From the NCBI GenBank assembly GCA_965242595.1, contig OZ251464.1:1278235-1342234 (forward strand): a stretch of DNA of 64,000 bases, read 5' to 3'. Positions within the stretch are counted from its first letter, which is position 1. Each line of letters begins with the position of its first letter. Both the position numbers and the translations under genes were made by a program. This document shows, piece after piece, positions 1-64,000 of the stretch. Origin of the DNA: Alphaproteobacteria bacterium (GTDB lineage: Bacteria > Pseudomonadota > Alphaproteobacteria > SP197). The notes beneath the pieces were generated by a model that was not told the DNA's origin, searched no databases, and worked only from the letters and a program-made list of their open reading frames with translations.

Positions 1-72
1 GGCCGCCACCAGCGCACGGGCGCTGCCATCGCCCGGCAGCAGATCGTCGCCCGTGACCTTGCCTTCGCTCAT
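1..72 (-). CDS. 5-prime end of an unidentified gene (MSEGKVTGDDLLPGDGSARALVAA...), truncated by the window edge
   Basis: ATG at 72-70 on the minus strand overlaps the TGA of the upstream dsbB-like gene (ATGA overlap), suggesting translational coupling. Only 24 codons are visible. Confidence 0.3.
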   Translation of the reverse strand, partial: MSEGKVTGDDLLPGDGSARALVAA

Positions 73-569
73 CGCCCTTTCCCCGCCTCGCGCGCGCCGG
101 CCAGCGCGGCCAGCCCCAGCCCCAGCGACAGCACGACATTCCAGCCCGCCATGGAAAGCCCGGCCAGCGACCACGGCACCAGGTCGCAACGCGCCGGCTC
201 CGTCGCCATCAGCAGCGCCTCCAGCTCCTGGATGCTGTCGGCGGCGATGGCGGCACCGTCGCAGAAGGCGCTTTCGATCCAGTGTTGTTCGACGGCGACA
301 TGATAGAAGGCGATGGCGGCTCCGGCGAGAAAGGCGACGGCCGTCGCCGCCAGCAGCCACGGCCCGGCCCGGTGCCCGCCCGCCAGCAAGGCGGCCAGGC
401 CGGCGGTCAGCGACGCGCCATGGGCCCAGCGTTGGGCGATGCACAGCGGGCACGGCGCCAGCCCCTCGACATATTGGAAATAGAAGGCGGCGGCCAGCAG
501 GGCGCCGCTGGCGGCGGCCAGCAGCCCGCCCAGCAGAGGCGGGGAGGGCAGGCGCGCGCCGGCCTTCAT
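69..569 (-). CDS. dsbB: DsbB-like disulfide bond formation protein (membrane thiol-disulfide oxidoreductase)
   Basis: ORF translation MKAGARLPSPPLLGGLLAAASGALLAAAFYFQYVEGLAPCPLCIAQRW... has four hydrophobic segments. It has a CPLC motif in the first periplasmic loop and a second Cys pair (C..ARC) in the second loop. Start taken at the internal Met, 17 bp after the yqaA-like stop. Confidence 0.55.
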   Translation of the reverse strand: MKAGARLPSPPLLGGLLAAASGALLAAAFYFQYVEGLAPCPLCIAQRWAHGASLTAGLAALLAGGHRAGPWLLAATAVAFLAGAAIAFYHVAVEQHWIESAFCDGAAIAADSIQELEALLMATEPARCDLVPWSLAGLSMAGWNVVLSLGLGLAALAGAREAGKGR

Positions 570-585
570 GCCGCCCCGCCGCCCG

Positions 586-1167
586 CTAAAAAAGCCACGA
601 TAGCGCCGCGAAACCGGCGACCAGGGCCGCGAAGGCGACCGTGACCGCCAGCCCCAGGCGTTTCTCGATGAAGGCGCGCACCGGCGGCCCGAAACAGGCC
701 AGCAGCACCGCCTGGATGCCAAAGCGCAGGCCGCGCGAGACGGCCGAGGCCAGCACGAAGACCATCATGTCCAGGCCGGCCGCGCCCGAGGCGATGGTGA
801 CAACCTTGTAGGGGATGGGCGTGAAGCCGCCAGCGAAGACGATCCAGGCCCCCCAGGCATCGTAAAGCCGGGCAAACTCGCCATAGGCCTCCTGATAGCC
901 GTAGAAGGCCAGGATCGGCCGCCCGATGAACTCGTAAAGCAGGGCACCGATGGCATAGCCGGCCACCCCGCCCGCCACCGTGCCCGCCGTCGCCACGACG
1001 GCCGCCAGCCAGGCCCGGCGCGGATTGGCGAACATCACCGGCAGCAGCAGCGCCTCGACGGGGATGGGAAAGAACGAGGCCTCGACGAAGGCAAGCGCGG
1101 CCAGCCACCACAGCGCATGGCGGTGCGCCGCAAGGCGCATGGTGGCATGGTAAAGGCGTTGCAGCAT
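586..1167 (-). CDS. DedA/YqaA family inner membrane protein
   Basis: ALWWLAALAFVEASFFPIPVEALLLP... matches the YqaA/DedA N-terminal pattern (LFxxSFLSATLLPGxSE). It is hydrophobic throughout. An alternative start lies at 1140. Confidence 0.65.
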   Translation of the reverse strand: MLQRLYHATMRLAAHRHALWWLAALAFVEASFFPIPVEALLLPVMFANPRRAWLAAVVATAGTVAGGVAGYAIGALLYEFIGRPILAFYGYQEAYGEFARLYDAWGAWIVFAGGFTPIPYKVVTIASGAAGLDMMVFVLASAVSRGLRFGIQAVLLACFGPPVRAFIEKRLGLAVTVAFAALVAGFAALSWLF

Positions 1168-1375
1168 GGCCGGGGGCTGCTTCCAGCATGGCGAGGGGCG
1201 GGCCGTGATAGCGCGCCCGGCCTGCCCTGTCATCCGCCCGCCCCCGGAGCCTGTGAGAGGGCGTCGTCATAGGCGCGCGAACCGACCGCCCGGCCCGTTT
1301 GACCCCTGGCGGGCGCGCCCTATCTTTGCGAGCCGGCTTCGCGGGGGGGGAGCCGTCCGCAGGTGGGAGCGCAGC

Positions 1376-1746
1376 ATGGGTGTCGTGCATGTCGTCGTGA
1401 CCGTCCGCAACCCGGCCGAGCCGGCCAGAAGCTGGCAAGGACCGTTCCTGGTCGATAGCGGCGCTATCGACTCCCTGGCGCCGAGGCAGCATCTGGAGGC
1501 CTTCGGCCCAAGGGACGGCGCGTCTATGAGACAGCCGACGGGCGCAAGGTGGAGCTGGACGTCACCACCGCGGACATCGAGGTCATGGGCGAGGTGACGG
1601 CGGGGCTTGTCGTCGTCGGCGACGACGAGGCCGAGCCGCTGTTGGGCGTGACGGTGCTGGAATCGGTGGGAATCGAAATCGATCCGCGCAACCAGCGGCT
1701 GAAGAAACTACCCGCCGTCCGGCTCAAGGCCCGGCAACCGTTGTGA
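1376..1746 (+). pseudogene. Retropepsin-like (clan AA, gag-asp_proteas / TIGR02281-type) aspartyl protease, apparently frameshifted
   Basis: Frame A (1376-1597) encodes MGVVHVVVTVRNPAEPARSWQGPFLVDSGAIDSLAPRQHLEAFGP, with a D(S/T)GA active-site motif. A second frame (about 1515-1746) encodes RRVYETADGRKVELDVTTADIEVMGEVTAGLVVVGDDEAEPLLGVTVLESVGIEIDPRNQRL, which matches the C-terminal half of this roughly 125-aa family. The two halves join if one base is gained or lost near 1505-1530 (cccaaggg). Confidence 0.5.
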
Positions 1747-1773
1747 CAAGACGGCCCCGCCGCCCGGAACGCT

Positions 1774-2232
1774 TCAGGCCGCTTCGCCGACGCTCAGCGT
1801 GACGCGTTTGCCAAAGCGGCGCAGGGCGTCGTCCAGCGTGGCGGTCCTGGTGGCGTGGTCCGGATTCAACATGCGCCGCGCTTCGCTTTCGGCGATGCCC
1901 AGTTCGCATGCCAGGCGGCGCTGCGACATGCCGGTCTGGCGCCACGCCTGGTAGAACGCCGCCTTCAAGGCGATCTGCACTGGCGGCGCCACCAGCGCCC
2001 GCCGCTGCGCTGCTCCCGGGCTGCGGCAGGGCGAGGGCCGAGGCAAGGCCCGGCCCTCGCGCATGGTGGTGGCGATCAACTCCCGCAGCAGGTCCCGCGC
2101 CTCGGCCAGAGCTTCGGCGCGGTTGGCGCCGTCGCTGGCGCCCCAGCCGAAATCGGGAAAGGTCACAACATGGCGGCCGTCCTCGTCGCGCTCGATTTCG
2201 GCCGGATAGTTGAATGTAGCAGGCATTCTCAT
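1774..2232 (-). CDS. hicB: HicB family antitoxin (type II TA) with C-terminal HTH domain
   Basis: MRMPATFNYPAEIERDEDGRHVVTFPDFGWGASDGANRAEALAEARDLL... is an RNase H-like HicB N-domain. The C-terminus carries an XRE-type HTH (GMSQRRLACELGIAESEARRML). The gene lies immediately downstream of hicA on the same strand. Confidence 0.7.
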   Translation of the reverse strand: MRMPATFNYPAEIERDEDGRHVVTFPDFGWGASDGANRAEALAEARDLLRELIATTMREGRALPRPSPCRSPGAAQRRALVAPPVQIALKAAFYQAWRQTGMSQRRLACELGIAESEARRMLNPDHATRTATLDDALRRFGKRVTLSVGEAA

Positions 2233-2284
2233 CTTCCCCACATATCCAGAATCGATATCTTCAATTGGTATCTTCAGCCGCTCT

Positions 2285-2515
2285 TCAAAAATCCTCCCGG
2301 TCGATTCCAAGATCGGAAAGCATCTTGGCGAGCAATCCCTTGCCGATCTCTTTCCTGCGATCCTTGACGGTGGTCTTATGGTCACCGACATGAAGTGTCC
2401 CATGGGAGCCCGACCCGCTGGATGCCAGAAATCTCACGTCCATATCACGGAGCCTGGCCCATTTGCGCACCCTCTTTATGAAGACACGGCCATTCACTGT
2501 CCTGTCTCTGCGCAC
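2285..2515 (-). CDS. hicA: HicA family mRNA interferase toxin (type II TA)
   Basis: 76-aa ORF with the GSGSHGTLHVGDHKTTVKDRRKEIGKGLLAKMLSDLGI pattern (GSH...TVP.H...EI.G.L..IL...GL of the YcfA/HicA fold). Confidence 0.7.
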   Translation of the reverse strand: MRRDRTVNGRVFIKRVRKWARLRDMDVRFLASSGSGSHGTLHVGDHKTTVKDRRKEIGKGLLAKMLSDLGIDREDF

Positions 2516-2605
2516 AAAAATGCGCGCATGTCAACCCTCCGCCGATGGCCCGGGCGACGATCCAGCGATGGGGAGGGAAGGGCAGCTCCGAAATCTCCGC
2601 CATGC

Positions 2606-3052
2606 TCAGGCGGCGGCGGGCATCTCGCGCGGGGGCGGCAGCATCACCAGGGCTTCGCCTTCGATCACCACCGCCTTATCGACGGTGCACACGGTCTCCA
2701 GGGTCAGGCGGCGCCGGGCCGGGTCGATCCGCTTGACCGTGACCGTGGCCGTCACCGTATCGCCCACCCGGACCGGCGCGTTGAAGCGCAGCGACTGGCC
2801 CATATAGATCGCGCCCGGCCCCGGCAGGCGGGTGCCGATCACCGTGGAGATATAGCTGGCGGAGAGCAGGCCATGGGCGATGCGCCCCTTGAACATCGTG
2901 GCGGCGGCATAGGCATCGTCGATATGAACCGGATTGTCGTCGCCCGACACGCCGACAAAGCGCTGAATGTCGTCGTCGGTGACGGTGCGGCTGTAGCTGT
3001 CCTGCTGGCCGACCCGGAGGTCGGCGAAACGGTCGGCGGCGGCTGACTCCAT
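2606..3052 (-). CDS. MaoC-like (R)-specific enoyl-CoA hydratase / dehydratase (hot-dog fold)
   Basis: MESAAADRFADLRVGQQDSYSRTVTDDDIQRFVGVSGDDNPVHIDDAYAAATMFKGRIAHGLLS... shows the classic MaoC dehydratase motif (DxNPxHxD...G.IAHG). Confidence 0.7.
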   Translation of the reverse strand: MESAAADRFADLRVGQQDSYSRTVTDDDIQRFVGVSGDDNPVHIDDAYAAATMFKGRIAHGLLSASYISTVIGTRLPGPGAIYMGQSLRFNAPVRVGDTVTATVTVKRIDPARRRLTLETVCTVDKAVVIEGEALVMLPPPREMPAAA

Positions 3053-3211
3053 GATCGATCTCCGCAATGTCTCCCGGAATGCGCACGCCGCCGCCCCTGG
3101 CACGGTCCCCCCGCAGGCGGCGATGTGTGCGGCGCACAATAACCGCGCGGGCGGGCAGGCGCAACCGGGGCAGGGCGCCTGTTGCGGCGCAACAGGAATG
3201 GCGGCGCAGTG

Positions 3212-4375
3212 TCACCGGCGGGGGGGATGCCGGCGCCGCCGGCGCCGTTCTTCGCCCCGGGCAGGGGCGGCGGCCCGGGTCAGGCCCAGCGCCGTCCGGA
3301 TCGCCTCCAGACTGGGCCGCCCGGCGGGGCGATAGCCCTCCAGCGCCTGGGCCAGCGCCGCGATATGGCCGGGCGTGGCGCCGCAGCAGCCGCCCACGAT
3401 GCGCGCCCCGGCGTCGCGGGCCAGGCGGCCATAGCGCGCCATCGCCTGCGGCGTGCCGGAATAGCGCATCTCGCCATCGACATAGCGGGGCACGCCGCAA
3501 TTGGCCTTGGCGACCAGCACCGGTCCGGAGTCGCTTCCGGCATCTTCGGCGGCTTCGGCGATGCCGGCCACCGCCGCCACCAGCTCGCCGAAGCCGTTGC
3601 CGCAATTGGCGCCGCAGGCGGCCAGGGCGGGCTGGCAGGTGGCGAAGAACGCCGCCGCCTGCGCCGGCGTTATCCCCATCATGGTGCGCCCGTTGGTGTC
3701 GAAGGTCATGGTGCAGATCAGGGGCAGGGCGCGCCCCGTCGCCGATACCGCCATCGTTCCCCGGGCCGCCCCCTGGATGGCGGCCTCCACCTCTTCCCTG
3801 GACGACATGGTCTCGATCCAGATGACATCGGCCCCGCCCGCCGCCAGGGCCGCCGCCTGTTCGGCGAACACCTCGAACGCCTCGCGCTGTGTCAGCGGCC
3901 CCAGCGGCGCCATCAGGGCGCCGGTCGGCCCCATGGCGCCTGCCACCAGCAGCGGGCGCGCGGCCTCGTCGGCGGCCCGGCGCGCCAGTCTGGCAGCGGC
4001 GCGGTCGATCTCGTCCGTCCGCTCGCCGGCCCCGTGCAGCGCCAGCCGCAGCCGGTTGCCGCCGAAGCTGTTGGTAAGGAGGATATCGGCGCCGGCAGCG
4101 ACCATCGCCCGGTGGTGGTCCAGCACGCTTTCGGGCCGCTCCAGGTTCCACAGCTCGGGCGCGTCACCGGTCTCCAGGCCGCGCGCGAACAGGTTGGTGC
4201 CGGTGGCGCCGTCGGCGATCGGCGCCTCGCGGCGGGCGAGCAGCCAGGCCAGGCGCTCGCCATGGGGCAATTCCCGGAAGCTCACCTCGTGGAAGGTCAC
4301 GGCGAGGCCCTGCCCGGCTGGTGCCGGTGGCGGTTTTGCCACGCCCGCCCCGCCCCGGCAAGCGCTGCGCCCCAA
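3212..4375 (-). CDS. Homocysteine S-methyltransferase family protein (betaine/S-methylmethionine-homocysteine methyltransferase-like)
   Basis: PIADGATGTNLF... and a C-terminal ...NCGVPRY...GGCCGATPGHIAALAQ zinc/Hcy-binding region are typical of Pfam S-methyl_trans. The exact start is uncertain (ATG 4375, or a downstream GTG). Confidence 0.7.
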   Translation of the reverse strand: MGRSACRGGAGVAKPPPAPAGQGLAVTFHEVSFRELPHGERLAWLLARREAPIADGATGTNLFARGLETGDAPELWNLERPESVLDHHRAMVAAGADILLTNSFGGNRLRLALHGAGERTDEIDRAAARLARRAADEAARPLLVAGAMGPTGALMAPLGPLTQREAFEVFAEQAAALAAGGADVIWIETMSSREEVEAAIQGAARGTMAVSATGRALPLICTMTFDTNGRTMMGITPAQAAAFFATCQPALAACGANCGNGFGELVAAVAGIAEAAEDAGSDSGPVLVAKANCGVPRYVDGEMRYSGTPQAMARYGRLARDAGARIVGGCCGATPGHIAALAQALEGYRPAGRPSLEAIRTALGLTRAAAPARGEERRRRRRHPPRR

Positions 4376-4407
4376 AGCAAAGCGGGGCTCCCTTCCCAGG
4401 GAGCCCC
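4370..4407 (-). terminator. Rho-independent terminator-like hairpin on the minus strand (perfect 10-bp stem GGGGCTCCCT/AGGGAGCCCC, loop GGGA, then GCTTTGCTTTGG)
   Basis: Seen directly in the sequence at 4384-4407 plus a U-rich tail (minus-strand sense). It lies between the small ORF 4452-4583 and the homocysteine methyltransferase gene. Confidence 0.45.
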
Positions 4408-4451
4408 GCCGGGGGGATGGTCGGCGCCGCTCGCCGATCGGCGCTGCGGGG

Positions 4452-4583
4452 TCAGGAGATCAGCGGCCGCAGCGCGTTGAAGGCCGCCCCGAAGGGCGAA
4501 AGCGGCCGCTGCCGCTGTTCCATCCTGCGGCGATGCTCGTAGCTGTCGCCATCATGGGTGCGTGCGATCGAAAACCTGGTCAT
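4452..4583 (-). CDS. Small ORF (43 aa, MTRFSIARTHDGDSYEHRRRMEQRQRPLSPFGAAFNALRPLIS) with a strong RBS
   Basis: GGAGACTTCCC precedes the ATG, and a terminator hairpin follows. No family recognised. Confidence 0.35.
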   Translation of the reverse strand: MTRFSIARTHDGDSYEHRRRMEQRQRPLSPFGAAFNALRPLIS

Positions 4584-4696
4584 GGGAAGTCTCCTCGTCC
4601 GATCCTGCGGCGGGCAGGCCATCCCGCCATCTCGCCGCAAGTCCGTCACAACCTCATATAGTGTGCCGGGGCGCCCGGGAGCACTGCAAAGACGGC

Positions 4697-5662
4697 ATGG
4701 CCGCCATGCGTCCCGCCGCCCCCTTGCCTCCGGCCCCGCCCCGGCCCGACACTGGCGCCATGGAAGGCTTTGTCGCCAGGCGTGATCTGTGCTCCTTCGC
4801 CCGGCTGCGGGCGCTGTCGAAGCGCTCCGACGCCAGGGGCCTGGCGCAGCTGGCGAGCCACGGCGCGGCCATCGCCGCCGCGGCGGCGGCGTTGCAGGCA
4901 TGGGGCGAGACCTGGTGGCTGGCCCTGCCCTTGCAGGCGGTGCTGGGGGTTCTGATAGCCTTCCTGTTCTGCCCGCTGCACGAGACCATCCACCGCACCG
5001 CCTTCGCCAGCCGCTGGCTGAACGACGGCCTCGCCTGGCTGCTGGGCTTCGCCGTGCTGCTGCCGTCGCTGTGGTTCCGCTGCTACCATTTCGAACATCA
5101 CCGCCTGACCGGCCGGGAGGGCGACCCGGAACTGGCCGAGGCCAAACCCGCCACCAGGGCCGGCCTGCTGTTCTATCTTACCGGCCTCAGGTCGTTCTGG
5201 TGGGCCGCCGCCGCCGCCCTGGCCCGCCATGCGACCGGGCGCGTCGGCGACCGTTTCGTGCCCCGGGCCCTGCGGGCGCGAATCGCCTGGCAGGCGCGCT
5301 GCTATCTCGCCGGCTACGGCCTGATCGCCGGCGGCGCCCTGGCCGCCGGCAGCTGGGCGCCCATCGCCTTCTGGCTGGCGCCGCTGGCGCTGGGCACGCC
5401 CGCCCTGCGACTTTATCTGCTGGCCGAACACACCCTGCTGCCCCGGGGCGCCGACATGCTGGCCAACACCCGCACCATGGCCACCTCCGCCCCGCTGCGC
5501 TGGTTGGCCTGGCAGATGCCCTACCACACCGAACACCACCTGTTCCCCGCGCTGCCGTTCCACGCCCTGGCCAGGGCGTATCGCCTGGTCGCCCCCCGTC
5601 ACGGCCCTGCCGTTGCCGGCTATGGCGCCTTTGCCCGCAGCTGCTGGGCCAGCCTGGATTAG
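4697..5662 (+). CDS. Fatty acid desaturase family protein (membrane di-iron, three His boxes)
   Basis: His boxes HETIH, HFEHH and HTEHH, with multiple TM segments. Start chosen at MAAMRPAAP; MEGFVARR at 4760 is an alternative. Confidence 0.7.
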   Translation: MAAMRPAAPLPPAPPRPDTGAMEGFVARRDLCSFARLRALSKRSDARGLAQLASHGAAIAAAAAALQAWGETWWLALPLQAVLGVLIAFLFCPLHETIHRTAFASRWLNDGLAWLLGFAVLLPSLWFRCYHFEHHRLTGREGDPELAEAKPATRAGLLFYLTGLRSFWWAAAAALARHATGRVGDRFVPRALRARIAWQARCYLAGYGLIAGGALAAGSWAPIAFWLAPLALGTPALRLYLLAEHTLLPRGADMLANTRTMATSAPLRWLAWQMPYHTEHHLFPALPFHALARAYRLVAPRHGPAVAGYGAFARSCWASLD

Positions 5663-5670
5663 CGGCGCCG

Positions 5671-6381
5671 GTGGGGGAGCGTTTCGTCCTTTCGCGCCAG
5701 AGCCTGGCCAGCGGCGCGCTTTCGCCCCATCTGGAGGCGGCCGCGGCGGCCGGCCTGATCGAGTTGCTGCCGGAGGAGGAGCGCGAGGCCAGTCGCCGCC
5801 ACATGCTGGCCGCCCATCCGCCGGGGCGCGACCTTTATGTCTTCGCCTGCGGCTCGCTGATGTGGAATCCCGCCTGCGATGTGGCGGCGGCGCTGCCGGC
5901 CCTGGTTCGAGGCTGGCACCGCCGCTTCAATCTGTGGACCCATCTGGGGCGTGGAACGGCGGCCTTTCCCGGCCTGGCGCTGGGGCTGGAGCCGGGCGGG
6001 GCCTGCCGCGGCCTGGCCCTGCGCATCGCCGCCGCCAGGGTGGAATCGGAAACCCGCCTGATCTGGCGGCGCGAGATGCTGGCCGGCGCCTACCGTCCGG
6101 TATGGCTCCAGGTCCGGCTGGCCACCGGCCCCGCCGCCGCCATCGGCTTTGCCATCGACCGTAGCTATCGTCGCTATGGCCACCGCATCCCCTTCGCCGT
6201 GCAGGCCCGCCATCTCGCCCTGGCCGAAGGGCCGCTGGGGCCGGCCATCGAATATCTGGAAAACACCGTGGCGGCGCTGGACGCCATGGGCCAGAGGCGC
6301 GGGCCGATGCACGATCTGCTGCGCGCGGCCCGCGCCTGGCGCCGCCACCATCGCCATCGCCTCCTGGGCCGGGGCCCGTGA
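5671..6381 (+). CDS. chaC: ChaC-like gamma-glutamylcyclotransferase
   Basis: DLYVFACGSLMWNP...GWHRRFNLWTHLGRGT matches the ChaC core (VWIFGYGSLMWNP). The N-terminal LSRQSLASG resembles E. coli ChaC MITRDFL. GTG start; the stop overlaps the downstream DMT gene start (GTGA). Confidence 0.7.
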   Translation: MGERFVLSRQSLASGALSPHLEAAAAAGLIELLPEEEREASRRHMLAAHPPGRDLYVFACGSLMWNPACDVAAALPALVRGWHRRFNLWTHLGRGTAAFPGLALGLEPGGACRGLALRIAAARVESETRLIWRREMLAGAYRPVWLQVRLATGPAAAIGFAIDRSYRRYGHRIPFAVQARHLALAEGPLGPAIEYLENTVAALDAMGQRRGPMHDLLRAARAWRRHHRHRLLGRGP

Positions 6382-7346
6382 GCGACCCGCCGCAGCGTGG
6401 TGCCGCCCCCGGGACCGAACCCGTGGGCAGGCCCCAGGACAAACCCCTGCAGGGCATCGTTCTGATCGTGGTTGCGGTCGGCATCTGGGCGCTGCACGAC
6501 GCCGCCGCCAAATGGTATGCCGCCTTCTACCCGGTGTTCGTCATCCTGTTCTGGCGCAGCCTGTTCGGCGCCCTGCCGGTGTTCCTGCTGGCCAGCCGCC
6601 AGGGCGGTTTGCAGCGCATGACGGCCCGTCTGCATGTGCTGTGCCTGCTGCGCGGCACCGCCGGCTTCGGCGCCTTCGCCTGCTTCGTCTTCGCCCTGCC
6701 GTTGATGCCGCTGGCCGATGCCTTGGCCGTGGCCATGGCGGCGCCGATCTTCATCACCGCCGCCGCCGCCTTCGTGCTGAAGGAGCCGGTGGGTCCCCAT
6801 CGCTGGGGCGCGGTGCTGGCTGGCTTCGCGGCGGTGCTGTTCATGCTGCGCCCCGGCGGCGACATCCCGCTGGACGGCGCCGCCCTGCTGCTGGCCAGCA
6901 TCCTGTTTTTCACCACCGCCATGATGATGACCCGCCATCTGGGCCGGGTCGTCACCACCGCCTCGCTCACCATCTACACGGCCATCGCCTTTGCCGTGCT
7001 CAGCGCCATCGGCGCCGCCTTTTCCTGGACCTGGCCGCAATGGCAGGACGGCCTGGTGCTGGCGGCGGTGGGGCTGATGGCGGGGCTGGCCCAATACGCC
7101 ATGACGGCCGCCTTCCGCATCGCCCCGCCGGCCGTGCTGGCGCCGTTCGAATATACCGGCCTGGTGTGGGGCATCCTGCTGGGCCTGCTGCTGTGGAACG
7201 AATGGCCCAGCCCCGACATGGCGGTCGGCGCCGGCGTCATCGTCGCCTCGGGCCTCTATATCGTCTATCGCGAGCGCCTGGCCGCCCGACGCCGCCGCGC
7301 CGGAAAGGGGCGTGGCACAGCAGCACGCCCCCGTGCTGCGTCATAA
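6378..7346 (+). CDS. DMT superfamily (EamA-like) transporter, 10 TM
   Basis: Two EamA-like halves with characteristic hydrophobic periodicity. The C-terminal codons and stop codon are supplied by the first copy of the palindromic repeat cluster at 7321. Confidence 0.75.
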   Translation: MSDPPQRGAAPGTEPVGRPQDKPLQGIVLIVVAVGIWALHDAAAKWYAAFYPVFVILFWRSLFGALPVFLLASRQGGLQRMTARLHVLCLLRGTAGFGAFACFVFALPLMPLADALAVAMAAPIFITAAAAFVLKEPVGPHRWGAVLAGFAAVLFMLRPGGDIPLDGAALLLASILFFTTAMMMTRHLGRVVTTASLTIYTAIAFAVLSAIGAAFSWTWPQWQDGLVLAAVGLMAGLAQYAMTAAFRIAPPAVLAPFEYTGLVWGILLGLLLWNEWPSPDMAVGAGVIVASGLYIVYRERLAARRRRAGKGRGTAARPRAAS

Positions 7347-7437
7347 AGCAGAGTCCGGCACGCCCTCGTGCTGCGTCATAAAACAGAGTCCAGCACGCCC
7401 TCGTGCTGCGCCGCGCCCGGCACCGTGCTATGCTGCG
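7321..7437. repeat. Tandem array (3 copies plus a degenerate 4th) of a 35-bp unit containing a palindrome: CAGCACGCCC(C/T)CGTGCTGCGTCATAAA(A/G)CAGAGTCC
   Basis: Seen directly. 7-bp stem CAGCACG/CGTGCTG with a 4-nt loop. The same core, inverted, recurs at 8904-9000. Confidence 0.7.
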
Positions 7438-7457
7438 CCCGTCGAGGGAGGAGAGGG

Positions 7458-7874
7458 ATGAGCGAGACCATCGTCGGCGGCTGCCAGTGTGGCGCCGTGC
7501 GCTACCGGCTTTCGGCCCCCGTGCAGCGGGTGGAACACTGCCACTGCTCCATGTGCCGGCGGCTGCACGGGGCGCTGTTCACCAGCTTCGGCGTCGCGCG
7601 GCGTGCCGATTTCCAGCTGGAAGGCGAAGACGCCCTGGGCGACTACCCCAGCTCGCCCGGCGTCCACCGCCGTTTCTGCACCGCCTGCGGCGGCCAGATC
7701 GCGGTCGAGGTCGATACCAAGCCGGAGCAGATCGTCGTCTGCCTGGGCAGCCTGGATGCCGGCATGGCCCCTGGCCACGACCCGGCGGCGGAACGCCACG
7801 CCTGGTGGGGATCGAAGGTGGCCTGGTACGACCCCGGCGACAGCCTGCCCCGCCACCACGGTTCCGGAGGCTGA
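7458..7874 (+). CDS. GFA (glutathione-dependent formaldehyde-activating enzyme) / CENP-V family protein
   Basis: GGCQCGAVRY...CHCSMCRR...CTACG zinc-binding Cys pattern. Strong SD GGAGAGGG. Confidence 0.8.
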   Translation: MSETIVGGCQCGAVRYRLSAPVQRVEHCHCSMCRRLHGALFTSFGVARRADFQLEGEDALGDYPSSPGVHRRFCTACGGQIAVEVDTKPEQIVVCLGSLDAGMAPGHDPAAERHAWWGSKVAWYDPGDSLPRHHGSGG

Positions 7875-7875
7875 G

Positions 7876-8307
7876 ATGAACCCCACCGCCGCTTCCCCGC
7901 TGACCGGCGGCTGCCTGTGCGGCAGCGTCCGCTTCCAGCTCACCGCCCGCCCTTCCGATGTCTATCACTGCCACTGTTCCGTCTGCCGCAAATGCCAGGG
8001 CGCGCTTTACCCCACCTATGCCATGGTCCCCCGCGCCGACTTCCGCCTGGTGCAGGGCGCCGATGCCCTTTCCCGCTATGACAGCTCACCCAGCCTGCAC
8101 CGCCGTTTCTGCCCCACCTGCGGCGCCCATGTCTTCGCGGAGATGGACGATTCGCCCGACATCGTTTCGATCTGCGTCGCCAGCCTGGACGACGGCGCCG
8201 ACCCCGGCGGCAGGGAGGGGAGGGAGCGTCATATCTTCTGGGAATCGCGCTGCGGCTGGTACGAGCCGAACGACGCCCTGCCGCGCATGGTCGAGTTTGG
8301 CGACTAG
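7876..8307 (+). CDS. GFA/CENP-V family protein (tandem paralog)
   Basis: [10 protein letters not shown]...CHCSVCRK...CPTCG. SD GGAGG. Begins 1 nt after the upstream paralog stop. Confidence 0.8.
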
Positions 8308-8338
8308 CGGCGGCTGAGCGGGCCGCAGCGACGGCAGC

Positions 8339-10144
8339 GTGGCCGCGTTCCTTGCCCCATCCGTGTTCGATGGCGCCGCGCCCATGGCGGCGCCGGTGGG
8401 CAATGCCGCCTTCGCGCCGTCGCCCCGGGCCGGCCCCGCCCATGGCAGCTTCGAGGGCCGGCTGGAGATCGCCGGCGGGCGCCTCGCCAGCGCCTGCGCC
8501 GCCCTCGATCAGGAATTCGCGCTGGGTGGCGCGCCGCGCCGTTTTCCCTCGCTCGCCCTCGCCTTCACCAGCCATCGGGGCGAGCTGCTGCCGCTGTGGC
8601 GCGGCCTTCACCGCCGCCCCGACCGGGCGAGCTATTGGGATGTCATGGTCGGACCCGGGCGCATCTGGTCCGAACCCGGCGACGGCGCCCGGAGCCGCGC
8701 CGCCTTTCCCTTCCAGCTCTCCAACCAGGGCGAGAACGACAGCCACCACGGCGTCGCCTGCCTGCTGTTCGACGGCGAAGGTGTCAGCGGCCTGGTGCTG
8801 CAGGTGACGGTGGAAACCCGGCCCTATGACCTCCCCGCCGGCTTCGACCTCTGGGGCCGCCTCGCCGTCTCCTTCACCCCCGGCCCGGGCCCGGGCGCTT
8901 CCCATGACGCAGCACGGGGGCGTGCTGTCGCTTTCCATGGTGCAGCACGGGGGCGTGCTGTCGCTTTCTATGATGCAGCACGGGGGCGTGCTGCCGAGCG
9001 CCGCGGCGCCCCCCCCATTCGCCCGCTTGACGAGCTGCGCCCTGCCGTTGGCGACCGGCTGCTGGATGCCCTCGCCACGGGCACCGGCAGCGACAGCGAG
9101 ATCGTCGCCGGGCTGGCCTGCGACGGTGCCATCTATGCCAGCGCCGTCGCCACCCGGCACGGCCCCTTTCCCTATCCCCGGGCCATGCGCTTCGGCCTGT
9201 GGTCGGCCACCAAGGCGGCCTTCGCCACCACCGCCCTGCTGCGCCTCGCCCATCGTCTGGGGCCGGAGGTGGCCACCACCCGCATCGCCGATGTCATCCC
9301 CGCAGCCGCCGCGCATCCCCACTGGCAGCGGGTGACGATCCGCCACTGCCTCGACATGGCCTCGGGCATCGGCACCGCTGCGGGCCGCGCCGGGGCGCCC
9401 GACATCCATGCCGACAACCTGACCACACCCGAAGACGCTGCCGCCTCGCCGGAGGCGGCGCGCAGCTACCGCGCCTATCGCGACTGGTTCCAGGCGCCCT
9501 CTCTGGCCGGCAAGCTGGCGGCGGCCTTCGCCTGCCCTTCCTATCCCTGGGGGGCGGGCGAGGTGGCGCGCTATCGCGATCAGGATCTGTTCATGGCCGG
9601 CATCGCCATGGACGCCCTCTGGAAGCGTCGGCAGGGGCCGGATGCGGACCTTTTCGCCATGGTTGCCGAGGAGGTCTTCGCCCCCATCGGCATCGTCGGC
9701 GCCGATATCGGCCGCACCGTCGAAGCGGATGGGCGCCAGGGCGCGCCGCTGGGCGCCTTCGGCCTCTATCTGGGCATCGACGATGTGGCCAGGCTCGGCC
9801 GTCTGCTGGCCGGCGGCGGCGTGCATCGCGGGCAGCGTCTGCTGGAGCCGACGCTGCTCGCTGCCTGCTTCGACGGCCGCTTCGACAAGGGGCGCGCCAC
9901 CGGCACCTTCACGGCCGAAGGCCGCGAGATCGCCTACAGCCTCGCCTGTTGGCAGCTGCCCATGACCACCCGCGCCGGACGGCAGGTGCGCATCGCCACC
10001 ATGCGGGGCTATGGCGGCCAGATCGTGCAGCCGCTGTGGAACGGCATCGTCTGCTTCCGCTTTGCCTGCGATCCGCCCCATCCCGACCGGAGCTACGACG
10101 CCCTGAAGCTGCCCCGCATCGCCGACGCCCTGAAGCCGCTCTAG
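8339..10144 (+). CDS. Serine hydrolase (beta-lactamase/transpeptidase-like fold) with an N-terminal domain of unknown function and an in-frame 99-bp repeat insertion
   Basis: S-x-x-K motif in [18 protein letters not shown]-terminal ...MRGYGGQIV resembles the KTG/GxG region of class C-like serine hydrolases. 601-aa ORF with GTG start. Codons 190-222 ([11 protein letters not shown] x3) are encoded by the palindromic repeat cluster. It could alternatively be a disrupted gene. Confidence 0.5.
8904..9000. repeat. Tandem array (3 copies) of a 33-bp palindrome-containing unit ATG(A/G)(C/T)GCAGCACGGGGGCGTGCTGTCGCTTTCC. It is the reverse complement of the 7321 cluster core.
   Basis: Seen directly. 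The shared 24-bp core is CAGCACGCCCCCGTGCTGCGTCAT. It lies inside the CDS 8339-10144 in frame (11 codons per unit). Confidence 0.7.
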
Positions 10145-10152
10145 ACGCCGCC

Positions 10153-10971
10153 TCACCTGGCATCGGGGAAGAACAGCTGCTGGCCGTCCACCCAGTAGGA
10201 GGCGATGGCCGCCTGGCCCTGCGGCGACAGCAGCCAATCGATGAAGGCCTGGCCTTCGGCCGCCTTGACATGGGGGAAGACCTCCGGGTTCACCAGGATC
10301 GCGCCATATTGGTTCAGCAGCGCGTCGTCGCCTTCCACATGCAGCACCAGATCGCCCTTGTTGCGAAAGGCGACCCAGGTCGCCCGGTCGGTCAGGGCAT
10401 AGGCGCCCAGCCCCGCCGCCGTGTTCAGCGTTGCCCCCATGCCGGAGCCGGTCTCCAGATACCAGCTGCCGCTGGCCGCCTGCGGGTCGATGCCGGCCGC
10501 CTGCCACAGGGCCATTTCCTTGTGGTGGGTGCCGGAATCGTCGCCTCGCGAGGCAAAGGGCGCGGTGGCGGCGGCGATGGCGGCCAGCGCGGCCGGGGCG
10601 TCCGCCATGCCGGCGATGGCGGCCGGGTCCGCCGCCCGGCCCACGATCACGAAGTCGTTGTGCATCAGGTCGAAGCGCTTTACGCCCAGGCCGGCGGCGA
10701 CGAAGGCATCCTCCGCCTCTCTGGCGTGAACGATCAGCACATCGCCGTCGCCGCGCGAGGCATTGCCGATCGCCTGGCCGGTGCCCACCGCCACCACCCG
10801 CACCTGGATGCCCGTGGCCCGTTCGAACTGGGGCAGGATGTGGTCGTATAGGCCGGAATTGCGGGTGGAGGTGGTCGATTGCACCACGATGAAGGGTGTC
10901 TCGCCGTTGTCTGGCAGGGCGGGTCCGGTCCAGGCCAGGGCGGCGATCAGGCAGGCGGCGCGAAACGGCAT
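10153..10971 (-). CDS. Periplasmic substrate-binding protein, PBP_like_2 / TupA-like (tungstate or related oxyanion), with no adjacent permease or ATPase genes
   Basis: [51 protein letters not shown] matches the TupA/PBP2 pattern TTSTxxSGLxxxLxPxFExxxGIxVxVVAVGTGxAL. Signal peptide [18 protein letters not shown]. Confidence 0.55.
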
Positions 10972-11037
10972 GACGGCTTTCGGGATCGGGGCGAGACGTG
11001 AAGCGGCGCGCGCTGCCGCCGTGCCGGTGGCGCCTCG

Positions 11038-11594
11038 TCAGTCGCTCTCCAGCTCGCTGTCCCAATAGAGGTAGTCGCGCCAGTCCCGGTGCAGGAAATT
11101 GGGCGGAAAGGCGCGCCCGTTCTCGCGCAGCTGCCAGGTGGAGGGCACCGCCGGTGCTCGCTGGGGGATCATGTTTGCTTCTTGGGGGGTGCGGTTGGAC
11201 TTGCGGATGTTGCAGCGGCTGCAGGCGGTGACGACGTTGGCCCAGGTGGTTCGGCCGCCGCGGGAGCGGGGGGTGACGTGGTCGAAGGTCAGCTCGCGCG
11301 TTTCGAAGCGGCCGTTGCAGTACTGGCAGGAGAAGCGGTCGCGCAGGAAGACGTTGAAGCGGGTGAAGGCCGGGCGCCGGCTTAGCGGGATGAACTGGCG
11401 CAGGGCGATGACGCTGGGAAGGCGCATGGCGAGGCTGGGCGAATGCACCACCCGCTCATATTCGGACAGCGTTTGCACCCGGCCCATGAACACCGCCTTC
11501 ACCGCGTCCTGCCAGGACCACAGCGAGAGCGGGAAGTAGCTGAGCGGGCGAAAATCCGCATTCAGCACCAGCGCGGGACAGGCTTGGGGGAGCA
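11038..11594 (-). CDS. HNH endonuclease (McrA-like 5-methylcytosine restriction-type, single domain)
   Basis: CQYCNGRF...[13 protein letters not shown]...[12 protein letters not shown] is the HNH motif. The N-terminal [24 protein letters not shown] is typical of this roughly 185-aa family. GTG start with SD GAGGAG. Confidence 0.65.
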
Positions 11595-11770
11595 CCGGAC
11601 ATCTCCTCGGGGTCTGTCGCCTTCCGCCCTGCGCCTTGGGCCGGGCGGCAGCGGCGCGCCATCTTAGCCGCAATGGCGCGCCGTGGCACCGCATTTTGCC
11701 TCTCCTCGCCCACGTGCTGCGTTATGGGATATGCTGTGTTACGATAAGGGGCGCGGGAGGCTCCGAGACC

Positions 11771-13489
11771 ATGACCCGATGGGACAAATCCAGACTGCCC
11801 AGCCGCCATGTCTCGCTGGGGGCGAAGAGCGCGCCGCACCGCGCCTTCTATTACGCCATGGGCATGAGCGACCAGGAGGTGGCCCAGCCCTTCGTCGGCG
11901 TCGCCACCACCTGGAACGAGGCGGCGCCCTGCAACATCACGCTGATGCGCCAGGCCCAGGCCGTGAAAAAGGGGGTGAAGGCCGGCGGCGGCACGCCGCG
12001 CGAGTTCACCACCATCACCGTCACCGACGGCATCGCCATGGGCCATGCCGGCATGAAATCGTCGCTGGTCAGCCGCGAGGTGATCGCCGATTCGGTGGAG
12101 CTCACCATGCGCGGCCATTGCTACGACGCCCTGGTGGGGCTGGCCGGCTGCGACAAATCGCTGCCCGGCATGATGATGGCGATGCTGCGCCTCAACGTGC
12201 CTTCCGTGTTCCTCTATGGCGGCTCGATCATGCCCGGGCGCTATCGCAACCGGGATGTCACCATCGTCGATGTGTTCGAAGGCGTCGGCGCCCATGCGGC
12301 CGGGGCCATGTCCGACGCCGAACTCGACCTTCTGGAGCATGTCGCCTGCCCTTCCGGCGGTTCCTGCGGCGGCCAGTTCACGGCCAACACCATGGCCACG
12401 GTGTCGGAGGCCATCGGGCTGGCGCTTCCCAATTCGGCCATGACGCCGGCGCCGTTCGAAAGCCGCGACGCCTTTGCCGAGGCTTCGGGCCAGGCGGCGA
12501 TGCGGCTTGTTGCCGACAATCTCCGCCCGCGCGATATCGTGACCCGCAAGGCGCTGGAAAATGCCGCCACCGTGGTCGCCGCCACCGGCGGTTCCACCAA
12601 TGCCGGCCTGCATCTGCCGGCCATCGCCCATGAGGCGGGCATCGCCTTCACGCTGGACGATGTCTGCGCCATCTTCCGCCGCACCCCCTATATCGCCGAT
12701 CTCAAGCCCGGCGGGCGCTATGTCGCCAAGGATCTTTACGGAGTGGGCGGCGTGCCGGTGCTGATCCGGACGCTGCTGGACGGTGGCTGGCTTCATGGCG
12801 ACACGCTCACCGTCACCGGGCGCACCCTGGAGGAGAACCACGCCGACATCGTTTTCCCGGACGACCAGGACGTGATCCGCCCGGCCAGCGCGCCGCTTTC
12901 GCCCAGCGGCGGGGTCGTCGGGCTGAAGGGCAATCTGGCGCCGGAAGGGGCGATCGTGAAGGTGGCCGGCATGAAGACCCAGAGCTTCCGCGGCCCTGCC
13001 CGCTGCTTCGACAGCGAAGAGGCCTGCCTGGAGGCGGTGCTGGCCCAGCGCTTTGCCGAAGGCGATGTGCTGGCGATCCGCTATGAAGGCCCCAGGGGCG
13101 GCCCCGGCATGAGGGAGATGCTGGCGACCACCGGCGCCCTTTACGGCCAGGGCATGGGCGAAAAGGTGGCGCTGATCACCGATGGGCGCTTTTCCGGCGC
13201 CACCCGCGGCTTCTGCATCGGCCATGTCGGCCCCGAAGCCGCTGTCGGCGGCCCCATCGGCCTGCTGCAAGACGGCGACACCATCGCCATCGACGCCGAA
13301 CGCGGGCGCCTGGACGTGGAGCTGAGCGCGGACGAGCTGGAGCGTCGCCGCCAAGCCTGGCGCCCGCGCCAGACCGACTATACCTCCGGCACCATCTGGA
13401 AATACGCCCAGACCGTAGGCGCCGCCCATCTGGGCGCCGTCACCCACCCCGGCGGCCACGGCGAAAGCCACGTCTTCGCGGATCTTTAG
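11771..13489 (+). CDS. ilvD: Dihydroxy-acid dehydratase (IlvD/EDD family)
   Basis: 572 aa. [16 protein letters not shown] Fe-S ligands, ...[15 protein letters not shown]..., and N-terminal [14 protein letters not shown] are typical of IlvD. Confidence 0.8.
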
Positions 13490-13506
13490 AGCGGATGGGG
13501 GGCAAG

Positions 13507-14181
13507 ATGATCGTTGTCATTCAATGTGCTAAAAGCAAAAGGGATCATGCTGGCCATCTCGTGAATAACGCCGGCCGAAAAGTGTTGTTTGTCGCTCGTC
13601 CCGAAGAAGCCTCCGCTTGTGAAGGTTACATCTTTGCACGACCGGACGACGACGATGGCACGGGTGTCTCATGGCGGAACCAACTGTTGGAGTACAATAA
13701 AAATTCCAATAGCAATCCGCTAGGTTTGTTGCCGGCGGTGGAACTCTACAAACATCCGATCTACGAACACCTGGCGCGACATTATGGACGCGAGAATCTC
13801 TACATACTTTCGGCAGGTTGGGGTCTGATTGCAGCAGATTTTCTGACACCAGCCTACGACATCACATTCAGCAGTGACGCTGAGTCCTGTCATCGACGGC
13901 GTCAAAGCGATATTTATTGCGACTTCCACATGCTGCCGGACGATACGACAGAGCCTGTCATATTCCTCGGTGGCAAGAGTTACGTTAAACTTTTTTGCTC
14001 ATTAACCAGGAACGTGAAAGGTAAGCGATATGTTTTTCATAAAGGCAAGCAATATGTTTTTCATGTATCCCGGGGTGAACCCCATGCTCCGAAGTGTTTT
14101 TTCAAGAGATTCGAGACAACAGCCCGAAGTTGGCACTATGAATGCGCTCACGCCCTTATCGAAGGCAGGATCGGTATCTGA
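13507..14181 (+). CDS. Hypothetical protein (224 aa) in a low-GC islet. No family recognised; Cys/His-rich C-terminus.
   Basis: GC content drops sharply over 13495-14200 (AT-rich codons, e.g. aaaagcaaaagggatcatgct). G-rich SD before ATG 13507. Protein MIVVIQCAKSKRDHAGHLVNNAGRKVLFVARPEE...YILSAGWGLIAADFLTPAYDITFSSDAESCHRRRQSDIYCDFHMLPDD.... Confidence 0.55.
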   Translation: MIVVIQCAKSKRDHAGHLVNNAGRKVLFVARPEEASACEGYIFARPDDDDGTGVSWRNQLLEYNKNSNSNPLGLLPAVELYKHPIYEHLARHYGRENLYILSAGWGLIAADFLTPAYDITFSSDAESCHRRRQSDIYCDFHMLPDDTTEPVIFLGGKSYVKLFCSLTRNVKGKRYVFHKGKQYVFHVSRGEPHAPKCFFKRFETTARSWHYECAHALIEGRIGI

Positions 14182-14219
14182 GCGACCCGCATGGCGAATG
14201 TGCCAAAGCCCCGCTCCGC

Positions 14220-14630
14220 TCACCCCGCCTTGGCGCTGCTGAAGCCCTCCTTTCTGGGCAGGTCGTCGCCGGTCTTGAACCAGGGGATGCTGTCTGCCGT
14301 CATGGTGTGCATGGCGGGTGGGAAGGCGGCGGGGGTGTCCAGGGTGGCGGTGTAGATGTGCACCTCGCCCGGCCAGGCATCGCCCTCATAGGTGAGCGAA
14401 CTGCCGCAGGCGGCGCAGAAGCCGCGCCGCACCCCGGGCGAAGAGCGGTAGATGGCCCGCTTGCCAGCGATGTCCTGATAGCACCCGGCCACCACGCCGA
14501 CAAAGGCGGCCACCGGCGCCCCGGTTGCCCGCTGGCAGCTGCGGCAATGGCACAGGCTGGTGAACCTGGCGGGCGTGGCGATGCGATAGCGCACCCTGCC
14601 GCACATGCAGCCGCCTTCGTAGCTCGCCAT
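14220..14630 (-). CDS. GFA/CENP-V family protein (third paralog in window)
   Basis: MASYEGGCMCGRVRY...CHCRSCQR...CAACG. SD GGGGAGGGATGGG. Confidence 0.75.
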   Translation of the reverse strand: MASYEGGCMCGRVRYRIATPARFTSLCHCRSCQRATGAPVAAFVGVVAGCYQDIAGKRAIYRSSPGVRRGFCAACGSSLTYEGDAWPGEVHIYTATLDTPAAFPPAMHTMTADSIPWFKTGDDLPRKEGFSSAKAG

Positions 14631-14653
14631 CCCATCCCTCCCCGAAGGTCGTC

Positions 14654-15406
14654 TCACAGCTCCCGCAGCAGGCGCCCGCAGCCTGCGATCCGGTCCTCGA
14701 CGCCGATAAGTCGCAGCATGCGCCACACCAGCGCCTGATTGCTGGCGACCGCCGGCTTGCCCGCCCGTCGCTCGATCTCGTCGAGCGCCTCCACGCTGCG
14801 CAGGGCGCTGCACGAAACGAAGATGCCGTCGGCCTGGGGCCGGTCCGCGGCCAGGGCCAGCTCCACGATGGCGTCCGGCTCCACCAGGCACATCTCGCGC
14901 CCGCTGGCGATGCCCAGGCCCCGGATGCTCTGCACGGCGAAGCCCTCTGCCGCCAGGGCTTCGGCCTCGGCGCGGTTGACCTCGTCCAGATAGGGCGTGG
15001 CCAGCGCCGGGCGGTGGATGGCCAGCGCGCGCATGGCCGCCAGCGCGCAGGCGAACAGCGACAGCGCGCGCGTGCCGGGCTGGCCCCGCCGCAGCGCCCG
15101 CGCCACCGCCTCCTCGCCCAGCACCGCGCTGCCGGAGGTGCAGACATAGGCCACGGCGTCCAGCGCCTCCGGCAGCAGGGCGGCGGCCCGGGCCAGGTCG
15201 TGGCCCACCGCCGCCAGATTCTCCACCGTGACCGGGTCGGCGAGACGGGTGCGGGTGCAGAACACGCCGACATCGTCCGGCACCAGGGCGCGCACATCGT
15301 CGCCGGCGGTCTCCTCGCTGTTCAGCAGCACGAAGCCCAGGCGGCCCCGGCCATGGCGCCCGCCAACTGGCCGGGGCGAGGGGGCGGGGCGGGCGGCGTG
15401 CCTCAC
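14654..15406 (-). CDS. Asp/Glu/hydantoin racemase superfamily protein (maleate isomerase/arylmalonate decarboxylase-like)
   Basis: GFVLLNSEETAGDDVRAL...YVCTSGS...IFVSCSALRSVEALDEIERRAGKPAVASNQALVWRML is typical of this family. The GTG start overlaps the xth stop (GTGA). Confidence 0.6.
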   Translation of the reverse strand: MRHAARPAPSPRPVGGRHGRGRLGFVLLNSEETAGDDVRALVPDDVGVFCTRTRLADPVTVENLAAVGHDLARAAALLPEALDAVAYVCTSGSAVLGEEAVARALRRGQPGTRALSLFACALAAMRALAIHRPALATPYLDEVNRAEAEALAAEGFAVQSIRGLGIASGREMCLVEPDAIVELALAADRPQADGIFVSCSALRSVEALDEIERRAGKPAVASNQALVWRMLRLIGVEDRIAGCGRLLREL

Positions 15407-16182
15407 CCTTCGTCCTCCAGCTGGCACCACAGCGGCGCGTGGTCGGAGGCCTTCTTGCGCCCGCGCGCTTCCCGGTCGATCTCGCAGGCCAGCAGCCGGT
15501 CGGCGGCATGGGGCGACAGCAGCAGGTGGTCGATGCGCACGCCGTGGTCGCGCTGCCAGGCGCCGCCCTGATAATCCCAGAAGGTCCAGGGGCGCCGGGC
15601 CTGCTCGTGCAGGGCGCGGAAGGCCTCGGTCCAGCCCAGCCACAGCAGCTCGCGGAAACGGGCGCGGGCCTCGGGGCGGCACAGCGCATCGTCGGCCCAG
15701 CCTTCCGGGTCGTGAACGTCGGCGTCGCCGGGGCAGACATTGTAGTCGCCGCCCAGCACCACCGCCTCCTCGTAGCCGAGCAGGCGGCGGGCATGGGCGG
15801 TCAGCCGTTCCATCCAGGCCAGCTTGTAGTCGAAGCGCGGCCCGGGCGCCGGGTTGCCGTTGGGCAGATAGATCGACGCCACCCGCACGCCGCCGGTAAA
15901 GGCCTCCAGATAGCGGGCCTGATCGTCGCCGTCGCCGCCCGGCAGCCCCCGACATTCCACCTCCAGCGGGAATTTGGAGAGCACGGCGACGCCGTTGTAG
16001 CTTTTCTGGCCGGCGACGGCGCAGTTGTAGCCCAGGGCTTCCAGCTCCATGAAGGGGAAGCCCTCTTCCAGCGTCTTGAGCTCCTGCAGCAGCGCCACCT
16101 CCGGGGCCGCCTCGCCCAGCCATTCCAGCACATTGGGCAGGCGCGCCCGGATGGAATTGACGTTCCAGCTGGCGATCTTCAT
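15403..16182 (-). CDS. xth: Exodeoxyribonuclease III
   Basis: MKIASWNVNSIRARLPNVLEWL...YLPNGNP...SDHAPLWCQL is the canonical ExoIII/AP endonuclease fold. Confidence 0.8.
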   Translation of the reverse strand: MKIASWNVNSIRARLPNVLEWLGEAAPEVALLQELKTLEEGFPFMELEALGYNCAVAGQKSYNGVAVLSKFPLEVECRGLPGGDGDDQARYLEAFTGGVRVASIYLPNGNPAPGPRFDYKLAWMERLTAHARRLLGYEEAVVLGGDYNVCPGDADVHDPEGWADDALCRPEARARFRELLWLGWTEAFRALHEQARRPWTFWDYQGGAWQRDHGVRIDHLLLSPHAADRLLACEIDREARGRKKASDHAPLWCQLEDEG

Positions 16183-16214
16183 GGCCCCGACTTCACAGCC
16201 CGGGGGCGGCGCCG

Positions 16215-16568
16215 CTAGACCGCAAAGGAGGTGCCGCAACCGCAGGAGGAGGAGGCGTTGGGGTTCTCCAGCGTGAAATAGCTGCCTTCCAGATTCTCCA
16301 CGAAGCGCAGCGTGGCGCCCTTCAGAAACTGCAACGAAAGGTCGTCCACCACCACCCTGGCGTCCTCGGCGCCATATTCGATGTCGCCTTCCTCCGGCCC
16401 TTCGTCGAGCTTGAAATGGTATTGAAAGCCGGAACAGCCGCCGCCGGTCACCACGATCCGCAGCCGCCCCGCCTTGGGATCGCCATGTTCGGCGGCCATG
16501 ATGCGGGCGATTCGCCTGGCCGCATCGGGGGCGACATGAATGCCTTGCGCATGGGAATCTTCGTTCAT
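16215..16568 (-). CDS. erpA: Iron-sulfur cluster insertion protein ErpA (HesB/IscA family)
   Basis: LRIVVTGGGCSGFQY...NPNASSSCGCGTSFAV has the C-terminal CGCG Fe-S carrier motif. Confidence 0.8.
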   Translation of the reverse strand: MNEDSHAQGIHVAPDAARRIARIMAAEHGDPKAGRLRIVVTGGGCSGFQYHFKLDEGPEEGDIEYGAEDARVVVDDLSLQFLKGATLRFVENLEGSYFTLENPNASSSCGCGTSFAV

Positions 16569-16683
16569 GGTCCAGCCTCGCTTGTGTCCCCCGCACGGCC
16601 GCTACAGTCCGCCCGGCGCCGGTCCCTGTCAAGAGTCCGCGCCCGCGTTGCCCCCGCCGCTCCCTGCCACTAGGTTTCCCGCC

Positions 16684-17850
16684 ATGACGAACGGCCCCCT
16701 CGCGCCCTATGCCTGCCAGGCCGCGCAGAGCCGCGGGCGCCGCTTTCCCGAACCCGAAAGCCGCAGCCGTTCCGTCTTCCAGCGCGACCGCGACCGCATC
16801 GTCCATTGCCGCGCCTTCCGCCGCCTGATGCACAAGACCCAGGTGTTCGTGGCCGGCGAGGACGACCATTACCGCACCCGCCTCACCCACAGCCTGGAGG
16901 TGGCGCAGATCGCCCGCTCGGTAGCCAGATCGCTGCGCCTGGACGAAGACCTGGCCGAGGCGGTGGCGCTGGCCCACGATCTGGGCCACACCCCCTTCGG
17001 CCATGCCGGGGAACAGGTGCTGGACCAAGCCATGGCGGCCTGGGGCGGCTTCGACCACAATGTGCAGACCCTGCGCATCCTGACCGAACTGGAAACCCGC
17101 TATGCCGATTTCGACGGCCTGAACCTCACCTGGGAAACCCTGGAAGGCGTGGTGAAGCACAACGGGCCGCTGGCCGGCGCGCCGCCCCGCGCCATCGCCG
17201 ATTATTGCGCCGTCCACGACCTGGAGATCGACACCTTCGCCGGCGCCGAGGCCCAGGTGGCGGCCGCGGCCGACGACATCGCCTATCACAGCCACGACAT
17301 CGACGACGGCCTGCGCGCCGGCCTGTTCGCGCTGGACGACCTGTTGCAGGCGCCGCTGGCCGGGGAGGCGGCCCGCCAGGCCATCGCCCGCCACCCCGCC
17401 GCCCCCCGCGACCGCCTGGTGCAGGAGACGGTGCGCCGCCTGATCGACCGCCTGGTGACGGATTTGACCGCCCATTCCCGCGCGCTGGTCGCCGCCAGCG
17501 GCGCCGCCGCGCCCGACGATCTGCGCTGGCATGGCGCGGCGGCGATCGCCTTCAGCCCCCCGGTGGCCGAGGCCAATGCGGCCTTGAAGGCGTGGCTGCA
17601 CGCCAACATGTATGGGCATGAGCGCGTGCGGGCGGAACGGCAGCAGGCCATCGCCATCCTGCGCGACCTGTTCGCCGCCTATCGCCGCCGCCCGCAGCTG
17701 TTGCCGCCGGAATGGCAGCAGCGCCTGGACGGGCGCGGCGAATCCGGGCGCATGCGCGTGGTGGCGGACTATATCGCCGGCATGACCGACCGCTTCGCCC
17801 GCGAAGAACACCAGCGCCTGCCGACAGGACGAGATGAACCCCTATCGTGA
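16684..17850 (+). CDS. dgt: dGTP triphosphohydrolase-like HD-domain protein
   Basis: RSVFQRDRDRIVHCRAFRRLMHKTQVF...HYRTRLTHSLEVAQIARSVA...HDLGHTPFGHAGE is the HD phosphohydrolase dGTPase signature. Confidence 0.8.
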   Translation: MTNGPLAPYACQAAQSRGRRFPEPESRSRSVFQRDRDRIVHCRAFRRLMHKTQVFVAGEDDHYRTRLTHSLEVAQIARSVARSLRLDEDLAEAVALAHDLGHTPFGHAGEQVLDQAMAAWGGFDHNVQTLRILTELETRYADFDGLNLTWETLEGVVKHNGPLAGAPPRAIADYCAVHDLEIDTFAGAEAQVAAAADDIAYHSHDIDDGLRAGLFALDDLLQAPLAGEAARQAIARHPAAPRDRLVQETVRRLIDRLVTDLTAHSRALVAASGAAAPDDLRWHGAAAIAFSPPVAEANAALKAWLHANMYGHERVRAERQQAIAILRDLFAAYRRRPQLLPPEWQQRLDGRGESGRMRVVADYIAGMTDRFAREEHQRLPTGRDEPLS

Positions 17851-19591
17851 GTTCACGGCCCGTATCCAGGCGCTGATGGCGGAGCTGCTGCCCGCCGCCG
17901 GCGCCGCCACGCTGGAGCGCATCCAGGTGGAGCCGCCCCGCGATCCGGCCCATGGCGATCTGGCCACCAACGCCGCCCTGGTGGCCGCCCGCCCGGCCGC
18001 CATGGCGCCGCCCGAACTGGCCCGCCAACTGGCCTCCCGGCTGGCGGGCGACCCGGATGTCGCCAGCGCCCAGGCGGCGGGGCCGGGTTTCGTCAACATC
18101 CGGCTGCGCAACGCCTTCTGGCACCGGCTGCTGGGCCAGCGTCTGCGCCATGGCGCCATGGCCGGGATCGCCGATCTCGGGCGCGGCAGGAAGGCCAATG
18201 TGGAATATGTCTCGGCCAATCCCACCGGCCCGCTCCATATCGGCCATGCCCGCGGCGCCGTCTATGGCGATGCGCTGGCGGCGCTGCTGGCGGCCGTCGG
18301 CTTCCGGGTGACGCGCGAATACTATGCCAACGACGCCGGTGCCCAGGTCGATAAGCTGGCCCGCTCGGCCTATCTGCGCTATCTCCAGGCCCTGGGCGAG
18401 GACGTGCCCGCCTGCCGTTTCCAGGGCCTCTATCCGGGCGATTATCTCGCCGCCACCGGCAGGGCGCTGGCCCGCCGGCATGGCGACGCGCTCAAGCGGG
18501 CGGTGGGCGATGGCGGCGGCCCCGACGATCCCCTGCCGCCGCCGCTGGCGCCGGTGCGCCATTTTGCCGTGGAGGCCATGATGGCGCTGATCCGCGCCGA
18601 TCTGGCGCTGCTCGGCATCCGGCAGGATGTGTTCGTGTCGGAGCGGGCGCTGGTGGAATCGGGCGCCATCGAGGCCTGCCTGGCCAAGCTGGAGGGCAAG
18701 GATCTGGTCTATACCGGCACCCTGGAGGCGCCCCGGGGCCGGGTGGGGGAGGATTGGGAACCGTTGCCCCAGACCTTGTTCCGCGCCACCGCCTTCGGCG
18801 ACGACCTCGACCGTCCGCTGAAGAAATCCGACGGCAGCTGGGCCTATTTCGCGCCCGATATCGCCTATCATAACCACAAGGTGGAACGCGGCTTCGACGT
18901 CATGATCGACGTCTTCGGCCGCGACCATGCCGGCTATGTCAAACGGCTGAAGGCGGCGGTCAAGGCGCTTTCCGACGGCCAGGCCGAGTTCGACATTTTG
19001 CTGACCCAGCTGGTGAACCTGTGCGAGAACGGCGTCCCGCTGCGCATGTCGAAGCGGGCCGGGCGCTTCGCCACCCTGCGCGAGGTGGTCGATGCCGTCG
19101 GCAAGGATGTGGTCCGCTTCATCATGGTGACGCGCCGCCCCGACGCGCCGCTGGATTTCGACCTGGTCCGCGTGCGCGAACAGTCCAGGGACAATCCGGT
19201 CTTCTACGTCCACTATGCCCATGCCCGCATCCGTTCGGTCATGCGCCACGCCGGGGAGGCGGGGGCGCCGGGCCTTGCCGACGCTCCCCTGGAGCTGCTG
19301 ACCCATGAGGCGGAGATCGCCCTGATCGCGCTGCTGGCGCGCTGGCCGCGTGTGGTGGAAGGGGCCGCCCTGGCCCGCGAGCCGCACCGCATCGCCGCCT
19401 ATCTCTACGAGCTGGCCGGCGCCTTCCACGCCCTGTGGAACAAGGGCCGCGACGATCCTTCCCTGCGTTTCCTGGGCGGCGATAATGCCGCCATGACACG
19501 CGCGCGGCTGGCGCTGCTGGAGGATGTGCGGCAGACCATCGCCGCCGGCCTGCGCCTGTTCGGCGTCGAGCCCAGAGAGGAGATGCGCTGA
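17834..19591 (+). CDS. argS: Arginine--tRNA ligase
   Basis: ANPTGPLHIGHARGAVYGDALA is the HIGH motif. 585 aa with a class I synthetase architecture and a DALR-type C-terminus. Confidence 0.9.
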   Translation: MNPYREFTARIQALMAELLPAAGAATLERIQVEPPRDPAHGDLATNAALVAARPAAMAPPELARQLASRLAGDPDVASAQAAGPGFVNIRLRNAFWHRLLGQRLRHGAMAGIADLGRGRKANVEYVSANPTGPLHIGHARGAVYGDALAALLAAVGFRVTREYYANDAGAQVDKLARSAYLRYLQALGEDVPACRFQGLYPGDYLAATGRALARRHGDALKRAVGDGGGPDDPLPPPLAPVRHFAVEAMMALIRADLALLGIRQDVFVSERALVESGAIEACLAKLEGKDLVYTGTLEAPRGRVGEDWEPLPQTLFRATAFGDDLDRPLKKSDGSWAYFAPDIAYHNHKVERGFDVMIDVFGRDHAGYVKRLKAAVKALSDGQAEFDILLTQLVNLCENGVPLRMSKRAGRFATLREVVDAVGKDVVRFIMVTRRPDAPLDFDLVRVREQSRDNPVFYVHYAHARIRSVMRHAGEAGAPGLADAPLELLTHEAEIALIALLARWPRVVEGAALAREPHRIAAYLYELAGAFHALWNKGRDDPSLRFLGGDNAAMTRARLALLEDVRQTIAAGLRLFGVEPREEMR

Positions 19592-19593
19592 CC

Positions 19594-20688
19594 ATGCGGC
19601 GCGAACCGAAGCTTTTCGGCGGCGAACGGCCGCCGCCCGAACAAGGCGCCCCACCGGCCCAGGAGCCCACCCCGGAACCCGCCCCGGCCCCCGAGACCCC
19701 GGCGCAGGAGGCGACGGCGGGCGTTGCCCCGGCGACCGGCGGCGCCCCGCCATGGCGCCGGATCGCGGTCTGGGCGGCGGCGGTCGTCGCCGTCGTCGCC
19801 GCCATCTGGGGTGGCTACAGCCTGCTCGGGGGCGAGAGCGCGCCGCAGGACATCCCCTTCTTCACGGCCGAGGAAGGCCCCTTCAAGGTCCGCCCCGAAG
19901 AGCCGGGCGGAACCCAGATCCCCAATCAGGACATGCTGGTGCTCGAAGGCTCCATCTCCGGCCAGCGCGAGGAGGGGCTGGAGGTGCTGCTGCCGCGCCC
20001 GGAAGAACCGCTGCCCCTCGACAGCGCGGACGCAGTGGATGTTGCGGATACGGCGGACACCGCCGCTGCCGGTGGGCAGGAGGCACCCGGCCTTGCCGGG
20101 GAGGGAGAGGCCGGGGAAGGAGGGGAAGACGAGGTCGTCGATGTCGCCGCCCCGGCCGTGAACGAAGTGGACGAGGCGGCCGAAGGCCAGGCCCTGTTCA
20201 CCCCCGAACAGGTGGATGCCCTGGTGGAGGCGGCTGTGCCGGGCGAGGGCGAGATTCCGCTCCTCGCCGTGCCGGTGCCGGGCTTCAAGCCCGCCCAGGC
20301 GTTCGCCAGCGGCGCGACCGCCGCCGCCGCCGCCACCGTGACCACGGATGGCGGGGAAAGCGGCAGCCTTTCCCTGGACGACATCGCCTCGGCGATCGGT
20401 ATCGACGATGGGACGGGGGGCGCGGGGGCGCCAGCGTCGGATGGCGTCGTCCGGGTCCAGATCGCGTCCTATTCGTCGGGCGGCGATGCGGAGACCGCCT
20501 GGCAGAGGCTCCAGCGCCGCCATCCCGACCTGCTGGCCGAAATGGAAGCGCGCATCGCCGAGACCGCGATCGGAAACGCCACCTATTGGCGCCTCCAGGT
20601 CGGCGCCTTCCCCCGCCGTTCCGACGCCGACCGCTTCTGTGACGAACTGAAAAAGCGCGACGTGGATTGCCTGGTGGTGGCGCCCTGA
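19594..20688 (+). CDS. SPOR domain-containing protein (N-terminal TM, low-complexity Pro/Glu/Ala linker, C-terminal SPOR)
   Basis: C-terminal VVRVQIASYSSGGDAETAWQRLQRRHPDLL...YWRLQVGAFPRRSDADRFCDELKKRDVDCLVV is the SPOR fold. Its position after argS is conserved in alphaproteobacteria (established knowledge). Confidence 0.7.
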   Translation: MRREPKLFGGERPPPEQGAPPAQEPTPEPAPAPETPAQEATAGVAPATGGAPPWRRIAVWAAAVVAVVAAIWGGYSLLGGESAPQDIPFFTAEEGPFKVRPEEPGGTQIPNQDMLVLEGSISGQREEGLEVLLPRPEEPLPLDSADAVDVADTADTAAAGGQEAPGLAGEGEAGEGGEDEVVDVAAPAVNEVDEAAEGQALFTPEQVDALVEAAVPGEGEIPLLAVPVPGFKPAQAFASGATAAAAATVTTDGGESGSLSLDDIASAIGIDDGTGGAGAPASDGVVRVQIASYSSGGDAETAWQRLQRRHPDLLAEMEARIAETAIGNATYWRLQVGAFPRRSDADRFCDELKKRDVDCLVVAP

Positions 20689-20689
20689 G

Positions 20690-21682
20690 ATGGCGCGCGC
20701 CCTGATCGCCGACCTCTCCGGCCCTCGCCTGACGGAGGCCGAGCGGCGCTTCCTGGGCGAATGTCAGCCGCTGGGCATCGTCCTGTTCGCGCGCAATGCC
20801 GAAAGCCCCGGCCAGTTGGCCGACCTGGTCGGCGACATTCGCGCCGCCCTGGGCCGGGCCGACGCGCCGGTCACGATCGACCAGGAGGGTGGGCGCGTGG
20901 CCCGGCTGCGGGAGCCGCACTGGTGGTCCGGGGTGGCGGCGGCCCGGCTGGGGCAGGCCGGGGCGGAGGCATGCCGTCTGGCGGCCAGGCTGATGGCCTG
21001 CGATCTGGCGGCGGCCGCCATCGATGTGGTCTGCGCACCGTGCCTCGATCTGCGTCTGGCGGGCGGGCACCGGGTGATCGGCGATCGCGCCTTTTCCGAC
21101 TGTCCCGCCACGGTCGCCGCCTGCGGCAGGGCCTTCTGCCAGGGCCTGATCGAAGGCGGCGTGCAGCCGATGGTGAAGCATCTGCCCGGCCATGGGCGGG
21201 CGGGCGCGGATCCCCACCACGCCCTGCCGGTGGTCGATGCCGATCTGGCGACGCTGCGCGGGCAGGATTTCGCGCCCTTCCGGGCGCTGGCCGACATGGC
21301 ATGGGGCATGACCGCCCATGTGGTCTTCATGGCCGTGGATGCGGAACGCCCGGCCACCTGGTCGCCGGCGGTCATCGGCGACGCGATCCGGGGCCAGATC
21401 GGTTTCGACGGCGTGCTGGTCAGCGACGCCATCGACATGGCCGCCCTTTCCGGCAGCCACGAGCGGCGGGCGCGGCTGGCCCTGGCGGCGGGCTGCGATG
21501 TCGTCATGCACTGCAACCAGCCGCTGGAACAACGCCTTGCCGTCGCCCGCGCCGTGCCCGAACTGGCGGGCGAATCGCTGTGCCGGGTGAAGGCGGCCGC
21601 GGCGGCCAGGCGCCCGCCCGCGCCCGGCTTCGACCCGGCGGGCGCCCATGCCAGGCTGGACGAGCTGCTGGCCCGGCGATGA
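20690..21682 (+). CDS. nagZ: Beta-N-acetylhexosaminidase NagZ (GH3)
   Basis: GIVLFARN...TIDQEGGRVARL...KHLPGHGRAGADPH are GH3 NagZ motifs. Confidence 0.85.
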   Translation: MARALIADLSGPRLTEAERRFLGECQPLGIVLFARNAESPGQLADLVGDIRAALGRADAPVTIDQEGGRVARLREPHWWSGVAAARLGQAGAEACRLAARLMACDLAAAAIDVVCAPCLDLRLAGGHRVIGDRAFSDCPATVAACGRAFCQGLIEGGVQPMVKHLPGHGRAGADPHHALPVVDADLATLRGQDFAPFRALADMAWGMTAHVVFMAVDAERPATWSPAVIGDAIRGQIGFDGVLVSDAIDMAALSGSHERRARLALAAGCDVVMHCNQPLEQRLAVARAVPELAGESLCRVKAAAAARRPPAPGFDPAGAHARLDELLARR

Positions 21683-22374
21683 CGGCGGCCATGTCCGACA
21701 TCCTCTACCAGGTTTCGGTCTGGCTGCTGCCGGCGCTGACCGCGATCACCCTGCACGAAGCGGCCCACGGCTTCGTGGCCTGGAAGCTGGGCGACGACAC
21801 GGCCCGGCGGCAGGGCCGCGTCACCTTCAACCCGCTGCGCCATATCGACCTGTTCGGCACCGTCATCCTGCCGGGCCTGCTGTTGCTGGCGCGTGCGCCC
21901 TTCCTGTTCGGCTATGCCCGTCCGGTGCCGGTGGATCCCAGCCGCCTGCGCCATCCCCGGCGCGACATGGTGTGGGTGGCGGCGGCGGGGCCGGGCGCCA
22001 ATCTGATCATGGCCTTCGTGGCGGCGCTGGCGATGCATGCCCTCGACCTGCTGCCCGAGGCCGCTCGCATGTGGACCCTGGAAAATCTGCGCAACGCCCT
22101 GGTGCTGAACGCCGTGCTGGCGGTTTTCAACATGCTGCCGCTGCCGCCGCTGGATGGCGGACGGGTGGTGACCGGCCTGCTGCCGCCCGCCCTGGCCCGC
22201 CCCTTCGCCCGCCTGGAACGCTTCGGCCTGGCCATCGTCGTGGCGCTGGTGGTGCTGCCGCCGCTGGTGGGCCAGCAGCTGGGCGTGGATGTGGGCATCA
22301 TGCGCTGGCTGCTGCTGCCGCCGGTGGAATACACCATCGGCGCCGTTCTGGTGCTGGCGGGGCAGGGGGGCTGA
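21679..22374 (+). CDS. Site-2 protease family (M50) zinc metalloprotease, membrane
   Basis: HEAAHG zinc motif (HExxH) in the first TM, with a downstream LDGG region. ATGA overlap with the nagZ stop. Confidence 0.7.
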   Translation: MTAAMSDILYQVSVWLLPALTAITLHEAAHGFVAWKLGDDTARRQGRVTFNPLRHIDLFGTVILPGLLLLARAPFLFGYARPVPVDPSRLRHPRRDMVWVAAAGPGANLIMAFVAALAMHALDLLPEAARMWTLENLRNALVLNAVLAVFNMLPLPPLDGGRVVTGLLPPALARPFARLERFGLAIVVALVVLPPLVGQQLGVDVGIMRWLLLPPVEYTIGAVLVLAGQGG

Positions 22375-22380
22375 CCGGCC

Positions 22381-23166
22381 ATGGGCGCCGCCGTGGACGC
22401 CTTCGAGGATCGCTGGCCGCGCGCGGGCGGCGCCGAGGCGGCCTTCGTGGTCGATCTGGACGGTTTCGAAGGGCCGCTGGATACCCTGCTGGCGCTGGCC
22501 AGGCGCCAGAAGGTCGATCTCGCCCGCATCTCCATCCTGGAGCTGGCCGACCAGTATCTGGCCTTCGTGGCCAGCGGGCGCAACATCCGCCTGGATCTCG
22601 CCGCCGACTATCTGGTGATGGCGGCCTGGCTCGCCTATCTGAAATCGCGCCTGCTGCTTCCCGGTGGCGAAGAGGAAGAGGAACCGGCGCCCGGGCTGCT
22701 GGCCGAGGCGCTGCAATTCCACCTGCAACGGCTGGAGGCGATGCGCGAGGGCGCCCGGCGGCTGATGGCGCGCCCGCAGCTGGGGCGCGAGTTCTTCCGC
22801 TGCGGCAGCGCCCAGGAGCTGCCGGTGGAGGACGACATCGTCTGGGAGGCTTCGCTGTTCGAGCTGCTGCGCGCCTATGGCGACCACAGAAAGCGCCGCG
22901 AGGGCCGCAGCTGGCGCCCGGCGCCGGTGACGCTTTTCACCATGGAACAGGCGCTGGAGCGGCTGCGCCCGCTGACCGGCGAACTGCCGCAATGGCGCGA
23001 GCTGGTGGCCCTGCTGCCCGCGGGCGTGAAGGCTGGCCTCGTCTTCCGCTCGGCCGTCGGCGCCACCCTGGCGGCGAGCCTGGAGCTGGCGCGCCAGGGC
23101 GAGATCGAGCTGCGCCAGACGGGCGCCTTCGCGCCGCTGACGCTGCGCTCGCGCCAGGGGCGATGA
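22381..23166 (+). CDS. scpA: Segregation and condensation protein A
   Basis: FEGPLDTLLALARRQKVDLARISILELADQYLAF matches the ScpA N-terminal winged-helix pattern. Confidence 0.8.
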   Translation: MGAAVDAFEDRWPRAGGAEAAFVVDLDGFEGPLDTLLALARRQKVDLARISILELADQYLAFVASGRNIRLDLAADYLVMAAWLAYLKSRLLLPGGEEEEEPAPGLLAEALQFHLQRLEAMREGARRLMARPQLGREFFRCGSAQELPVEDDIVWEASLFELLRAYGDHRKRREGRSWRPAPVTLFTMEQALERLRPLTGELPQWRELVALLPAGVKAGLVFRSAVGATLAASLELARQGEIELRQTGAFAPLTLRSRQGR

Positions 23167-23780
23167 GCGCGCCCCCGGACGATATGGGCCACGATGTGCG
23201 CCTGGTCGAGGCGCTGCTGTTCGCCTCGCCCCAGCCCGTGGCGGAAGAGGAGATCGCCGCCCGCCTGCCGGAAGGGCGGGATGTGGCGGCCTTGCTGGCG
23301 GCGCTTTGCAGCGATTACCGGGGGCGCGGGGTGGAGCCGGTAAAGCTGGCCGGCAGATGGTCGTTCCGCACCGCCGAAGACCTGGCCCCGCGCCTGAAGC
23401 TGCGCCAGCGCCGCCAGCGCCGTATGTCGCGCGCGGCGCTGGAAGTGCTGGCCATCGTCGCCTATCACCAGCCCGTCACCCGCGCCGAGATCGAGGAGAT
23501 GCGCGGCGTTTCGCTGTCGCGCGGCACCCTCGATCTGCTGCTGGAGCTGGGCTGGATCCGCCCTTCCGGGCGCCGCCGCGTTCCGGGCCGCCCGCTGCTG
23601 TGGCGCACCAGCCAGGCGTTTCTGGAGCATTTCGGGCTGGATTCCCTGGACGACCTGCCCGGGCGCGACGAACTCAAGGCCGCCGGCCTGCTGGATCCCC
23701 GGCCCGATCTTCCGCCGCTGGGCCGCCCGCGCGACGCCCCCGCCCCCGGCGATGACGACCGGGAGGCCGGAGTGGGCTGA
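23163..23780 (+). CDS. scpB: Segregation and condensation protein B
   Basis: VRLVEALLFASPQPVAEEEIA...LEVLAIVAYHQPVTRAEIEEMRGVS...GTLDLLLELGWI is the ScpB tandem winged helix. ATGA overlap with scpA. Confidence 0.8.
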   Translation: MSAPPDDMGHDVRLVEALLFASPQPVAEEEIAARLPEGRDVAALLAALCSDYRGRGVEPVKLAGRWSFRTAEDLAPRLKLRQRRQRRMSRAALEVLAIVAYHQPVTRAEIEEMRGVSLSRGTLDLLLELGWIRPSGRRRVPGRPLLWRTSQAFLEHFGLDSLDDLPGRDELKAAGLLDPRPDLPPLGRPRDAPAPGDDDREAGVG

Positions 23781-23801
23781 CCGGCGCCGCGCTGGGGAGG
23801 G

Positions 23802-24113
23802 TCAGCCGTTCGGGCGCGCCCAGCCGTAATAGGTGCTGTGGTCTTGCCAGTTGTAGGGATCGGCCCCCAGGCTGCCGGCGCCGCCGGCGATCCCGTCCAG
23901 ATCGCTGTCGGAAAGGGCGCCGTCCGGGTCGGGTGGAAACACCAGGTGGACCGTTTCGGCTGTGTCCTCGACCACGCGCACCTCGTCGATGGCGGCGGGG
24001 ATGGGCAGGCCCCATGCGTCCAGGGCCGCCTGCGGGTTCGCCTGGATGCGGGCGCGAAAGCCGGCATCCTCGCGCCAGGCCCGCGCGAAATCTTCAACCG
24101 GTGGTGCCTTCAT
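23802..24113 (-). CDS. NHLP (nitrile hydratase leader peptide) family RiPP precursor peptide; predicted core AGSLGADPYNWQDHSTYYGWARPNG after the ...LSDSDLDGIAGG double-Gly site
   Basis: The leader ANPQAALDAWGLPIPAAIDEVRVVEDTAETVHLVFPPDPDGALSDSDLDGIAGG matches the NHLP consensus (...DPKAVLAEAGIELPEGVEIRVVENTDKVFYLVLP...LSDEELEAVAGG). Strong SD GGAGGAAA. Confidence 0.7.
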   Translation of the reverse strand: MKAPPVEDFARAWREDAGFRARIQANPQAALDAWGLPIPAAIDEVRVVEDTAETVHLVFPPDPDGALSDSDLDGIAGGAGSLGADPYNWQDHSTYYGWARPNG

Positions 24114-24435
24114 CTCTGCTTTCCTCCGGGGTTATGCCAGCGCCTGCGCCGTGACATCGTTCGGGGCCGTCCAGGCACCGGCCATCGTTTCTTCGTGTGT
24201 CTGACATCTATCTGGCACGGCGACGGCAAGCTGTCAAGCACCGCTCGTGCATTTTTCGCAGGGCATGAAGAATATATTGCACCTGCCGCGCCACGGGCAG
24301 GGCAGCGCCTGCCGCGACATCGGCGGCGGTCGCGAGCACGGCGCGGGGCTGGCATGGCCCCGGGCACCGGCGTTCCGCCGGCATCGGGCCGGAGCTCCCG
24401 AACCCTTCGCCTCCTGTGCCCCGAGGCGGGGCAGG

Positions 24436-24510
24436 CCCCGTCATTGCGCCCCCTGTCATTGCGCTCTTGTCGTTGCGCCCCCCTGTCATTGTGCCCCTTG
24501 TCATTGCGAA
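24436..24510. repeat. Five perfect-period direct repeats of a 15-bp unit CC(C/T)TGTCATTGCGC(C) in the intergenic region
   Basis: Seen directly: ccccgtcattgcgcc / ccctgtcattgcgct / cttgtcgttgcgccc / ccctgtcattgtgcc / ccttgtcattgcgaa. The array ends 43 bp upstream of the ABC ATPase gene, and is also upstream of the divergent NHLP precursor gene. Confidence 0.6.
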
Positions 24511-24552
24511 TGAGTTGCAGTTAGTCTTCCCGCCTCCATCGGGCCGGGACGG

Positions 24553-25623
24553 ATGACGGCACTTTCCTTTCACGGCGTCGGCCATGCCTATGACGGGCGC
24601 CCGGCGCTCCAGGCGATCGATCTGGAGCTGGCCGGCGGCGAGATCCAGTGCCTGGTCGGCCCGTCGGGCTGTGGCAAGACCACGGCCCTTCGCCTCGCCG
24701 CCGGCCTGGAGGTGCTGGCCGAGGGCGCCATTCGCATCGGCGGGCGCCTGGTTGCCGGCCGCGGCGTCCATCTTCCGCCCGAGGCGCGCGGCGTCGGCAT
24801 GATGTTCCAGGACTTCGCGCTCTTTCCCCATATGACGGCCGCCGCCAATGTCGGCTTCGGCCTGCGGCGGCTGGATCGGCGCGCGCGGCGACGGCGGGCG
24901 GAGGAGCTGCTGGAGCGGGTGGGGCTGGCCGGCTGTGGCGACCGCTATCCCCACGGGCTTTCGGGCGGCGAGCGGCAGCGGGTGGCCCTGGCCCGCGCCC
25001 TGGCGCCGGAACCCCGCGTGATGTTGCTGGACGAACCCTTTTCCGGCCTGGATGTCCGTCTGCGCGAAGAGGTGCGCGAGCGGACGCTGGCCGTGCTGCG
25101 CGAGGCCGCCATCGCCGCCCTGGTGGTCACCCACGATGCCGAAGAGGCGATGTATATGGGCTGCCGCATCGCGGTGCTGCAAGGCGGGCGCCTGGTGCAG
25201 AGCGGGCGCCCGGCGGAGGTCTATCGCCGCCCCGCCTCGGCCTTCGTCGCCCGCTTTCTGGGCGAGACCAACCGGCTGGAGGGGGTGGTGCGCCAGGGGC
25301 TGGCGCGCTCGCCTCTGGGCTGTGCCGCGGCCGACGGACTGGGCGAGGGCGAGGCGGTGGACCTGCTGATCCGCCCGGAGGGCCTGCGCCTTATCGCCAG
25401 CTGCGGCGGCTGTGCCAGCGGCGAGGGGCACTGGGCCCGGGTTCTGGCCTGCCATCCCCTGGGCCACAGCCATCTGGTGACGCTGGGCCTGGACGATGGC
25501 CAGCGGCTGCGGGCGCGCATCTCCGGGCAGGAGCCGCCGCCGCCCGGCGCCGAAGTGGCGGTGACCATCGCCGAGGGCGCCGCGCTGGTGTTCCCCCGCC
25601 AGGGCCGCCCGCCGCCAGCCTGA
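24553..25623 (+). CDS. ABC transporter ATP-binding protein with C-terminal TOBE-like domain (PotA/FbpC/CysA type)
   Basis: Walker [10 protein letters not shown], signature [15 protein letters not shown], Walker B MLLDEP. No permease or SBP gene adjacent. Confidence 0.8.
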
Positions 25624-25744
25624 ACCGCCCGCGGCGATTTGCGCTGGCGGGAGGGCGCCAGGACCGCTATATGTGGCGCTTGGGGACGAAGGCGCCACGG
25701 GCGCGGCCGGCCCTTCGGGAACGGAACAGCCACGAGGTTCGCAG

Positions 25745-25984
25745 ATGGGTACCTTCAGCATATGGCACTGGCTGATCGTGTTGGTGATCGTCCTGCTGTT
25801 GTTCGGCCGCGACCGGATTCCCAAGCTGGCCGGCGATCTCGCCAGGGGCATCAAGGAGTTCAAGTCGGGCATGAAGGACGATGACAAGGCGGCGGCCAGA
25901 ACCGTCGAGGAGGCGCCGCCTACCATCGAGGGCGGCCAGGTTGCGGCCGGCAAGGACGGCGCCAAGGACAAGACCGTCGCCTGA
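25745..25984 (+). CDS. tatA: Twin-arginine translocase subunit TatA
   Basis: [40 protein letters not shown] is canonical TatA/E. Confidence 0.8.
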
Positions 25985-26006
25985 ACGGGCGTGAAGGCGC
26001 GGCGCC

Positions 26007-26396
26007 ATGTTCGATCTCGGCTGGTTCGAGTTGGCGATCGTCGGCGCCTTGCTGCTGGTGGTCGTCGGCCCTAAAGATCTGCCCCTGGTGCTGCGCACCG
26101 TCGGCGTGTGGACCGGCAAGGCCAGGAGAATGGCGCGCGATTTCCAGCGCGCCCTGGACGATTACGCCAAGGAGGCCGAGCTCGACGGCGTCAAGAAGGC
26201 GGTGGAAGCCCCGGGCAAGGCGAGAAAGGCCGTGGCCGGGGCCCTGGATCCGGGCGGCGGGCTGAAGAAACAGCTGACCGAGACCGGGGGTGAGTTGCGC
26301 GACCGCCTCAAGGATGCGGGCGAAGCGGTGGCCGACAAGCCGGCGGCGCCCAAGGTGGCCACCGGCGATGGCGCCAAGGCCGGCCCGGCGTCGTGA
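26007..26396 (+). CDS. tatB: Twin-arginine translocase subunit TatB
   Basis: MFDLGWFELAIVGALLLVVVGPKDLPLVLRTVGVWTGKARRMARDFQ. Confidence 0.8.
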   Translation: MFDLGWFELAIVGALLLVVVGPKDLPLVLRTVGVWTGKARRMARDFQRALDDYAKEAELDGVKKAVEAPGKARKAVAGALDPGGGLKKQLTETGGELRDRLKDAGEAVADKPAAPKVATGDGAKAGPAS

Positions 26397-27400
26397 TCCG
26401 CGATATCGACAACACCAAGCTGCCGCTGCTGGAGCATCTGATCGAGCTGCGGCGGCGCCTGGTGCGCAGCGCCATCGTGGTGATTCTGGCCTTCCTGCCC
26501 TGTTTCTATTTCGCGCCCGCGGTCTTCAACTTCCTGGCCCTGCCGCTTTACGAAGCCTATGGGCTGGCCCCGGCCGAGACCGGCGCCCCCGGCGAAGACG
26601 GCTGGCTGGAGCGGATGCTGCACGACGCCTGGCTGCTGTTTTCCGACGAGGCGCCCGAGGCCGCGCCACCGGAGGAAGGCACCGTGACCGAGGGGGCGAC
26701 CATCGACCGCAGCCTGGAGAGCGAGTTCCCGCCGCGCTTCATCTTCACCAGCCCGCAGGAGGCGTTCCTGACCTATGTCAAGGTCGGCTTCTTCGTTTCG
26801 CTGTGCCTGTCGCTGCCCTTTCTCGCCTATCAGATCTGGGCCTTCACGGCGCCGGGCCTCTATCGGCGGGAAAAGAAGGTGGTTCTGCCCTTCATGCTGG
26901 TGTTCCCGCTGCTGTTCGCGCTGGGGGCGGCGATGGTCTATTACGCCTTCTTTCCCGTCGCCCTGAAATTCTTCCTCGGTTTCCAGCAGACCGGCGATTT
27001 CGGCCGCCTGCCCATCGTCATGGAGGTCCGGGTCAGCGAGTATTTCTCGCTGTTGCTGAAACTGTTGTTCGCTTTCGGGATCAGCTTCCAGCTGCCGCTG
27101 GCGATGACGCTTCTGGCCCGTACCGGGGCGGTCACCGCCGAAGGGATGAGGCGCAAGCGCAAATACGCCATCGTCGCCGTGTTCGTGCTGGCGGCCGTGA
27201 TCACGCCGCCCGACCCCTTCAGCCAGCTGGGTCTGGCCCTGCCGCTGGTCGCCCTTTACGAGATCTCGATTTGGTGCGCCGGCATCGCCGAACGCCGCCG
27301 CGCGCAAGGTGGCGAGGAGGCCGGCCAGGAAGCGCGGGAGGAAGCCGTGCCCGAGGATGAGGACGGCTTCGAAGAGACCGATTTCAACCCCACGCGCTGA
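26393..27400 (+). CDS. tatC: Twin-arginine translocase subunit TatC (with about 55-aa insertion in the first periplasmic loop)
   Basis: [15 protein letters not shown]...[14 protein letters not shown]...six TM segments. 335 aa versus about 250-270 typical; the extra acidic segment is [13 protein letters not shown]...[16 protein letters not shown]. Confidence 0.85.
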
Positions 27401-27408
27401 GGCGGCCC

Positions 27409-28686
27409 ATGCACGATATCGCCTGGATACGCGAGAACCCCGACGCCTTCGATGCCGCCTGCGCCCGGCGTGGCCTGGCCGGCGAGGCCGGGCGGCTGCT
27501 GGCCATCGACCGGGCGCAAAGGCAGGCCCGGACCGCCATGCAGGAGTTGCAGCGGCGCCGCAACGCCCTCTCGCGCGCCATCGGCGCCGCCCGGTCCAGG
27601 GGCGAGGATGCGGGCGACGCCATGGCCGAAGTGGCCGCCATCAGGGAACGGGCCGCCGCCCTGGAGAAGGAGGAGGGCGCCCAGGCGGCGGCGTTGCGGG
27701 AAAGGCTGGCCGCCATTCCCAATCTGGTGGACGACACCGTGCCCGAAGGCGGCGACGAGGGCGCCAATGTCGAGCTGCGCCGCTGGGGCAGCCCGCCCGA
27801 CTTCGCCTTCGCGCCCCGCGACCATGCCGAAATCGGCGCCGGCCTGGGGCAGATGGATTTCCAGCGCGCCGCCGCCATGTCCGGCGCCCGCTTCGTGCTG
27901 CTGAAGGGCGCCCTGGCCCGGCTGGAAAGGGCGCTGGCGCTGTTCATGCTGGATCTGCACACGCGCGAGTTCGGCTATGAAGAGGTGTCGGCGCCGCTGC
28001 TGGTGCGCCCGGAAGCCGCCTTCGGCACCGGCAATCTGCCCAAATTCGCCCACGACCTGTTCGTCACCAGCGACGGCCGCTATCTCATCCCCACCGCCGA
28101 GATGACGCTGACCAACATGGCGCGCGAGCGCATCGTGGCCGAAGAGGAGCTGCCCATGCGGCTGACCTCCTTCACGCCCTGTTTTCGCTCCGAAGCGGGC
28201 GCCGCCGGGCGCGACACCAGGGGCATGATCCGCCAGCACCAGTTCTGGAAGGTGGAGCTGGTCTCGATCGCGACCCCGGAGCGATCTGCCAGCGAGCACG
28301 AGCGCATGACGCAATGCGCCGAGGCCGTGCTGCAACGCCTGGGGCTGCCCTATCGGGTGGTGGCGCTGGCCGCCGGCGATATCGGCTTCGCGGCCAGGCG
28401 GACCTACGATCTGGAGGTCTGGCTGCCGGGCCAGGGGCGCTATCGCGAGATTTCCAGCTGTTCCAACTGCGGCGATTTCCAGGCCCGGCGCATGGGCGCC
28501 CGCTGCCGGCCCGGGGCTGGCAAGCGGACTCGCTTCGTGCATACGCTGAACGGTTCGGGGGTGGCGGTCGGGCGCGCCCTGATTGCGGTGCTGGAGAACT
28601 TCCAGACCGAAGATGGCCAGGTGATCGTGCCGGAGGCGCTGCGGCCCTATATGCACGGCGTGGAACGGCTGCGTCCGGCGGCCTGA
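27409..28686 (+). CDS. serS: Serine--tRNA ligase
   Basis: N-terminal coiled-coil region, then class II motifs (...[25 protein letters not shown]..., ...[16 protein letters not shown]). Confidence 0.9.
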
Positions 28687-28690
28687 AGCG

Positions 28691-29467
28691 GTGCGCATCC
28701 TCCTTACCAACGACGACGGCATCGGCGCCGAGGGCCTGGACTGCCTGGAAGCCATCGCCGCCCAGCTTTCCAGCGAGGTCTATGTCGTGGCCCCGCAAAC
28801 CGAACAAAGCGGCAAAAGCCATGCCGTTTCCCTGCGCGCGCCCCTGAGGCTGCACCGCCATGGCGCGCGCCGCTTCAGCACCGACGGCACGCCGGCCGAT
28901 TGCGTCGTCATGGGTGTGCGCCATGTCATGGCCGAAGGCGGGGTGGATCTGCTGCTTTCCGGCGTCAATCGCGGGGCCAATCTGGCCGACGACGTCACCT
29001 ATTCCGGCACGGTGGCGGCCGCCATGGAAGGGGCGCTGCTGGGGGTGCCGTCCATCGCGCTGAGCCAGGAATATCCGCCCGACGGCCCCTTCGGCTGGGA
29101 GGCGGCGCGGCATTTCGGCGCCGGCATCGTCGCCCGTCTGCTGGAGGTCGGCTGGCCGGAAGACGCCCTGATCAACGTCAACTTCCCGCCGCTGGCCCCC
29201 GGCGAGGTGGCGGGCGCGGTCTGTTGCCGCCAGGGCCGCCACGATTTCTCCGCCCTGCGCCCCGAACGGCGCACCGATCCCTTCGGGCGCGCCTATTTCT
29301 GGCCCGGCGGCTGGGGCCTGGATATGCGCGTGCGCCGCTCCCGCGCGGGCACCGACATCCACGCCCTGGGCCACAACCGCATCGCCATCACGCCCCTGGC
29401 GCTGGACCTGACCCATGGCGCCGCCCTGAAGCGGCTTTCCCGCGCCTTTCCCGGCGCTTTTCCATGA
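28691..29467 (+). CDS. surE: 5-prime/3-prime-nucleotidase SurE
   Basis: MRILLTNDDGIGAEGL...VVAPQTEQSG...SGVNRGANLADDVTYSGTVAAAMEG. Confidence 0.85.
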   Translation: MRILLTNDDGIGAEGLDCLEAIAAQLSSEVYVVAPQTEQSGKSHAVSLRAPLRLHRHGARRFSTDGTPADCVVMGVRHVMAEGGVDLLLSGVNRGANLADDVTYSGTVAAAMEGALLGVPSIALSQEYPPDGPFGWEAARHFGAGIVARLLEVGWPEDALINVNFPPLAPGEVAGAVCCRQGRHDFSALRPERRTDPFGRAYFWPGGWGLDMRVRRSRAGTDIHALGHNRIAITPLALDLTHGAALKRLSRAFPGAFP

Positions 29468-30105
29468 GCGGTGGCGAGGCCCCTTTCCTGCGGCTGCTGA
29501 TGGAGCTGCGCAGCCAGGGCATCCACGACATGGCCGTGCTGCGGGCGCTGGAGGCGACGCCGCGCGATCTGTTCGTGCCGGGCGAGCTGGCCAGCCAGGC
29601 CTGGGAGAACACGGCGCTGCCGATCGGCTGCGGCCAGACCGTCAGCCAGCCCATCGTGGTGGCGCTGATGACCCAGAAGCTGGCCCTGGAAAAGCATATG
29701 CGGGTGCTGGAGGTGGGCACCGGCTCGGGCTATCAGGCGGCGATTCTGGCCCGCCTGGCGGCGCGGGTCTATACGGTGGAACGCCATGGCGAGCTGCTGC
29801 GCCAGGCGCAGCGCCGTTTCGACGCCCTGGCGCTCCACAATGTCACCACCATGCGCGGCGACGGCGCCAGGGGCTGGCCGCGCCAGGCGCCGTTCGACAG
29901 AATCGTGGTGACGGCCGCCGCCCGGCGCATGCCGGAGGCGCTGATCCGGCAGCTGACGCCGGGCGGTACCATGGTCGTGCCGGTGGGCGAAGACATGTGG
30001 AGCCAGAAGCTCAACCATGTCGAGCGGCTGGACGATGGCTATCGATGCGAGGCCTTTCTCGATGTGCGTTTCGTGCCGCTGGTGGAAGGCGCCGACAGGC
30101 CTTGA
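29464..30105 (+). CDS. pcm: Protein-L-isoaspartate O-methyltransferase
   Basis: VLEVGTGSGYQAAILARLA SAM motif. ATGA overlap with surE. surE-pcm-nlpD order as in many proteobacteria. Confidence 0.85.
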   Translation: MSGGEAPFLRLLMELRSQGIHDMAVLRALEATPRDLFVPGELASQAWENTALPIGCGQTVSQPIVVALMTQKLALEKHMRVLEVGTGSGYQAAILARLAARVYTVERHGELLRQAQRRFDALALHNVTTMRGDGARGWPRQAPFDRIVVTAAARRMPEALIRQLTPGGTMVVPVGEDMWSQKLNHVERLDDGYRCEAFLDVRFVPLVEGADRP

Positions 30106-30121
30106 ACGGGCGCGGCGGGCC

Positions 30122-31117
30122 GTGGCGCGCTTTGCCCGCCGCCGGCTGCCCCCCCCGGCCACCGTCACGGCCGGCATCCTGGCCGCGGCGCTGCTGGCGG
30201 CGTGCAGCCAGCCGCCGGCCCCGGTCACCTTCGGCGCCTCGTCGGGCGGGGCCAGCCCGCCGCTGCCGCCCGAACTGCCGCCCCAATTGCCGATAACGGA
30301 CCATGCCGGCGCCGTTCCGCCTCTGCCCGGGTTCAAACCGCAACCGCCCGCCGCCGCGCCGGCCCAGGGCGGCGACGAGGCCCCCCTGGCCGACGATCTC
30401 ATCGCCCATATCGAGGCGATCCTGCTGGCCGAGGAGGCCCAGGGCGAACCGCAGCCGGTGGCGACCCAGACCCTGGAGACGGAGGCCGGAACGGTGGTGG
30501 TTCTCACCGTGGCGTCCGGCGATACCCTCTACGGGCTGGCGCGGCGGCTGGGCGTCACCGCCCGCCAGCTGATCGAGGCCAACGGCCTGGCGGCGCCCTA
30601 CGACCTGCTGATCGGGCAGAAGCTGAAGGTGCCGGCCGCCGGCGCTGCCGCCGCGCCGCCGGCCCCAGATGCCAGCCCGCCGCCGGTGACCGGGCCGGTC
30701 GAGGCGCCGCCGCTCCCCGCCTCCCGGGCCGATGGCGAACTACGCTTCGCCTGGCCGGTGGCGGGCCGCGTCATCTCCTCCTTCGGGCCGAAAAGCGGCG
30801 GGCGCCACAACGACGGCATCAACATCGCCGCCCCGGCCGGCACGCCGGTGCGGGCGGCGGAGGACGGCGTGGTCGCCTATGCCGGCGACGAGCTGCGAGG
30901 CTATGGCAATCTGGTGCTGCTGCGCCACGCCGATGGCTGGGTCAGCGCCTATGCCCACAACGCCGAAAACCTGGTCTCGCGCGGCCAGACCGTGTTGCGG
31001 GGCGACGTCATCGCCAGCGTCGGGGCCAGCGGCGGCGTCACCCACCCCCAATCCCATTTCGAACTGCGCCGCGGCACCGAAGCCGTGGACCCGCTGCCCC
31101 ATCTGGGCAGCCCTTAG
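30122..31117 (+). CDS. nlpD: LysM + M23 peptidase lipoprotein (NlpD-like)
   Basis: Lipobox LLAAC. LysM segment VASGDTLYGLARRLGVTARQLIEANGL. M23 motifs HNDGINIAAPAGTPVRAAEDGVV...GNLVLLRHADGWVSAYAH...HFELRRG. Confidence 0.75.
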   Translation: MARFARRRLPPPATVTAGILAAALLAACSQPPAPVTFGASSGGASPPLPPELPPQLPITDHAGAVPPLPGFKPQPPAAAPAQGGDEAPLADDLIAHIEAILLAEEAQGEPQPVATQTLETEAGTVVVLTVASGDTLYGLARRLGVTARQLIEANGLAAPYDLLIGQKLKVPAAGAAAAPPAPDASPPPVTGPVEAPPLPASRADGELRFAWPVAGRVISSFGPKSGGRHNDGINIAAPAGTPVRAAEDGVVAYAGDELRGYGNLVLLRHADGWVSAYAHNAENLVSRGQTVLRGDVIASVGASGGVTHPQSHFELRRGTEAVDPLPHLGSP

Positions 31118-31245
31118 GCGGGAAGCGGCCGGCGCCGGAATAGCAGTTGTGAGCAGGCAGGAAAATCTATTGTGCCGACGCGATCTCAAACTACCGCTTT
31201 GTAGCATTTCTCTTCAGCATTGGGCGGACAACGCTCTGTGAAACA

Positions 31246-32055
31246 TCATACCTCCACACACTCAAAGCGCAGTTGATTTTCCGTGACCTGCTTGTCATGG
31301 GGCACCGTGCATACCCGTAGGCAAGGAACGAAAGCCTGCCCGCAAACAGCCCATTTCTTATTCCAAACACCGTCTGGGAACAGACGTCGGCTATGACTCG
31401 TTACATGCCTTCCCCAACACGTGCTATCGGTGAACGGTCTCCCGAGATCCTCTACGTCTGTTGCTTTGAGAAATCCCAAATAAACAAGAACCACTGGATA
31501 ACCCAGTTCGGTGAGTTTCCAGGACCAGGAGAAACGGTTGGATATCTGATAGCAGAGGTCGCGCGATAGTGACCAATCATGTCCTGTCGCTTTCGTTAAG
31601 GCCATACTGGCCTCACAAATACATTTTTCAATTCGTTTGTGATTGCGTCGGGAGTCTTCACTCGCATCAGATTTTAATGGTTTACCATTGAGACTCAATT
31701 CTTTTGTGTGAGCTTTTGCTTCGACGAGAAGTAATCCCCTTGCGCCATCAATTTTGCAAGTACTGGCGATATCGAAGTTCGGAGTATTAGGGTTATTAGA
31801 ACTCACTGCAATCCACCAATGGCATAAAGTATCTTGATCCTTCTCCGGCAACAGGGGTGATCGATCCAAACGTGCTTCCTCGGTCCGACAAAATCCTTGT
31901 GGTAGCCAGCTGTCATTCGCCGACACTTCGATCCATGGTGCAGCCAGCTTCGTCAAGCGCGCGGCGACTTCCTCAGGCTTCCCATGAGTAAGCCAGTGGC
32001 AACGTGGCTTACTTCCTCTACGCCCTTTCGCGGGCAGCTTATTGAGCAGGCTCAT
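31246..32055 (-). CDS. PD-(D/E)xK nuclease-like protein (candidate restriction/defence endonuclease) in a low-GC islet
   Basis: About 48-50% GC versus about 70% in the flanks. Motif ...NTPNFDIASTCKIDGARGLLLVEAKAH... fits D-x(n)-E-x-K of the restriction endonuclease-like fold. The 270-aa ORF starts MSLLNKLPAKGRR. An alternative start lies 19 codons upstream. A 13-codon upstream mini-ORF with a good SD overlaps the start. Confidence 0.6.
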   Translation of the reverse strand: MSLLNKLPAKGRRGSKPRCHWLTHGKPEEVAARLTKLAAPWIEVSANDSWLPQGFCRTEEARLDRSPLLPEKDQDTLCHWWIAVSSNNPNTPNFDIASTCKIDGARGLLLVEAKAHTKELSLNGKPLKSDASEDSRRNHKRIEKCICEASMALTKATGHDWSLSRDLCYQISNRFSWSWKLTELGYPVVLVYLGFLKATDVEDLGRPFTDSTCWGRHVTSHSRRLFPDGVWNKKWAVCGQAFVPCLRVCTVPHDKQVTENQLRFECVEV

Positions 32056-32150
32056 GGTATGTCCATTTGGTCGCGCGCATGGTTGCCTCTCTACCTGTAT
32101 GTCGCTTGACATGCAAGCTGAACTGGCTTCCTCGTTCCAGGCCGCCCCGT

Positions 32151-33035
32151 TCAATCCAGCCTGCGGCCCAGGCGGCCTGCCAGGTCCTGGATGAACTGCC
32201 AGGCGACGCGGCCGGAGCGGGCGCCGCGGCCGGCTTGCCAGGCGATCGCCTGGGCGTGGAGGGCGGGGGTTGCGACCGCGAGGCCGAAATGGGTGGCATA
32301 GCCCTCGACGATGGCGAGATAGGTCGGCTGGTCGCAGCCATGGATGCCCAGCCACAGGCCGAAGCGGTCGGAAAGCGAGACCTTTTCCTCCACCGCTTCC
32401 CCCGGCGCGATGGCCGTGGAGCGTTCGTTCTCCATCATGTCGCGCGGCATCAGATGGCGCCGGTTGGAGGTGGCGTAGAACAGCACGTTGTCCGGGCGGC
32501 CCTCGATGCCGCCTTCCAGCACCGCCTTGAGCGATTTGAAGGCGGCGTCGCCGGCCTCGAAGGAGAGGTCGTCGCACAGCAGGATGGCGCGGCGGTCGGT
32601 TCCGCGCAGGCGGGCCAGGAGGCGGGGCAGGGTGGCGAGGTCGTCGCGGTGGATCTCGATCAGCGCCAGGGGGGCATCGGTGTCGGCCTGGGCGGCGATA
32701 TGGGCGTTGACGTGGGCGTGCACCGCCTTCACCAGGCTGGATTTGCCCATGCCGCGCGCGCCCCACAGCAGGGCGTTGTTGGCCGGCAGGGCGCGGGCGA
32801 AACGCCCGGTGTTGGCGAGCAGCGCCCGTTTGGCCGCCTCGATCCCCCGCAGCAGGGCCAGTGGCACATGCCTCACCCGGGCCACGGCGCGCAGGGTGCC
32901 GGACTGGGGCTGCCAGACGAAGGCGTCGCCCGCATCCAGGGCATCGTCGCGGGCCGGTGGCGGCGCCATGCGTTCCAGCGCCGCGGCGATGCGCGCCAGA
33001 AGCTCGCCGCCCGGAAGCTCATCATGAGTGCTCAT
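32151..33035 (-). CDS. AAA-type ATPase of the DUF815 family
   Basis: Walker A LLWGARGMGKSSLVKAV, Walker B-like ILLCDDLSFE, about 295 aa. Host-like GC. Divergent from yajC. Confidence 0.65.
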   Translation of the reverse strand: MSTHDELPGGELLARIAAALERMAPPPARDDALDAGDAFVWQPQSGTLRAVARVRHVPLALLRGIEAAKRALLANTGRFARALPANNALLWGARGMGKSSLVKAVHAHVNAHIAAQADTDAPLALIEIHRDDLATLPRLLARLRGTDRRAILLCDDLSFEAGDAAFKSLKAVLEGGIEGRPDNVLFYATSNRRHLMPRDMMENERSTAIAPGEAVEEKVSLSDRFGLWLGIHGCDQPTYLAIVEGYATHFGLAVATPALHAQAIAWQAGRGARSGRVAWQFIQDLAGRLGRRLD

Positions 33036-33138
33036 GGCGGCGGACCCTAGTCCGGATCGCGGCGGCGGGGTAGCGCGGCGCTTGCATCCGCCGGGCGGGT
33101 GGCTATAGTCCGCCACCTCCAAGACATCGGAGACCACC

Positions 33139-33507
33139 ATGCTGATTGCCGAGGCTTATGCGCAGGAGGTCGGCGGCGCCGGCGGCGGGTTCGACCCCAT
33201 CTTCCTGATCATGATGGTCGCCATGTTCGGCGTCTTCTGGTTCCTGGTGATTCGCCCCCAGTCGAAGCGCACCAAGGAGCATCGGGCCATGCTGAGCGCC
33301 ATCAGGCGCGGCGACCATGTGGTCACCAATGGCGGCATCATGGGCCGCGTCGCCCGCCTGGAAGGCGACGGCGTGCTGATCCTGGAGATCGCCCCCAATG
33401 TGCGGGTGAAGTGTCAGCAGTCCATGATCGCCAGCATGGCGGCCCGGCCCGAGCCGCGAGCGGCCGAGAAGGACGACGAGGACGGCGGCGACCGCAAGGA
33501 CGGCTGA
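33139..33507 (+). CDS. yajC: Preprotein translocase subunit YajC
   Basis: FLIMMVAMFGVFWFLVIRPQSKRTKEHRAMLSAIRRGDHVVTNGGIMGRV; SD GGAGA. Confidence 0.85.
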   Translation: MLIAEAYAQEVGGAGGGFDPIFLIMMVAMFGVFWFLVIRPQSKRTKEHRAMLSAIRRGDHVVTNGGIMGRVARLEGDGVLILEIAPNVRVKCQQSMIASMAARPEPRAAEKDDEDGGDRKDG

Positions 33508-33519
33508 TCCCGCCGGCCG

Positions 33520-35076
33520 ATGCTGAAATTCCCCGTCTGGAAGATCTGGACCGTCGCCATCGTCTGCGGGCTGGGCGCGCTGTTCGCCGCGCCCAATCTG
33601 CTGGGGCCGGGCAGCCTGCCCGCCTGGCCGCCGTTGAAGCGCATCAGCCTGGGCCTCGATCTTTCCGGTGGCGCCCATCTGCTGCTCCAGATCGACGAAG
33701 CGGTCTATGTCACCGACCGGCTGGGCTCGGTGGAACAGGACATCCGCCGCCGCCTGCGGAGCGAGCGCATCGGCGTGCGGGTGGCGCCCGGCGGCGAAAG
33801 GCAGCTTTCCTTCGTGCTGCGCGATGCCGCCGACGCTGCCGCCGCCCGCGACGAGCTGGCGGAGATCGCCGACGATGTCATCGTCACAGTCGCCGACGAC
33901 GGCAGCATCGCCGCCACCATGACGGAAGAGGGCCTGACGGCGGGCCTGGGCGATGCCGTCGAGCGCACTCTGGAAGTGCTGCGCGACCGCATCGACCCGG
34001 AAGGCGTGCTGGAGCCGGCGATCGCCCGCCAGGGGCGCGACCGCATCCTGGTGCAGGTGCCGGGCATCGAGGATACCCAGACGCTGCGCGATCGCCTGGG
34101 GCAGACCGCCAAGCTCACCTTCCACATGGTCGATTCCCAGGCCGATTACCGGGCGGCGCTGGAAGGCGTGCTGCCCATAGGCTCGGTGCTGCTGCCCTCC
34201 GGCGATCCGGGCGGGCCGGAATCCTATGTGGTGCGCAGTGAATCCCTGGTCAGCGGCGAGAATCTGGAAAACGCGGTCGGCAGCTTCGATCAGGGCCGCC
34301 CGGTGGTGGCCTTTTCCTTCGACAGCGTGGGCGCCGGCCATTTCTGCGATGTCACCACCGACAATGTCGGGCGCCTTCTGGCCATCGTGCTGGACGGCAG
34401 GGTGATCAGCGCGCCGCGCATCAACGGCCCCATCTGCCAGGGCAACGGCATCATCACCGGCTCCTTCAGCGTGCGCGAAACCGAGGAGCTCGCCATTCTG
34501 CTGCGCGCCGGCGCCCTGCCGGTGCCGCTGACGGTGGTGGAGGAGCGCACGGTAGGGCCGACACTGGGCGCCGATTCCATCCGCGCCGGGCGCATCGCCG
34601 CCGCCATCGGCTTCGTCGCGGTGGTGGTGTTCATGGCCGCCTGCTACGGGCGCTTCGGGCTGTTCGCCAATGCGGCGCTGATCGCCAATCTGGTGCTGAT
34701 CGTGGGCGCGCTGTCGCTGTTGCAGGCGACGCTGACGCTGCCCGGCATCGCCGGCATCGTGCTCACCGTCGGCATGGCGGTGGATGCCAATGTGCTGATC
34801 TTCGAGCGCATCCGCGAAGAGGCGGGCCACGGGCGCACGCCCTTCAACGCCGTGGAAACCGGCTTTCGCCGCGCCATGACCACCATTCTGGACGCCAATA
34901 TCACCACGGCGGTGGCGGCCTTTCTGCTGTTCTTCCTGGGTTCCGGCCCGGTGCGCGGCTTCGGCGCCACGCTGGCGATCGGCATCGTCACCTCCATGTT
35001 CACGGCCATCATGCTGACGCGCATGCTGGTCTATCTGTGGCTGCGGCGCGCCCGCCCGCAGGCTCTCCCGCTGTGA
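33520..35076 (+). CDS. secD: Protein translocase subunit SecD
   Basis: 518 aa. N-terminal TM, large periplasmic domain, C-terminal six TM with ...LTLPGIAGIVLTVGMAVDANVLIFERIREE... Confidence 0.9.
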   Translation: MLKFPVWKIWTVAIVCGLGALFAAPNLLGPGSLPAWPPLKRISLGLDLSGGAHLLLQIDEAVYVTDRLGSVEQDIRRRLRSERIGVRVAPGGERQLSFVLRDAADAAAARDELAEIADDVIVTVADDGSIAATMTEEGLTAGLGDAVERTLEVLRDRIDPEGVLEPAIARQGRDRILVQVPGIEDTQTLRDRLGQTAKLTFHMVDSQADYRAALEGVLPIGSVLLPSGDPGGPESYVVRSESLVSGENLENAVGSFDQGRPVVAFSFDSVGAGHFCDVTTDNVGRLLAIVLDGRVISAPRINGPICQGNGIITGSFSVRETEELAILLRAGALPVPLTVVEERTVGPTLGADSIRAGRIAAAIGFVAVVVFMAACYGRFGLFANAALIANLVLIVGALSLLQATLTLPGIAGIVLTVGMAVDANVLIFERIREEAGHGRTPFNAVETGFRRAMTTILDANITTAVAAFLLFFLGSGPVRGFGATLAIGIVTSMFTAIMLTRMLVYLWLRRARPQALPL

Positions 35077-36014
35077 TGGCGCGCTTCAGAACCATGAAGC
35101 GAATCGTCCTGGTTCCCGCCGGCCTGCGCCTGCCCTTCATGCGCCTGCATCGGGTGGCGGCGGCGCTTTCCGCCACGCTGCTGGCGGCCTCGCTGGCGCT
35201 GCTGGTCGCGGTCGGCCTCAATTTCGGCATCGATTTCCGCGGCGGCACGCTGATCGAAATCGCCACCCCCGCGGCCCCCGATCTCGCGGCCATGCGCTCC
35301 GGCCTCAATGCCCTGGGCATGGGGGATATCGCCTTGCAGGAATTCGGGGCGCCCAACGACATCCTGATCCGCCTGCCGCTGCTGGCCGGGGACGAGGCGG
35401 CGCAGCAGCAGGCGGTGGACAGGGTGCAGGATGCGCTGGGCGCCATGTTCCCGGAGATCGACTATCGCCGCATCGAGTTCGTCGGCCCCCAGGTCTCCGG
35501 CGAGCTGATCGAGAAGGGCGCCCAGGCGGTGCTGGTCGCGCTGCTGCTGATGGCGATCTACATCTGGTTCCGGTTCGAATGGCAGTTCGGCGTCGGCGCG
35601 CTGCTGGCCCTGGCCCACGATGTCGGGCTGACGCTGGGCCTGCTGGCCCTGCTCCAGGTCGATTTCGACCTGCCGGTGGTGGCCGCCCTGCTCACCATCG
35701 TCGGCTATTCCATGAACGACACCGTGGTGGTCTATGACCGCATCCGCGAAAATCTGCGCAAATACAAGCAGGAGGCCATGCCGGCGCTGATCGACCGCTC
35801 GCTGTCCGAAACCCTGGCGCGGACGGTGATGACCAGCGCCACCACGCTGCTGGCCCTGCTGGCGCTTTATCTCTTCGGCGGCGAGGTCATCGCGCCCTTC
35901 GTCCTGGCCATGATCTGGGGCGTGGCGGTCGGCACCTATTCCTCGCTGTTCATCGCCGCGCCGCTGCTGCTCTATGTCAAGCCGGTGCGCGAGGCCGCCG
36001 GCGAGGAGGGGTGA
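35076..36014 (+). CDS. secF: Protein translocase subunit SecF
   Basis: GIDFRGGTLIEI...AHDVGLTLGLLALLQVDFDLPVVAALLTIVGYSMNDTVVVYDRIREN. TGATG overlap with secD. Confidence 0.85.
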   Translation: MARFRTMKRIVLVPAGLRLPFMRLHRVAAALSATLLAASLALLVAVGLNFGIDFRGGTLIEIATPAAPDLAAMRSGLNALGMGDIALQEFGAPNDILIRLPLLAGDEAAQQQAVDRVQDALGAMFPEIDYRRIEFVGPQVSGELIEKGAQAVLVALLLMAIYIWFRFEWQFGVGALLALAHDVGLTLGLLALLQVDFDLPVVAALLTIVGYSMNDTVVVYDRIRENLRKYKQEAMPALIDRSLSETLARTVMTSATTLLALLALYLFGGEVIAPFVLAMIWGVAVGTYSSLFIAAPLLLYVKPVREAAGEEG

Positions 36015-36364
36015 CGCCCGCGCGCAAGACCGTCACCGCCTATGGCGACGGAGGCTTCCGCATCGCCGGGGAACGCATCGCGGGCTCAGCGATCGTCTTC
36101 CCCGACCGCGCTATCCCCTGGCCGGTCGCCGCCATCGCCGAAGTCGGCCTGGAAAGCCTCGCTCCGGTGGTGGAGGCGGGCAGGATCGAGATTCTGCTGC
36201 TGGGCTGCGGCCAGGCGGCGCCGCCCGTCGGGCGCGAGCTCGTCGCCGCCCTGCGCCGCCACGGCATCGCCATCGACGCCATGACCACCGGCGCCGCCTG
36301 CCGCAGCTTCAATCTGCTGGTGGCCGAAGGCCGCCCGGTGGCGGCGGCGCTGATCGCCGTTTAG
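36011..36364 (+). CDS. Mth938-like (DUF498/NDUFAF3-like) domain protein
   Basis: 117 aa with the G..I.G..H..ILLLGCG pattern (IEILLLGCGQA). Its position after secF is conserved in alphaproteobacteria (established knowledge). Confidence 0.55.
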   Translation: MTPARKTVTAYGDGGFRIAGERIAGSAIVFPDRAIPWPVAAIAEVGLESLAPVVEAGRIEILLLGCGQAAPPVGRELVAALRRHGIAIDAMTTGAACRSFNLLVAEGRPVAAALIAV

Positions 36365-36415
36365 GCCCGGAGAAGGGGCGCAGGGAAGGGGGCGCGTGGC
36401 CCCCTCCGCCGCGTC

Positions 36416-36913
36416 TCAGAAATACCAGAGGTTCTGGGCCGATACCATGCAGAACAGCATGGGCAGCGACAGCATGGTGTTGGTTCTGGAAAACAGCATG
36501 GCGGTGCGCGCCGCCGCCTTCTTGGCGTCGGCGTCGGCCTCCACGATGCCCAGCGCCTTCTTCTGGTTGGGCCAGATCACGAACCAGACGTTGAACCACA
36601 TGATCGCGCCCAGCCACATGCCGATGCCGATGGCCGTGCCGACGCCGTCATTGCCGATGCCGACGACGATGGCCTCGAGCAGATAGCCCTCGAAGGCGGC
36701 CAGGAACACGCCGGTGACGATGGTCGCCATGGCGGCCCAGCGGAACCAGAACAGGGCGGTCGGGGCGATCACCTTGCCGATGGCCGGTTTCTGGTCGTCG
36801 GGGATTTTGGGCATGCTGGGGATCTGCACGAAGTTGAAATACCACAGCAGGCCGATCCACATGACGCCCGAGATCACATGCAGCCAGCGGAACAGGAACG
36901 AAAGTTCTTCCAT
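36416..36913 (-). CDS. Small integral membrane protein (4 TM) with PuuD/HemJ-like N-terminal motif WLHVISGVMWIGLLWYFNFV
   Basis: MEELSFLFRWLHVISGVMWIGLLWYFNFVQIP...; excellent SD GAGGAGGAAACACCC. Family not pinned down. Confidence 0.55.
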   Translation of the reverse strand: MEELSFLFRWLHVISGVMWIGLLWYFNFVQIPSMPKIPDDQKPAIGKVIAPTALFWFRWAAMATIVTGVFLAAFEGYLLEAIVVGIGNDGVGTAIGIGMWLGAIMWFNVWFVIWPNQKKALGIVEADADAKKAAARTAMLFSRTNTMLSLPMLFCMVSAQNLWYF

Positions 36914-36936
36914 GGGTGTTTCCTCCTCGGGCCGCG

Positions 36937-37026
36937 TCAGATGGACAGAAGAACGATGGCGACCGCCACCGTCAGGACGCATCCCGCGACAACCGTGGCC
37001 GGCAGCGATTCCAGAATCTTGGTCAT
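36937..37026 (-). CDS. Candidate 29-aa hydrophobic micro-protein (MTKILESLPATVVAGCVLTVAVAIVLLSI)
   Basis: SD GAGGGGGAGC 4 nt before ATG. Single predicted TM. Stop lies 23 bp upstream of the membrane-protein gene start. Confidence 0.35.
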   Translation of the reverse strand: MTKILESLPATVVAGCVLTVAVAIVLLSI

Positions 37027-37254
37027 AAGCTCCCCCTCGGGTGATGTCCGCCGCCCCCGCAGGCCCGCCCGGCATCTGCCGCGGGGCCATGCCGACGAGG
37101 GCACCCGGCCATTGTGCCGTCCCGCCCCCGCCTTGGCAAGCGCCTCCGCCGCCATGGCACAGGGGGAGCCAGCCTGCCTCGCGCCCGCCCTGGGCCGGCC
37201 GGCGGGGCAGGCGCGGCGCTAGAGGATCCCCGCCCGCTTCAGCTTCGCCCTCAA

Positions 37255-38661
37255 TTAGGCCTGGGTTCCGGTTCCCTTGGTCGAGTTGCAGGCCTGGCAG
37301 AGCAGTTGCAGATTGTCGCTGTGGTCGCTGCCGCCCTTGATCTTCGGCGTGATGTGATCGACGGTCAGGTTGCGGAAGGGAAAATGGGTCATGCAGCCGT
37401 TGCAGCGGCCTTCCTGCTGGCCATAAAGGGTGTGCTTGTGGGTGCGATAATCCGGCAGCTTGCCCAGATCGGTGCGCGCCGGAATATCGCTTCTGTGATC
37501 GACGTCATAGAAGATGCCCATCTCCTGCTGCAGGCGGGAGACCACCAGCTTCGCGGCCAGGGGCGAGAGGTCGATCCCTATCCAGTGGCGCTGCAACTGT
37601 TCGGCGGCGACGAGAGCCGTCGCGCAGCCGCAGAAGGGGTCGAGCACGATGTCGCCCGGCCTGGACGACGCGCGGATCACACGTTCGAGCAAGGCGAGCG
37701 GCTTCTGTGTGGGATAGCCTGTGCGTTCCTTGCTGTGCGCGGAAACAGGGTTGATATCCAGCCATATTGCGGTCGGAATCTGGCTCTTCTCCCGATTTAA
37801 ATAACGCTTCAATGCGGGAGTTTTCCCTTGCAGCGGCCATGCAATGAGCCCGGTTTTGTCCAGCATGTCGAGGCGCGCATGAATGCCCTTTATCGAACGA
37901 TAACCGGGGATAAAATTATCTTCCACCCATCTGGCATATTCGCCGGTCAGCGGCACCGCCCAGTGTCTGCCGACCTTTCCTGGGTCGATGCCGCGCCAGG
38001 GCTGGCCGCTTTCGCCCGTTCTCACCTCGGAGGCGGTCAGATCGCCCAGTCTGTAGATGCCATGCTTGTCCTCGTGGCGATAGAATTTGCGCACGTAATC
38101 TGGATCCAAAGGCACCCGCACCGCATCTTTGTCGATAGGCGCGCCATAGAAAAGAAGATTGTCCACCACCTTGCCAAAGCCCTTGCTGTCGCTATGCGCC
38201 GATTGCCGCTTCCAGACGATCTCGTTGCGAAACATGGAGGCACCGAACAAGCCGTCCATAAGCGCCTTGAGATAATGGCCCGCCGTCGGATCGCAATGCA
38301 GATAGATCGAACCCGTCGGCTTCAACACGCGGCGCAACTCCAGCAGCCTGACCGCCATCATGCACAGATAGGCCTTCATGCCCCTGGAGTGGGTCAGGGC
38401 CGCCGCCTCGATGGCGGCATATACGGCGGGTTCCCGGTCGGCGATCTCGCCATGCCAGGCCAGATCCACGTCGTCGAGGGTCCAGGCGTCCTTGAAGGCG
38501 GCCCCGGCGGCCTCGCTCCCTATCGGCGCCGAATAGGTCTTGTTGCTGTTGAAGGGCGGATCCAGATAGATCAGATCCACGCTTTCGCTGTTCAGGCCGC
38601 GCAGGATGTCGAGATTGTCGCCGGTCCACAGGGTGCGGTTGTTCCAGTTGGGCGCTGCCAT
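37255..38661 (-). CDS. DNA methyltransferase (N6-adenine/N4-cytosine, Pfam N6_N4_Mtase, beta class) fused to a C-terminal HNH endonuclease domain
   Basis: DPPF catalytic motif (IYLDPPFNS) near the N-terminus and the SAM motif LDPFCGCATALVAAEQL later give beta-class order. C-terminal CNGCMTHFPFRNLTVDHITPKIKGGSDHSDNLQLLCQACNSTK is a canonical HNH. Confidence 0.75.
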   Translation of the reverse strand: MAAPNWNNRTLWTGDNLDILRGLNSESVDLIYLDPPFNSNKTYSAPIGSEAAGAAFKDAWTLDDVDLAWHGEIADREPAVYAAIEAAALTHSRGMKAYLCMMAVRLLELRRVLKPTGSIYLHCDPTAGHYLKALMDGLFGASMFRNEIVWKRQSAHSDSKGFGKVVDNLLFYGAPIDKDAVRVPLDPDYVRKFYRHEDKHGIYRLGDLTASEVRTGESGQPWRGIDPGKVGRHWAVPLTGEYARWVEDNFIPGYRSIKGIHARLDMLDKTGLIAWPLQGKTPALKRYLNREKSQIPTAIWLDINPVSAHSKERTGYPTQKPLALLERVIRASSRPGDIVLDPFCGCATALVAAEQLQRHWIGIDLSPLAAKLVVSRLQQEMGIFYDVDHRSDIPARTDLGKLPDYRTHKHTLYGQQEGRCNGCMTHFPFRNLTVDHITPKIKGGSDHSDNLQLLCQACNSTKGTGTQA

Positions 38662-38675
38662 CGCTGTCTCTCGCC

Positions 38676-40841
38676 TTATGCGCGCATATCGCCATCGCCC
38701 GAAGCCAGATCGAAAACCACGCCGCCGGAGACGGGGTTGGCTTCGGTCAGCACCACCGTGATGGCGTCGCCCAGGCGCCAGATGCCGTCCCGGCCGCGCA
38801 GGGTGCGGCGGCGCTCGTCGAAACGGAAGGGGCCGCCCGGCAGGCGCCGGGCCGGCAGCAGGCCGTCGGCCTCGATGCCGTCGATGCGCACGATCAGGCC
38901 GAAACGCCCCAGCCCGGCGACGCGCCCGGCCATGGTGGCGCCGGTTCGCTCGGCCATGTAGCTGGCCAGATAGCGGTCCATGGCCTCGCGCTCGGCCCAG
39001 ACGGCGCGCCGTTCGGTGGCGCTCAGATGGGCGCCCAGTTGGGCGAAATCGGCGCCGTCCGCCTGGCCGCCCGCGCCCAGCCCCAGGGCGGCGATCAGCG
39101 CCCGGTGCACCGCCAGATCGGCATAGCGGCGGATGGGCGAGGTAAAATGGCTGTAGGCGGCCAGGGCCAGGCCGAAATGGCCGCGCCGTTCCGGCCCGTA
39201 TTCGGCCTGCGCCTGGCTGCGCAGCACCGCCTCGTGGATGGCGTGGCGGTGGCGGCTGGCGGCGGCCTGTTTCAGCACCTGCGCGAAGTCGCGCGGACGC
39301 AGGGCCTGGCTGCGGCGCAGGCGCAGGCCCAGGCTTTCCAGAAAATCGCGCAGCTCGTCGGCCTTTTCCGGCGCCGGGCGGTCGTGCAGGCGATAGATCG
39401 CCTGCGCCCGCCTGGCCTCCAGCGCGGCGGCGGCGGCGATGTTGGCGGCGATCATCAGCTCCTCGATCAGCCGGTGGCTGGCCAGGCGGCGCCGGGGCGC
39501 GACCTCCACGCCGCCCGCCGGCAACAGCGTCACGCGCCGTTCCGCCCGCTCGATGTCCAGCGCGCCGCGCCGCTCCCGCGCCTGGGCCAGCGCGCCATAG
39601 GCGCCATAGAGCGAATCGAAAAGCGAAGCGAAGAGCGAATCGGGCAGGGCGGGCGCCGCCCCGGCGCTGGCCGCGCCATCGCGCCGGGCCTGGACCTGGT
39701 CATAGGTCAGCCTGGCGGCGGAACGCATCACGGCGCGGGCAAAGCGCCAGCGCAACAGCTCGCCATCGCCGGCGATCCAGAGGTGGACGGCCAGGCAGGG
39801 GCGGTCGTGCCCGGGCAGCAACGAGCACAGCCGGTTGGACAGGCGCTCCGGCAGCATCGCCACCACGCGGTCGGGGAAATACACCGAATTGCCGCGCTGG
39901 CGGGCGGCGCGGTCCAGCGCGCTGCCGGGGCGCACATAATGGGCGACATCGGCGATGGCGACCACGGCGTGCCAGGCGGCGCCATCTTCGCCAGCGGTGG
40001 CAGGCTCGGCGAACACGGCATCGTCGTGGTCGCGGGCGTCGGCGTCGTCGATGGTCACCAGCGGCAGGGGGCGCAGATCCTCGCGCCCGTCCTCACGCCT
40101 GGCCAGCGGCTGCGCCGCCTCGGCTTCGGCCAGGGCGTCGGCGGCGAAGTCGGTGGGGATGCCGTGGGCGGCGATGGCCAGAAGGCTGGCCGCCCCCGCG
40201 TCCTGCCAGCGGCCCAGGCGGCGCAGGATGCGGGCCGGCACCGGCCCGAAACGGCGGCGCGAAAGCGGCTGGACCAGCACCAGGTCGCCATCGGCCAGCG
40301 CCAGGCCGGGCGGCACCACGGCGCGCCAGTCATGGGCCTGGCGGCGGTCGGCGGGCTGGATGCGATCGCCCCTGGCGGTCGTGCGGAACACGCCCACCGC
40401 CTGGCGCTCCTCCGCCTCCAGCACCCGGCGCACCCGGCCCTTCCAGCCGCCGCCGGGCAGGGGATCGATGCTGGCGACGGCGCGCTGGCCGATGCCGGGG
40501 GCGGGGCGGGCGCCAGAGGTCAGGGCGATGCGTGGCGGTGGGCCTTCGCCCTGCCAGGAGGCGGGTTCGGCCACGGCGTTGCCTTCGTCGTCCAGGGCCA
40601 CCACCTCCACCACGGTTTCTGAAGGCAGGGCGCCTTGCGGTTGCAGTCGGCGGCGGCCGCCGGCAAGCGCCCCTTCGCGCTTCAACTCGCCCAGCAGGCG
40701 GCCCAGCGCCGCGCGCCGTTCGCTGCCGGCGATGGCGAAGGCGCGGGCGATCTCGCGCTTGCCGGCGCGCCCGCGATGACGGGCCACGAAGGCCAGCAAT
40801 TGCTCGCGCGAAGGCAGCCCCTCGTCGTCGCCCGCCGCCAT
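38676..40841 (-). CDS. rnr: Ribonuclease R
   Basis: 721 aa. RNB catalytic motif PLPLVTIDDADARDHDDAVFAE. N-terminal HTH/cold-shock region and C-terminal S1-like region. Confidence 0.85.
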   Translation of the reverse strand: MAAGDDEGLPSREQLLAFVARHRGRAGKREIARAFAIAGSERRAALGRLLGELKREGALAGGRRRLQPQGALPSETVVEVVALDDEGNAVAEPASWQGEGPPPRIALTSGARPAPGIGQRAVASIDPLPGGGWKGRVRRVLEAEERQAVGVFRTTARGDRIQPADRRQAHDWRAVVPPGLALADGDLVLVQPLSRRRFGPVPARILRRLGRWQDAGAASLLAIAAHGIPTDFAADALAEAEAAQPLARREDGREDLRPLPLVTIDDADARDHDDAVFAEPATAGEDGAAWHAVVAIADVAHYVRPGSALDRAARQRGNSVYFPDRVVAMLPERLSNRLCSLLPGHDRPCLAVHLWIAGDGELLRWRFARAVMRSAARLTYDQVQARRDGAASAGAAPALPDSLFASLFDSLYGAYGALAQARERRGALDIERAERRVTLLPAGGVEVAPRRRLASHRLIEELMIAANIAAAAALEARRAQAIYRLHDRPAPEKADELRDFLESLGLRLRRSQALRPRDFAQVLKQAAASRHRHAIHEAVLRSQAQAEYGPERRGHFGLALAAYSHFTSPIRRYADLAVHRALIAALGLGAGGQADGADFAQLGAHLSATERRAVWAEREAMDRYLASYMAERTGATMAGRVAGLGRFGLIVRIDGIEADGLLPARRLPGGPFRFDERRRTLRGRDGIWRLGDAITVVLTEANPVSGGVVFDLASGDGDMRA

Positions 40842-40850
40842 GGGGGCCGT

Positions 40851-43421
40851 TCAGCCCCCGGCCCGGCGCGGCGTCTTCGCGCCCTTCCTTCCCCTGGCGG
40901 CGCCCCGCCCGGCCGCCTTTTTTCTGGCCAGCAGGTCCAGCGCCATGGCCAGGGTCGCTTCCTCCGGCTCCACCCCCTTGGGCAGGGAGGCGAAGACGCG
41001 GCCATGGGCGGCATAGGGACCGTAGCGGCCCTTTCTGATCTCCACCGGCGCGCCGTCGTCGGGATGGGCGCCCAGGGCCTTCACCACCGCCTGGCGCGGC
41101 GCGCGCTTGCCCTTCTCGGCGATCAGCGTCACGGCGCGGTTGAGGCCGACGGTGAGCACATCGTCGCCCGCGGGAAGGGCGGTATAGGCCCTGCCATGCT
41201 TCAGATAGGGGCCATAGCGCCCGATCCCGGCCTGGATCGGCGCGCCGTCGTCCGGGTGGGCGCCCAGCTCGCGCGGCAGGGCCAGCAGGGCCAGCGCCGC
41301 GGCCAGGTCGATCTCGCCGGGCGCCTTGTCCTTCGGCAGCGACACCCGCTGCGGCTTGCCCGCGCCCTTCGCCTCGCCTTCGCCCTTCTGGACATAGGGG
41401 CCATAGGGGCCGCGCCGCAGGGTGATGGCGAGGCCGCTTTCCGGGTCGGCGCCCAGCTGGCGGGGGCCGTCCTCGCCGTCGCCGCTCTCGCCCAGGCGGC
41501 GGCGATGGCGGCATTCGGGATAGCCGGAACAGCCCAGAAAGGCGCCATAGCGGCCCAGCTTCAGCTCCAGCCGGCCCTGCTTGCAGGCGGGGCACAGGCG
41601 CCTGTCATCGCCGTCGCCGTCGTCATCGCCGGCGCCAGCGCGGGGGAACAGGCGCTCGGCCAGGGCCTGTTCCAGGGCCGCGGTCACGCGCTCGCGCTCC
41701 AGACCGTCGGCCGCCTGCACCGCCATGTGGAACGCCTCCCAGAAATCGCGCAGCACCTGTTTCCAGTCGATGGCGCCTTTGGCGATGCGGTCGAGCTCGT
41801 TCTCCAGGCCGGCGGTGAAGCCGTATTCGACATAGGCGGGAAAGAAGGCTTCCAGAAAGGCGGTCACCAGCCGCCCGCGCTCGCTGGGGTGAAAGCGCTT
41901 TTTCTCCAGCAGGACATATTCGCGCTCCTGCAGCACGGCCAGGATGCTGGCATAGGTGGAAGGGCGGCCGATGCCCAGCTCCTCCAGCCGCTTCACCAGG
42001 CTGGCCTCGCTGTAGCGCGGCGCCGGTTCGGTGACATGGCGTTGCGGCCGCACCTCGCCCAGGTCCAGCGCCTCGCCTGCGCGCAAGGGTGGCAGGCGCC
42101 GTTCCCTGTCGTCGTCGCGGCTGGCGTCGTCGCGGCCCTCGAGATAGAGGCGCATGAAGCCGTCGAAGGCGAGCGTCGATCCGGTGGCCCGCAGCGCCAC
42201 ATCGCCGGCGGGTGTGGCGATGTCCACCGCCACCTTGTCCAGGGCGGCCGGGGCCATCTGGCTCGCCAGCGCCCGTTTCCAGATCAGCTCGTAGAGCGCC
42301 GCCTCGTCACGCCCCAGCCTGGCGGCGACGCTGGCGGGCGCCCGTTCGAAGGCGGTGGGGCGGATGGCCTCATGGGCTTCCTGGGCGTTGCGGGTCGAGG
42401 AACGGAACACCCGCGCCCTGGCGGGCAGATAGGGTTGCCCGTAGCGCTCCGCGATCAGGCGCCTGGCGCTTTCCAGCGCGGCGCGCGACAGCGCCACGCT
42501 GTCGGTCCGCATATAGGTGATCAGCCCCACCGTCTCGCCGCCCAGATCGACGCCCTCGTAGAGGCGCTGCGCCACCTGCATGGTGCGGGCGGCGGCAAAG
42601 CCCAGCTTGCGCGAGGCCTCCTGTTGCAGGGTGGAGGTGATGAAGGGCGGGGCCGGGTTGCGCTTGACCTGCTTGCGCTCCACCGCCGTCACCGCAAAGC
42701 TGCCCGCCCGCACCCGCTGCGCCGCCGCCTGGGCGCTGTCGCTGTCGGCGAGCGCGAATTTGTCCAGCTTGACGCCGTCCAGCGCTACCAGGCGGGCGCT
42801 GAAGCCGGCGCCGCCGGGGCGGGCCAGGTCGGCCTCCACGCTCCAGTATTCGCGCGGGACGAAGGCCTCGATCTCGGCCTCGCGGGCGCACACCAGGCGC
42901 AGGGCCACGGATTGCACGCGCCCGGCCGAACGGCTGCCGGGCAGCTTGCGCCACAGCACCGGCGAGAGGTTGAAGCCCACCAGGTAATCCAGCGCCCGGC
43001 GCGCCTGCTGCGCGTTCACCAGCGCCATGTCGATATCGCGGGGGTGGGCCATGGCGTGGCGGACCGCATCGCGGGTGATCTCGTGGAAGATCACCCGCCG
43101 CGCCTTGCGCCGCCCCAGCGCGCCCTTGTCCCGCAGCCAGTTGCGCACATGCCAGGAAATGGCCTCGCCTTCCCGGTCCGGATCGGTGGCCAGCAGCAGG
43201 TCGTCGGCCCCGCGCAGGGCGGCGGCGATGGCGGAAAGCGGCTTCCTGGCCCGCTCGCCGACCGCATAGACCATCTCGAAGTCCTTGTCCGGCAGCACCG
43301 AGCCGTCGCGCGGCGCCAGGTCGCTGACATGGCCGTAGCTGGCGACCACCGTGAAGTCGCTGCCCAGATATTTCTCGATCGTCCTGGCCTTGGCGGGCGA
43401 TTCGACGACGACGACGTGCAT
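40851..43421 (-). CDS. topA: DNA topoisomerase I
   Basis: MHVVVVESPAKARTIEKYLGSDFTVVASYGHVSDL Toprim. Active-site region ...LITYMRTDSVALS.... C-terminal zinc-ribbon/basic repeats. Confidence 0.9.
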   Translation of the reverse strand: MHVVVVESPAKARTIEKYLGSDFTVVASYGHVSDLAPRDGSVLPDKDFEMVYAVGERARKPLSAIAAALRGADDLLLATDPDREGEAISWHVRNWLRDKGALGRRKARRVIFHEITRDAVRHAMAHPRDIDMALVNAQQARRALDYLVGFNLSPVLWRKLPGSRSAGRVQSVALRLVCAREAEIEAFVPREYWSVEADLARPGGAGFSARLVALDGVKLDKFALADSDSAQAAAQRVRAGSFAVTAVERKQVKRNPAPPFITSTLQQEASRKLGFAAARTMQVAQRLYEGVDLGGETVGLITYMRTDSVALSRAALESARRLIAERYGQPYLPARARVFRSSTRNAQEAHEAIRPTAFERAPASVAARLGRDEAALYELIWKRALASQMAPAALDKVAVDIATPAGDVALRATGSTLAFDGFMRLYLEGRDDASRDDDRERRLPPLRAGEALDLGEVRPQRHVTEPAPRYSEASLVKRLEELGIGRPSTYASILAVLQEREYVLLEKKRFHPSERGRLVTAFLEAFFPAYVEYGFTAGLENELDRIAKGAIDWKQVLRDFWEAFHMAVQAADGLERERVTAALEQALAERLFPRAGAGDDDGDGDDRRLCPACKQGRLELKLGRYGAFLGCSGYPECRHRRRLGESGDGEDGPRQLGADPESGLAITLRRGPYGPYVQKGEGEAKGAGKPQRVSLPKDKAPGEIDLAAALALLALPRELGAHPDDGAPIQAGIGRYGPYLKHGRAYTALPAGDDVLTVGLNRAVTLIAEKGKRAPRQAVVKALGAHPDDGAPVEIRKGRYGPYAAHGRVFASLPKGVEPEEATLAMALDLLARKKAAGRGAARGRKGAKTPRRAGG

Positions 43422-43554
43422 GTCAACTCTCCGGGGCGCCCTTGGCGCTGCGGCGGCGGCAGGTTTGGGCGGGCGCTATCTGGCACCGCCGCCGCGGCGC
43501 GTCAACCTCGCGCCCTGGCAGCCCCCGCCGGTGGCGCAGCGCCATCCCTGCAAG

Positions 43555-43640
43555 CCCCGACACCCCCCCGACACCCCTGCGACACCCTGTCGGCAGCCTG
43601 TCCACACCCTGTCGGGCGCCTGTCGGCAGCCTGTTGCGCC
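43555..43640. promoter_or_regulatory. Helically phased short repeats (CGACACCC x3, then CCTGTC(G/C) x5 at 11-12 bp spacing) in the topA / enolase-superfamily divergent intergenic region
   Basis: Seen directly: ccccgacacccccccgacacccctgcgacaccctgtcggcagcctgtccacaccctgtcgggcgcctgtcggcagcctgttgcgcc. Confidence 0.4.
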
Positions 43641-43748
43641 CCCTCCATCCAGCCCTTCGCGCGCTCGCCCGCCGCGGCCGAGGCGCTTTCCCCTGCCGGT
43701 TGCGGCCGTCATAGTCGCCGCCGCGGGCTGGAGTGGGGGAGGGAGGCC

Positions 43749-44855
43749 ATGAAGATCGTCAGGCTGGAGACGTTCGCCGATCCCTGGCTGTGTTTCGTGC
43801 GCGTCACCGGCGACAGCGGCGCCCAGGGCTGGGGCCAGACCGCGCCCTATCATGCCGACATCGCGGCCGAGATCCTGCATCGCCAGGTCGCCCCCCATGC
43901 CCTGGGCGGCGATGCGCTGGAGTTCGCCGGTCTGACGGATCTGATCGGCGAGCGCGAGCACAAATTTCCGGGCTCCTATCTCTGCCGCGCTCTGGCCGGC
44001 CTCGATACCGCCCTGTGGGATCTGCGCGGCAAGCTGGAAGACAAGCCGGTGGCGCGGCTGCTGGGCAGCGAGGGCGGGACGCTGCGGGCCTATGCCAGCT
44101 CCATGAAGCGCGACATCGCGCCCGCCGACGAGGCCCGGCGGCTGGCGCGGCTGGGCGACGAACAGGGCTTCGATGCCTTCAAGTTCCGCATCGGCGCCGA
44201 ATGCGGGCGCGACCGGGACCACTGGCCGGGGCGCACCGAGGAGATCGTGCCTGCCGTCTGCCGGGCGCTGGACAGCGGGGCCGCCCGGCTGGTGGACGCC
44301 AATTCCGGCTTTTCCCCGGGGCGGGCCATCGAGGTGGGGCGCATGCTGGAAGACGAGGGCGTGAGCCATTTCGAGGAACCCTGCCCCTATTGGGAGCTGG
44401 AACAGACCAGGGAGGTGACCGAGGCGCTCGCCATCGACGTCACCGGCGGCGAGCAGGACTGTTCGCTTGCCACCTGGCGGCGCATGCTCGCCATGGGCGC
44501 GGTGAACATCGTCCAGCCCGACATCATGTATGTGGGCGGGCTGACCCGCGCCTTGCGGGTGGCGGAGATGGCGGCGGCGGCCGGGCTGCCCGTCACCCCC
44601 CATTGCGCCAATCTGTCGCTGGTGACGGTCTGCACCATGCATCTGCTGGCGGCGCTGCCCAATGCCGGCAAATATCTGGAGCTCTCCATCGAGGGCGGCG
44701 ATTACTACCCCTGGCAGCAGGGCCTGTTCCTGGGCGATCCGTTCGCCGTGGAGGCGGGGCGGGTGCGGGTGCCGGACGGCCCCGGCTGGGGGGTGGAGAT
44801 CGCGCCCGCCTGGCTGGAACGGGCGCGCTATCGGGTCAGCGCCCTGGAGCCGTGA
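43749..44855 (+). CDS. Mandelate racemase/muconate lactonizing enzyme family (enolase superfamily) protein
   Basis: 368 aa. KxK catalytic pair region (FKFRIG), metal ligands (D...E...D: LVDANSGF...FEEP...QPDIMY). SD GGAGGGAGG. Confidence 0.75.
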   Translation: MKIVRLETFADPWLCFVRVTGDSGAQGWGQTAPYHADIAAEILHRQVAPHALGGDALEFAGLTDLIGEREHKFPGSYLCRALAGLDTALWDLRGKLEDKPVARLLGSEGGTLRAYASSMKRDIAPADEARRLARLGDEQGFDAFKFRIGAECGRDRDHWPGRTEEIVPAVCRALDSGAARLVDANSGFSPGRAIEVGRMLEDEGVSHFEEPCPYWELEQTREVTEALAIDVTGGEQDCSLATWRRMLAMGAVNIVQPDIMYVGGLTRALRVAEMAAAAGLPVTPHCANLSLVTVCTMHLLAALPNAGKYLELSIEGGDYYPWQQGLFLGDPFAVEAGRVRVPDGPGWGVEIAPAWLERARYRVSALEP

Positions 44856-45885
44856 CTGCGGCCTGCCCCTGCTCCGGCATGTCCGGCGGGGCGCGGGGCC
44901 GAGTGGGAACCTGGGCGTCGAAATTGGCCACGAAGGCGGCCAGATCGCGCCCGGCATGGCGCGGGGCCATGTCGTCCGGCGCGCCGGTGACCGGCAGGCC
45001 GGGCAGGGGGGCGACCACGGTGGCGTAAGACGGCACGGCGAAGAAGGCGATGGAGAAGCGTTCCCGCCGCCGGGGCGGGTGGACCCGGTGCATGGTGGAG
45101 CGGAAGCGCCCGCCCGACCAGGATTCCATCATGTTGCCGATATTGACGATCAGCGTGCCCGGGCGGTGGTCCACCTCGCTCCAGCCGCCCTGCGGGTTCT
45201 GGACCTGAAGGCCGCCGACCTCGCCCGGCAGCAGCACGGTGACGGCGTTGGTGTCGCGATGGGGAAAGACGTCGTCGCCGGGCGCGCCTTCCGCCTGCGG
45301 GCGGGCGGGGTAGTGGAGCAGGGAAAGATTGCTGAGCGGGCGGACGAACAGCCGGGTGAGCGCATCCTCCTCCCGTTCCATGGCGAGGGCGAAGGCCCGC
45401 AGCAGGGCCGTCGCCAGCGTCGAGAAGGCGCCATAGCAGGCGCCGATGGCGGCGCGGAAGCCCGGCGGCGCCGGCGGCCAGCGATTGGGCGCCGCCAGCC
45501 CCCGGTCGGCCTGGGGGATGGCCCGGGAAATGGCGGGTTCCGTCATGTCGGCCTCTTCGCCCACCAGGAAGGCTTCGTAGATCGTGCGCGGCGCGCCCCG
45601 ATGGCGCTGACGGGCGAAGGGCATGATGGGCACATAGCCGCGCAGGGTGCCGGGCGGGCGTGTCAGGCGGCGCTTGGCGGCCTCGTCCTGGGCGAAGAAG
45701 GCCCGCGCCTGTGCCAGTGCGTCCTGCGGCACGGCGGGCGGGACGCCGTGGCCGGTGACGCGGACGAAGCCGGAGCGCTCGCAAGCGGCGGCGATGCGCC
45801 GGGCGCAGGCCAGCCGACGGTCGCGGTCGGCGGCGAACAGCGGCGCGATGTCGATATCGGCGATCGTGGCAGTCGTGACGATCAT
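44836..45885 (-). CDS. 2OG-Fe(II) oxygenase (isopenicillin N synthase-like family)
   Basis: HRDTNAVTVLL (HxD) ... MHRVHPP (distal His), N-terminal DIDIAPLF...VRVTGHGV. Confidence 0.7.
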   Translation of the reverse strand: MIVTTATIADIDIAPLFAADRDRRLACARRIAAACERSGFVRVTGHGVPPAVPQDALAQARAFFAQDEAAKRRLTRPPGTLRGYVPIMPFARQRHRGAPRTIYEAFLVGEEADMTEPAISRAIPQADRGLAAPNRWPPAPPGFRAAIGACYGAFSTLATALLRAFALAMEREEDALTRLFVRPLSNLSLLHYPARPQAEGAPGDDVFPHRDTNAVTVLLPGEVGGLQVQNPQGGWSEVDHRPGTLIVNIGNMMESWSGGRFRSTMHRVHPPRRRERFSIAFFAVPSYATVVAPLPGLPVTGAPDDMAPRHAGRDLAAFVANFDAQVPTRPRAPPDMPEQGQAAVTAPGR

Positions 45886-46134
45886 GGGGGGGCCTCACCG
45901 GTCGGGGGCGCCTTGCGGGCAAGGCGGACGCTGTAGCCCCGATGGAAGGTCAGGCCAGGTGCCAGTCGGCCGGGGGCGATGCTGGGTCCGCCCGGCCGCC
46001 GGTGTCAAGCGGCCGTTCCGGGTTGTCGACCGCTTGTGGACAAATCGGCGCCGGCGGCGGCCCGGACGTGGCAAGCTATCGCTGTCCTGGCGCCGCCCTG
46101 GCGGCATCGGGGCGGCAAGGGGGAGGAGACTGCC

Positions 46135-47430
46135 ATGCTGGACCGACTGTTCAAACTGGAGGAGAACGGCACCACCGCGCGCCGCGAGCTGATCGCCGGC
46201 GCCACCACCTTTCTCACCATGGCTTATATCGTCTTCGTCAACCCGCTGATCCTGAGCGATGCGGGCATGGATTTCGGCGGCGTGTTCGTGGCCACCTGCA
46301 TCGCCGCCGCCTTCGGCACCGCGGTCATGGGGCTGTGGGCCAACTATCCGTTCGCCGTCGCTCCGGGCATGGGGCTGAACGCCTTCTTCACCTATGGCGT
46401 CGTGCTGGGCATGGGCTATCCCTGGGAGGTGGCGCTGGGGGCGGTGTTCTGTTCCGGCGTGCTGTTCGTGGCCATCTCGGTGCTGCGGGTGCGCGAATGG
46501 GTGGTGAACGCCATCCCCCGCTCGCTGAAGATGGCCACCACCACCGGCATCGGCCTGTTCCTGGGCATCATCGCCCTGAAGAACGCCGGCCTGGTGGTCG
46601 ATCACCCGGCGACGCTGGTGACCATCGGCGATACCGCGCAGTGGAGCGCGCTGCTGGCGGTGCTGGGCTTTATCGCCATCGTCGCGCTGGATGCCTGGCG
46701 GGTGCCCGGTTCCATCGTCATCGGCATCCTGGCGGTGACGGCGGCCGGCATCGCCCTGGGGGTGGGCGAGTTCCACGGCATCGCCGCCCTGCCGCCGGAT
46801 CCATCGACCACCATGTTCCAGCTGGATATCGGCGCCGCCCTGGATGTGGCGCTGATCGCCGTCATCTTCACCTTCCTGTTCACCGACCTGTTCGATACCT
46901 CGGCCACCCTGGTGGGCGTGGCCCATCGCGCCGGGCTGCTGGACGAAAACGGGCGCCTGCCCCGCCTGGAGCGGGCGCTGCTGGCCGACTCCACGGCGAC
47001 GGTGGTGGGTTCCCTGGCCGGCACCTCGTCGGTGACCAGCTATATCGAGAGCGCCTCCGGCGTTCATGCCGGCGGGCGCACCGGGCTGACCGCCGTGGTG
47101 GTGGCGCTGCTGTTCGTGGCGGCGCTGGTGCTGCTGCCCCTGGCGCAGACCGTGCCGGGCTATGCCACCGCGCCGGCGCTGCTGTTCGTGGCCTGCCTGA
47201 TGGCCCAGGGCATCGCCGAGATCGACTGGAAGGACGCCACCGAATATGTGCCGGCCGCGGTGCTGGCCATGACCATGCCCTTCACCTTTTCCATCGCCGA
47301 CGGGCTGGCCTTCGGCTTTATCTCCTATGCGGCCATCAAGCTGCTGTCCGGGCGCCATCGCGAGGCCGGGCCGGCGGTGCTGGTGCTGGCGGCAATCTTC
47401 CTGGCCAAATTCGCCTGGCTGGGCGGTTGA
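46135..47430 (+). CDS. NCS2 family nucleobase permease (AzgA-like adenine/guanine/hypoxanthine permease)
   Basis: EIIAGATTFLTMAYIVFVNPLILSDAGMDFGGVFVATCIAAAFGTAVMGLWANYPFA is typical of AzgA-like permeases. SD GGGAGGAG. Confidence 0.8.
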   Translation: MLDRLFKLEENGTTARRELIAGATTFLTMAYIVFVNPLILSDAGMDFGGVFVATCIAAAFGTAVMGLWANYPFAVAPGMGLNAFFTYGVVLGMGYPWEVALGAVFCSGVLFVAISVLRVREWVVNAIPRSLKMATTTGIGLFLGIIALKNAGLVVDHPATLVTIGDTAQWSALLAVLGFIAIVALDAWRVPGSIVIGILAVTAAGIALGVGEFHGIAALPPDPSTTMFQLDIGAALDVALIAVIFTFLFTDLFDTSATLVGVAHRAGLLDENGRLPRLERALLADSTATVVGSLAGTSSVTSYIESASGVHAGGRTGLTAVVVALLFVAALVLLPLAQTVPGYATAPALLFVACLMAQGIAEIDWKDATEYVPAAVLAMTMPFTFSIADGLAFGFISYAAIKLLSGRHREAGPAVLVLAAIFLAKFAWLGG

Positions 47431-47444
47431 ACGGTCTTCACCCC

Positions 47445-47474
47445 GGAGTTCCCGGGGCGCCCCCAGGGAACTCC
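47445..47474 (+). terminator. Inverted repeat (GGAGTTCCCGGGG-CGCC-CCCAGGGAACTCC) just after the permease stop; possible terminator, weak U-tract
   Basis: Seen directly; followed by ATTTGCCCC. Confidence 0.3.
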
Positions 47475-47601
47475 ATTTGCCCCTGTTGCATGTTCGGGGC
47501 GGAATGTCGTTTAATGCCCTCCGGCGGCAGGCTCTGCCGCCCAAGCGAAACGCAGCTTTCGCGGGGGGAGGGGTGGTGACATTCATCGCGACTTTGCCGG
47601 C

Positions 47602-48567
47602 GTGCGCGGGGCGGGTGCCGTGCTGACGCTGATCGCCCGCCGCCTGGCCCTGGGCGTCGTCACCCTGCTGGCGGTGTCGGTGATCATCTTCGCCGGCACC
47701 GAGATCCTGCCGGGCGATGTGGCCAGCGCCATCCTGGGCCAGTCGGCGACCGAGGAGAACACGGCGGCGATCCGGGCGCAGCTGGGTCTGAACCGCCCGC
47801 CCCACGAACGCTATGCCGATTGGCTGATCGGCTTCGCCCAGGGCGATCTGGGCACCTCGCTGGGCAACCGCCGCCCCATCGCGCCGCAGATCGGCTTCCG
47901 GTTCGAAAACACCATGCTGCTGGCGGCCGTGGCGGCGCTGATCGCGGTGCCGCTGTCGGTGGCCCTGGGGCTGGTCTCCGCCATCAAGCAGGGCCGGGCC
48001 ATCGACCGCTCGATCTCGGTGGGCAGCCTGATGACCATCTCGGTGCCCGAATTCTTCCTGGGCTATGTCCTGATCCTGATCGTCGCCGTAAAGCTGGGCT
48101 GGCTGCCCAGCCTTTCCCTGGTGAACGACCGCATGGGTTTCGGCGAGCGGCTGGAGGTGATGATCCTGCCGGCCACGGTGCTGACCCTGGTGACGCTGGC
48201 CCATATGATGCGCATGACGCGGGCGGCGGTGATCGGCGTCATGAACAGCTCCTATATCGAGATGGCCCATCTCAAGGGCGTCAAATACTGGCGCGTGGTG
48301 GTCCAGCACGCCTTTCCCAACGTGCTTTCGCCGGTGATCACCGTGGTGTCGCTCAATCTGGCCTATCTGATCGTCGGCGTGGTGGTGGTGGAGGTGGTCT
48401 TCACCTATCCGGGCATGGGCCAGTATCTGGTCGATTCCGTCTCCAAGCGCGACGTGCCGGTGGTGCAGGCGGGCGGGCTGATCTTCGCCGGCGTCTATGT
48501 CCTGCTCAATCTGGCCGCCGATCTCGCCTCGATCCTGGCGAATCCGCGTCTCCGGCACCCGAAATAG
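47602..48567 (+). CDS. ABC transporter permease (DppB/OppB-like)
   Basis: N-terminal TM then the conserved EAA-like region; ...YIEMAHLKGVKYWRVVVQHAFPNVLSPVITVVSLNLAYLIVGVVVVEVVF. Confidence 0.75.
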   Translation: MRGAGAVLTLIARRLALGVVTLLAVSVIIFAGTEILPGDVASAILGQSATEENTAAIRAQLGLNRPPHERYADWLIGFAQGDLGTSLGNRRPIAPQIGFRFENTMLLAAVAALIAVPLSVALGLVSAIKQGRAIDRSISVGSLMTISVPEFFLGYVLILIVAVKLGWLPSLSLVNDRMGFGERLEVMILPATVLTLVTLAHMMRMTRAAVIGVMNSSYIEMAHLKGVKYWRVVVQHAFPNVLSPVITVVSLNLAYLIVGVVVVEVVFTYPGMGQYLVDSVSKRDVPVVQAGGLIFAGVYVLLNLAADLASILANPRLRHPK

Positions 48568-48576
48568 GCCCGGCTC

Positions 48577-49473
48577 ATGGCGACAAGCCCCGCAAGCTCG
48601 GAAAGCGCCCAGTATGTCCGCCCCACCCGCGGCCAGGCGGTGCGGCAGTTCTTCGCCGAAATGCCGCTGACCGCCCGGGTGGGCATGGGGATCGTGGCCG
48701 TCAACCTGTTCCTGGTGGTCTTCGCGCCCTGGCTGGCGCCCTATGGCGAAACCGAGCTGGTGACCGGCCAGTGGATGCCGCCCAGCGCCGAACACTGGCT
48801 GGGCAGCGATCATCTGGGCCGCGACATGCTGACCCGCATCCTCTACGGGGCGCGCACCACCATCGTCATCGCCTTCGTCGCCACGGCGCTGGCCTTCGTG
48901 ATGGGCATCGTCGCCGGCTTCACGGCGGCGGTGATAGGCGGCGTGACCGATATGCTGCTGTCGCGCCTGGTGGACGCCCTGATGGCGATCCCGACCCTGA
49001 TCCTGGCCCTGGTGGTGATCTCGGTGCTGGGCACCGAACTCGCCATCCTGGTCGCCGTGATCGCCGTGCTGGATTCCACCCGCGTGTTCCGCCTTTCGCG
49101 CGCCATCGCCATGGACGTGGTGGTGATGGAATATGTCGAGGCGGCCCGGCTGCGGGGCGAGGGCCTGTGGTGGATCATGGGGCGCGAGGTGCTGCCCAAC
49201 GCGGTCATGCCGCTGGTGGCGGAATTCGGCCTGCGCTTCGTGTTCGCCTTCCTGTTCATCGCCGCGCTCAGCTTCCTGGGCCTGGGCATCCAGCCGCCGC
49301 TGGCCGATTGGGGCGGCATGGTGAAAGAGAACGCCACCGTCATCTCCTATGGCATGGCCGCCCCGCTCTATCCGGCCGGGGCCATCGCCCTGCTGGCGAT
49401 CGGCGTCAACCTGCTGGTCGATTACGTGCTGGCGCGCTCCAACCGTTCGGCCGCCTCCGAGTTCGAGGGCTAG
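48577..49473 (+). CDS. ABC transporter permease (DppC/OppC-like)
   Basis: HWLGSDHLGRDMLTRILYGARTT...EYVEAARLRGEGLWWIMGREVLPNA. Confidence 0.75.
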   Translation: MATSPASSESAQYVRPTRGQAVRQFFAEMPLTARVGMGIVAVNLFLVVFAPWLAPYGETELVTGQWMPPSAEHWLGSDHLGRDMLTRILYGARTTIVIAFVATALAFVMGIVAGFTAAVIGGVTDMLLSRLVDALMAIPTLILALVVISVLGTELAILVAVIAVLDSTRVFRLSRAIAMDVVVMEYVEAARLRGEGLWWIMGREVLPNAVMPLVAEFGLRFVFAFLFIAALSFLGLGIQPPLADWGGMVKENATVISYGMAAPLYPAGAIALLAIGVNLLVDYVLARSNRSAASEFEG

Positions 49474-49475
49474 CA

Positions 49476-51172
49476 TGACCCGGAACGACACGCCCCAGAA
49501 CAAAACGGCCCAGGGCAAGACCGCGGGCCGCCTTCTCGACATGCAGGCCCTGCGCATCGAGGCGCGCCGGGCCGATGGCGAACCGTTCCGGATCGTCAAC
49601 GACCTGGACGTCAAGCTGGACCGCGGCGAGGTGCTGGGGCTGATCGGCGAATCCGGGGCGGGCAAATCCACCCTGGGGCTGGCGTCGATGTGCTTCGCCC
49701 GTCCGGGCTGCAAGATCACCGGCGGCAAGGTGGTCTTCGACGGCACCGACCTGCGCGCCCTGCCGGAAGAGGAGCTGCGGCAGATGCGCGGCGTCCGCGC
49801 CGCCTATATCGCCCAGAGCGCGGCCGCCGCCTTCAACCCCTCCAAGCGGCTGAACGACCAGGTGACGGAAGCGGCCGTGCGCCACAATGTGATGCCCCTG
49901 GCCGACGCCACCCGGCGCGCGGTGGAGCTTTACGACCGCCTCGATCTGCCGGATCCCGCCCATATCGGGCGCCGCTATCCGCATCAGGTCTCCGGCGGCC
50001 AGTTGCAGCGCGTCATGTCGGCCATGGCCATGGCCTGCGGCCCCGACCTGCTGGTGCTGGACGAACCCACCACGGCCCTGGACGTCACCACCCAGATCGA
50101 GGTGCTGGCGACGGTGCGCGACCTGATCCGCAACAACGACACCGCCGCCCTCTACATCACCCACGACCTGGCCGTGGTGGCCCAGATCGCCGACCGCATC
50201 ATGGTGCTGCGCTATGGCGACCTGATCGAGGAAGGCACCACCGAGCAGATCCTCCACGACCCGCAACAGGCCTACACCAAGGAGCTGATCTCAGCCCGCA
50301 CCGAGGAGATCAACACCAAGGTTTTCACCGGCATGCCGGAGAACCCGGTGCTCCAGATCGAGGGCGTAACCGCCAGCTACGACGGGCGCGACGACGTGCT
50401 GAAGGACATTTCGGTCGCCATCGGGCGCGGCGAAACCGTGGCGGTGGTGGGCGAGTCGGGCAGCGGCAAATCCACCCTGGCCCGGGTGGTCACCGGCCTG
50501 CTGCCCCCCTATCGCGGCCATGTCGCCTTCGACGGCAAGCGCTTCTCCCTGGCCCTGAAGGAGCGTTCCAAGCAGGAGCTGCGCAAGGTGCAGATGATCT
50601 ACCAGATGCCGGATGTGGCCATGAACCCGCGCCAGCGCGTCTCGGAGATCGTCGGGCGCCCGCTGTCGTTCTATTTCGGCATGACCGGGGCCGAGCGGGA
50701 AGAGCGCATGTTCGAGCTGCTGCGCGAGATCGATCTGGGGCCGGAATTCGCCGATCGCTTCCCCGGCCAGCTCTCCGGCGGCCAGAAGCAGCGGGTGTGC
50801 ATCGCCCGCGCCCTGGCGGCCGATCCCGAGCTCATCATCTGCGACGAGGTCACCTCGGCCCTGGACCAGGTGGTGGCGGCCGGCATCCTGAAGCTGCTGG
50901 ACCGCCTCCAGAAGGAAAAGAACCTCGCCTATATGTTCATCACCCACGACCTCGGCATCGTCCGCAACATCGCCGACCGCACGGTGGTGATGTACCAGGG
51001 CAGCGTGGTGGAACAGGGCACCACCGAGCAGATCTTCACCCCGCCCCAGAAGGAAGCCTATACCCGCAAGCTGATCGCCTCGACGCCGGAGATGCGCACC
51101 GACTGGCTGGACGGCGTGCTGCGCGAGCGCGGCGACCTGTTCGAGATCGACGCTGGCGCCCATACTCACTAG
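49476..51172 (+). CDS. ABC transporter ATP-binding protein with duplicated ATPase domains (DppD/DppF fusion type)
   Basis: Two Walker A sites (GESGAGKST, GESGSGKST) and two signature motifs (VSGGQLQRV, LSGGQKQRV). Confidence 0.8.
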
Positions 51173-51208
51173 GCGCCCACACCCATTAGCCCGGCCGGCG
51201 GGGCAACC

Positions 51209-51814
51209 ATGGCGATAGTCGATTTCTATTACGGCCTGGGCAGCCGCTATTCCTATCTGGCGGCGTGCCGGATCGCGGCCATCGAGGGGCGCACCGGCGC
51301 CCGGTTCCGCTGGCGTCCGCTGCAAAGTTCCCTGCTGATCGCCCGGGACGGCGATCCCTTCGCCGGGCGCCCGCTCTCGGGCCAGTACGACTGGGGGTGG
51401 CGGCGCCGGGATGCGGAGGCCTGGGCGGCCTGGATCGGCGTTCCCTTCCGCGATCCGGTGGGGCGGCTGGCCTTCGACGATGAACTGTTGGCTCTGGCCG
51501 CCCTGGCGGCCGGGCGCCAGGACGCCGTGATCGCCATGAGCCGGCGCCTGTTCCGCCTGATCTTCGTCGATGACCGAACCCGCCTCGAGCGCGGCGACGT
51601 GCTCGCCGAGGCCGATGCCTGCGGCCTCGACCCGGCCCGCTTCCAGGCCGACCTCGCCAGCGCCGATCTGGCCGAAGAGCACCGCCGCCAGGTGGCGGAA
51701 GCGGCCGCGCGGGGCGCCTTCGGCGTGCCCAGCTTCGTCCTGGACGACGGACGCATGTTCTGGGGCAACGACCGCCTGGTGCTGCTGGAAGCGGCGCTGA
51801 CGGGCCGCATCTGA
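51209..51814 (+). CDS. 2-hydroxychromene-2-carboxylate isomerase family protein (DsbA-like thioredoxin fold)
   Basis: MAIVDFYYGLGSRYSYLA...GAFGVPSFVLDDGRMFWGNDRLVLLEA. Confidence 0.6.
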   Translation: MAIVDFYYGLGSRYSYLAACRIAAIEGRTGARFRWRPLQSSLLIARDGDPFAGRPLSGQYDWGWRRRDAEAWAAWIGVPFRDPVGRLAFDDELLALAALAAGRQDAVIAMSRRLFRLIFVDDRTRLERGDVLAEADACGLDPARFQADLASADLAEEHRRQVAEAAARGAFGVPSFVLDDGRMFWGNDRLVLLEAALTGRI

Positions 51815-51822
51815 GGCCGGCT

Positions 51823-52299
51823 TCAGGCCAGCGAGGCCTTCAGCATCCAGGCGGCCTTGTCGTGGACCGTCATGCGCCCGGTCATCATGTCGGCGCTGAC
51901 ATCGTCGCCGGCCTCGCTGGCCGCCTCCAGCGCCCTGCGGGCGGAACGGGCCAGCACGCCGTGGTCGCCGGCCAGGGCGCGCACCATGTGGGTGGCGTCC
52001 TCGATGCCGTCGTCCTCGCGGATGGCGGCCAGCTCGCCATAGGCGGCATAGCTGGCGGGCGCCTTGTGGCCCAGGGCGCGGATGCGCTCGGCGATCTCGT
52101 CGGCGGCCTGGAACAGTTCGGCATATTGCTCGCCGAACATGGCGTGCAGGCTGTGGAAGCCGGGGCCGGTGACGTTCCAGTGATAGCCCTGGGTCTTCAG
52201 CATCAGCAGATAGGTGTCGGCCAGCACGGTGGCGAGCTTCGCCGCCACGGTCGCGCTGCCGTTGTCCCTGCTGCCGTTGTCGTCGCGATTGCCGTTCAT
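51823..52299 (-). CDS. dps: Dps (DNA starvation/stationary phase protection protein, ferritin-like)
   Basis: LLMLKTQGYHWNVTGPGFHSLHAMFGEQYAELFQAADEIAERIRALG has the Dps ferroxidase-site His/Asp/Glu pattern. Confidence 0.8.
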   Translation of the reverse strand: MNGNRDDNGSRDNGSATVAAKLATVLADTYLLMLKTQGYHWNVTGPGFHSLHAMFGEQYAELFQAADEIAERIRALGHKAPASYAAYGELAAIREDDGIEDATHMVRALAGDHGVLARSARRALEAASEAGDDVSADMMTGRMTVHDKAAWMLKASLA

Positions 52300-52375
52300 G
52301 GCCCTGTCCTCGCATCCGTAGTTTAGAACAATTCTTATATGGATGCCCCGGACGAGCTTTCAAGGCCCCGGGCTT

Positions 52376-53155
52376 TCAAGGATCTGGCGGAGGGTCTGGC
52401 GGGGGATCCGGCGGGCCGCCCAGCCAGCGTTCCACGAAGCGCGGCACCCAGGCATCCACCAGGCGGTCGTATTTCTTCGCCCCGGCCAGCTGTTCTTCCG
52501 GCTGCTGGGCGCCCGGCTCCTCCAGCCGGTGGGCGGCCTCCCGCATCCACAGCTTCACGATCTCCAGGGTACATTCCGGGTGGAACTGCACGCCATAGAC
52601 CTGGGGCTGGGCGCGATACATCTGGTTGGGGAAGTGGCCGCTGGCGCCGGTGGCCAGCAGTTCGCAGCCCGCCGGCAGGTCGAAGCCCTCGCCATGCCAC
52701 TGATAGAAGAAGCGGGCGCCGTCCAGCAGCTCGCGCCCCGCCGCCGTGGGCACCACCTCGGTGTAGCCGATCTCGTGCCAGCCCTGCTCATGGGGCTTCA
52801 CCTGCGCGCCCAGGCAGCGCGCCAGCATCTGGGCGCCCAGGCACACGCCCAGAAACGGGGTGCCGGACGCCAGCAGCTTGTCGATCCAGGCCAGCTCTGT
52901 GGCGATGAAGTCCAGCTTGTGGTCGTCGTTGGCGCTCATCGGCCCGCCGAACACCACCGCGCCGGCGATGTCGTCGAAGCGCTGCGGCAGGCTGTCGCCT
53001 TCCTTGACGCAGCAGCGCACCTCCTGGAAGCCGCTGGCGGCCAGCGCGCGGCCGATGCGCCCGGTGTTGGAATAGCTGCCGTGGACGACGCACACCACCT
53101 TGCCGCGTCCGCCGCCTGAAATGCCCGCCTCGCGCATGGGCGGCAGTTTCGCCAT
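52376..53155 (-). CDS. Class I (type 1) glutamine amidotransferase-like protein
   Basis: GTPFLGVCLGAQMLARCLG (nucleophile Cys) ... VQFHPEC (His-Glu). C-terminal PPDP repeats. Start choice between 53155 and 53137. Confidence 0.65.
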   Translation of the reverse strand: MAKLPPMREAGISGGGRGKVVCVVHGSYSNTGRIGRALAASGFQEVRCCVKEGDSLPQRFDDIAGAVVFGGPMSANDDHKLDFIATELAWIDKLLASGTPFLGVCLGAQMLARCLGAQVKPHEQGWHEIGYTEVVPTAAGRELLDGARFFYQWHGEGFDLPAGCELLATGASGHFPNQMYRAQPQVYGVQFHPECTLEIVKLWMREAAHRLEEPGAQQPEEQLAGAKKYDRLVDAWVPRFVERWLGGPPDPPPDPPPDP

Positions 53156-53200
53156 CGCCGCCCCGCCGTCAAGGCGCCGCGCCTTCATTGCCGGGGGGCA

Positions 53201-54424
53201 TCAGGCCAGGGCGGCGTCGTGGCCCAGTGCCCGCACCTTGAAGCCGGCCGCGGTCAGCTTGGCGGCGATGCGGGCGATATGGTCGCTGTCCAGGGTCTCC
53301 AGCACGACGTCGAGATCGGCCAGCTTCACGGGCAGGCGCGAAAAGGCGCGCTGGTGGTGGACCTCGATGATGTTGGCGCCGGTCTCGCCGCAGATGCCGG
53401 CGATTCTGGCCAGGGTGCCGGGCGTGTCGGGGATCTCGATCCGCAGCCGCACCATGCGCCCGTCGCGCACCAGGCCGTGTTCGATCACGCCGGCGAGGAT
53501 GCGGCTGTCGATGTTGCCGCCCGAGAGCACCAGCCCCACCTTCCGGCCCGCAAAACGCTCGCCATGGGCCAGCAACGCCGCCAGGGCCGCCGCGCCGCCG
53601 CCTTCGGCCACGGTCTTCTCGGCCTCGACGAACAGCTGCACCGCCCGTTCCAGCTGCTGTTCGCTCACCAGCAGAATGTCGCTCACCAGCTCGCGGATCA
53701 CCGGCACGGTCAGCCGGCCCGGGGTTTTCACGGCGATGCCGTCGGCGATGGTGCGCCCGCCCGCCCGCACCTCCAGCCCCTGCAACGTTTGGTACATGGA
53801 GGGAAACATGGCCGCCTCCACGCCCACCACCTCGATCTGGGGGCGCAGCGCCCTGGCGGCGATGGCGCTGCCGGCGATCAGGCCGCCGCCGCCGATGGGC
53901 GCCAGCATGACGTCGAGGTCGGCTATGTCCTCCAGCATCTCCAGCCCCACCGTGCCCTGGCCGGCCATCACCCGCTCGTCGTCATAGGGATGGACGAAGG
54001 CCAGCTTGCGCTCGGCGGCGATGGCGCGGGCGGTGACGGCGGCATCGTCGATGGTGCGCCCCGAAAGCACCACCTCGGCGCCGAAGCGCCTGGTGTTCTT
54101 CACCTTCACCGTGGGCGCGTCTTCCGGCATGACGATGGTGGCCGGAATGGCGAGGCGGCTGGCGCACCAGGCCACGGCCTGGGCGTGGTTGCCCGCCGAC
54201 ATGGCGATCACGCCCGCCGCCCGTTCTGCGTCGTCCAGCGACGACATGCGCATCAGCGCCCCGCGATCCTTGAACGAGGCGGTGAACTGGCGGTTTTCGA
54301 ACTTCACGAACACCTGCGCCCCACTCAGCTCGGAAAGGGCGGGGGCGGGCGCGAAGGGTGTGCGGACCGCCCGCCCGGCGATGACGGTGGCGGCCTTGCG
54401 GATGTCGGCGATGGTGACGGTCAT
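53201..54424 (-). CDS. Threonine ammonia-lyase (threonine dehydratase, PLP-dependent, with C-terminal ACT-like domain)
   Basis: FTASFKDRGAL PLP-lysine motif, ...AMSAGNHAQAVAW..., Gly-rich GGGGLIAG loop. 407 aa. SD GGAGCCCCGCC. Confidence 0.8.
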   Translation of the reverse strand: MTVTIADIRKAATVIAGRAVRTPFAPAPALSELSGAQVFVKFENRQFTASFKDRGALMRMSSLDDAERAAGVIAMSAGNHAQAVAWCASRLAIPATIVMPEDAPTVKVKNTRRFGAEVVLSGRTIDDAAVTARAIAAERKLAFVHPYDDERVMAGQGTVGLEMLEDIADLDVMLAPIGGGGLIAGSAIAARALRPQIEVVGVEAAMFPSMYQTLQGLEVRAGGRTIADGIAVKTPGRLTVPVIRELVSDILLVSEQQLERAVQLFVEAEKTVAEGGGAAALAALLAHGERFAGRKVGLVLSGGNIDSRILAGVIEHGLVRDGRMVRLRIEIPDTPGTLARIAGICGETGANIIEVHHQRAFSRLPVKLADLDVVLETLDSDHIARIAAKLTAAGFKVRALGHDAALA

Positions 54425-55110
54425 GGCGGGGCTCCGTCGGCGGTGGGGGCGGCGGCAGGGATAGCGGGGGCCATGGCGGCGCGGGCGCGGGCGAGGGCGG
54501 GCGCGGTGTCGATGTCCATCAGCACGCCGTCGTCGCCGGTCTCCACATAAGCGACCTCCACGCAAGCGGTCCCCACACAGGCGAGCCGGCCGCCCCCATC
54601 CGCGATCAGGCGCCACGCCCCCCGGTCGCCCGTCAGCCGCATCATGGCGGGGAACAGGCGCCGGGGCCACAGCACCGGGTTGCCGCGCCGCTGGTGGCAG
54701 GTGGGCACGACGACGGTCCCGGCGCCCCGCGCGGCCAGGATGCGGTCGATGGTGGCCGGCTGCACGACCGGCATATCGCCCAGGCACAGCAGCGCCGCCT
54801 CGGTGTCGCGCGCCAGGGCGGCCAGGCCGGTTCGCAGCGACGAGGCCAGGCCCTCGCGCCAGCCGGGATTGTGGACGATGGCGGCGCCGCTGCCGGCCAG
54901 CGCCCGGCCTGTGGCGGCCGCGTCGTGGCCGGTCACCGCCAGGATGCGCTCCACCCGGCTGGCGGCCAGGGCATCGACGACATGGCGCAGCACCGCCTTG
55001 CCGGCGATGGGCGCCAGCAGCTTGTTCGCCGGTCCGGCCCGGCGCGAGCGCCCGCCCGCCAGCACCACTGCGGCAACTCTGGACGCGGGGCTGGCGGGCG
55101 CGGCGGTCAT
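54421..55110 (-). CDS. MobA-like NTP-transferase (MocA-type molybdenum cofactor cytidylyltransferase-like)
   Basis: AAVVLAGGRSRRAGPANKLL... fits the L.GG.S.RMG..K.L pattern. ATGA overlaps with both neighbours. Confidence 0.65.
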   Translation of the reverse strand: MTAAPASPASRVAAVVLAGGRSRRAGPANKLLAPIAGKAVLRHVVDALAASRVERILAVTGHDAAATGRALAGSGAAIVHNPGWREGLASSLRTGLAALARDTEAALLCLGDMPVVQPATIDRILAARGAGTVVVPTCHQRRGNPVLWPRRLFPAMMRLTGDRGAWRLIADGGGRLACVGTACVEVAYVETGDDGVLMDIDTAPALARARAAMAPAIPAAAPTADGAPP

Positions 55111-55790
55111 GCCCGCCCGGCGCGCAGGGCCGCCACCGCTTCGGCCATGGTGGCCAGGGCGATCTCGCCCGGGGTGGCGGCGCCGATGTCCAGCCCCACC
55201 GGCCCCCTGATGCGGGCGATGGCGGCGGCGTCGAAGCCGGCCTGGCGCAGCCTGGCGACCCGTTTGGCGTGGCTGCGGCGGCTGCCCAGGGCGCCGATAT
55301 GAAAGGCGGGCGAGGCCAGGGCGGCGTGAAGGGCCGGATCGTCGATCCTGGGGTCGTGGGCCAGGGCGACCACCGCGCTGCGGGCGCAGAGCTGCAAGCC
55401 GGCCAGGGCGTCGTCGGGCCAGGCGCACACCAGCTTCGCCCCCGCAAAGCGGGCCGGATCGGCGAACGCCCGCCGTGGATCGACGACCGTGACCTCCCAG
55501 CCCAGCCTGCTGGCAAAGGCCGCCAGCGGCTGGGCGATATGCACCGCCCCCGCCACCACCAGGCGCGGCGGCGGGGCGAAAACATGCAGGAACAGCGCCC
55601 GCCCGCCATGGTCCAGCGTGGTCGAGCGGTCGCGGGCGAAGGCGCCGGCCACGGCCTCGGCCAGCCATGCCTCCAACTCCTCGCCGGGGAAGATCAGCCG
55701 CTCGCTGCCATCGTCCAGCCAGGTGGCCAGCAGCACCGGCTGGCGGGCGCGGCGGGCGGCGTTCAGGCGGGCCAGGGTGGCGGGCTTCAT
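55107..55790 (-). CDS. XdhC/CoxI family accessory protein, C-terminal Rossmann-like domain
   Basis: ...LVVAGAVHIAQPLAAFASRLGWEVTVVDPR...VVALAHDPRIDDPAL... matches XdhC_C. A separate gene from the N-domain; ATGA overlap. Confidence 0.65.
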   Translation of the reverse strand: MKPATLARLNAARRARQPVLLATWLDDGSERLIFPGEELEAWLAEAVAGAFARDRSTTLDHGGRALFLHVFAPPPRLVVAGAVHIAQPLAAFASRLGWEVTVVDPRRAFADPARFAGAKLVCAWPDDALAGLQLCARSAVVALAHDPRIDDPALHAALASPAFHIGALGSRRSHAKRVARLRQAGFDAAAIARIRGPVGLDIGAATPGEIALATMAEAVAALRAGRA

Positions 55791-56101
55791 GCCACCGGCG
55801 CGATGAAAACGGCGATCCGCCCGCCGCAGGGAAGCCCCAGCTCCCAGGCGCGCTCGTCGCTGACGTCGAAGCCCAGCCGCCGCACGGCCCCGTCGCTCAG
55901 CGCCGCCCGAGCCTCGGCGATCACGGCGCCCTCGACACAGCCGCCGGAGACCGAGCCGCGAAAGGCGCCATCGCCGCGCACCGCCAGCACCGCCCCGGGC
56001 GGGCGCGGGCTGGAACCCCAGCTGGCGGTCACGACCGCCAGCGCCACATCGTGGCCGTCCTCGCGCCAAGCCTGGGCGACCTCCAGCACATCCTCGCTCA
56101 T
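55787..56101 (-). CDS. XdhC/CoxI family accessory protein, N-terminal domain (split gene)
   Basis: MSEDVLEVAQAWREDGHDVALAVVTASWGSSPRPPGAVLAVRGDGAFRGSVSGGCVEGAVI matches the XdhC_CoxI N-domain. Confidence 0.6.
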   Translation of the reverse strand: MSEDVLEVAQAWREDGHDVALAVVTASWGSSPRPPGAVLAVRGDGAFRGSVSGGCVEGAVIAEARAALSDGAVRRLGFDVSDERAWELGLPCGGRIAVFIAPVA

Positions 56102-56300
56102 GGCGCCCCTCCCGACCGGCGCGCCACTATGCCACGCCCGGCGCCCGCGCAATCCTATTTTACCGAAAAATATAGCAATATCAAGTGGTTACGGTAAATT
56201 GTCCCGGTTTCATTACCATTTTCTTGCGGCAGAATCGATCTAACTGTATTCTGCCCCGATTCGTCCTCTATGGGCGAAAGCCGCAAAGGGGGCAACGATC

Positions 56301-64000: not shown

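Follow-up and report, generated by a model that had tools for sequence, protein, structure and literature searches.

Two short arrays of a G+C-rich hairpin repeat bracket a pair of GFA-domain genes in a 64-kb stretch of alphaproteobacterial DNA (64,000 nt, hereafter the window), and they probably represent a REP-like family of hairpin repeats that is low in copy number, restricted to one lineage, prone to local amplification into arrays of variable unit number, and retained where it is neutral. All occurrences of the repeat lie in a single small group of uncultured alphaproteobacteria. The insertion of the arrays is real and recent; the repeat is of an ordinary bacterial kind and does not act as a transposon for the genes that the arrays enclose. 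The features concerned, with bit scores from a covariance model of the hairpin unit, are listed below in window coordinates.

6378..7346, + strand: EamA/DMT-family transporter gene (Pfam PF00892, E=7e-20; from the ORF list)
7321..7355, + strand: unit A1, core CAGCACGCCCCCGTGCTG plus tail CGTCATAAAGCAGAGTC; 43.1 bits
7356..7390, + strand: unit A2, core CGGCACGCCCTCGTGCTG (G-T wobble at pair 2, loop CCCT) plus tail CGTCATAAAACAGAGTC; 40.3 bits
7391..7437, + strand: unit A3, intact core at 7391-7410 and an unrelated tail; 30.3 bits for 7389-7423
7458..7874, + strand: GFA-domain gene 1 (PF04828, E=3e-23), between arrays A and B
7876..8307, + strand: GFA-domain gene 2 (PF04828, E=7e-27), between arrays A and B
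8339..10144 (start at 8339 or 8381), + strand: serine hydrolase gene with a beta-lactamase-like domain (PF00144, at the gathering threshold)
8896..8993, - strand: array B, three 33-nt units, minus-strand unit CAGCACGCCCCCGTGCTG plus CRYCATRGRAAGCG; 42.4, 31.0, and 41.8 bits

The Hairpin Unit and Its Two Arrays

The unit has a G+C-rich hairpin of 21 nt, C(A/G)GCACG-CCC(C/T)-CGTGCTGC, and after it a purine-rich tail of 9-17 nt with a consensus of roughly C-R-N-(C)ATG-RA-GAAAG, and in every array examined all units run head to tail in one orientation. The stem has 7 bp (8 bp with the flanking G/C) and is closed by a loop of 4 nt, with a folding energy of -12.8 kcal/mol as RNA and -9.5 as DNA. Across 24 distinct units, 98.8% of stem cells are paired. 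The stem is also invariant in sequence: five of its seven pairs never vary, and no double (compensatory) change occurs among the units aligned. Identity within and between loci is 0.94 and 0.95, respectively, for the core and 0.71 and 0.35 for the tail; tails are homogeneous inside one array and different between arrays, and the core is alike everywhere. Neither Rfam nor known motifs gave a match for the arrays. Outside the arrays, Rfam returned a sub-threshold and unrelated CRISPR match.

The 18-nt perfect palindrome CAGCACG-CCCY-CGTGCTG is present in six copies in the window, none of which lies outside the two arrays. The 18-mer CAGCACGCCCYCGTGCTG occurs on the plus strand at 7321, 7356 (one mismatch), and 7391, and on the minus strand at 8910, 8943, and 8976, the latter three bearing out an initial annotation in which array B held three direct copies of the reverse-complement core. 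At three mismatches or fewer, chance would give 0.69 matches of this 18-mer, and none of 100 shuffles reached 8. Tandem Repeats Finder places array A at 7321-7410 (direct copies, n=3; period 35, 2.6 copies, 92% matches, score 159) and array B at 8896-8993 (reverse-complement copies, n=3; period 33, 3.0 copies, 92%, score 168). The arrays are oppositely oriented and 1.56 kb apart. Their arms at 7321-7344 and 8904-8927 are 100% complementary over 24 nt, which, together with the fold, confirms the shared 24-nt core and 7-bp stem-loop described in the same annotation, and a longer inverted match between them spans 36 nt at 86%. The covariance model, built on 26 units and run on the window with filters off, recovered only the six units of the two arrays (30-43 bits; next match 13 bits), and thus no single unit outside them in the 64 kb. 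Array A had been described as three or more direct copies; two of these are full units, and the third keeps the core only. The segment CGGCACCGTGCTATGCTGCG (7418-7437) could be the decayed, loop-less remnant of a fourth unit, as judged by inspection and not scored by the covariance model, and the A3 stretch ends 20 nt 5' of the start codon of GFA gene 1. Array B is not an assembly artefact, as an independent metagenome scaffold, L004 (98.4% identical to the window), also has it.

Arrays in Related Genomes

In a related genome, L005, arrays of the same core are present at two loci that are unrelated to each other and to those of the window, in agreement with the proposal of a dispersed repeat family. 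One of these arrays, with at least 8 units of period 33, occupies the rph-rdgB spacer; the other, with 5 units of period 30, lies downstream of gshB, approximately 5.6 kb away and in the opposite orientation. Like that of L004, these arrays come from short-read assemblies that are broken or gapped inside the arrays. L016, whose flanks are 98-99% identical to those of L005, has 5 rph-rdgB units (2+3, vs. 4+4 in L005) and 0 gshB units (vs. 5). L017 (82-91% identical), which represents a third lineage, has neither array: its rph and rdgB genes overlap, and no unit is present in 21 kb. At the window's own array B site, both L004 units have a CCCT loop and the junction of the second runs directly into post-array sequence, which suggests that this short-read assembly has 2 units where the window has 3. 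Copy number differs between the near-identical strains L005 and L016, and apparently also between the window and L004, a variation that the initial annotation had proposed to look for.

Orthologous genes of the window and its sister species are 83-84% identical. L005 and L016 probably belong to this sister species, given that L005 derives from the same sample as L014, that a second repeat family is shared, and that cluster sizes match. Altogether, the hairpin family occupies at least four unrelated sites in two sister species, and each of these sites is empty in the other lineage; in the window's own species, it is seen only at two neighbouring sites within the 64 kb.

Consequences for the Flanking Genes

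Array A was thought to supply the last codons and the TAA stop of the EamA gene, and it does so: the ORF (6378-7346) ends inside unit A1, which contains its last 8 codons (AARPRAAS) and the TAA (7344-7346). The EamA genes of the sister species have a different end (...GKGAGGDP*), 6 codons longer upstream.

Array B lies in the linker between the N-terminal beta domain and the catalytic domain of the serine hydrolase, where it occupies codons 189-221 (nt 8903-9001). It is indeed exactly 3 x 33 nt and in frame; the peptides that it encodes are not identical, and the description of one 11-residue peptide repeated three times does not stand. The hydrolase has 67 homologues among the sequences searched. 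Its catalytic S289-x-x-K292 and full C-terminus are conserved, and alignments with about 30 orthologues, all without the segment, give an in-frame net gain of 23 aa (69 nt). The 33-aa gain that had been implied is smaller by this measure because the last array B unit aligns with native residues (AARRARAAERR); given this match, part of the core could descend from native hydrolase sequence. The AlphaFold model of the hydrolase has a mean pLDDT of 82, with values <50 at residues 185-207, and the insert falls in a linker modelled as disordered between two confidently folded domains. The arrays thus have the two coding consequences that were suspected, namely, a new stop and C-terminus in EamA and an in-frame linker expansion in the hydrolase. 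The repeat is not an ancient coding feature, since all orthologues are without the segment and syntenic relatives are repeat-free at both sites.

These syntenic relatives are the sister-species loci L003, L013, L014, and L015, in which the EamA-GFA-GFA-hydrolase order is found with no repeat at either site; the product of GFA gene 2 has an identical counterpart on L004. Together with the repeat-free orthologues, these four loci indicate that the arrays are lineage-specific insertions and that the GFA genes were not brought by them. The GFA genes are resident bystanders, not cargo.

Origin of the Arrays

At both window sites, comparison of filled and empty sites shows that native sequence has been replaced, not simply interrupted, and neither a target-site duplication nor a clean insertion boundary is visible. 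No transposase or RAYT (the IS200/IS605-like Y1 transposase associated with REPs and REPINs, flanked by the same repeats) is present among the approximately 45 window ORFs scanned against Pfam. The history of such a repeat might begin with the rare arrival of a unit at a new site, perhaps frequently from an array close by, because both genomes have an oppositely oriented array pair 1.5-6 kb apart. The array would then grow or shrink by replication slippage or unequal exchange between direct units, processes that would also homogenise the tails. It would persist only where harmless: in intergenic DNA; at the 3' end of a gene, as array A would exemplify in replacing the stop and last codons of EamA; or inside a gene, if the period is divisible by three and the insertion point falls in a disordered linker, as may hold for array B in the hydrolase, with its period of 33 and its Ala/Arg/Gly-rich peptide.

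The invariance of the stem in the absence of compensatory changes suggests that some putative protein recognises the sequence itself. The conservation of the core, far above that of the tails, could equally reflect a cis-acting function. A rather unlikely extension is that the invariant 21-nt palindrome is the predicted recognition site of an undescribed sequence-specific system in this lineage, either a non-RAYT mobilising enzyme that deposits hairpin arrays strictly head to tail, frequently in pairs of opposite orientation a few kb from each other, or a DNA-binding protein that loads on phased arrays. Were this true, the arrays would constitute a new class of tandem-hairpin element and not passive REP-like debris.

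If the arrays were themselves cis-acting sites, the palindrome would be a putative operator or loading site of a dimeric DNA-binding protein (a regulator, nucleoid or partition protein), and units of about three helical turns (30-35 nt) would be phased by analogy with iterons, sopC-like arrays, and NtrC-type enhancer pairs. The core is approximately 95% identical across loci and two species, although orthologous genes are only 83-84% identical and the adjoining tails have drifted to 35%; the stem is kept as sequence and not merely as structure; the periods (30, 33, and 35 nt) are near three helical turns; and both genomes have oppositely oriented array pairs a few kb apart. We consider such a function unlikely, as the arrays are missing from orthologous sites of close relatives, one of them is present or missing between strains with 98-99% identical flanks, and copy number is unstable. 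In addition, one array is intragenic and another overlaps a stop codon, no conserved partner gene adjoins the arrays, no Rfam or known-motif match was obtained, and the likeness to the sigma-54 and NtrC consensus is, on inspection, off by one base in spacing. A role in RNA has been proposed for many REPs, and the units could in principle act as intrinsic terminators, 3'-end stabilisers, or processing signals for flanking genes. For instance, the hairpin is stable (-12.8 kcal/mol), a pyrimidine/T-rich tract follows it in one orientation, two units are called terminator-like by a simple scan, the gshB array of L005 has the terminator-like orientation downstream of gshB, and array A is directly 3' of the EamA stop. 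However, array A and the rph-rdgB array have that orientation on the wrong strand, and in array B it falls inside the hydrolase coding sequence. Moreover, the folding of the arrays is not clearly more stable than that of shuffled sequence (z = -2.3 and -0.4), no covariation is seen, and the arrays are dispensable in close relatives, all of which makes an RNA-level role quite improbable.

The arrays might also stem from a purely local event, with one array arising in place and being copied once, inverted, 1.5 kb away (e.g., by replication template switching), and with no mobile family in this genome. [quoted passage not shown] It is made improbable by the identical core and homologous tail consensus at rph-rdgB and gshB of a different species: the presence of this core at two unrelated loci there calls for dispersal, unless a 21-nt sequence originated independently, which is implausible. 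Likewise, the VAF/spacer part of array B is homologous to the tails of other loci and could not be made by duplicating native hydrolase sequence. The initial annotation likened the inverted arrays to the ends of a composite element, which would carry the two GFA genes or, if invertible, flip them, and the perfect 24-nt and 86% 36-nt inverted matches of oppositely oriented arrays on either side of the GFA pair are the features that recommend it. Gene order, however, is identical in the four repeat-free sister-species loci, where the GFA pair has the same place, orientation, and neighbours; the bracketed genes are thus present where the repeats are missing. Furthermore, the arrays of L005 bracket housekeeping genes, which L016 keeps though one array is missing. 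The composite reading is already contradicted for transposition. Inversion between the arrays is physically conceivable, but nothing seen suggests it; it would split the hydrolase in two, and at the B side L004 has the same orientation as the window. A composite or invertible element is therefore highly improbable, and frame-shifting phase variation, which had also been raised, is not expected, because the array inside the hydrolase has a period of 33 (3 x 11) and unit A1, the first of its array, contains the EamA stop.

As a dispersed, locally amplifying repeat, the family provides a clean, small case study of short hairpin repeats colonising a compact genome, with repeat-free orthologous sites for comparison; one unit type has furnished a transporter gene with a new stop codon and added 23 residues to a disordered linker in an enzyme. 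For annotation, it is useful to know that the C-terminus of EamA and the insert of the hydrolase are repeat-derived, and the arrays offer strain-typing markers for this uncultured lineage. The family would matter more if the strict conservation of its core reflects a dedicated protein partner, and, being of low copy number with recent, datable insertions, it would be a tractable place to look for a mobiliser.

Comparison with Known Repeat Systems

In structure, the unit conforms to a REP in the broad sense of a 20-40 nt imperfect palindrome with a G+C-rich stem-loop. Compared with the REPs of Di Nocera et al. (2013; PMC3733652), it is alike in being a short (20-40 nt) G+C-rich stem-loop with a 4-nt loop and a species-restricted sequence. 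REPs are also numerous, spread through the genome, and mostly intergenic; of the present family, the 64 kb contain two arrays and no single unit, and a sister species has two further loci. Some REP families form tandem clusters at few loci according to the same paper, which, with PMC3184786, describes REPs that provide stop codons, lie in frame inside ORFs, and occur in tandem clusters. GTAG and CGTC REPs carry their tetranucleotide unpaired at the head of the stem, on its 5' side, and the unit carries neither there. In the unit alignment, GTAG is found in no unit and CGTC only in wA1, wA2, wB1, and L4B1, where it is 3' of the stem and therefore reads GACG at the head. CGTC REPs have A/T first stem pairs and a CCA tail, whereas here the stem starts C-A/G and no CCA tail follows; the unit belongs to neither super-family. 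CGTC REPs are typical of alphaproteobacteria; REPs are mostly inverted dimers, and head-to-tail dimers are "negligible" for CGTC REPs (PMC3733652). In contrast, all units here are head to tail, the arrays are sparse (two in 64 kb), and no RAYT is seen in the window. The CGTC REPs of alphaproteobacteria lack an identified dedicated transposase (PMC3733652), and the present family, though not a CGTC REP, is likewise without a known mobiliser.

The arrays are like the BIMEs of enterobacteria and the REPINs of Pseudomonas (PMC3116915, PMC3337134) in being clusters of REP-type hairpins with short conserved linkers that are non-autonomous and strain-variable. BIMEs, on the other hand, alternate the orientation of successive REPs, and REPINs are RAYT-mobilised inverted REP pairs that lie a fixed short distance apart and form one long hairpin, whereas the units here are strictly direct, every array has a single orientation, each unit forms its own small hairpin, and inverted copies come no closer than 1.5 kb in the window and 5.6 kb in L005. 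Correia elements and MITEs measure 100-300 nt and have terminal inverted repeats and a target-site duplication; the unit measures 30-35 nt and has neither. The suggestion of REP/BIME or Correia membership accordingly fails for want of a GTAG/CGTC tag in the defining position, alternating orientation, terminal inverted repeats, target duplication, and a RAYT in the window. A CRISPR array, in which identical repeats alternate with unique spacers of similar length, was also considered and rejected, as the tails that would be the spacers are nearly the same throughout an array.

The MIRU-VNTR loci of Mycobacterium tuberculosis, reportedly described by Supply et al. (cited in PMC3184786), have units of 46-101 nt that are not simple palindromes. 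The present unit, with 30-35 nt built on a perfect hairpin and a locus-specific tail, is thus not a MIRU. It is like MIRU-VNTRs in that one unit family extends over several loci, head to tail, with strain-variable copy number and overlap with flanking stop or start codons (within operons in the case of MIRUs). As a MIRU-like dispersed VNTR, the family forms head-to-tail arrays of strain-variable copy number at four loci in two species. The Rickettsia palindromic elements (RPE; Ogata et al., 2000, as cited in PMC3184786 and PMC3733652) are single-copy insertions, of approximately 100-150 nt in RPE-1. Unlike these, the hydrolase insert is a 33-nt unit repeated three times, from a low-copy family in a free-living-type alphaproteobacterium of 70% G+C. 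Like them, it is a palindromic in-frame insertion that is missing from orthologues and adds a surface or linker peptide, leaving the host protein intact.

Structure of the repeat unit and its arrays

The palindromic repeats of the window (70% G+C) are arranged in two tandem arrays, one at the end of an EamA gene and the other inside a serine-hydrolase gene, with two GFA-domain genes between them:

6378-7346 (+), EamA/DMT transporter gene
7321-7410, array A: period 35, 2.6 copies, score 159 (Tandem Repeats Finder)
7458-7874 (+), GFA-domain gene 1 (GFA1)
7876-8307 (+), GFA-domain gene 2 (GFA2)
8339 or 8381 to 10144 (+), serine hydrolase of roughly 600 aa with a weak beta-lactamase-family match
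8896-8993, array B: period 33, 3.0 copies, score 168 (Tandem Repeats Finder)
10153-10971 (-), periplasmic binding protein gene

The arrays are real as the initial annotation described them, being confirmed by Tandem Repeats Finder, palindrome counts, and a covariance model. Array A has three + strand copies of an 18-nt perfect palindrome, CAGCACG-CCCY-CGTGCTG, and array B has three - strand copies; chance would supply about 0.7 matches in the window even with three mismatches allowed. The arrays' best inverted match to each other spans 24 nt with 100% identity. The covariance model, built from 26 units and applied to the entire window with its filters disabled, returned exactly six units at 30-43 bits, the next match scoring 13 bits. 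The "three or more" copies described for cluster A amount to three cores, the third unit having kept its core alone. Self-BLAST of the window revealed no other non-coding dispersed repeat. No transposase was found among the ~45 window ORFs scanned against Pfam, which are ordinary chromosomal genes (argS, serS, tatC, secDF, topA, RNase R, ilvD, and others). The window contains no tRNA genes and no Rfam match at gathering thresholds, and 7250-9050 has no relevant Rfam match at E<=1.

Alignment of the 26 units defines a hairpin core and a tail. The 21-nt core, C(A/G)GCACGCCC(C/T)CGTGCTGC, is nearly invariant, and the tail loosely follows C-R-N-(C)ATG-RA-GAAAG(C). Core identity is 0.94 within a locus and 0.95 between loci, whereas tail identity is 0.71 within a locus and 0.35 between loci. 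Five of the seven stem pairs are invariant and none shows compensatory double changes, which indicates that the sequence is conserved, and not merely the fold. Almost every array contains both loop forms, CCCC and CCCT, and the periods are 30, 33, and 35 nt, the intragenic array having 33. The stability of the hairpin as RNA is -12.8 kcal/mol; compared with shuffled sequence, whole arrays are not clearly better folded (z = -2.3 and -0.4).

In one orientation the hairpin precedes a pyrimidine-rich tract, and two units are terminator-like in a simple scan. A terminator reading was rejected, as the orientation is inconsistent: the strand is wrong for array A and for an array between rph and rdgB in a related genome, and array B lies inside coding sequence. 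A reading of the core as a sigma-54 promoter or NtrC site was rejected by inspection only, the spacing being off by one base.

Lineage-specific gain of the arrays

Four syntenic loci of a sister species (L003, L013, L014, and L015), with 83-84% DNA identity to the window, have the same gene order (desaturase, ChaC, EamA, GFA, GFA, hydrolase, binding protein, HNH, ilvD) and contain no unit anywhere. Since this order exists without units, both arrays are lineage-specific gains, and the GFA pair, present at the repeat-free loci, predates them; the initial proposal that the arrays and GFA genes form a composite element was therefore dropped. Weak 17-bit covariance-model matches in L013 (17444) and L014 (15802) are a conserved coding motif and not a unit. 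Within the EamA coding sequence, window positions 7044-7061 (CAGGACGGCCTGGTGCTG) are palindrome-like with two stem mismatches; this coding sequence is conserved at the same position in all four relatives, and for this reason we take it to be a chance resemblance, not a unit. No match was obtained in exact-protein look-ups with the window hydrolase (P0001, 586 aa), GFA1, EamA, the binding protein, or ChaC.

Array B is also present in an independent metagenome scaffold (L004) that matches window 7503-8963 at 98.4% identity. The CCCT loop variant occurs in both units of L004 and is a synonymous change, CGG to CGA, in the hydrolase frame; after unit 2 the sequence directly joins the post-array sequence of the window. 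This suggests an array of two units, vs. three in the window, in a short-read assembly whose scaffold ends 5 nt later.

Effects on the EamA and hydrolase coding sequences

The last eight codons and the stop of the EamA gene fall within the first unit of array A. In the sister species the gene ends in ...GKGAGGDP-TGA, and the 140-155-nt spacer before GFA1 is unrelated to that of the window up to the ribosome-binding site.

Array B lies in frame in the hydrolase as three 33-nt units, as first described, but the three peptides that they encode are not all identical, and its net contribution is 23 residues, not 33. Residues 189-211 occupy columns that are missing in all twenty homologues (41-80% identity) and in eleven members of the nearest cluster. 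An ancient coding repeat, for which the initial annotation had suggested checking orthologues, was rejected because they lack the segment. The last unit is aligned to native residues (AARRARAAERR in orthologues), so that the DNA boundaries are blurred and native sequence has been replaced, not merely interrupted. The catalytic S-x-x-K and the remaining protein are intact. In an AlphaFold model (mean pLDDT 82, pTM 0.87), residues 185-207 have a pLDDT below 50; they connect a confident N-terminal beta domain to the catalytic domain, and the third unit merges into helix 206-221. The insert thus lies in a predicted disordered inter-domain linker, in which an Ala/Arg/Gly-rich expansion is likely tolerated. 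In outline, the analysis supports the interpretation as a mobile palindromic repeat that affects coding sequences; the associated suggestion of phase variation is not supported.

Occurrence of the family at other loci

A scan of a genome collection (which does not include the source genome) with the 24-mer returned only two chance singletons, in Roseinatronobacter and a Caldilineaceae MAG. Two scans of JGI metagenomes (the 24-mer; a tandem-pair pattern with 10-19-nt gaps) gave 0 matches, viral contigs gave seven isolated 18-mers consistent with chance, and blastn against plasmids gave only noise at E~0.9. A six-frame concatenated peptide query did not return its own positive control, P0001, probably through composition filtering, and its silence is uninformative; it did return P0080, a protein with QHAPVLRMKES four times, which led to the contig L005.

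L005 contains 13 palindrome copies among unrelated housekeeping genes (rph, rdgB, hemW, lppC, and gshB). One array, of period 33, lies in the rph-rdgB spacer (four units, a scaffold gap, and four more); the other, of period 30 with five units in the opposite orientation, lies downstream of gshB. A further contig with flanks 98-99% identical to those of L005 (L016, a long-read assembly as its name suggests) has 2+3 units at the rph-rdgB site and none at the gshB site. A third lineage (L017), 82-91% identical to L016, has no unit in 21 kb; its rph and rdgB genes overlap, and gshB is followed by a 70-nt spacer. L005 and L016 are assigned by us to the sister species because L005 is from the same sample as L014, because a second repeat family is common to them and L003 and L013-L015 (90-97% identity), and because cluster sizes agree. 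The family thus occupies two loci in the sister species that are empty sites in the third lineage, and two in the species of the window that are empty sites in the sister species; this distribution fits repeated independent seeding.

Several other features were observed at these loci. Downstream of gshB, about 2 kb of lower-G+C DNA stands in L016 (15000-16940) in place of the period-30 array of L005 (6997-7453); it encodes a D12-class (Dam-like) methyltransferase and two small ORFs, and the site looks like an insertion hotspot. The rdgB gene (Ham1-like; L005 1365-2129, L016 9273-10004) is called with a 40-50-aa N-terminal extension through the hairpin array, starting at an ATG inside a repeat tail. 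The sister species has no canonical start near the position used in L017; the start codon would be either non-canonical or provided by the repeat. The second dispersed repeat of the sister species is unrelated, G+C-rich and palindromic, about 55-190 nt long (e.g., CGAGCGTCGGCGTCCCGCCGGCAAACGGGCCGCAGGGCCCGCCGACGC), and is present in several of the spacers between genes. Each of the two hairpin arrays of L005 directly adjoins it, and blastn found no copy in the window.

Positions of the second repeat family
L016: 9062-9114, 7922-8107, 11309-11395
L005: 768-1066, 7316-7420, 3434-3504
L013: 13286-13478
L014: 11652-11869
L003: 8302-8401

Proposed mechanism of array turnover

Whole arrays are polymorphic for presence and absence, copy number differs between near-identical strains, and tails are homogenised within each array. 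Slippage or unequal exchange between direct units would lengthen and shorten the arrays. New arrays would be seeded rarely, perhaps preferentially beside an existing one, since each of the two genomes has two arrays in opposite orientation 1.5-6 kb apart, and selection would retain only neutral placements, i.e., between genes, at the 3' end of a gene, or inside a linker with the frame kept. The main rival to this turnover model is that the invariant palindrome is a putative protein-binding site (candidate sequence GCAGCACGCCCCCGTGCTGC) arrayed at about three helical turns. The contrast in conservation between core and tail favors such a site; the instability of the arrays, their dispensability, and their placement inside a gene all count against it.

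Other features of the window

A third GFA-domain coding region (14220-14640, -) adjoins an arylmalonate-decarboxylase-like gene and is conserved in the sister loci. An ankyrin-repeat protein gene (56301-57092, +) lies in a low-G+C island (GC 0.55 against 0.70) and contains a 102-nt tandem DNA repeat (56671-56920; 2.5 copies, 85% matches). G+C is also low at 31001-32000 (0.53) and 13001-14000 (0.60), the latter associated with a DUF6884 ORF (13495-14181) and a 24-nt A+T-rich direct repeat (14017-14064). An N6/N4 DNA methylase domain and a C-terminal HNH nuclease domain occur together in one ORF (37255-38661, -), and there is another, separate HNH gene at 11038-11721 (-). Directly upstream of an ABC-transporter ATPase gene starting near 24514, a unit of roughly 15 nt (GTCATTGCGCCCCCT) is repeated five times (24436-24508) and may form an array of binding sites. 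At 43555-43634, just upstream of topA (- strand, start near 43475), an 11-nt repeat occurs in three copies in one orientation (CCCGACACCC) and then in three copies in the inverted one (CCTGTCGGCAG).

Comparison with known systems

Provision of stop codons, in-frame placement within ORFs, and tandem clustering at a small number of loci are all described for small palindromic repeats, among them GTAG/CGTC REPs, RPEs, and BRE (PMC3733652, sections 5, 6, and 15; PMC3184786, section 15). The window family works in a similar way but differs in the features that define membership, and the REP, BIME, and Correia labels of the initial annotation are not supported. It has no GTAG or CGTC tag at the stem head, and it lacks the A/T first stem pairs and the CCA tail of CGTC REPs. 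REPs are mostly inverted dimers, BIMEs alternate in orientation, and REPINs are inverted doublets, whereas the window family is strictly head-to-tail. The terminal inverted repeats and target duplication of Correia elements and MITEs are likewise absent. The phenomenon is already known; the family is new but limited to an uncultured lineage. The closest in organisation are the MIRU-type dispersed variable-number repeats, although the window unit is much shorter and palindromic. We therefore class the family among the short interspersed hairpin repeats, as a new member that is private to its lineage and unusual in its all-direct arrangement.

Follow-up and report, generated by a model that had tools for sequence, protein, structure and literature searches.

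An intact solo DUF6884 gene, resembling one half of the candidate defence pair PDC-M57, in a variable ilvD–GFA slot

Described relatives and the PDC-M57 pair

The Pfam family DUF6884 (PF21818) is defined by the motifs CxxxK and LSAxxG (PMC11701544) and includes B. subtilis YfjM, which is enriched on abasic and ribonucleotide-containing DNA (PMC10220248) and for which base flipping has been proposed in an AlphaFold3 model published by the Pfam curators (PMC11701544). YaaA of the DUF328 family (PF03883) acts in peroxide stress (PMC11701544). The sole characterised relative within the family is DpdC, which was placed in DUF6884 (bioRxiv 10.1101/2025.02.24.639861) and which alone converts preQ0-DNA to ADG-DNA in a reaction that lists only buffer, Mg2+ and DTT, with no cofactor (PMC10164549). 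This is unusual chemistry on DNA bases, a cofactor-independent hydrolysis of a base within DNA, carried out in a system that also has nucleases.

A two-gene arrangement has been catalogued by PADLOC as PDC-M57 (CAS_00183), one of 145 candidate defence systems, with 46 occurrences, and the pair was discovered inside BREX, DISARM or type I R-M systems (bioRxiv 10.1101/2024.01.29.577857, Payne et al.). Our literature search returned no paper that mentions PDC-M57, PF26468, GIY_YIG_3 or a YaaA/GIY-YIG pairing. R.Eco29kI exemplifies the use of GIY-YIG nucleases in restriction. The gene described here is a further DUF6884 member, of a kind that is catalogued but uncharacterised.

The low-GC gene and the ilvD–GFA slot

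Within the window, the whole 64-kb stretch of DNA that was analysed, a low-GC island (13500-14200; GC 0.47-0.52 compared to about 0.70 in the surroundings) is filled by a single intact reading frame on the plus strand. This frame (13495/13507..14181) matches PF21818 and the PDC-M57A model and represents a solo copy of the "A" component of that pair. The ORF has a GC content of 0.489 (z = -4.39), where the window averages 0.702 with an sd of 0.048, and just 0.3% of same-size segments are equally low, all located in this island or in two further ones near 31 kb and 56 kb. At third codon positions, GC is 0.498 in the DUF6884 ORF, 0.866 in ilvD, 0.891 in the GFA gene and 0.867 in argS. The initial annotation is borne out both on the clean GC drop coinciding with one ORF and on the insertion of a single foreign gene into a core locus. 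The composition of the gene is unameliorated. Homologues are spread over many phyla, and their GC content does not follow that of the hosts. The ORF represents an accessory gene that was acquired horizontally and has remained intact.

Two start codons need to be considered, giving 228 aa from the ATG at 13495 and 224 aa from the ATG at 13507. The latter is the start ancestral to the family and is preceded by a G-rich stretch (GGGGGG), whereas the orthologue in the related locus L051 carries ACG at this position and keeps the upstream ATG, for which reason ATG13495 is considered the conserved start. The G-rich stretch reported previously as a Shine-Dalgarno sequence does lie ahead of ATG13507.

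The flanking genes had been named correctly as ilvD and a GFA gene. The core gene ilvD (dihydroxy-acid dehydratase; 11636/11771..13489, plus strand; homologue names and PF00920/PF24877) lies upstream, and a convergent GFA-family gene (14220..14630, minus strand; PF04828, E 3.1e-20) forms the right bound; the genes around the slot comprise ilvD, HNH, GFA, Amdase-like and xth genes. The left boundary (13487..13494, plus strand) consists of the ilvD stop codon TAG (13487-13489) and the 5-nt spacer to ATG13495, and the right boundary (14182..14222) of a 38-nt GC-rich spacer and the GFA stop codon (14220-14222, minus strand). These limits correspond to the positions at which homology to locus L138 stops (13493) and returns (14219). 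L138 shows the same synteny and an IlvD that is 98% identical, yet the interval between these two stop codons is filled by 875 bp of cargo unrelated to that of the window, with a Caps_synth-like gene in place of the DUF6884 gene. Among genomes with 95-99% identical flanks the slot contains either of these two genes, and presence or absence of the DUF6884 gene differs among genomes whose flanks are 98.6-99.4% identical. The slot is therefore a cargo site delimited exactly by the stop codons of convergent ilvD and GFA, exchanged by recombination and variable inside one population; the presence/absence polymorphism that had been suggested as a check exists. An orthologue at the same locus with host-like GC had been named as evidence against insertion. 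L051 does carry an orthologue in the same locus, with a GFA gene 93.4% identical to that of the window, but the GC content of this orthologue is low as well (0.50 versus 0.71).

Neither a promoter-like nor a terminator-like site was found in the gap between ilvD and the DUF6884 gene. Judging from gene spacing only, the DUF6884 gene is probably transcribed from ilvD and translationally coupled to it. Examination of the insertion for scars of a mobile element identified no tRNA genes or Rfam matches, and the boundaries carry no direct repeats. An imperfect inverted repeat of 13 nt around the gene was taken as a chance occurrence, since seven other pairs in the same 1.1 kb are at least as good and the repeat is not conserved in L051. 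A phage origin was also set aside, with zero matches in 50,697 phage records and one IMG/VR contig.

Family, predicted fold and the two-gene module

The window protein matched PF21818 over residues 76-168 with 31.7 bits (E 2e-7), a marginal pass of the gathering cutoff of 30 bits, and at least 90 of its best 120 homologues carry a precomputed PF21818 tag. At least 1,310 homologues were identified by a word-indexed search and 1,020 related clusters at 50% identity by an exhaustive HMMER search. The earlier view of an orphan that belongs to no recognisable family does not hold, and the apparent orphan becomes a classifiable accessory gene. It shares with other DUF6884 proteins, including YfjM, a score above the gathering cutoff, the CxxxK and LSAxxG motifs and a YaaA-like fold. 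However, it belongs to a subfamily of about 217 aa and exceeds the 135-position Pfam model by some 80 aa, with subfamily-conserved N- and C-terminal extensions (WR, NPLGLLPAW, RRR, TRTNWHYEC), and the subfamily has a dedicated GIY_YIG_3 partner on which the Pfam description is silent. The CxxxK motif, part of the putative active site, is encoded as C7-A-K-S-K11 at 13525..13539 (plus strand), with C7 and K11 invariant in 50 sequences. The LSAxxG motif, L101-S-A-G-W-G106 (13807..13824, plus strand), runs into LTPxYDIT and was located by conservation, by the block alignment with YaaA and by the DpdC models. All residues that are invariant in the family (C7, K11, S102, G104, W105, G106, LTPxYDIT, R130/R131 and D139) are kept in the window protein.

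Structure prediction followed by Foldseek, as proposed in the initial annotation, returned a confident fold (AF2 pLDDT 92.7, pTM 0.90) with YaaA (5caj_A) as the sole PDB match at E<=1e-3 (E 2.4e-4, probability 1.00, TM 0.46/0.40). The model shows the protein as a DUF6884 member with a predicted YaaA/DpdC "cantaloupe" DNA-binding fold. Against the YaaA/DUF328 profile, the protein scored 14.3 bits (E 0.03) and did not reach the cutoff of 29.6, and kinship to YaaA, as modelled, is at the level of the fold only. In the alignment with E. coli YaaA, LSGLYG...QPYRLE of YaaA corresponds to LSAGWG...TPAYDIT of the window protein, whereas YaaA has a serine (ISPAK) where the DUF6884 family has an invariant cysteine (QCAxxK); in addition, YaaA is a core gene and not mobile. 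A Pfam profile search detected no cofactor-binding domain in A. The Cys/His-rich C-terminus, previously thought to bind metal, does not stand as a family trait, as C128, H129, C138 and H141 are lineage-specific (family consensus Y, K, D and R) and near-invariance within the C-terminal half of the 50-sequence alignment is limited to C164 and C197.

In approximately 80% of homologous loci, A forms a pair with a preceding partner gene that we call B. B lies directly upstream of A in 40 of 47 genome loci, and a search seeded with B recovered a full A in 46 of about 64 informative metagenome loci. In 29 of 33 pairs the two genes overlap by the 4 nt ATGA, and they also occur as natural B-A fusion proteins (P0396, P0366, P0451 and P0415); a second, short DUF6884 subtype is likewise paired with B in Deinococcus. 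B matched PADLOC PDC-M57B over its full length (E 2.6e-86), and the window protein matched PDC-M57A (PDLC04712) weakly, in the motif region, over profile positions 20-117 of 138 (E 5e-8, 31.4 bits). The usual form of the gene is thus an adjacent, same-strand two-gene module like PDC-M57, although the A subtype here, at about 217 aa, is longer than the 138-position PADLOC model, and the window encodes the A-like half alone and hence not the system. No B-like sequence was found in the 64-kb window by tblastn with 17 B queries (best E 0.025), nor any remnant of B upstream of the gene, where ilvD fills the position. The guess that the gene might act in defence is reasonable, because its usual two-gene form is a PADLOC defence candidate, but the suggestion of a toxin is unsupported, A being the non-nuclease half.

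Assignment of B to the GIY-YIG nucleases is predicted from the name of the Pfam family PF26468 (GIY_YIG_3), whose precomputed tag is present on the B proteins of L133-L137 and on all of the best 120 B homologues. The AF2 model of B (pLDDT 86.6) has a beta-beta-alpha-alpha-beta-alpha core, and Foldseek against PDB and BFVD gave R.Eco29kI (E 5.5-8.9) and a phage GIY-YIG_SF protein (E 2.5), all non-significant. Comparison of B with UvrC-N and I-TevI by hhalign gave probabilities below 1%; these negatives are uninformative, since the same single-sequence-template method gives just 0.5% for the genuine relationship of A to YaaA. Profile searches of B against PDB sequences, NCBIfam and a local Pfam lacking the PF26468 model returned nothing.

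Either half also occurs without the other. Solo A was found in about 7 of 50 A-seeded loci, with several independent origins and intact copies, and 13-18 of about 68 B-seeded loci contain solo B (9-14) or B with a degraded A (4 more); L046 and L049 combine a full B with a truncated A. Intact solo B is about as common as solo A, which differs from the asymmetry of toxin-antitoxin and R-M systems, in which the protective gene is often alone and the toxic gene rarely. No conserved third gene was identified among 110 flanking ORFs (PADLOC and Pfam) or by comparison of HNH/ArdC-like neighbours. Recurrent cassette neighbours include transposases, ArdC, relaxases and defence genes, and the surroundings are only partly defence- or mobile-element-like, with many housekeeping genes. 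Like R.Eco29kI/M.Eco29kI, the module would combine a GIY-YIG-type nuclease, named as such by Pfam for B, with a predicted base-flipping DNA enzyme, A; in contrast, A is not a methyltransferase, has no detected cofactor domain, and solo nuclease genes are tolerated. These data provide a first coherent description of a module so far catalogued only as an HMM pair, comprising ATGA translational coupling, occasional fusion and two DUF6884 subtypes with the same nuclease family, with a distribution that extends over bacterial phyla and haloarchaeal plasmids. The coupling, the fusions and the tolerance of each half alone constrain the mechanism and favour cooperating enzymes over a toxin with its antidote.

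Possible roles of the solo copy

We lean modestly towards the reading that the gene is the solo DUF6884 half of a nuclease module, encoding a protein for recognition or processing of DNA bases that is carried as accessory cargo and expressed via ilvD. A would bind DNA in a basic cleft and flip a nucleotide into a pocket whose walls are formed by Cys7, Lys11 and the LSAGWG/LTPxYDIT loop, as modelled for YfjM. The flipped base, presumably non-canonical (modified or damaged), may then be recognised or hydrolysed without a cofactor, for which DpdC, the only biochemically characterised DUF6884 member, offers a precedent in its hydration of preQ0 in DNA. In the full module, recognition by A would direct the putative GIY-YIG nuclease B to DNA, for modification-dependent restriction or for excision of lesions; in this genome the recognition or processing step alone would remain, probably expressed from the ilvD transcript through translational coupling.

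A bolder extension, which we hold to be speculative and improbable, is that GIY_YIG_3 and DUF6884 form a new class of base-directed nuclease system, in which a DpdC-like cofactor-free base flipper recognises or hydrolyses a non-canonical base, either a phage hypermodification or a lesion, and licenses the nuclease, and solo copies act as active single-gene enzymes that process or erase such bases. If true, this would amount to a type of defence that has so far escaped recognition, an "eraser" of DNA bases or a glycosylase-like activity, retained as accessory cargo. Clean material for experiments is available in the pair, the fusion and the solo copy.

Two other functions were weighed against recognition or processing of bases. 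A role in housekeeping DNA repair or stress, where A would sense lesions (abasic sites, ribonucleotides or oxidised bases), B would be a UvrC-like nicking partner and solo A would pass lesions to host nucleases, is unlikely but draws on several observations: YaaA, which alone among solved structures matches the fold significantly, has a role in peroxide stress (PMC11701544), YfjM is enriched on DNA that contains abasic sites or ribonucleotides (PMC10220248), housekeeping genes surround many of the cassette loci, and the solo copy is conserved and co-oriented with a core gene. However, homologues occur patchily among phyla and their GC does not follow that of the host, presence varies between genomes with flanks 98.6-99.4% identical, transposases, ArdC, relaxases and defence genes recur as neighbours, and PADLOC found the pair within BREX, DISARM or type I R-M systems. 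Such patchiness, polymorphism and neighbours characterise accessory or selfish modules rather than core repair. Rather unlikely, too, is that B is a toxic nuclease from which A protects host DNA, by modification or by neutralising B, so that solo A would be an orphan immunity gene against incoming B elements, comparable to an orphan methyltransferase. The intact solo B genes, about as frequent as solo A, speak against this, as a lethal nuclease would be expected to persist by itself only rarely; the small size of A and its lack of a detectable cofactor-binding domain make self-marking of ordinary DNA hard to picture, and fusion of B and A in one polypeptide better fits cooperating enzymes than toxin and antidote. 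The tight coupling of B and A, with the ATGA overlap in 29 of 33 pairs, would nevertheless suit an immunity pair, as would the repeated independent origin and intact state of solo A, the purifying selection on the window copy, and the existence of GIY-YIG restriction enzymes such as R.Eco29kI, which also gave a weak Foldseek echo for B.

That the protein is a DpdC orthologue, converting preQ0 to the amide (ADG) in 7-deazaguanine-modified DNA, is very improbable, even though DpdC was assigned to the same Pfam family (bioRxiv 10.1101/2025.02.24.639861) and four PADLOC DpdC models match the window protein. The best of these matches (E 1.4e-6) covers residues 94-133 on a 312-position profile, and each match spans just 30-60 residues at the shared LSAGWG motif, against profiles 299-319 positions long, so that similarity is restricted to the motif region and does not extend over the full length (224 aa versus about 300). 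The neighbours are ilvD and GFA, with no dpdA or dpdB beside the gene, and a preQ0 pathway context is lacking, with one QueC and zero TGT among the 110 cassette neighbours. A functionless passenger, left to decay after a PDC-M57 cassette was deprived of its nuclease, is an improbable reading as well. It would agree with the partner gene being absent from the 64-kb window, with the unameliorated composition and with other cargo occupying the same slot in sister genomes. Two private indels also point in this direction and could impair function. One is a 24-nt tandem duplication (14017..14064, plus strand; two copies, 92% identical) that adds eight residues, KGKQYVFH, missing in L051 and 49 other homologues; the other removes an almost invariant Asn that precedes WHY. 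In the AF2 model, pLDDT falls below 50 only at residues 182-188. Both indels are in frame, however, and the reading frame is intact in two lineages, the window and L051, that are separated by a dS of 0.27. Relaxed selection or decay of the solo copy was not detected by dN/dS, conserved columns or derived substitutions: the window copy deviates at 3 of 70 conserved columns (family median 2), and derived substitutions are balanced, with 8 in one lineage and about 9 in the other. The dN/dS between the window copy and L051 is 0.27, no higher than in paired copies (0.12-0.37), and this comparison, together with the retention of every invariant family residue, indicates that the DUF6884 gene is under purifying selection.

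A low-GC DUF6884-family gene behind ilvD

The open reading frame (ORF) at 13495–14181 (+), here termed A, encodes 228 residues, or 224 if started at ATG13507. Because this second ATG is ACG in L051, a metagenome scaffold carrying the orthologue, ATG13495 is taken as the conserved start. GC falls from about 0.70 to 0.47–0.52 exactly over the ORF, whose overall GC of 0.489 lies 4.4 sd under the window mean, and its GC3 is 0.50 versus 0.87–0.89 in ilvD, GFA and argS. Of all equal-sized windows, 0.3% are of such low GC, all of them within this island or two others at about 31 and 56 kb. The ilvD gene (+) stops at 13489, 4–5 nt before ATG13495, and a convergent GFA-family gene (14220–14630, −; PF04828, E 3e-20) ends at 14220; the low-GC ORF and its flanks are as the initial annotation described them. 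This spacing, together with the absence of any promoter-like or terminator-like site found between ilvD and A, suggests that A is co-transcribed and translationally coupled with ilvD. Exactly bracketing A are the arms of an imperfect inverted repeat of 13 nt (85% complementary; 13489–13501 and 14209–14221); it is probably due to chance, as seven other pairs within the same 1.1 kb are as good and L051 does not conserve the arms.

The ORF had been regarded as an orphan of no known family, a reading contradicted by its score of 31.7 bits on Pfam PF21818 (DUF6884; cutoff 30) and by 1,310 homologues in a word-indexed search, most of about 217 aa with 52–59% full-length identity. It also matches PADLOC PDC-M57A (E 5e-8), four DpdC models (best E 1.4e-6), phrog_5935 and, weakly, YaaA. 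Searched exhaustively with HMMER, the family profile identified 1,020 clusters (50% identity) at E<=1e-3 and 379 at E<=1e-30. The defining features of DUF6884 are two motifs, CxxxK and LSAxxG, and a "cantaloupe" fold like that of YaaA (PMC11701544), and A carries C7-AKS-K11 and LSAGWG. It keeps every residue invariant in a 50-sequence alignment (C7, K11, S102, G104, W105, G106, L113-T-P115, Y117, D118, T120, R130, R131, D139, Y159, W209 and Y211). The AlphaFold2 model is confident (pLDDT 92.7, pTM 0.90), and YaaA (5caj; E 2.4e-4, probability 1.0) is the one solved structure that it matches significantly. The Cys/His richness of the C-terminus noted initially is, by the alignment, mostly private to this lineage, with ESCH and YCDFH in place of consensus xxYK and YDDFR; only C164 and C197 are nearly invariant in the family. 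Nothing in the analysis points to a toxin, one of the roles first suggested, and the gene is a solo member of the already catalogued DUF6884/PDC-M57A-like family.

Polymorphism and selection at the ilvD–GFA slot

In L051, which is orthologous to the window over 1.75 kb (90.6% nucleotide identity), A lies in the same arrangement, between the ilvD 3' end and GFA; the protein is 82% identical and the gene is likewise low in GC (0.50 versus 0.71). Relatives of the host were located through IlvD, whose named matches reach 82–83% identity (Dongia and Hypericibacter 77–78%), which places the host as an uncultured Rhodospirillales-like alphaproteobacterium on sequence grounds. In L138, the closest relative (IlvD 98%), gene order is identical to left and right of the slot between the ilvD and GFA stop codons; homology ends at 13493 and restarts at 14219, the two stop codons. 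Its slot holds 875 unrelated bp (cargo at L138:5720-6599; GC 0.61) with a Caps_synth (PF05704)-like gene broken by about 23 nt of poly-G, either a possible phase-variable homopolymer or an artefact of assembly. The same alternative cargo occurs in L139 (IlvD 95%; L139:4698-4991), and L141 (IlvD 86%) harbors a third, a 76-aa ORF of GC 0.525. Since the flanks of L051, with A, and L138, without it, are 98.6% and 99.4% identical, both alleles are segregating in what is essentially a single population, and A is an accessory gene. The proposed foreign single-gene insertion, and presence/absence polymorphism in related strains, are thus both borne out.

The window copy departs from consensus at 3 of 70 highly conserved columns (family median 2). 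Two in-frame changes are private to it: a 24-nt tandem duplication (14017–14064, +) adding KGKQYVFH, where alone the model is of low confidence, and the loss of a nearly invariant Asn before WHY. Compared with L051, A is under purifying selection (dN/dS 0.27, dS 0.27); dN/dS is 0.12 for ilvD, 0.25 for GFA and 0.12–0.37 across six pairs of A genes that have a partner. Neither of the two branches has an excess of derived substitutions, and by these sequence measures the solo copy is not decaying.

The two-gene module and its likely function

In order to examine the usual context of A, 50 loci were sampled from species-representative genomes spanning Alpha-, Beta- and Gammaproteobacteria, Acidobacteriota, Nitrospirales, Spirochaetia, Binatia, Dadabacteria, Gemmatimonadota and others. 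A same-strand ORF of about 235 aa, termed B, lies directly upstream of A in 40 of 47 loci, and of 33 pairs measured, 29 have the B stop and A start overlapping as ATGA. PADLOC PDC-M57B is a full-length match to B (E 2.6e-86), which has 6,249 homologues at 65–79% identity; all 120 of the top ones are tagged PF26468, which is GIY_YIG_3 in precomputed annotation. PDC-M57 belongs to a set of 145 "guilt-by-embedding" candidate defence systems and occurs 46 times (bioRxiv 10.1101/2024.01.29.577857). In fold searches with B, Foldseek reached GIY-YIG proteins at non-significant E-values (2.5–8.9). Probabilities from hhalign against UvrC-N and I-TevI were below 1%, a negative without weight because hhalign gives the real A–YaaA relationship a probability of just 0.5%. 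In a natural fusion, P0396, B (1–233, E 1e-89) is followed by A (238–447, E 5e-57 against the window protein); the fusions P0366, P0415 and P0451 bear further small domains. On a Deinococcus plasmid, a second DUF6884 subtype, short at 140 aa, likewise adjoins a B homologue. No third conserved gene was found, as no family occurs more than twice among 110 flanking ORFs; these include housekeeping genes and defence genes (such as AriA, HEC-06, SspE and mad3) as well as integrases, relaxases and reverse transcriptases. Together, the fusions, the second subtype and the lack of a third gene argue for a strong functional link between A and B. The main value of the analysis lies in this module more than in the window gene, for which module it supplies evidence on architecture, fusion and tolerance of solo genes.

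No B-like sequence was found in the 64-kb window. Other solo A genes (L014, L017, L019, L031, L035, L039 and Roseomonas plasmids) are scattered over the A tree, indicating repeated loss of B. A B-seeded scan of metagenome contigs identified full A in 46 loci, degraded A in 4 and no A in 9–14; in L046 and L049, B is intact and A truncated.

DpdC, assigned to DUF6884 (bioRxiv 10.1101/2025.02.24.639861), alone turns preQ0-DNA into ADG-DNA (PMC10164549), and in a model of YfjM, another member, a base is flipped out of a DNA-RNA hybrid into the motif site (PMC11701544). By analogy with both, we lean somewhat towards an explanation in which A would bind DNA, flip a base into the Cys7/Lys11/LSAGWG pocket and recognise or hydrolyse it cofactor-free; in the full module this recognition step would direct the putative GIY-YIG nuclease B, and in the window it would act alone. 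A housekeeping repair role is rather unlikely for a gene that is accessory within one population. An immunity role of restriction-modification or toxin-antitoxin type would suit the tight coupling of B and A, but either half is tolerated alone, which argues against strict dependency, and we consider it unlikely too. That the window copy is a functionless remnant would fit its missing partner and private changes, and is improbable given its dN/dS. Despite the DpdC model matches, a true DpdC is very improbable.

Neighbouring and additional features

One or two additional small domains are present in many A or B-A proteins (P0366, P0415, P0451, P0363, P0372, P0413, P0386, P0041) and may serve the system in sensing or DNA binding. 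One pattern is [quoted passage not shown] (P0041 is tagged PF24698 in precomputed annotation) and another "ADRIR.FA..H.V.PAR..G....TIRAGDV...MGL.NR.PNVCSAL". An ArdC-like antirestriction gene (HExxH zincin, 310–360 aa) directly adjoins the B-A cassette or solo A in L037, L040, L041, L043 and L019 (Rhodobacterales/Paracoccaceae), indicating carriage on conjugative elements there. A Roseomonas mucosa plasmid (L142; NZ_CP044118.1, 15119–25754) carries a solo A homologue (45% identical) beside an IS6 transposase and a convergent HNH-motif gene, with DUF1156, MBL-fold hydrolase and helicase-related genes forming a block that resembles a defence island.

Upstream of ilvD and divergent from it, the window carries an HNH_5/HNH endonuclease gene (11038–11694, −; E 1.7e-16). 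Because L138 and L139, both without A, conserve this gene, it has no link to A, and comparison found it unrelated to the HNH genes beside A/B on Roseomonas and Haloarcula plasmids. Two further GFA paralogues (7476–7862 and 7906–8298, both +) are 33–40% identical to the slot-bounding copy (14220–14630), and GFA arrays are also present in L138 and L141. A 35-bp repeat (2.6 copies, 7321–7410) lies just upstream of these paralogues, and a 33-bp repeat (3 copies, 92% matches, 8896–8993) within a beta-lactamase-like ORF (8339–10144) encodes a repeated AARGRAVAF peptide.

The second sharp single-gene low-GC island (about 31150–32100, −; GC 0.42–0.55 versus 0.70), inside ORF 31246–32766, lies between a LysM/M23-like peptidase gene (30017–31117) and an ATPase gene (32151–33140). 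Its protein of about 270–288 aa (MSSDIQVERQ...LLLVEAKAH...RFECVEV) had no Pfam match, and an ExK-like motif brings to mind a PD-(D/E)xK nuclease. The third island (56301–57092, +; GC about 0.55) holds the gene for an ankyrin-repeat protein of 263 aa (Ank_2, E 3.6e-64). The N-terminus of this protein is hydrophobic and signal-like, and its repeats correspond to a 102-bp tandem repeat (2.5 copies, 56671–56920). Ankyrin proteins, uncommon in free-living bacteria, often act in host interaction.

What the first reader, a model, noticed from the sequence alone, without database searches (positions are those of the whole stretch)
23802..24113. Orphan NHLP-family RiPP precursor with a Cys-free, Trp/Tyr-rich core and no local maturation genes
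The 103-aa ORF has a textbook nitrile-hydratase-leader-peptide domain (...PQAALDAWGLPIPAAIDEVRVVEDTAETVHLVFPPDP...) ending in the double-glycine processing motif LSDSDLDGIAGG. The following 25-aa core is AGSLGADPYNWQDHSTYYGWARPNG. It contains no Cys, so it is not a classic lanthipeptide or thiazole/oxazole substrate. It is instead rich in Trp, Tyr, Asn and His, the residue classes targeted by radical-SAM cyclophane, crosslink or hydroxylation chemistry. The gene has a strong RBS and sits alone between scpB and an ABC ATPase. There is no LanM, cyclodehydratase, rSAM or C39-peptidase transporter within the window, so the modifying enzymes must act in trans or be novel. A 5x15-bp direct-repeat array lies in its upstream intergenic region.
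Basis: partly seen in the sequence, partly recalled or inferred. Interest (0 to 1): 0.8.

Follow-up and report, generated by a model that had tools for sequence, protein, structure and literature searches.

The report
Solo NHLP RiPP precursor gene
This is a real, conserved gene for a peptide-natural-product precursor (NHLP family) that was inserted alone into a housekeeping gene row; its nearest relatives sit next to a known ring-forming (YcaO) enzyme, so it is an ordinary family member in an unusual place.

Summary
Window 23802-24113 (-) encodes a 103-aa, Cys-free protein that passes NCBIfam's NHLP leader model (TIGR03793, 56 bits against a cut-off of 50.9). It has an L(X)4L...GG leader end, a 25-aa core and a GGAGGA ribosome-binding site. 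I annotated all 64 kb and found no YcaO, LanM, radical-SAM, P450 or C39-ABC gene.

The gene belongs to a narrow subfamily, a single 50%-identity cluster among 1.84 billion representatives. Its core scaffold G-x-D-P...W...(S/T)-Y-(Y/H)-G-W-x-x-P-N-G is invariant. The non-syntenic members (61% identity) lie directly downstream of a full-length LynD/TruD-type fused E1-like/YcaO cyclodehydratase, in clusters carrying several nearly Cys-free NHLP precursors. The partner chemistry is therefore most likely YcaO Ser/Thr cyclodehydration, not radical-SAM cross-linking.

In the window's clade the gene is a ~0.7-kb insertion between scpB and an ABC-ATPase promoter. It is absent from the nearest outgroups and is kept under purifying selection (dN/dS about 0.3).

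The 15-bp repeat array is a strain-specific amplification of the ABC-ATPase promoter's -35 region. It is not an NHLP element.

I could not test whether this genome encodes a YcaO elsewhere. This is a new member of a known kind, of modest interest.

The parts
23802..24113 (-). NHLP-family RiPP precursor gene, 103 aa plus stop (stop codon at 23802-23804)
   Evidence: ORF list. TIGR03793 56 bits against a 50.9 cut-off. Pfam NHase_alpha. The best PDB sequence match is the MprE7 NHLP leader, 8tb1, E 1.3e-14. Orthologues at 70-87% identity sit at the same locus. dN/dS is about 0.3.
23880..24113 (-). Leader region, residues 1-78: helix alpha-1 (FA..WRED), then L67-(X)4-L72 and G77-G78
   Evidence: F9, A10, W13, R14, L67, L72 and G78 are invariant in 31 distinct family sequences. 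G77 is invariant in the 6-sequence alignment and is Ala in only 1 of the 31. A10 and W13 align to MprE7 Ala14 and Trp17, and the L(X)4L aligns to MprE7 Leu70/Leu75, the residues shown to bind the YcaO RRE (PMC12455567). The AF2 model gives three helices, a beta-hairpin and a short helix at 69-73.
23805..23879 (-). Core region, residues 79-103: AGSLGADPYNWQDHSTYYGWARPNG
   Evidence: Family-invariant scaffold G83, D85, P86, W89, Y95, G97, W98, P101, N102, G103. Position 94 is always Thr or Ser and is the only universally conserved heterocyclisable residue. pLDDT is low (34-55) in the AF2 model.
24122..24127 (-). Ribosome-binding site GGAGGA, 8 nt upstream of the ATG
   Evidence: Sequence. GAGGA is invariant in five orthologous intergenic regions.
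24232..24280 (-). Conserved AT-rich promoter-like block (GCAATATATT ... GAAAAATGCA ... CTTGACA). TTGACA lies at 24232-24237, about 120 nt upstream of the ATG.
   Evidence: This is the only strongly conserved block in the NHLP-proximal half of the intergenic alignment of five lineages. No clear -10 hexamer was found, and the consensus scan reported no sigma-70 site, so calling it a promoter is an inference.
23781..24496 (.). Clade-specific insertion carrying the NHLP gene and its upstream region, between the scpB stop and the ancestral ABC-ATPase promoter
   Evidence: In outgroups L016 (GCA_014323865.1) and L018, scpB is followed after 63-90 bp by the ABC ATPase with no gene between. The promoter block is shared with the outgroups.
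24436..24508 (.). 15-bp x 4.9 tandem repeat (CCCTGTCATTGCGCC). It belongs to the ABC-ATPase promoter, not to the NHLP gene.
   Evidence: TRF. The unit matches the -35 part of the conserved ABC promoter. Copy number varies: 5 in the window, about 2-3 in L001, 1 in L007, L009, L011, L016 and L018.
24497..24527 (+). Conserved promoter-like block of the divergent ABC-ATPase gene: CTTGTCATTGCGAATGAGTTGCAGTTAGTCT (TTGTCA, 17-18 nt spacer, TAGTCT)
   Evidence: Invariant in the five ingroup lineages and recognisable in both outgroups. Promoter function is inferred.

Best explanation
The ORF is a functional, stand-alone copy of an NHLP-family RiPP precursor. It belongs to a narrow subfamily with a conserved Cys-free core ending (S/T)-Y-(Y/H)-G-W-x-x-P-N-G. 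The subfamily's partner enzyme, where one is seen, is a LynD/TruD-type fused E1-like/YcaO cyclodehydratase.

Shown: family membership; the gene is conserved and under purifying selection; it was inserted between scpB and the ABC-ATPase promoter in one narrow Rhodospirillales-like clade; no maturase lies within 64 kb; non-syntenic subfamily members are YcaO-adjacent.

Inferred mechanism:
- The folded NHLP leader docks on the RRE domain of a YcaO encoded elsewhere in the genome, through the helix alpha-1 Ala10/Trp13 face and the L67(X)4L72 strand.
- The enzyme phosphorylates a backbone amide using ATP and cyclodehydrates the one family-conserved hydroxyl residue, Thr94, and possibly Ser93 or Ser81. 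This gives a (methyl)oxazoline and a mass shift of -18 Da per ring.
- The leader is then removed after Gly77-Gly78 by an unidentified protease or exporter.

Whether this particular genome still encodes such a YcaO was not testable here.
For: 1. TIGR03793 scores above its curated cut-off, and the protein matches the NHase-alpha fold. The best PDB match is MprE7, a proven YcaO substrate leader.
2. Only one 50%-identity cluster in 1.84 billion representatives matches full length. The other 3,477 hits match the leader only.
3. P0005 and P0340 (61% identity, same core motif) lie 95 bp downstream of a 753-aa YcaO, seen at L010 and L014. The same YcaO-precursor pairing recurs on contigs of 17,037, 22,636, 4,240 and 71,420 bp.
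4. That YcaO aligns end to end with LynD (E 1.3e-154) and TruD, and passes TIGR03604 and TIGR03882.
5. The seven co-clustered precursors are also NHLP-like and nearly Cys-free, so this enzyme lineage evidently handles Ser/Thr-only cores.
6. The leader residues that bind the YcaO RRE in MprE7/MprC are invariant or nearly so in 31 family sequences. Leader dN/dS in the scpB-linked clade (about 0.25) is no higher than in the YcaO-linked clade (0.33).
7. The RBS and an upstream block are conserved.
8. Distant placement of NHLP substrates relative to the fused cyclodehydratase is documented (PMC2887384).
Against: No YcaO was found in the window or on any scpB-linked contig (L001, L007, L009, L011).

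The window protein is identical to P0325, recorded on a 2,821,534-bp contig, and the L011 orthologue sits on a 2,763,832-bp chromosome. None of the six 90%-identity YcaO clusters closest to the precursor-linked enzyme has a member on a contig of either length. None of the 120 best YcaO representatives does either.

Conversely, genomes carrying those YcaOs show no scpB-type precursor.

The YcaO-adjacent clusters at L014 and L015 lack a dehydrogenase, a protease and an exporter within 10 kb, so even the reference pathway is incomplete.

LynD, TruD and MprC prefer Cys (PMC12455567). No modification has been observed for any member of this subfamily.
Confidence: 0.5

Rival explanations
1. It is a domesticated or true orphan. 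The clade acquired only the precursor gene and has no cognate maturase. The 103-aa product, a folded NHase-like domain with a conserved aromatic tail, acts unmodified as a small protein or peptide, or is processed only by general proteases.
For: The insertion brought one gene only. No close YcaO orthologue is traceable to the two complete chromosomes that carry the gene. The core is conserved rather than hypervariable, unlike typical NHLP libraries. The gene has been kept at one housekeeping locus across lineages whose ABC ATPases are 85-94% identical to the window's. [quoted passage not shown]
Against: The leader features needed only for enzyme docking and cleavage (L(X)4L, Gly-Gly, the Ala/Trp face of alpha-1) are invariant or nearly so, with no sign of relaxed constraint. 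The core motif is identical to that of the YcaO-linked copies. The absence of a YcaO from the genome was not actually tested, because cluster-member listings cover only a few of more than 4,000 YcaO homologues.
Confidence: 0.3
2. The Trp/Tyr/His/Asn-rich core is the substrate of a different, distant or novel enzyme class, such as radical-SAM cyclophane or cross-link formation, a P450, or a hydroxylase acting in trans.
For: The core is aromatic-rich and Cys-free. NHLP leaders are known to serve several enzyme classes (PMC12455567; PMC12537861 abstract). A 2OG-Fe(II) oxygenase lies 20 kb away at 44836-45885.
Against: No radical-SAM, P450 or similar gene lies next to any member of the subfamily at the loci examined. 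The only enzyme repeatedly adjacent is the YcaO. The 2OG oxygenase is outside the stretch of synteny examined at the related loci, and nothing else links it to the gene.
Confidence: 0.12
3. It is a non-functional remnant or a chance ORF in a high-GC genome.
For: High-GC genomes produce many long spurious ORFs. Core dN/dS estimates are noisy and reach or exceed 1 in some pairs.
Against: The HMM hit is above its curated cut-off. Codon-position GC matches real genes. The RBS is conserved. The reading frame is intact in 31 distinct sequences from many contigs. Whole-gene dN/dS is 0.3-0.4.
Confidence: 0.03

Closest known systems
NHLP precursors of TOMM/azoline pathways with a fused cyclodehydratase-docking (E1-like/YcaO) enzyme: TIGR03793 with TIGR03882/TIGR03604 (Haft et al. 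2010, PMC2887384); MprE1-10/MprC (PMC12455567)
   Same: The leader has the NHase-alpha-like fold, L(X)4L and a Gly-Gly junction, and the precursor is about 100 aa. Subfamily relatives lie next to a fused YcaO in multi-precursor clusters. Precursors placed away from the enzyme are already documented.
   Different: The core has no Cys and only three Ser/Thr, and it is conserved rather than hypervariable. The reference clusters at L014 and L015 show no dehydrogenase, C39 exporter or protease within 10 kb. The window copy sits alone in a housekeeping array.
Cyanobactin heterocyclases LynD, TruD and PatD with PatE-type precursors
   Same: The YcaO adjacent to the subfamily's relatives aligns over its full length with LynD (4v1t, E 1.3e-154) and TruD (4bs9). 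The L(X)4L leader motif is shared.
   Different: The precursors are NHLP-type rather than PatE-type. There are no PatA/PatG proteases and no macrocyclisation signals. LynD and TruD act on Cys.
Prochlorosin system (ProcA precursors scattered around the genome, one ProcM acting in trans)
   Same: NHLP/Nif11-type long leaders with a Gly-Gly site. Precursor genes are unlinked to the enzyme.
   Different: Prochlorosins are class II lanthipeptides that need Cys. They come in many hypervariable copies per genome. Here there is one conserved copy, no Cys, and no LanM at any related locus.
Proteusins (polytheonamide, landornamide, aeronamide)
   Same: NHLP-type leader.
   Different: These pathways are defined by radical-SAM epimerases and further tailoring enzymes next to the precursor. 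None was found here or at related loci.

Membership tests
NHLP leader peptide family (TIGR03793) | Scores above the curated cut-off of the family HMM | tested here: met
   56.0 bits against 50.9, E 2.6e-15, model positions 12-77 of 77.
NHLP leader peptide family (TIGR03793) | Homology to nitrile hydratase alpha but lacking the CxxCSC metal site | tested here: met
   Pfam NHase_alpha matches profile positions 109-163 only. PDB NHase alpha chains match at E 1e-12. The protein contains no Cys at all (sequence).
NHLP leader peptide family (TIGR03793) | Gly-Gly cleavage motif at the end of the homology region, followed by a core | tested here: met
   ...L67SDSDL72DGIAG77G78 is followed by 25 residues. 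G78 is invariant in 31 sequences and G77 in 30 of them; the length varies right after GG.
NHLP leader peptide family (TIGR03793) | Hypervariable core rich in Cys/Ser/Thr | tested here: not met
   The core has 0 Cys, 2 Ser and 1 Thr, and 10 of its positions are invariant across the subfamily. This is a typical attribute rather than a strict criterion of the HMM family.
NHLP leader peptide family (TIGR03793) | Co-occurrence with a maturase (fused YcaO or LanM) and a C39-peptidase ABC exporter | tested here: not met
   Neither is present within the 64-kb window. Genome-wide presence could not be tested with these tools.
TOMM / linear azol(in)e peptide substrate | Precursor adjacent to, or in the same genome as, a YcaO cyclodehydratase | tested here: inconclusive
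   Not met for the window. Met for subfamily members P0005 and P0340 at L010 and L014. No member of the closest YcaO clusters sits on the 2,821,534-bp or 2,763,832-bp contigs, but the coverage of that test is partial.
TOMM / linear azol(in)e peptide substrate | Heterocyclisable Cys/Ser/Thr in the core | tested here: met
   Ser81, Ser93 and Thr94 are present. Position 94 is Thr or Ser in all 31 sequences.
TOMM / linear azol(in)e peptide substrate | Observed -18 or -20 Da azol(in)e modifications | not testable with these tools
   This needs mass spectrometry.
Radical-SAM-modified RiPPs (cyclophane/triceptide, darobactin-like, proteusin epimerisation) | Radical-SAM (often SPASM) enzyme next to the precursor | tested here: not met
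   No radical-SAM family appears among the Pfam hits of the window genes, nor in the precomputed Pfam lists of L001, L007, L009, L014 and L015.
Class II lanthipeptide (ProcA/LanM type) | Cys plus Ser/Thr in the core, and a LanM enzyme | tested here: not met
   The core has no Cys. No LanM domain was found in the window or at the subfamily loci (same calls as above).

The most novel reading that the evidence does not exclude
The clade captured only the precursor gene and has no cognate maturase. The folded NHLP domain with its invariant ...(S/T)Y(Y/H)GWxxPNG tail would then have been exapted as a maturase-independent small protein or peptide, kept next to chromosome-segregation and Tat genes. 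A weaker form of this reading is that it is matured by an enzyme type not yet linked to NHLPs. Separately, the LynD-like YcaO clusters with eight almost Cys-free, W/Y/G/R-rich NHLP cores and no dehydrogenase, protease or exporter may make a still undescribed Ser/Thr-only or non-azoline YcaO product class.
Probability: 0.3. Interest if true: 0.55.

Novelty: new member of a known kind. Interest (0 to 1): 0.3.

Why it matters
The finding gives a clean, datable example of a RiPP precursor gene moving on its own. A ~0.7-kb insertion placed it in one of the most conserved housekeeping arrays of Alphaproteobacteria, and it then survived under purifying selection.

If a YcaO acts on it in trans, it is a convenient single-site Ser/Thr substrate for studying NHLP recognition by LynD-type enzymes.

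If no maturase exists in the genome, it would be a case of a RiPP leader domain being exapted.

Either way it is not evidence for new chemistry. Automated annotation would already name it an NHLP-family RiPP precursor.

Tried and rejected
- Exact-sequence look-ups of the window's NHLP and ABC-ATPase proteins found no gene on record. The source record could therefore not be opened. The identity of the window protein to P0325, on a 2,821,534-bp NCBI/ENA contig, came from cluster listings instead.
- I tried to place a YcaO on the window's chromosome or on OZ241369.1 by matching contig lengths of YcaO cluster members. No match was found among six clusters and 120 representatives. This is suggestive only, because the fused-YcaO family has more than 4,000 members.
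- An Rfam scan of the whole window gave 0 hits and a tRNA scan gave 0. The sigma-70 promoter and terminator scan around the gene gave 0 sites.
- The AF2 model of the precursor had a mean pLDDT of 64.6. A Foldseek search of it against the PDB gave no match with E <= 0.001. The sequence-profile search was informative instead.
- tblastn for YcaO remnants in the NHLP upstream region found nothing, so the insertion carries no trace of the enzyme gene.
- L012 and L013 from the genome scan turned out not to be informative. L012 is a different 89-aa NHLP-like orphan with no nearby biosynthetic cluster, and L013 is a weak hit in a 41% GC genome.
- I considered the M50 peptidase (21679-22374) as a leader protease and rejected it. 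It is part of the ancestral argS-SPOR-nagZ-M50-scpAB array, which is present in outgroups that lack the NHLP gene.
- I considered the ABC ATPase as an exporter and rejected it. It is an importer-type ATPase with a TOBE_2 domain and no C39 or membrane domain, and it is also ancestral.

Full report
**Observation**

- Its codon-position GC is 0.74/0.53/0.83, matching the real genes of this 70% GC window.
- A GGAGGA ribosome-binding site lies 8 nt upstream of the ATG.
- NCBIfam's NHLP leader model TIGR03793 matches at E 2.6e-15 with 56 bits, above the curated cut-off of 50.9, over model positions 12-77 of 77. Pfam NHase_alpha is also above threshold.
- The protein contains no Cys.
- The leader ends ...L67-S-D-S-D-L72-D-G-I-A-G77-G78, and 25 residues follow.
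- The 15-bp x 4.9 tandem repeat is real and lies at 24436-24508.

**Window content**

I called genes by codon-position GC. I then assigned them to Pfam families directly or through synteny with loci that carry precomputed Pfam hits.

The region from about 14 to 36 kb is a housekeeping array. In order it holds GFA, Amdase, exonuclease III, Fe-S biosynthesis, HD dGTPase, argS, SPOR, nagZ, M50 peptidase, scpA, scpB, then the NHLP gene, then the ABC ATPase (TOBE_2), tatABC, serS, surE, pcm, LysM/M23, DUF815, yajC and secDF.

The rest of the window is metabolic and transport genes: topA, RNase R, a Dpp-type ABC importer, Dps, CO-dehydrogenase subunits, XdhC and others.

tblastn with a YcaO and an HMM search with the family profile found no YcaO and no second NHLP in the window. 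No radical-SAM, LanM, P450 or C39-ABC family appears. So "no local maturase" is confirmed for 64 kb. The only loosely relevant genes are a 2OG-Fe(II) oxygenase 20 kb away and the M50 peptidase. The M50 peptidase belongs to the ancestral array (see "The gene is an insertion" below).

**The family is narrow and the gene is real**

A word-indexed search found five 90%-identity clusters at 61-87% identity. An exhaustive HMM search of 1.84 billion representatives found only one 50%-identity cluster matching full length at E < 1e-30. The other 3,477 hits with E <= 0.001 match the leader only.

Thirty-one distinct sequences keep the frame. Invariant in all 31 are F9, A10, W13, R14, L67, L72 and G78 in the leader. 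In the core the invariant positions are G83, D85, P86, W89, Y95, G97, W98, P101, N102 and G103. G77 is invariant in the 6-sequence alignment and is Ala in one of the 31. Position 94 is always Thr or Ser. In the YcaO-linked variant P0340 it is the only Ser or Thr in the whole core.

Nei-Gojobori dN/dS is 0.3-0.4 for the deeper pairs. The leader alone gives about 0.25-0.35. Values for the 25-codon core are noisy.

The window protein is identical to P0325, recorded from NCBI and ENA on a 2,821,534-bp contig.

**The gene is an insertion**

Orthologues at 70-87% identity always lie between scpB and the ABC ATPase. This holds for L001, L002, L007, L009 and L011; L011 is the complete MAG chromosome OZ241369.1.

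The ABC ATPase has only two close clusters, at 94% and 85% identity, and then drops to 67%. In those next relatives, L016 (GCA_014323865.1, a Rhodospirillales MAG) and L018 (a 3.75-Mb contig), the same array is present. There scpB is followed after 63-90 bp by the ABC ATPase.

The block CTTGTCATTGCGAATGAGTTGCAGTTAGTCT just upstream of the ABC gene is shared with the outgroups. So about 0.7 kb, roughly 23781-24496, was inserted between the scpB stop and the ancestral ABC promoter.

Within the inserted part, an AT-rich block ending in TTGACA (24232-24280) and the RBS are conserved in all five ingroup lineages. I read these as the gene's own expression signals. This is an inference, because the consensus scan found no canonical promoter.

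**The repeat array**

The 15-bp unit CCCTGTCATTGCGCC matches the -35 part of the ABC promoter block (CCCTTGTCATTGCG). There are five copies in the window, about two or three in L001, and one in L007, L009, L011 and the outgroups. It is a strain-level tandem amplification of the neighbour's promoter. It lies 45-117 nt from the ABC start, and it is not a conserved element of the NHLP gene.

**What the relatives say about chemistry**

The one branch of the subfamily that is not at the scpB locus comprises P0005 and P0340, at 61% identity, with cores ...DPQPN..(P/R)WNTYYGWARPNG. It lies 95 bp downstream of a 753-aa protein (L010, L014).
- That protein passes TIGR03604 (243.8 bits against 219.25) and TIGR03882 (131 bits against 36.9).
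- It aligns end to end with the cyanobactin heterocyclases LynD (4v1t, E 1.3e-154) and TruD.
- In L014 seven more roughly 100-aa ORFs precede the enzyme. All match TIGR03793 over its full length at E 1e-5 to 1e-8, below the cut-off. All end their leaders in LDGVAGG. Their cores are rich in W, Y, G and R, with one Cys among seven cores.
- L015 and L020, with YcaOs 66-68% identical, have similar type-A precursors but no ...GWARPNG copy.
- A more distant family member, L019, sits in a full cluster with a C39-ABC exporter, a ThcOx-type dehydrogenase and a DUF4135 protein.

The only enzyme repeatedly associated with this subfamily is therefore an azoline-forming-type YcaO, and that lineage evidently works on Cys-poor cores. 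This is the classical NHLP-fused cyclodehydratase association defined by Haft et al. (PMC2887384) and treated by Cox et al. (PMC4603692).

Wakeel et al. showed that an NHLP binds the YcaO RRE through two elements: the L(X)4L strand and the alpha-1 helix face, including Ala14 and Trp17 of MprE7 (PMC12455567). In the profile alignment these correspond to L67/L72 and A10/W13 of the window protein, all of which are invariant.

**Mechanism proposed (inferred)**

The leader docks on a YcaO encoded elsewhere. ATP-dependent cyclodehydration occurs at Thr94, and possibly also Ser93 or Ser81, giving a (methyl)oxazoline. Cleavage then follows after Gly-Gly. No dehydrogenase is seen beside the closest enzymes, so unoxidised azolines are the expected product.

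**What remains open**

I could not scan the source genome.
- None of the six YcaO 90%-identity clusters nearest to the precursor-linked enzyme has a member on a 2,821,534-bp or 2,763,832-bp contig. None of the 120 best representatives does either.
- The genomes that do carry those YcaOs (3,371,863; 3,392,457; 3,274,215; 2,827,353 bp) show no scpB-type precursor.
- This pattern fits loss or absence of the enzyme in the window's clade. It covers only a small part of a YcaO family with more than 4,000 members, so it is not decisive.
- Haft et al. already noted both situations: substrates far from the fused cyclodehydratase, and NHLPs in species with no identified maturase.

**Verdict**

The gene is a new member of a known kind. 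It is notable for its solitary, syntenically fixed position and its conserved Cys-free core, but it is not evidence for new chemistry.

My probabilities are:
- about 0.5 that it is a trans substrate of a LynD-type YcaO;
- about 0.3 that it is a maturase-independent or exapted orphan;
- about 0.12 that another enzyme class acts on it;
- about 0.03 that it is non-functional.

Interest is 0.3.

Noticed in passing
window 13495-14181 (+); about 31246-32110 (-); 56301-57092 (+): Three ORF-sized islets of about 50-52% GC sit in a 70% GC window, and each holds one foreign-looking gene. They are a DUF6884 protein, a 288-aa protein with no Pfam hit, and an ankyrin-repeat protein whose N-terminus looks like a signal peptide (by eye, not tested). 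The ankyrin gene carries a 102-bp x 2.5 tandem repeat at 56671-56920.
   Followed up: partly
window 37255-38661 (-): An N6/N4 DNA methylase fused to an HNH nuclease, with GC3 of 0.78 against about 0.88 for its neighbours. It is probably horizontally acquired.
   Followed up: no
L014 7116-12669 (ENA ERZ26050368 contig_1, 3.37 Mb): A minimal cluster: seven NHLP-like precursors, a LynD-like YcaO, then one more precursor. The cores are almost Cys-free and rich in W, Y, G and R. No dehydrogenase, protease or exporter lies within 10 kb. The cluster abuts phage tail and terminase genes. It may represent an uncharacterised product class.
   Followed up: partly
L014 8235-8558; L015 9513-9836; L020 705-1028: One type-A core, WGGYPNG.T.N...Y(S/T)..QLSAGG.YDS.R, is conserved next to YcaOs of three lineages whose enzymes are only 66-68% identical. 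This suggests a second conserved, non-hypervariable product.
   Followed up: no
L012 9983-10252 (OZ251461.1); also P0329 on the 3,371,863-bp genome: An 89-aa NHLP-like orphan with a short Pro/Gly-rich tail (GGLAGVPPGPGRRP). It overlaps the next gene by 4 bp and occurs in genomes that also carry the YcaO cluster elsewhere.
   Followed up: partly
window 24553-25623 (+): An importer-type ABC ATPase (ABC_tran plus TOBE_2) with no permease or binding-protein gene nearby. It is conserved between scpB and tatA in the ingroup and in both outgroups. It has a highly conserved, roughly 55-bp upstream block.
   Followed up: partly
L019 1-22352 (ENA ERZ25070786, 4.14 Mb): A large RiPP cluster with two fused YcaOs, a C39-peptidase ABC exporter, a second ABC protein, an APH-like kinase, a ThcOx/nitroreductase, a DUF4135 protein and about ten precursor-sized ORFs of roughly 130 aa.
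   Followed up: no
window 8896-8993 and 7321-7410: An in-frame 33-bp x 3 repeat lies inside the beta-lactamase-like gene (repeated AARGRAVAF...). A 35-bp x 2.6 repeat spans the end of the EamA transporter gene (6378-7346) and the spacer before the next gene (7458).
   Followed up: no

Follow-up and report, generated by a model that had tools for sequence, protein, structure and literature searches.

Genes nested in restriction operons have repeatedly proved to be defence systems, as in the cases of PrrC, TgvAB, and the HEC/PDC sets. In EcoprrI, prrC lies between hsdS and hsdR. Genes embedded in type I restriction–modification (R-M) operons have been linked to defence through "guilt-by-embedding," and PrrC itself is almost exclusively found in this embedded state (Payne et al. 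2024, 10.1101/2024.01.29.577857). TgvAB is an embedded defence precedent; like the GmrSD/BrxU-like (DUF262) type IV systems, it is carried within type I R-M operons and can act independently of HsdR, through nuclease effectors (PMC11411939). In Ronin, an effector is genetically welded to hsdS/hsdM (10.1101/2023.04.06.535777). The HEC and PDC sets (PADLOC v2; Payne et al. 2024) comprise uncharacterised same-strand genes that are nested in type I R-M operons and also occur outside them.

The gene that we describe here, from a 64-kb stretch of alphaproteobacterial DNA (the window), belongs to a protein family that resembles each of these systems in part. Like prrC (in EcoprrI; also rloC), the family gene is an optional extra in the hsdS–hsdR slot, and its product, like PrrC, would be an effector with nuclease activity that may provide a second line of defence. 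However, PrrC joins an ABC ATPase to an anticodon RNase, whereas our family has a predicted PD-(D/E)xK architecture; PrrC is nearly always embedded, whereas about one-third of the family is orphan; and no sequence or fold relation between the two was found. The family can be likened to TgvAB and the GmrSD/BrxU-like systems in its embedding and in a putative nuclease action independent of HsdR, and GmrSD-like/DUF262 genes usually occur in its own operons, between hsdM and hsdS. Its fold nevertheless differs from that of GmrSD (DUF262 plus HNH/DUF1524), and no modified-base reader is detectable in it. As in the HEC and PDC sets, it is an uncharacterised same-strand gene found both nested and alone, but none of the PADLOC v2.0.0 models, PDC and HEC included, matches the window protein at E ≤ 1, and most family members are environmental or metagenomic. 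With Ronin it shares the close genetic attachment of an effector to hsd genes, although RonA is a 61-aa membrane peptide in a system that lacks hsdR, whereas the family protein is a 265-aa nuclease-like enzyme whose operons have an hsdR with intact nuclease motifs. By analogy with other nucleases that type I operons carry as additional genes, the family would be an uncatalogued restriction-linked nuclease family outside the named ones. It is well defined, sizeable, and testable as a candidate for the defence catalogue.

An earlier note on this DNA had recognised an orphan nuclease gene but missed the home of its family between hsdS and hsdR of type I operons. We collected family loci from three sources (80 metagenomic, 2 on viral contigs, and 7 via exact protein look-up) and clustered their neighbouring ORFs. 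Three same-strand neighbour families recur and were identified with both Pfam and PADLOC: a 470-aa protein whose gene stops at the start of the family gene is HsdS, a 1010-aa protein whose gene starts at its stop is HsdR, and a 660-aa protein encoded ~3.2 kb upstream is HsdM. By this count 52 loci are embedded, 10 are clear orphans, 17 are probable orphans, and 10 are too short to judge; in 52 of the 79 informative loci, then, the gene order is hsdM–(DUF262)–hsdS–family gene–hsdR. At the native upstream junction the TGA stop of hsdS overlaps the family ATG as ATGA, and GAGGAG codons of an acidic HsdS tail act as the Shine–Dalgarno sequence. Downstream, the family stop likewise overlaps the hsdR ATG as ATGA, and HsdR starts with MTTDTSEKGLE. 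This coupling to both hsdS and hsdR could mean that the family protein associates physically with the type I complex. The sole methyltransferase in the native loci is the type I HsdM.

The HsdR proteins of these operons keep their D...ELK and QY nuclease motifs, for which reason we rejected the idea that the family protein stands in for a defective HsdR nuclease. HsdS of this type I clade ends in a strongly acidic tail of ~35 aa with a net charge of −8 to −17, encoded with or without a nuclease gene alongside (for example L085 5535–5639 and L170 14120–14227, and also L171 and L172). We considered this tail as a family-specific tether or DNA mimic and rejected it as such, because operons without the family gene from Meiothermus, Synechocystis, and Enterobacter plasmids share it. 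These same sister operons, whose hsdM is 64–76% identical, hold other genes in the slot between hsdS and hsdR, namely DarT/macro, AAA plus DUF4276, or a zeta toxin, or they leave it empty. Some operons with the family gene additionally carry DarT–DarG or AAA_15/21. The family gene therefore behaves as optional embedded cargo of type I operons. Several operons carry more than one cargo (L125 8556–10275; L107 5393–6040; L126 2800–4670; L167 4782–8004; L169 6681–7915). In these, DarT–DarG(macro), AAA_15/AAA_21 with a 222-aa gene, or DUF6978 plus DUF1828 lie between hsdS or the family gene and hsdR, and a PRTase-CE gene and a NADAR–HsdS fusion are found upstream of the family gene.

The window copy is an orphan, a state that it shares with the other part of the family: 27 of the 79 informative loci are orphan or probable orphan, and they are spread over several clades. 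No hsd homologue is present in the 64-kb window, and the gene does not lie between hsd genes on the same strand, as it does in the embedded majority. Its wider neighbours are serS, surE, pcm, nlpD, DUF815, yajC, and secDF; the earlier observation that a methyltransferase partner is absent locally is correct, and the adjacent cognate methyltransferase that marks a type II restriction enzyme is lacking. Given the family's home in type I operons, the orphan has its ancestry in a restriction-linked gene rather than in a type II pair. The nuclease may be type IV-like, as had been suggested. In a simple neighbour-joining tree the window protein clusters with other orphans (L084, L001, L083/L002). 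Values of dN/dS are 0.13–0.34 for orphan pairs versus 0.10–0.31 for embedded pairs, and the orphan pairs are under purifying selection. Some orphans (L087/L088, L102, and L153) retain a truncated 5′ end of hsdR, and those copies thus descend from embedded ones. With embedded and orphan clades side by side, the family provides a natural test of whether cargo of this kind depends on its host system. One further orphan (L155 767–3738) is flanked by metX (homoserine O-acetyltransferase-like) on one side and metW on the other, where stop and start codons overlap; this is another insertion into a housekeeping operon.

The window gene occupies 31246..32055 on the minus strand, with its ATG at 32055 and a TGA ending at 31246, and encodes 269 aa. 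Because homologues begin at the equivalent methionine (M..LL.KL...GSKPRCHW), we place the start at 32055 rather than at 32112, where another ATG lies in frame. Neither a frameshift nor an internal stop interrupts the ORF, which is full length. The protein has no match in Pfam-A, NCBIfam, PADLOC v2, or PHROGs, and a search of PDB sequences with the family profile likewise returned none. Divergent members and fusions were also tried as a bridge to a named family, and the link was rejected: in 10 divergent or long members compared with curated models, the nuclease region was unmatched, and the sole Pfam match was DUF6508 in one N-terminal extension. The family is nonetheless large. The window protein has matches at E ≤ 1e-3 to at least 1756 clusters at 90% identity, all of them named "hypothetical," and the closest among the matches listed are 56–58% identical to it; by profile search the family comprises 1137 clusters at 50% identity. 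It is highly conserved and phylogenetically scattered, and plasmid and phage collections contain almost none of it (tblastn found no match in PLSDB or INPHARED and two in IMG/VR), and on these grounds a phage or plasmid origin was rejected.

The signature FDIAS...LLLVEAKAH that the earlier note had read in the translation is present, and its putative catalytic residues are D95, E112, and K114. In an alignment of 44 members that are 29–54% identical to the window protein, D95 is invariant, E112, K114, Y169, Q170, N173, and R174 are each conserved in ≥90%, and H116 is conserved in ≥85%; an N-terminal G-S-x-x-R-C motif is likewise conserved. Of the 47 columns with ≥85% conservation, 44 are unchanged in the window copy, and the other three show conservative differences. 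In a very confident AlphaFold2 model (pLDDT 93.9, pTM 0.92), D95 opens strand 96–102 and E112-x-K114 closes strand 105–114, a layout that in the model is the classical PD-(D/E)xK geometry: a core α/β restriction-endonuclease-like fold with D...(D/E)xK on consecutive strands. The core fold and the D...ExK on adjacent strands are common to the family and Upx (9wuf), BstEII (9ibq), NgoMIV (1fiu), and Cfr10I (1cfr), and also to NucS (2vld), SfsA (4dap), and McrC (6hz4). A Foldseek search with the model against PDB and BFVD gave no significant match. The profile search that the earlier note had proposed for PD-(D/E)xK thus divides: no curated sequence model of the clan recognises the protein, but motif and modelled fold agree, and the model supports the reading as a nuclease fold. 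The family is remote from all solved or curated proteins. No DNA-binding or modified-base-reader domain (SRA, EVE, DUF262, and so on) was detected in the window protein; C19, H20, H24, and C100 possibly form a Cys/His cluster.

The gene is also foreign to its present surroundings. GC content falls from 0.70–0.77 to 0.45–0.51 between ~31138 and ~32135 (300-nt windows), and 31–32 kb is the lowest-GC 1-kb bin of the whole window. The ORF has a GC content of 0.499 against a mean of 0.705 (sd 0.042) for other 810-nt windows (z = −4.9), and a third-position GC of 0.48, compared with 0.88 for the DUF815 gene and 0.89 for the nlpD-like gene. In 40-nt steps, GC changes from 0.68 to 0.47 at ~31138 and from 0.62 to 0.78 at ~32135, delimiting a foreign segment of ~1.0 kb (~31138..32135) that holds one ORF with ~80 nt upstream and ~110 nt downstream. 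The low-GC single-gene islet described in the earlier note is therefore real. It lies between the nlpD-like gene (30017–31117, plus strand; LysM and Peptidase_M23 domains) and the gene for a DUF815 P-loop ATPase (32151–33140, minus strand; Pfam E = 1.5e-98). In other hosts the GC content of the family gene follows that of the host (r = 0.77), and the window copy is the most deviant, at −0.20, which points to a recent arrival.

To define the insertion site, we mapped the window's neighbours onto 80 loci with the closest available DUF815 proteins (58–68% identity), all from Alphaproteobacteria and mostly from Rhodospirillales and Hyphomicrobiales. The order secD–yajC / DUF815 / nlpD–pcm–surE is conserved across these loci, and a homologue of the low-GC gene is found in none of the 80. 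In ~30 of the 80, DUF815 and nlpD are direct neighbours whose stops lie 20–100 nt apart. This comparison, which the earlier note had called for, together with the drop in GC, bears out its view of a foreign single-gene insertion. The flanks of the islet are unlike those of any other family locus (~86 compared), and neither their DNA nor its translation resembles native hsdS or hsdR junctions; we rejected them as hsdS or hsdR remnants, since just the ATGA signatures are left. Neither terminal direct or inverted repeats nor a tRNA, integrase, or Rfam element was found around the islet, and mobile-element ends were rejected accordingly. The islet is thus a single-gene horizontal insertion of ~1 kb without mobility genes or repeats, and the window is a clean example of such an event.

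The DUF815/nlpD junction is a variable spot. In ~10 other lineages it holds 1–4 kb of unrelated and mostly host-GC cargo, including a histidine kinase, an autotransporter, YkuD, an OMP, a symporter, and an ADH. A dedicated defence hotspot at this junction is not supported, as the cargo in other relatives is ordinary. In Phyllobacterium sp. OV277 (L057 6864–7259) the junction carries a low-GC single ORF of 131 aa (GC 0.39 versus 0.56 for the locus) with no Pfam match, and at another locus (L066) it carries an Mrr_N fragment.

The signals around the window ORF are ambivalent toward its expression. A 95-nt spacer (32056..32150, minus strand) leads from the DUF815 stop to the start of the ORF, and neither a terminator-like nor a promoter-like site was found in it; because no terminator-like site separates the genes, transcriptional read-through from DUF815 is plausible, if speculative. 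There is no Shine–Dalgarno sequence directly before the ATG at 32055. The 13-codon mini-ORF pointed out earlier (32039..32080, minus strand; MRATKWTYHEPAQ and stop) does exist; GAGAGG precedes its ATG by 5 nt, and it runs across the main ATG in another frame, with a 17-nt overlap. It is found in no homologous locus, however, and the ORF that overlaps from upstream in native loci is hsdS; a role of the mini-ORF in translational coupling is plausible but speculative. On the other side, a spacer of 128 nt separates the ORF stop from the stop of the convergent nlpD (31118..31245, minus strand). The window ORF stop sits within ATGA, as at native family/hsdR junctions, and ATGA is present at both ends of the window copy, with no hsdR remnant on the 3′ side. 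An 11-codon ORF (MMFHRALSAQC and stop; 31214–31249, minus strand) that starts at the ATG overlapping the nuclease stop mimics the native family/hsdR junction, but it has no similarity to HsdR N-termini and is probably due to chance. On these signals, expression of the window gene in its source host is possible rather than assured.

How, then, should the islet be understood? Several possibilities can be considered. The earlier note had raised a two-gene defence system formed by the foreign nuclease and the host-GC DUF815 P-loop ATPase. The arrangement it described is accurate, in that the nuclease gene is co-directional with DUF815, begins 95 nt downstream of the DUF815 stop, and is not separated from it by a terminator-like site. 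But across 80 alphaproteobacterial genomes DUF815 is syntenic with yajC–secDF and nlpD–pcm–surE, and the nuclease is absent from every one of these loci; none of ~86 nuclease loci has DUF815, and nlpD is absent from them likewise; and DUF815 has no PADLOC match. Thus, DUF815 is a resident of the locus and the adjacency accidental, and its own synteny, together with the lack of co-occurrence, effectively refutes the partnership; we regard it as the least credible of the readings. A non-defence nuclease is scarcely easier to credit. Here the protein would be an endonuclease for repair or recombination, of the kind of NucS, SfsA, or a resolvase, that travels with restriction operons and processes their DNA breaks; we think it very improbable. 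Somewhat better, yet still decidedly unlikely, is an inert hitch-hiker: a piece of a type I R-M operon, transferred recently, that would be unexpressed or functionless in this host and bound to decay. The absence of hsd partners from the window, the lack of a Shine–Dalgarno sequence and of a promoter-like site ahead of the gene, its entirely unameliorated composition, and the ATGA signatures at both ends that recall an operon context would all fit. Against this, the ORF is intact and retains nearly all conserved columns, orphans elsewhere are maintained by selection, and read-through from DUF815 together with coupling to the mini-ORF could provide expression.

Another alternative is a guard of the PrrC or Ronin type, in which a latent toxic nuclease is held inactive by HsdM/HsdS or the full type I complex. 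Once a phage disables that complex with an anti-restriction protein (of the Ocr, ArdA, or Stp kind), the nuclease would be set free and the infection would abort. For the window copy, this would mean either reliance on hsdMS genes at another place in the genome or no activity at all. The family gene does occupy the slot of prrC in EcoprrI, its ATGA overlaps with hsdS and hsdR suggest co-production, and hsdMS could indeed lie elsewhere in orphan genomes. There is also the precedent of Ronin, with its effector caged by HsdMS (10.1101/2023.04.06.535777). On the other hand, about one-third of loci are orphans, in several clades and under purifying selection like that on embedded copies, and linkage to hsdM/hsdS is therefore not obligate at the level of the locus. 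The window lacks any hsd homologue, other cargo can split the family gene from hsdS or hsdR (L169, L125, L126), and the acidic HsdS tail, the candidate tether, is also present in operons without the family gene. Because orphan clades survive, autonomy is favoured and obligate caging by HsdMS, as in PrrC or Ronin, is disfavoured; we consider a guard unlikely here, though less so than the hitch-hiker.

We therefore think it probable that the islet carries an intact orphan gene, acquired not long ago, for a defence nuclease that is linked to restriction and able to act alone. According to this reading, an unameliorated single-gene segment entered the conserved convergent DUF815/nlpD junction recently, carrying an intact orphan from a PD-(D/E)xK nuclease family that is widespread but uncatalogued. 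The typical place of that family is the gap between hsdS and hsdR in one clade of type I R-M operons, a slot that in sister operons serves other optional defence cargo such as DarT–DarG, AAA_15/21 ATPases, or a zeta toxin. The analysis establishes the gene's foreign origin and insertion site, its family, fold, and motif, the embedding of the family, and the persistence of orphans under selection; nuclease activity, a role in defence, and the substrate are inferred. The window protein would be a metal-dependent DNA endonuclease and a self-contained restriction-linked defence module; when embedded, such a protein may complement type I restriction, and it could also work alone. Its target would be invader DNA, recognised in a type IV-like or otherwise non-self-specific manner. 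Because a constitutively active orphan nuclease would be toxic, some specificity or control must exist, and autonomy could come about through type IV-like specificity or another form of non-self discrimination. For the family as a whole we offer, more tentatively, the view that it is a new and widespread group of anti-phage PD-(D/E)xK DNA nucleases, as yet in no curated library, and either stand-alone and type IV-like or a DNA-cutting counterpart of PrrC and Ronin that is held in check by the type I system and would fire once phage anti-restriction proteins disable restriction, with orphans like the window copy active by themselves.

Apart from this locus, the window contains a second low-GC single-gene islet at 56100–57300 (GC 0.48–0.57, with flanks at 0.74–0.79), whose GC content comes near the low value at 31–32 kb. 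The 263-aa product of its ORF (56301–57092, plus strand) has a signal-like segment at the N-terminus and ~5 ankyrin-like repeats (G.TPLHLAA). Milder dips in GC occur at 13001–14000 (0.60) and 2001–3000 (0.64), compared with ~0.70 elsewhere.
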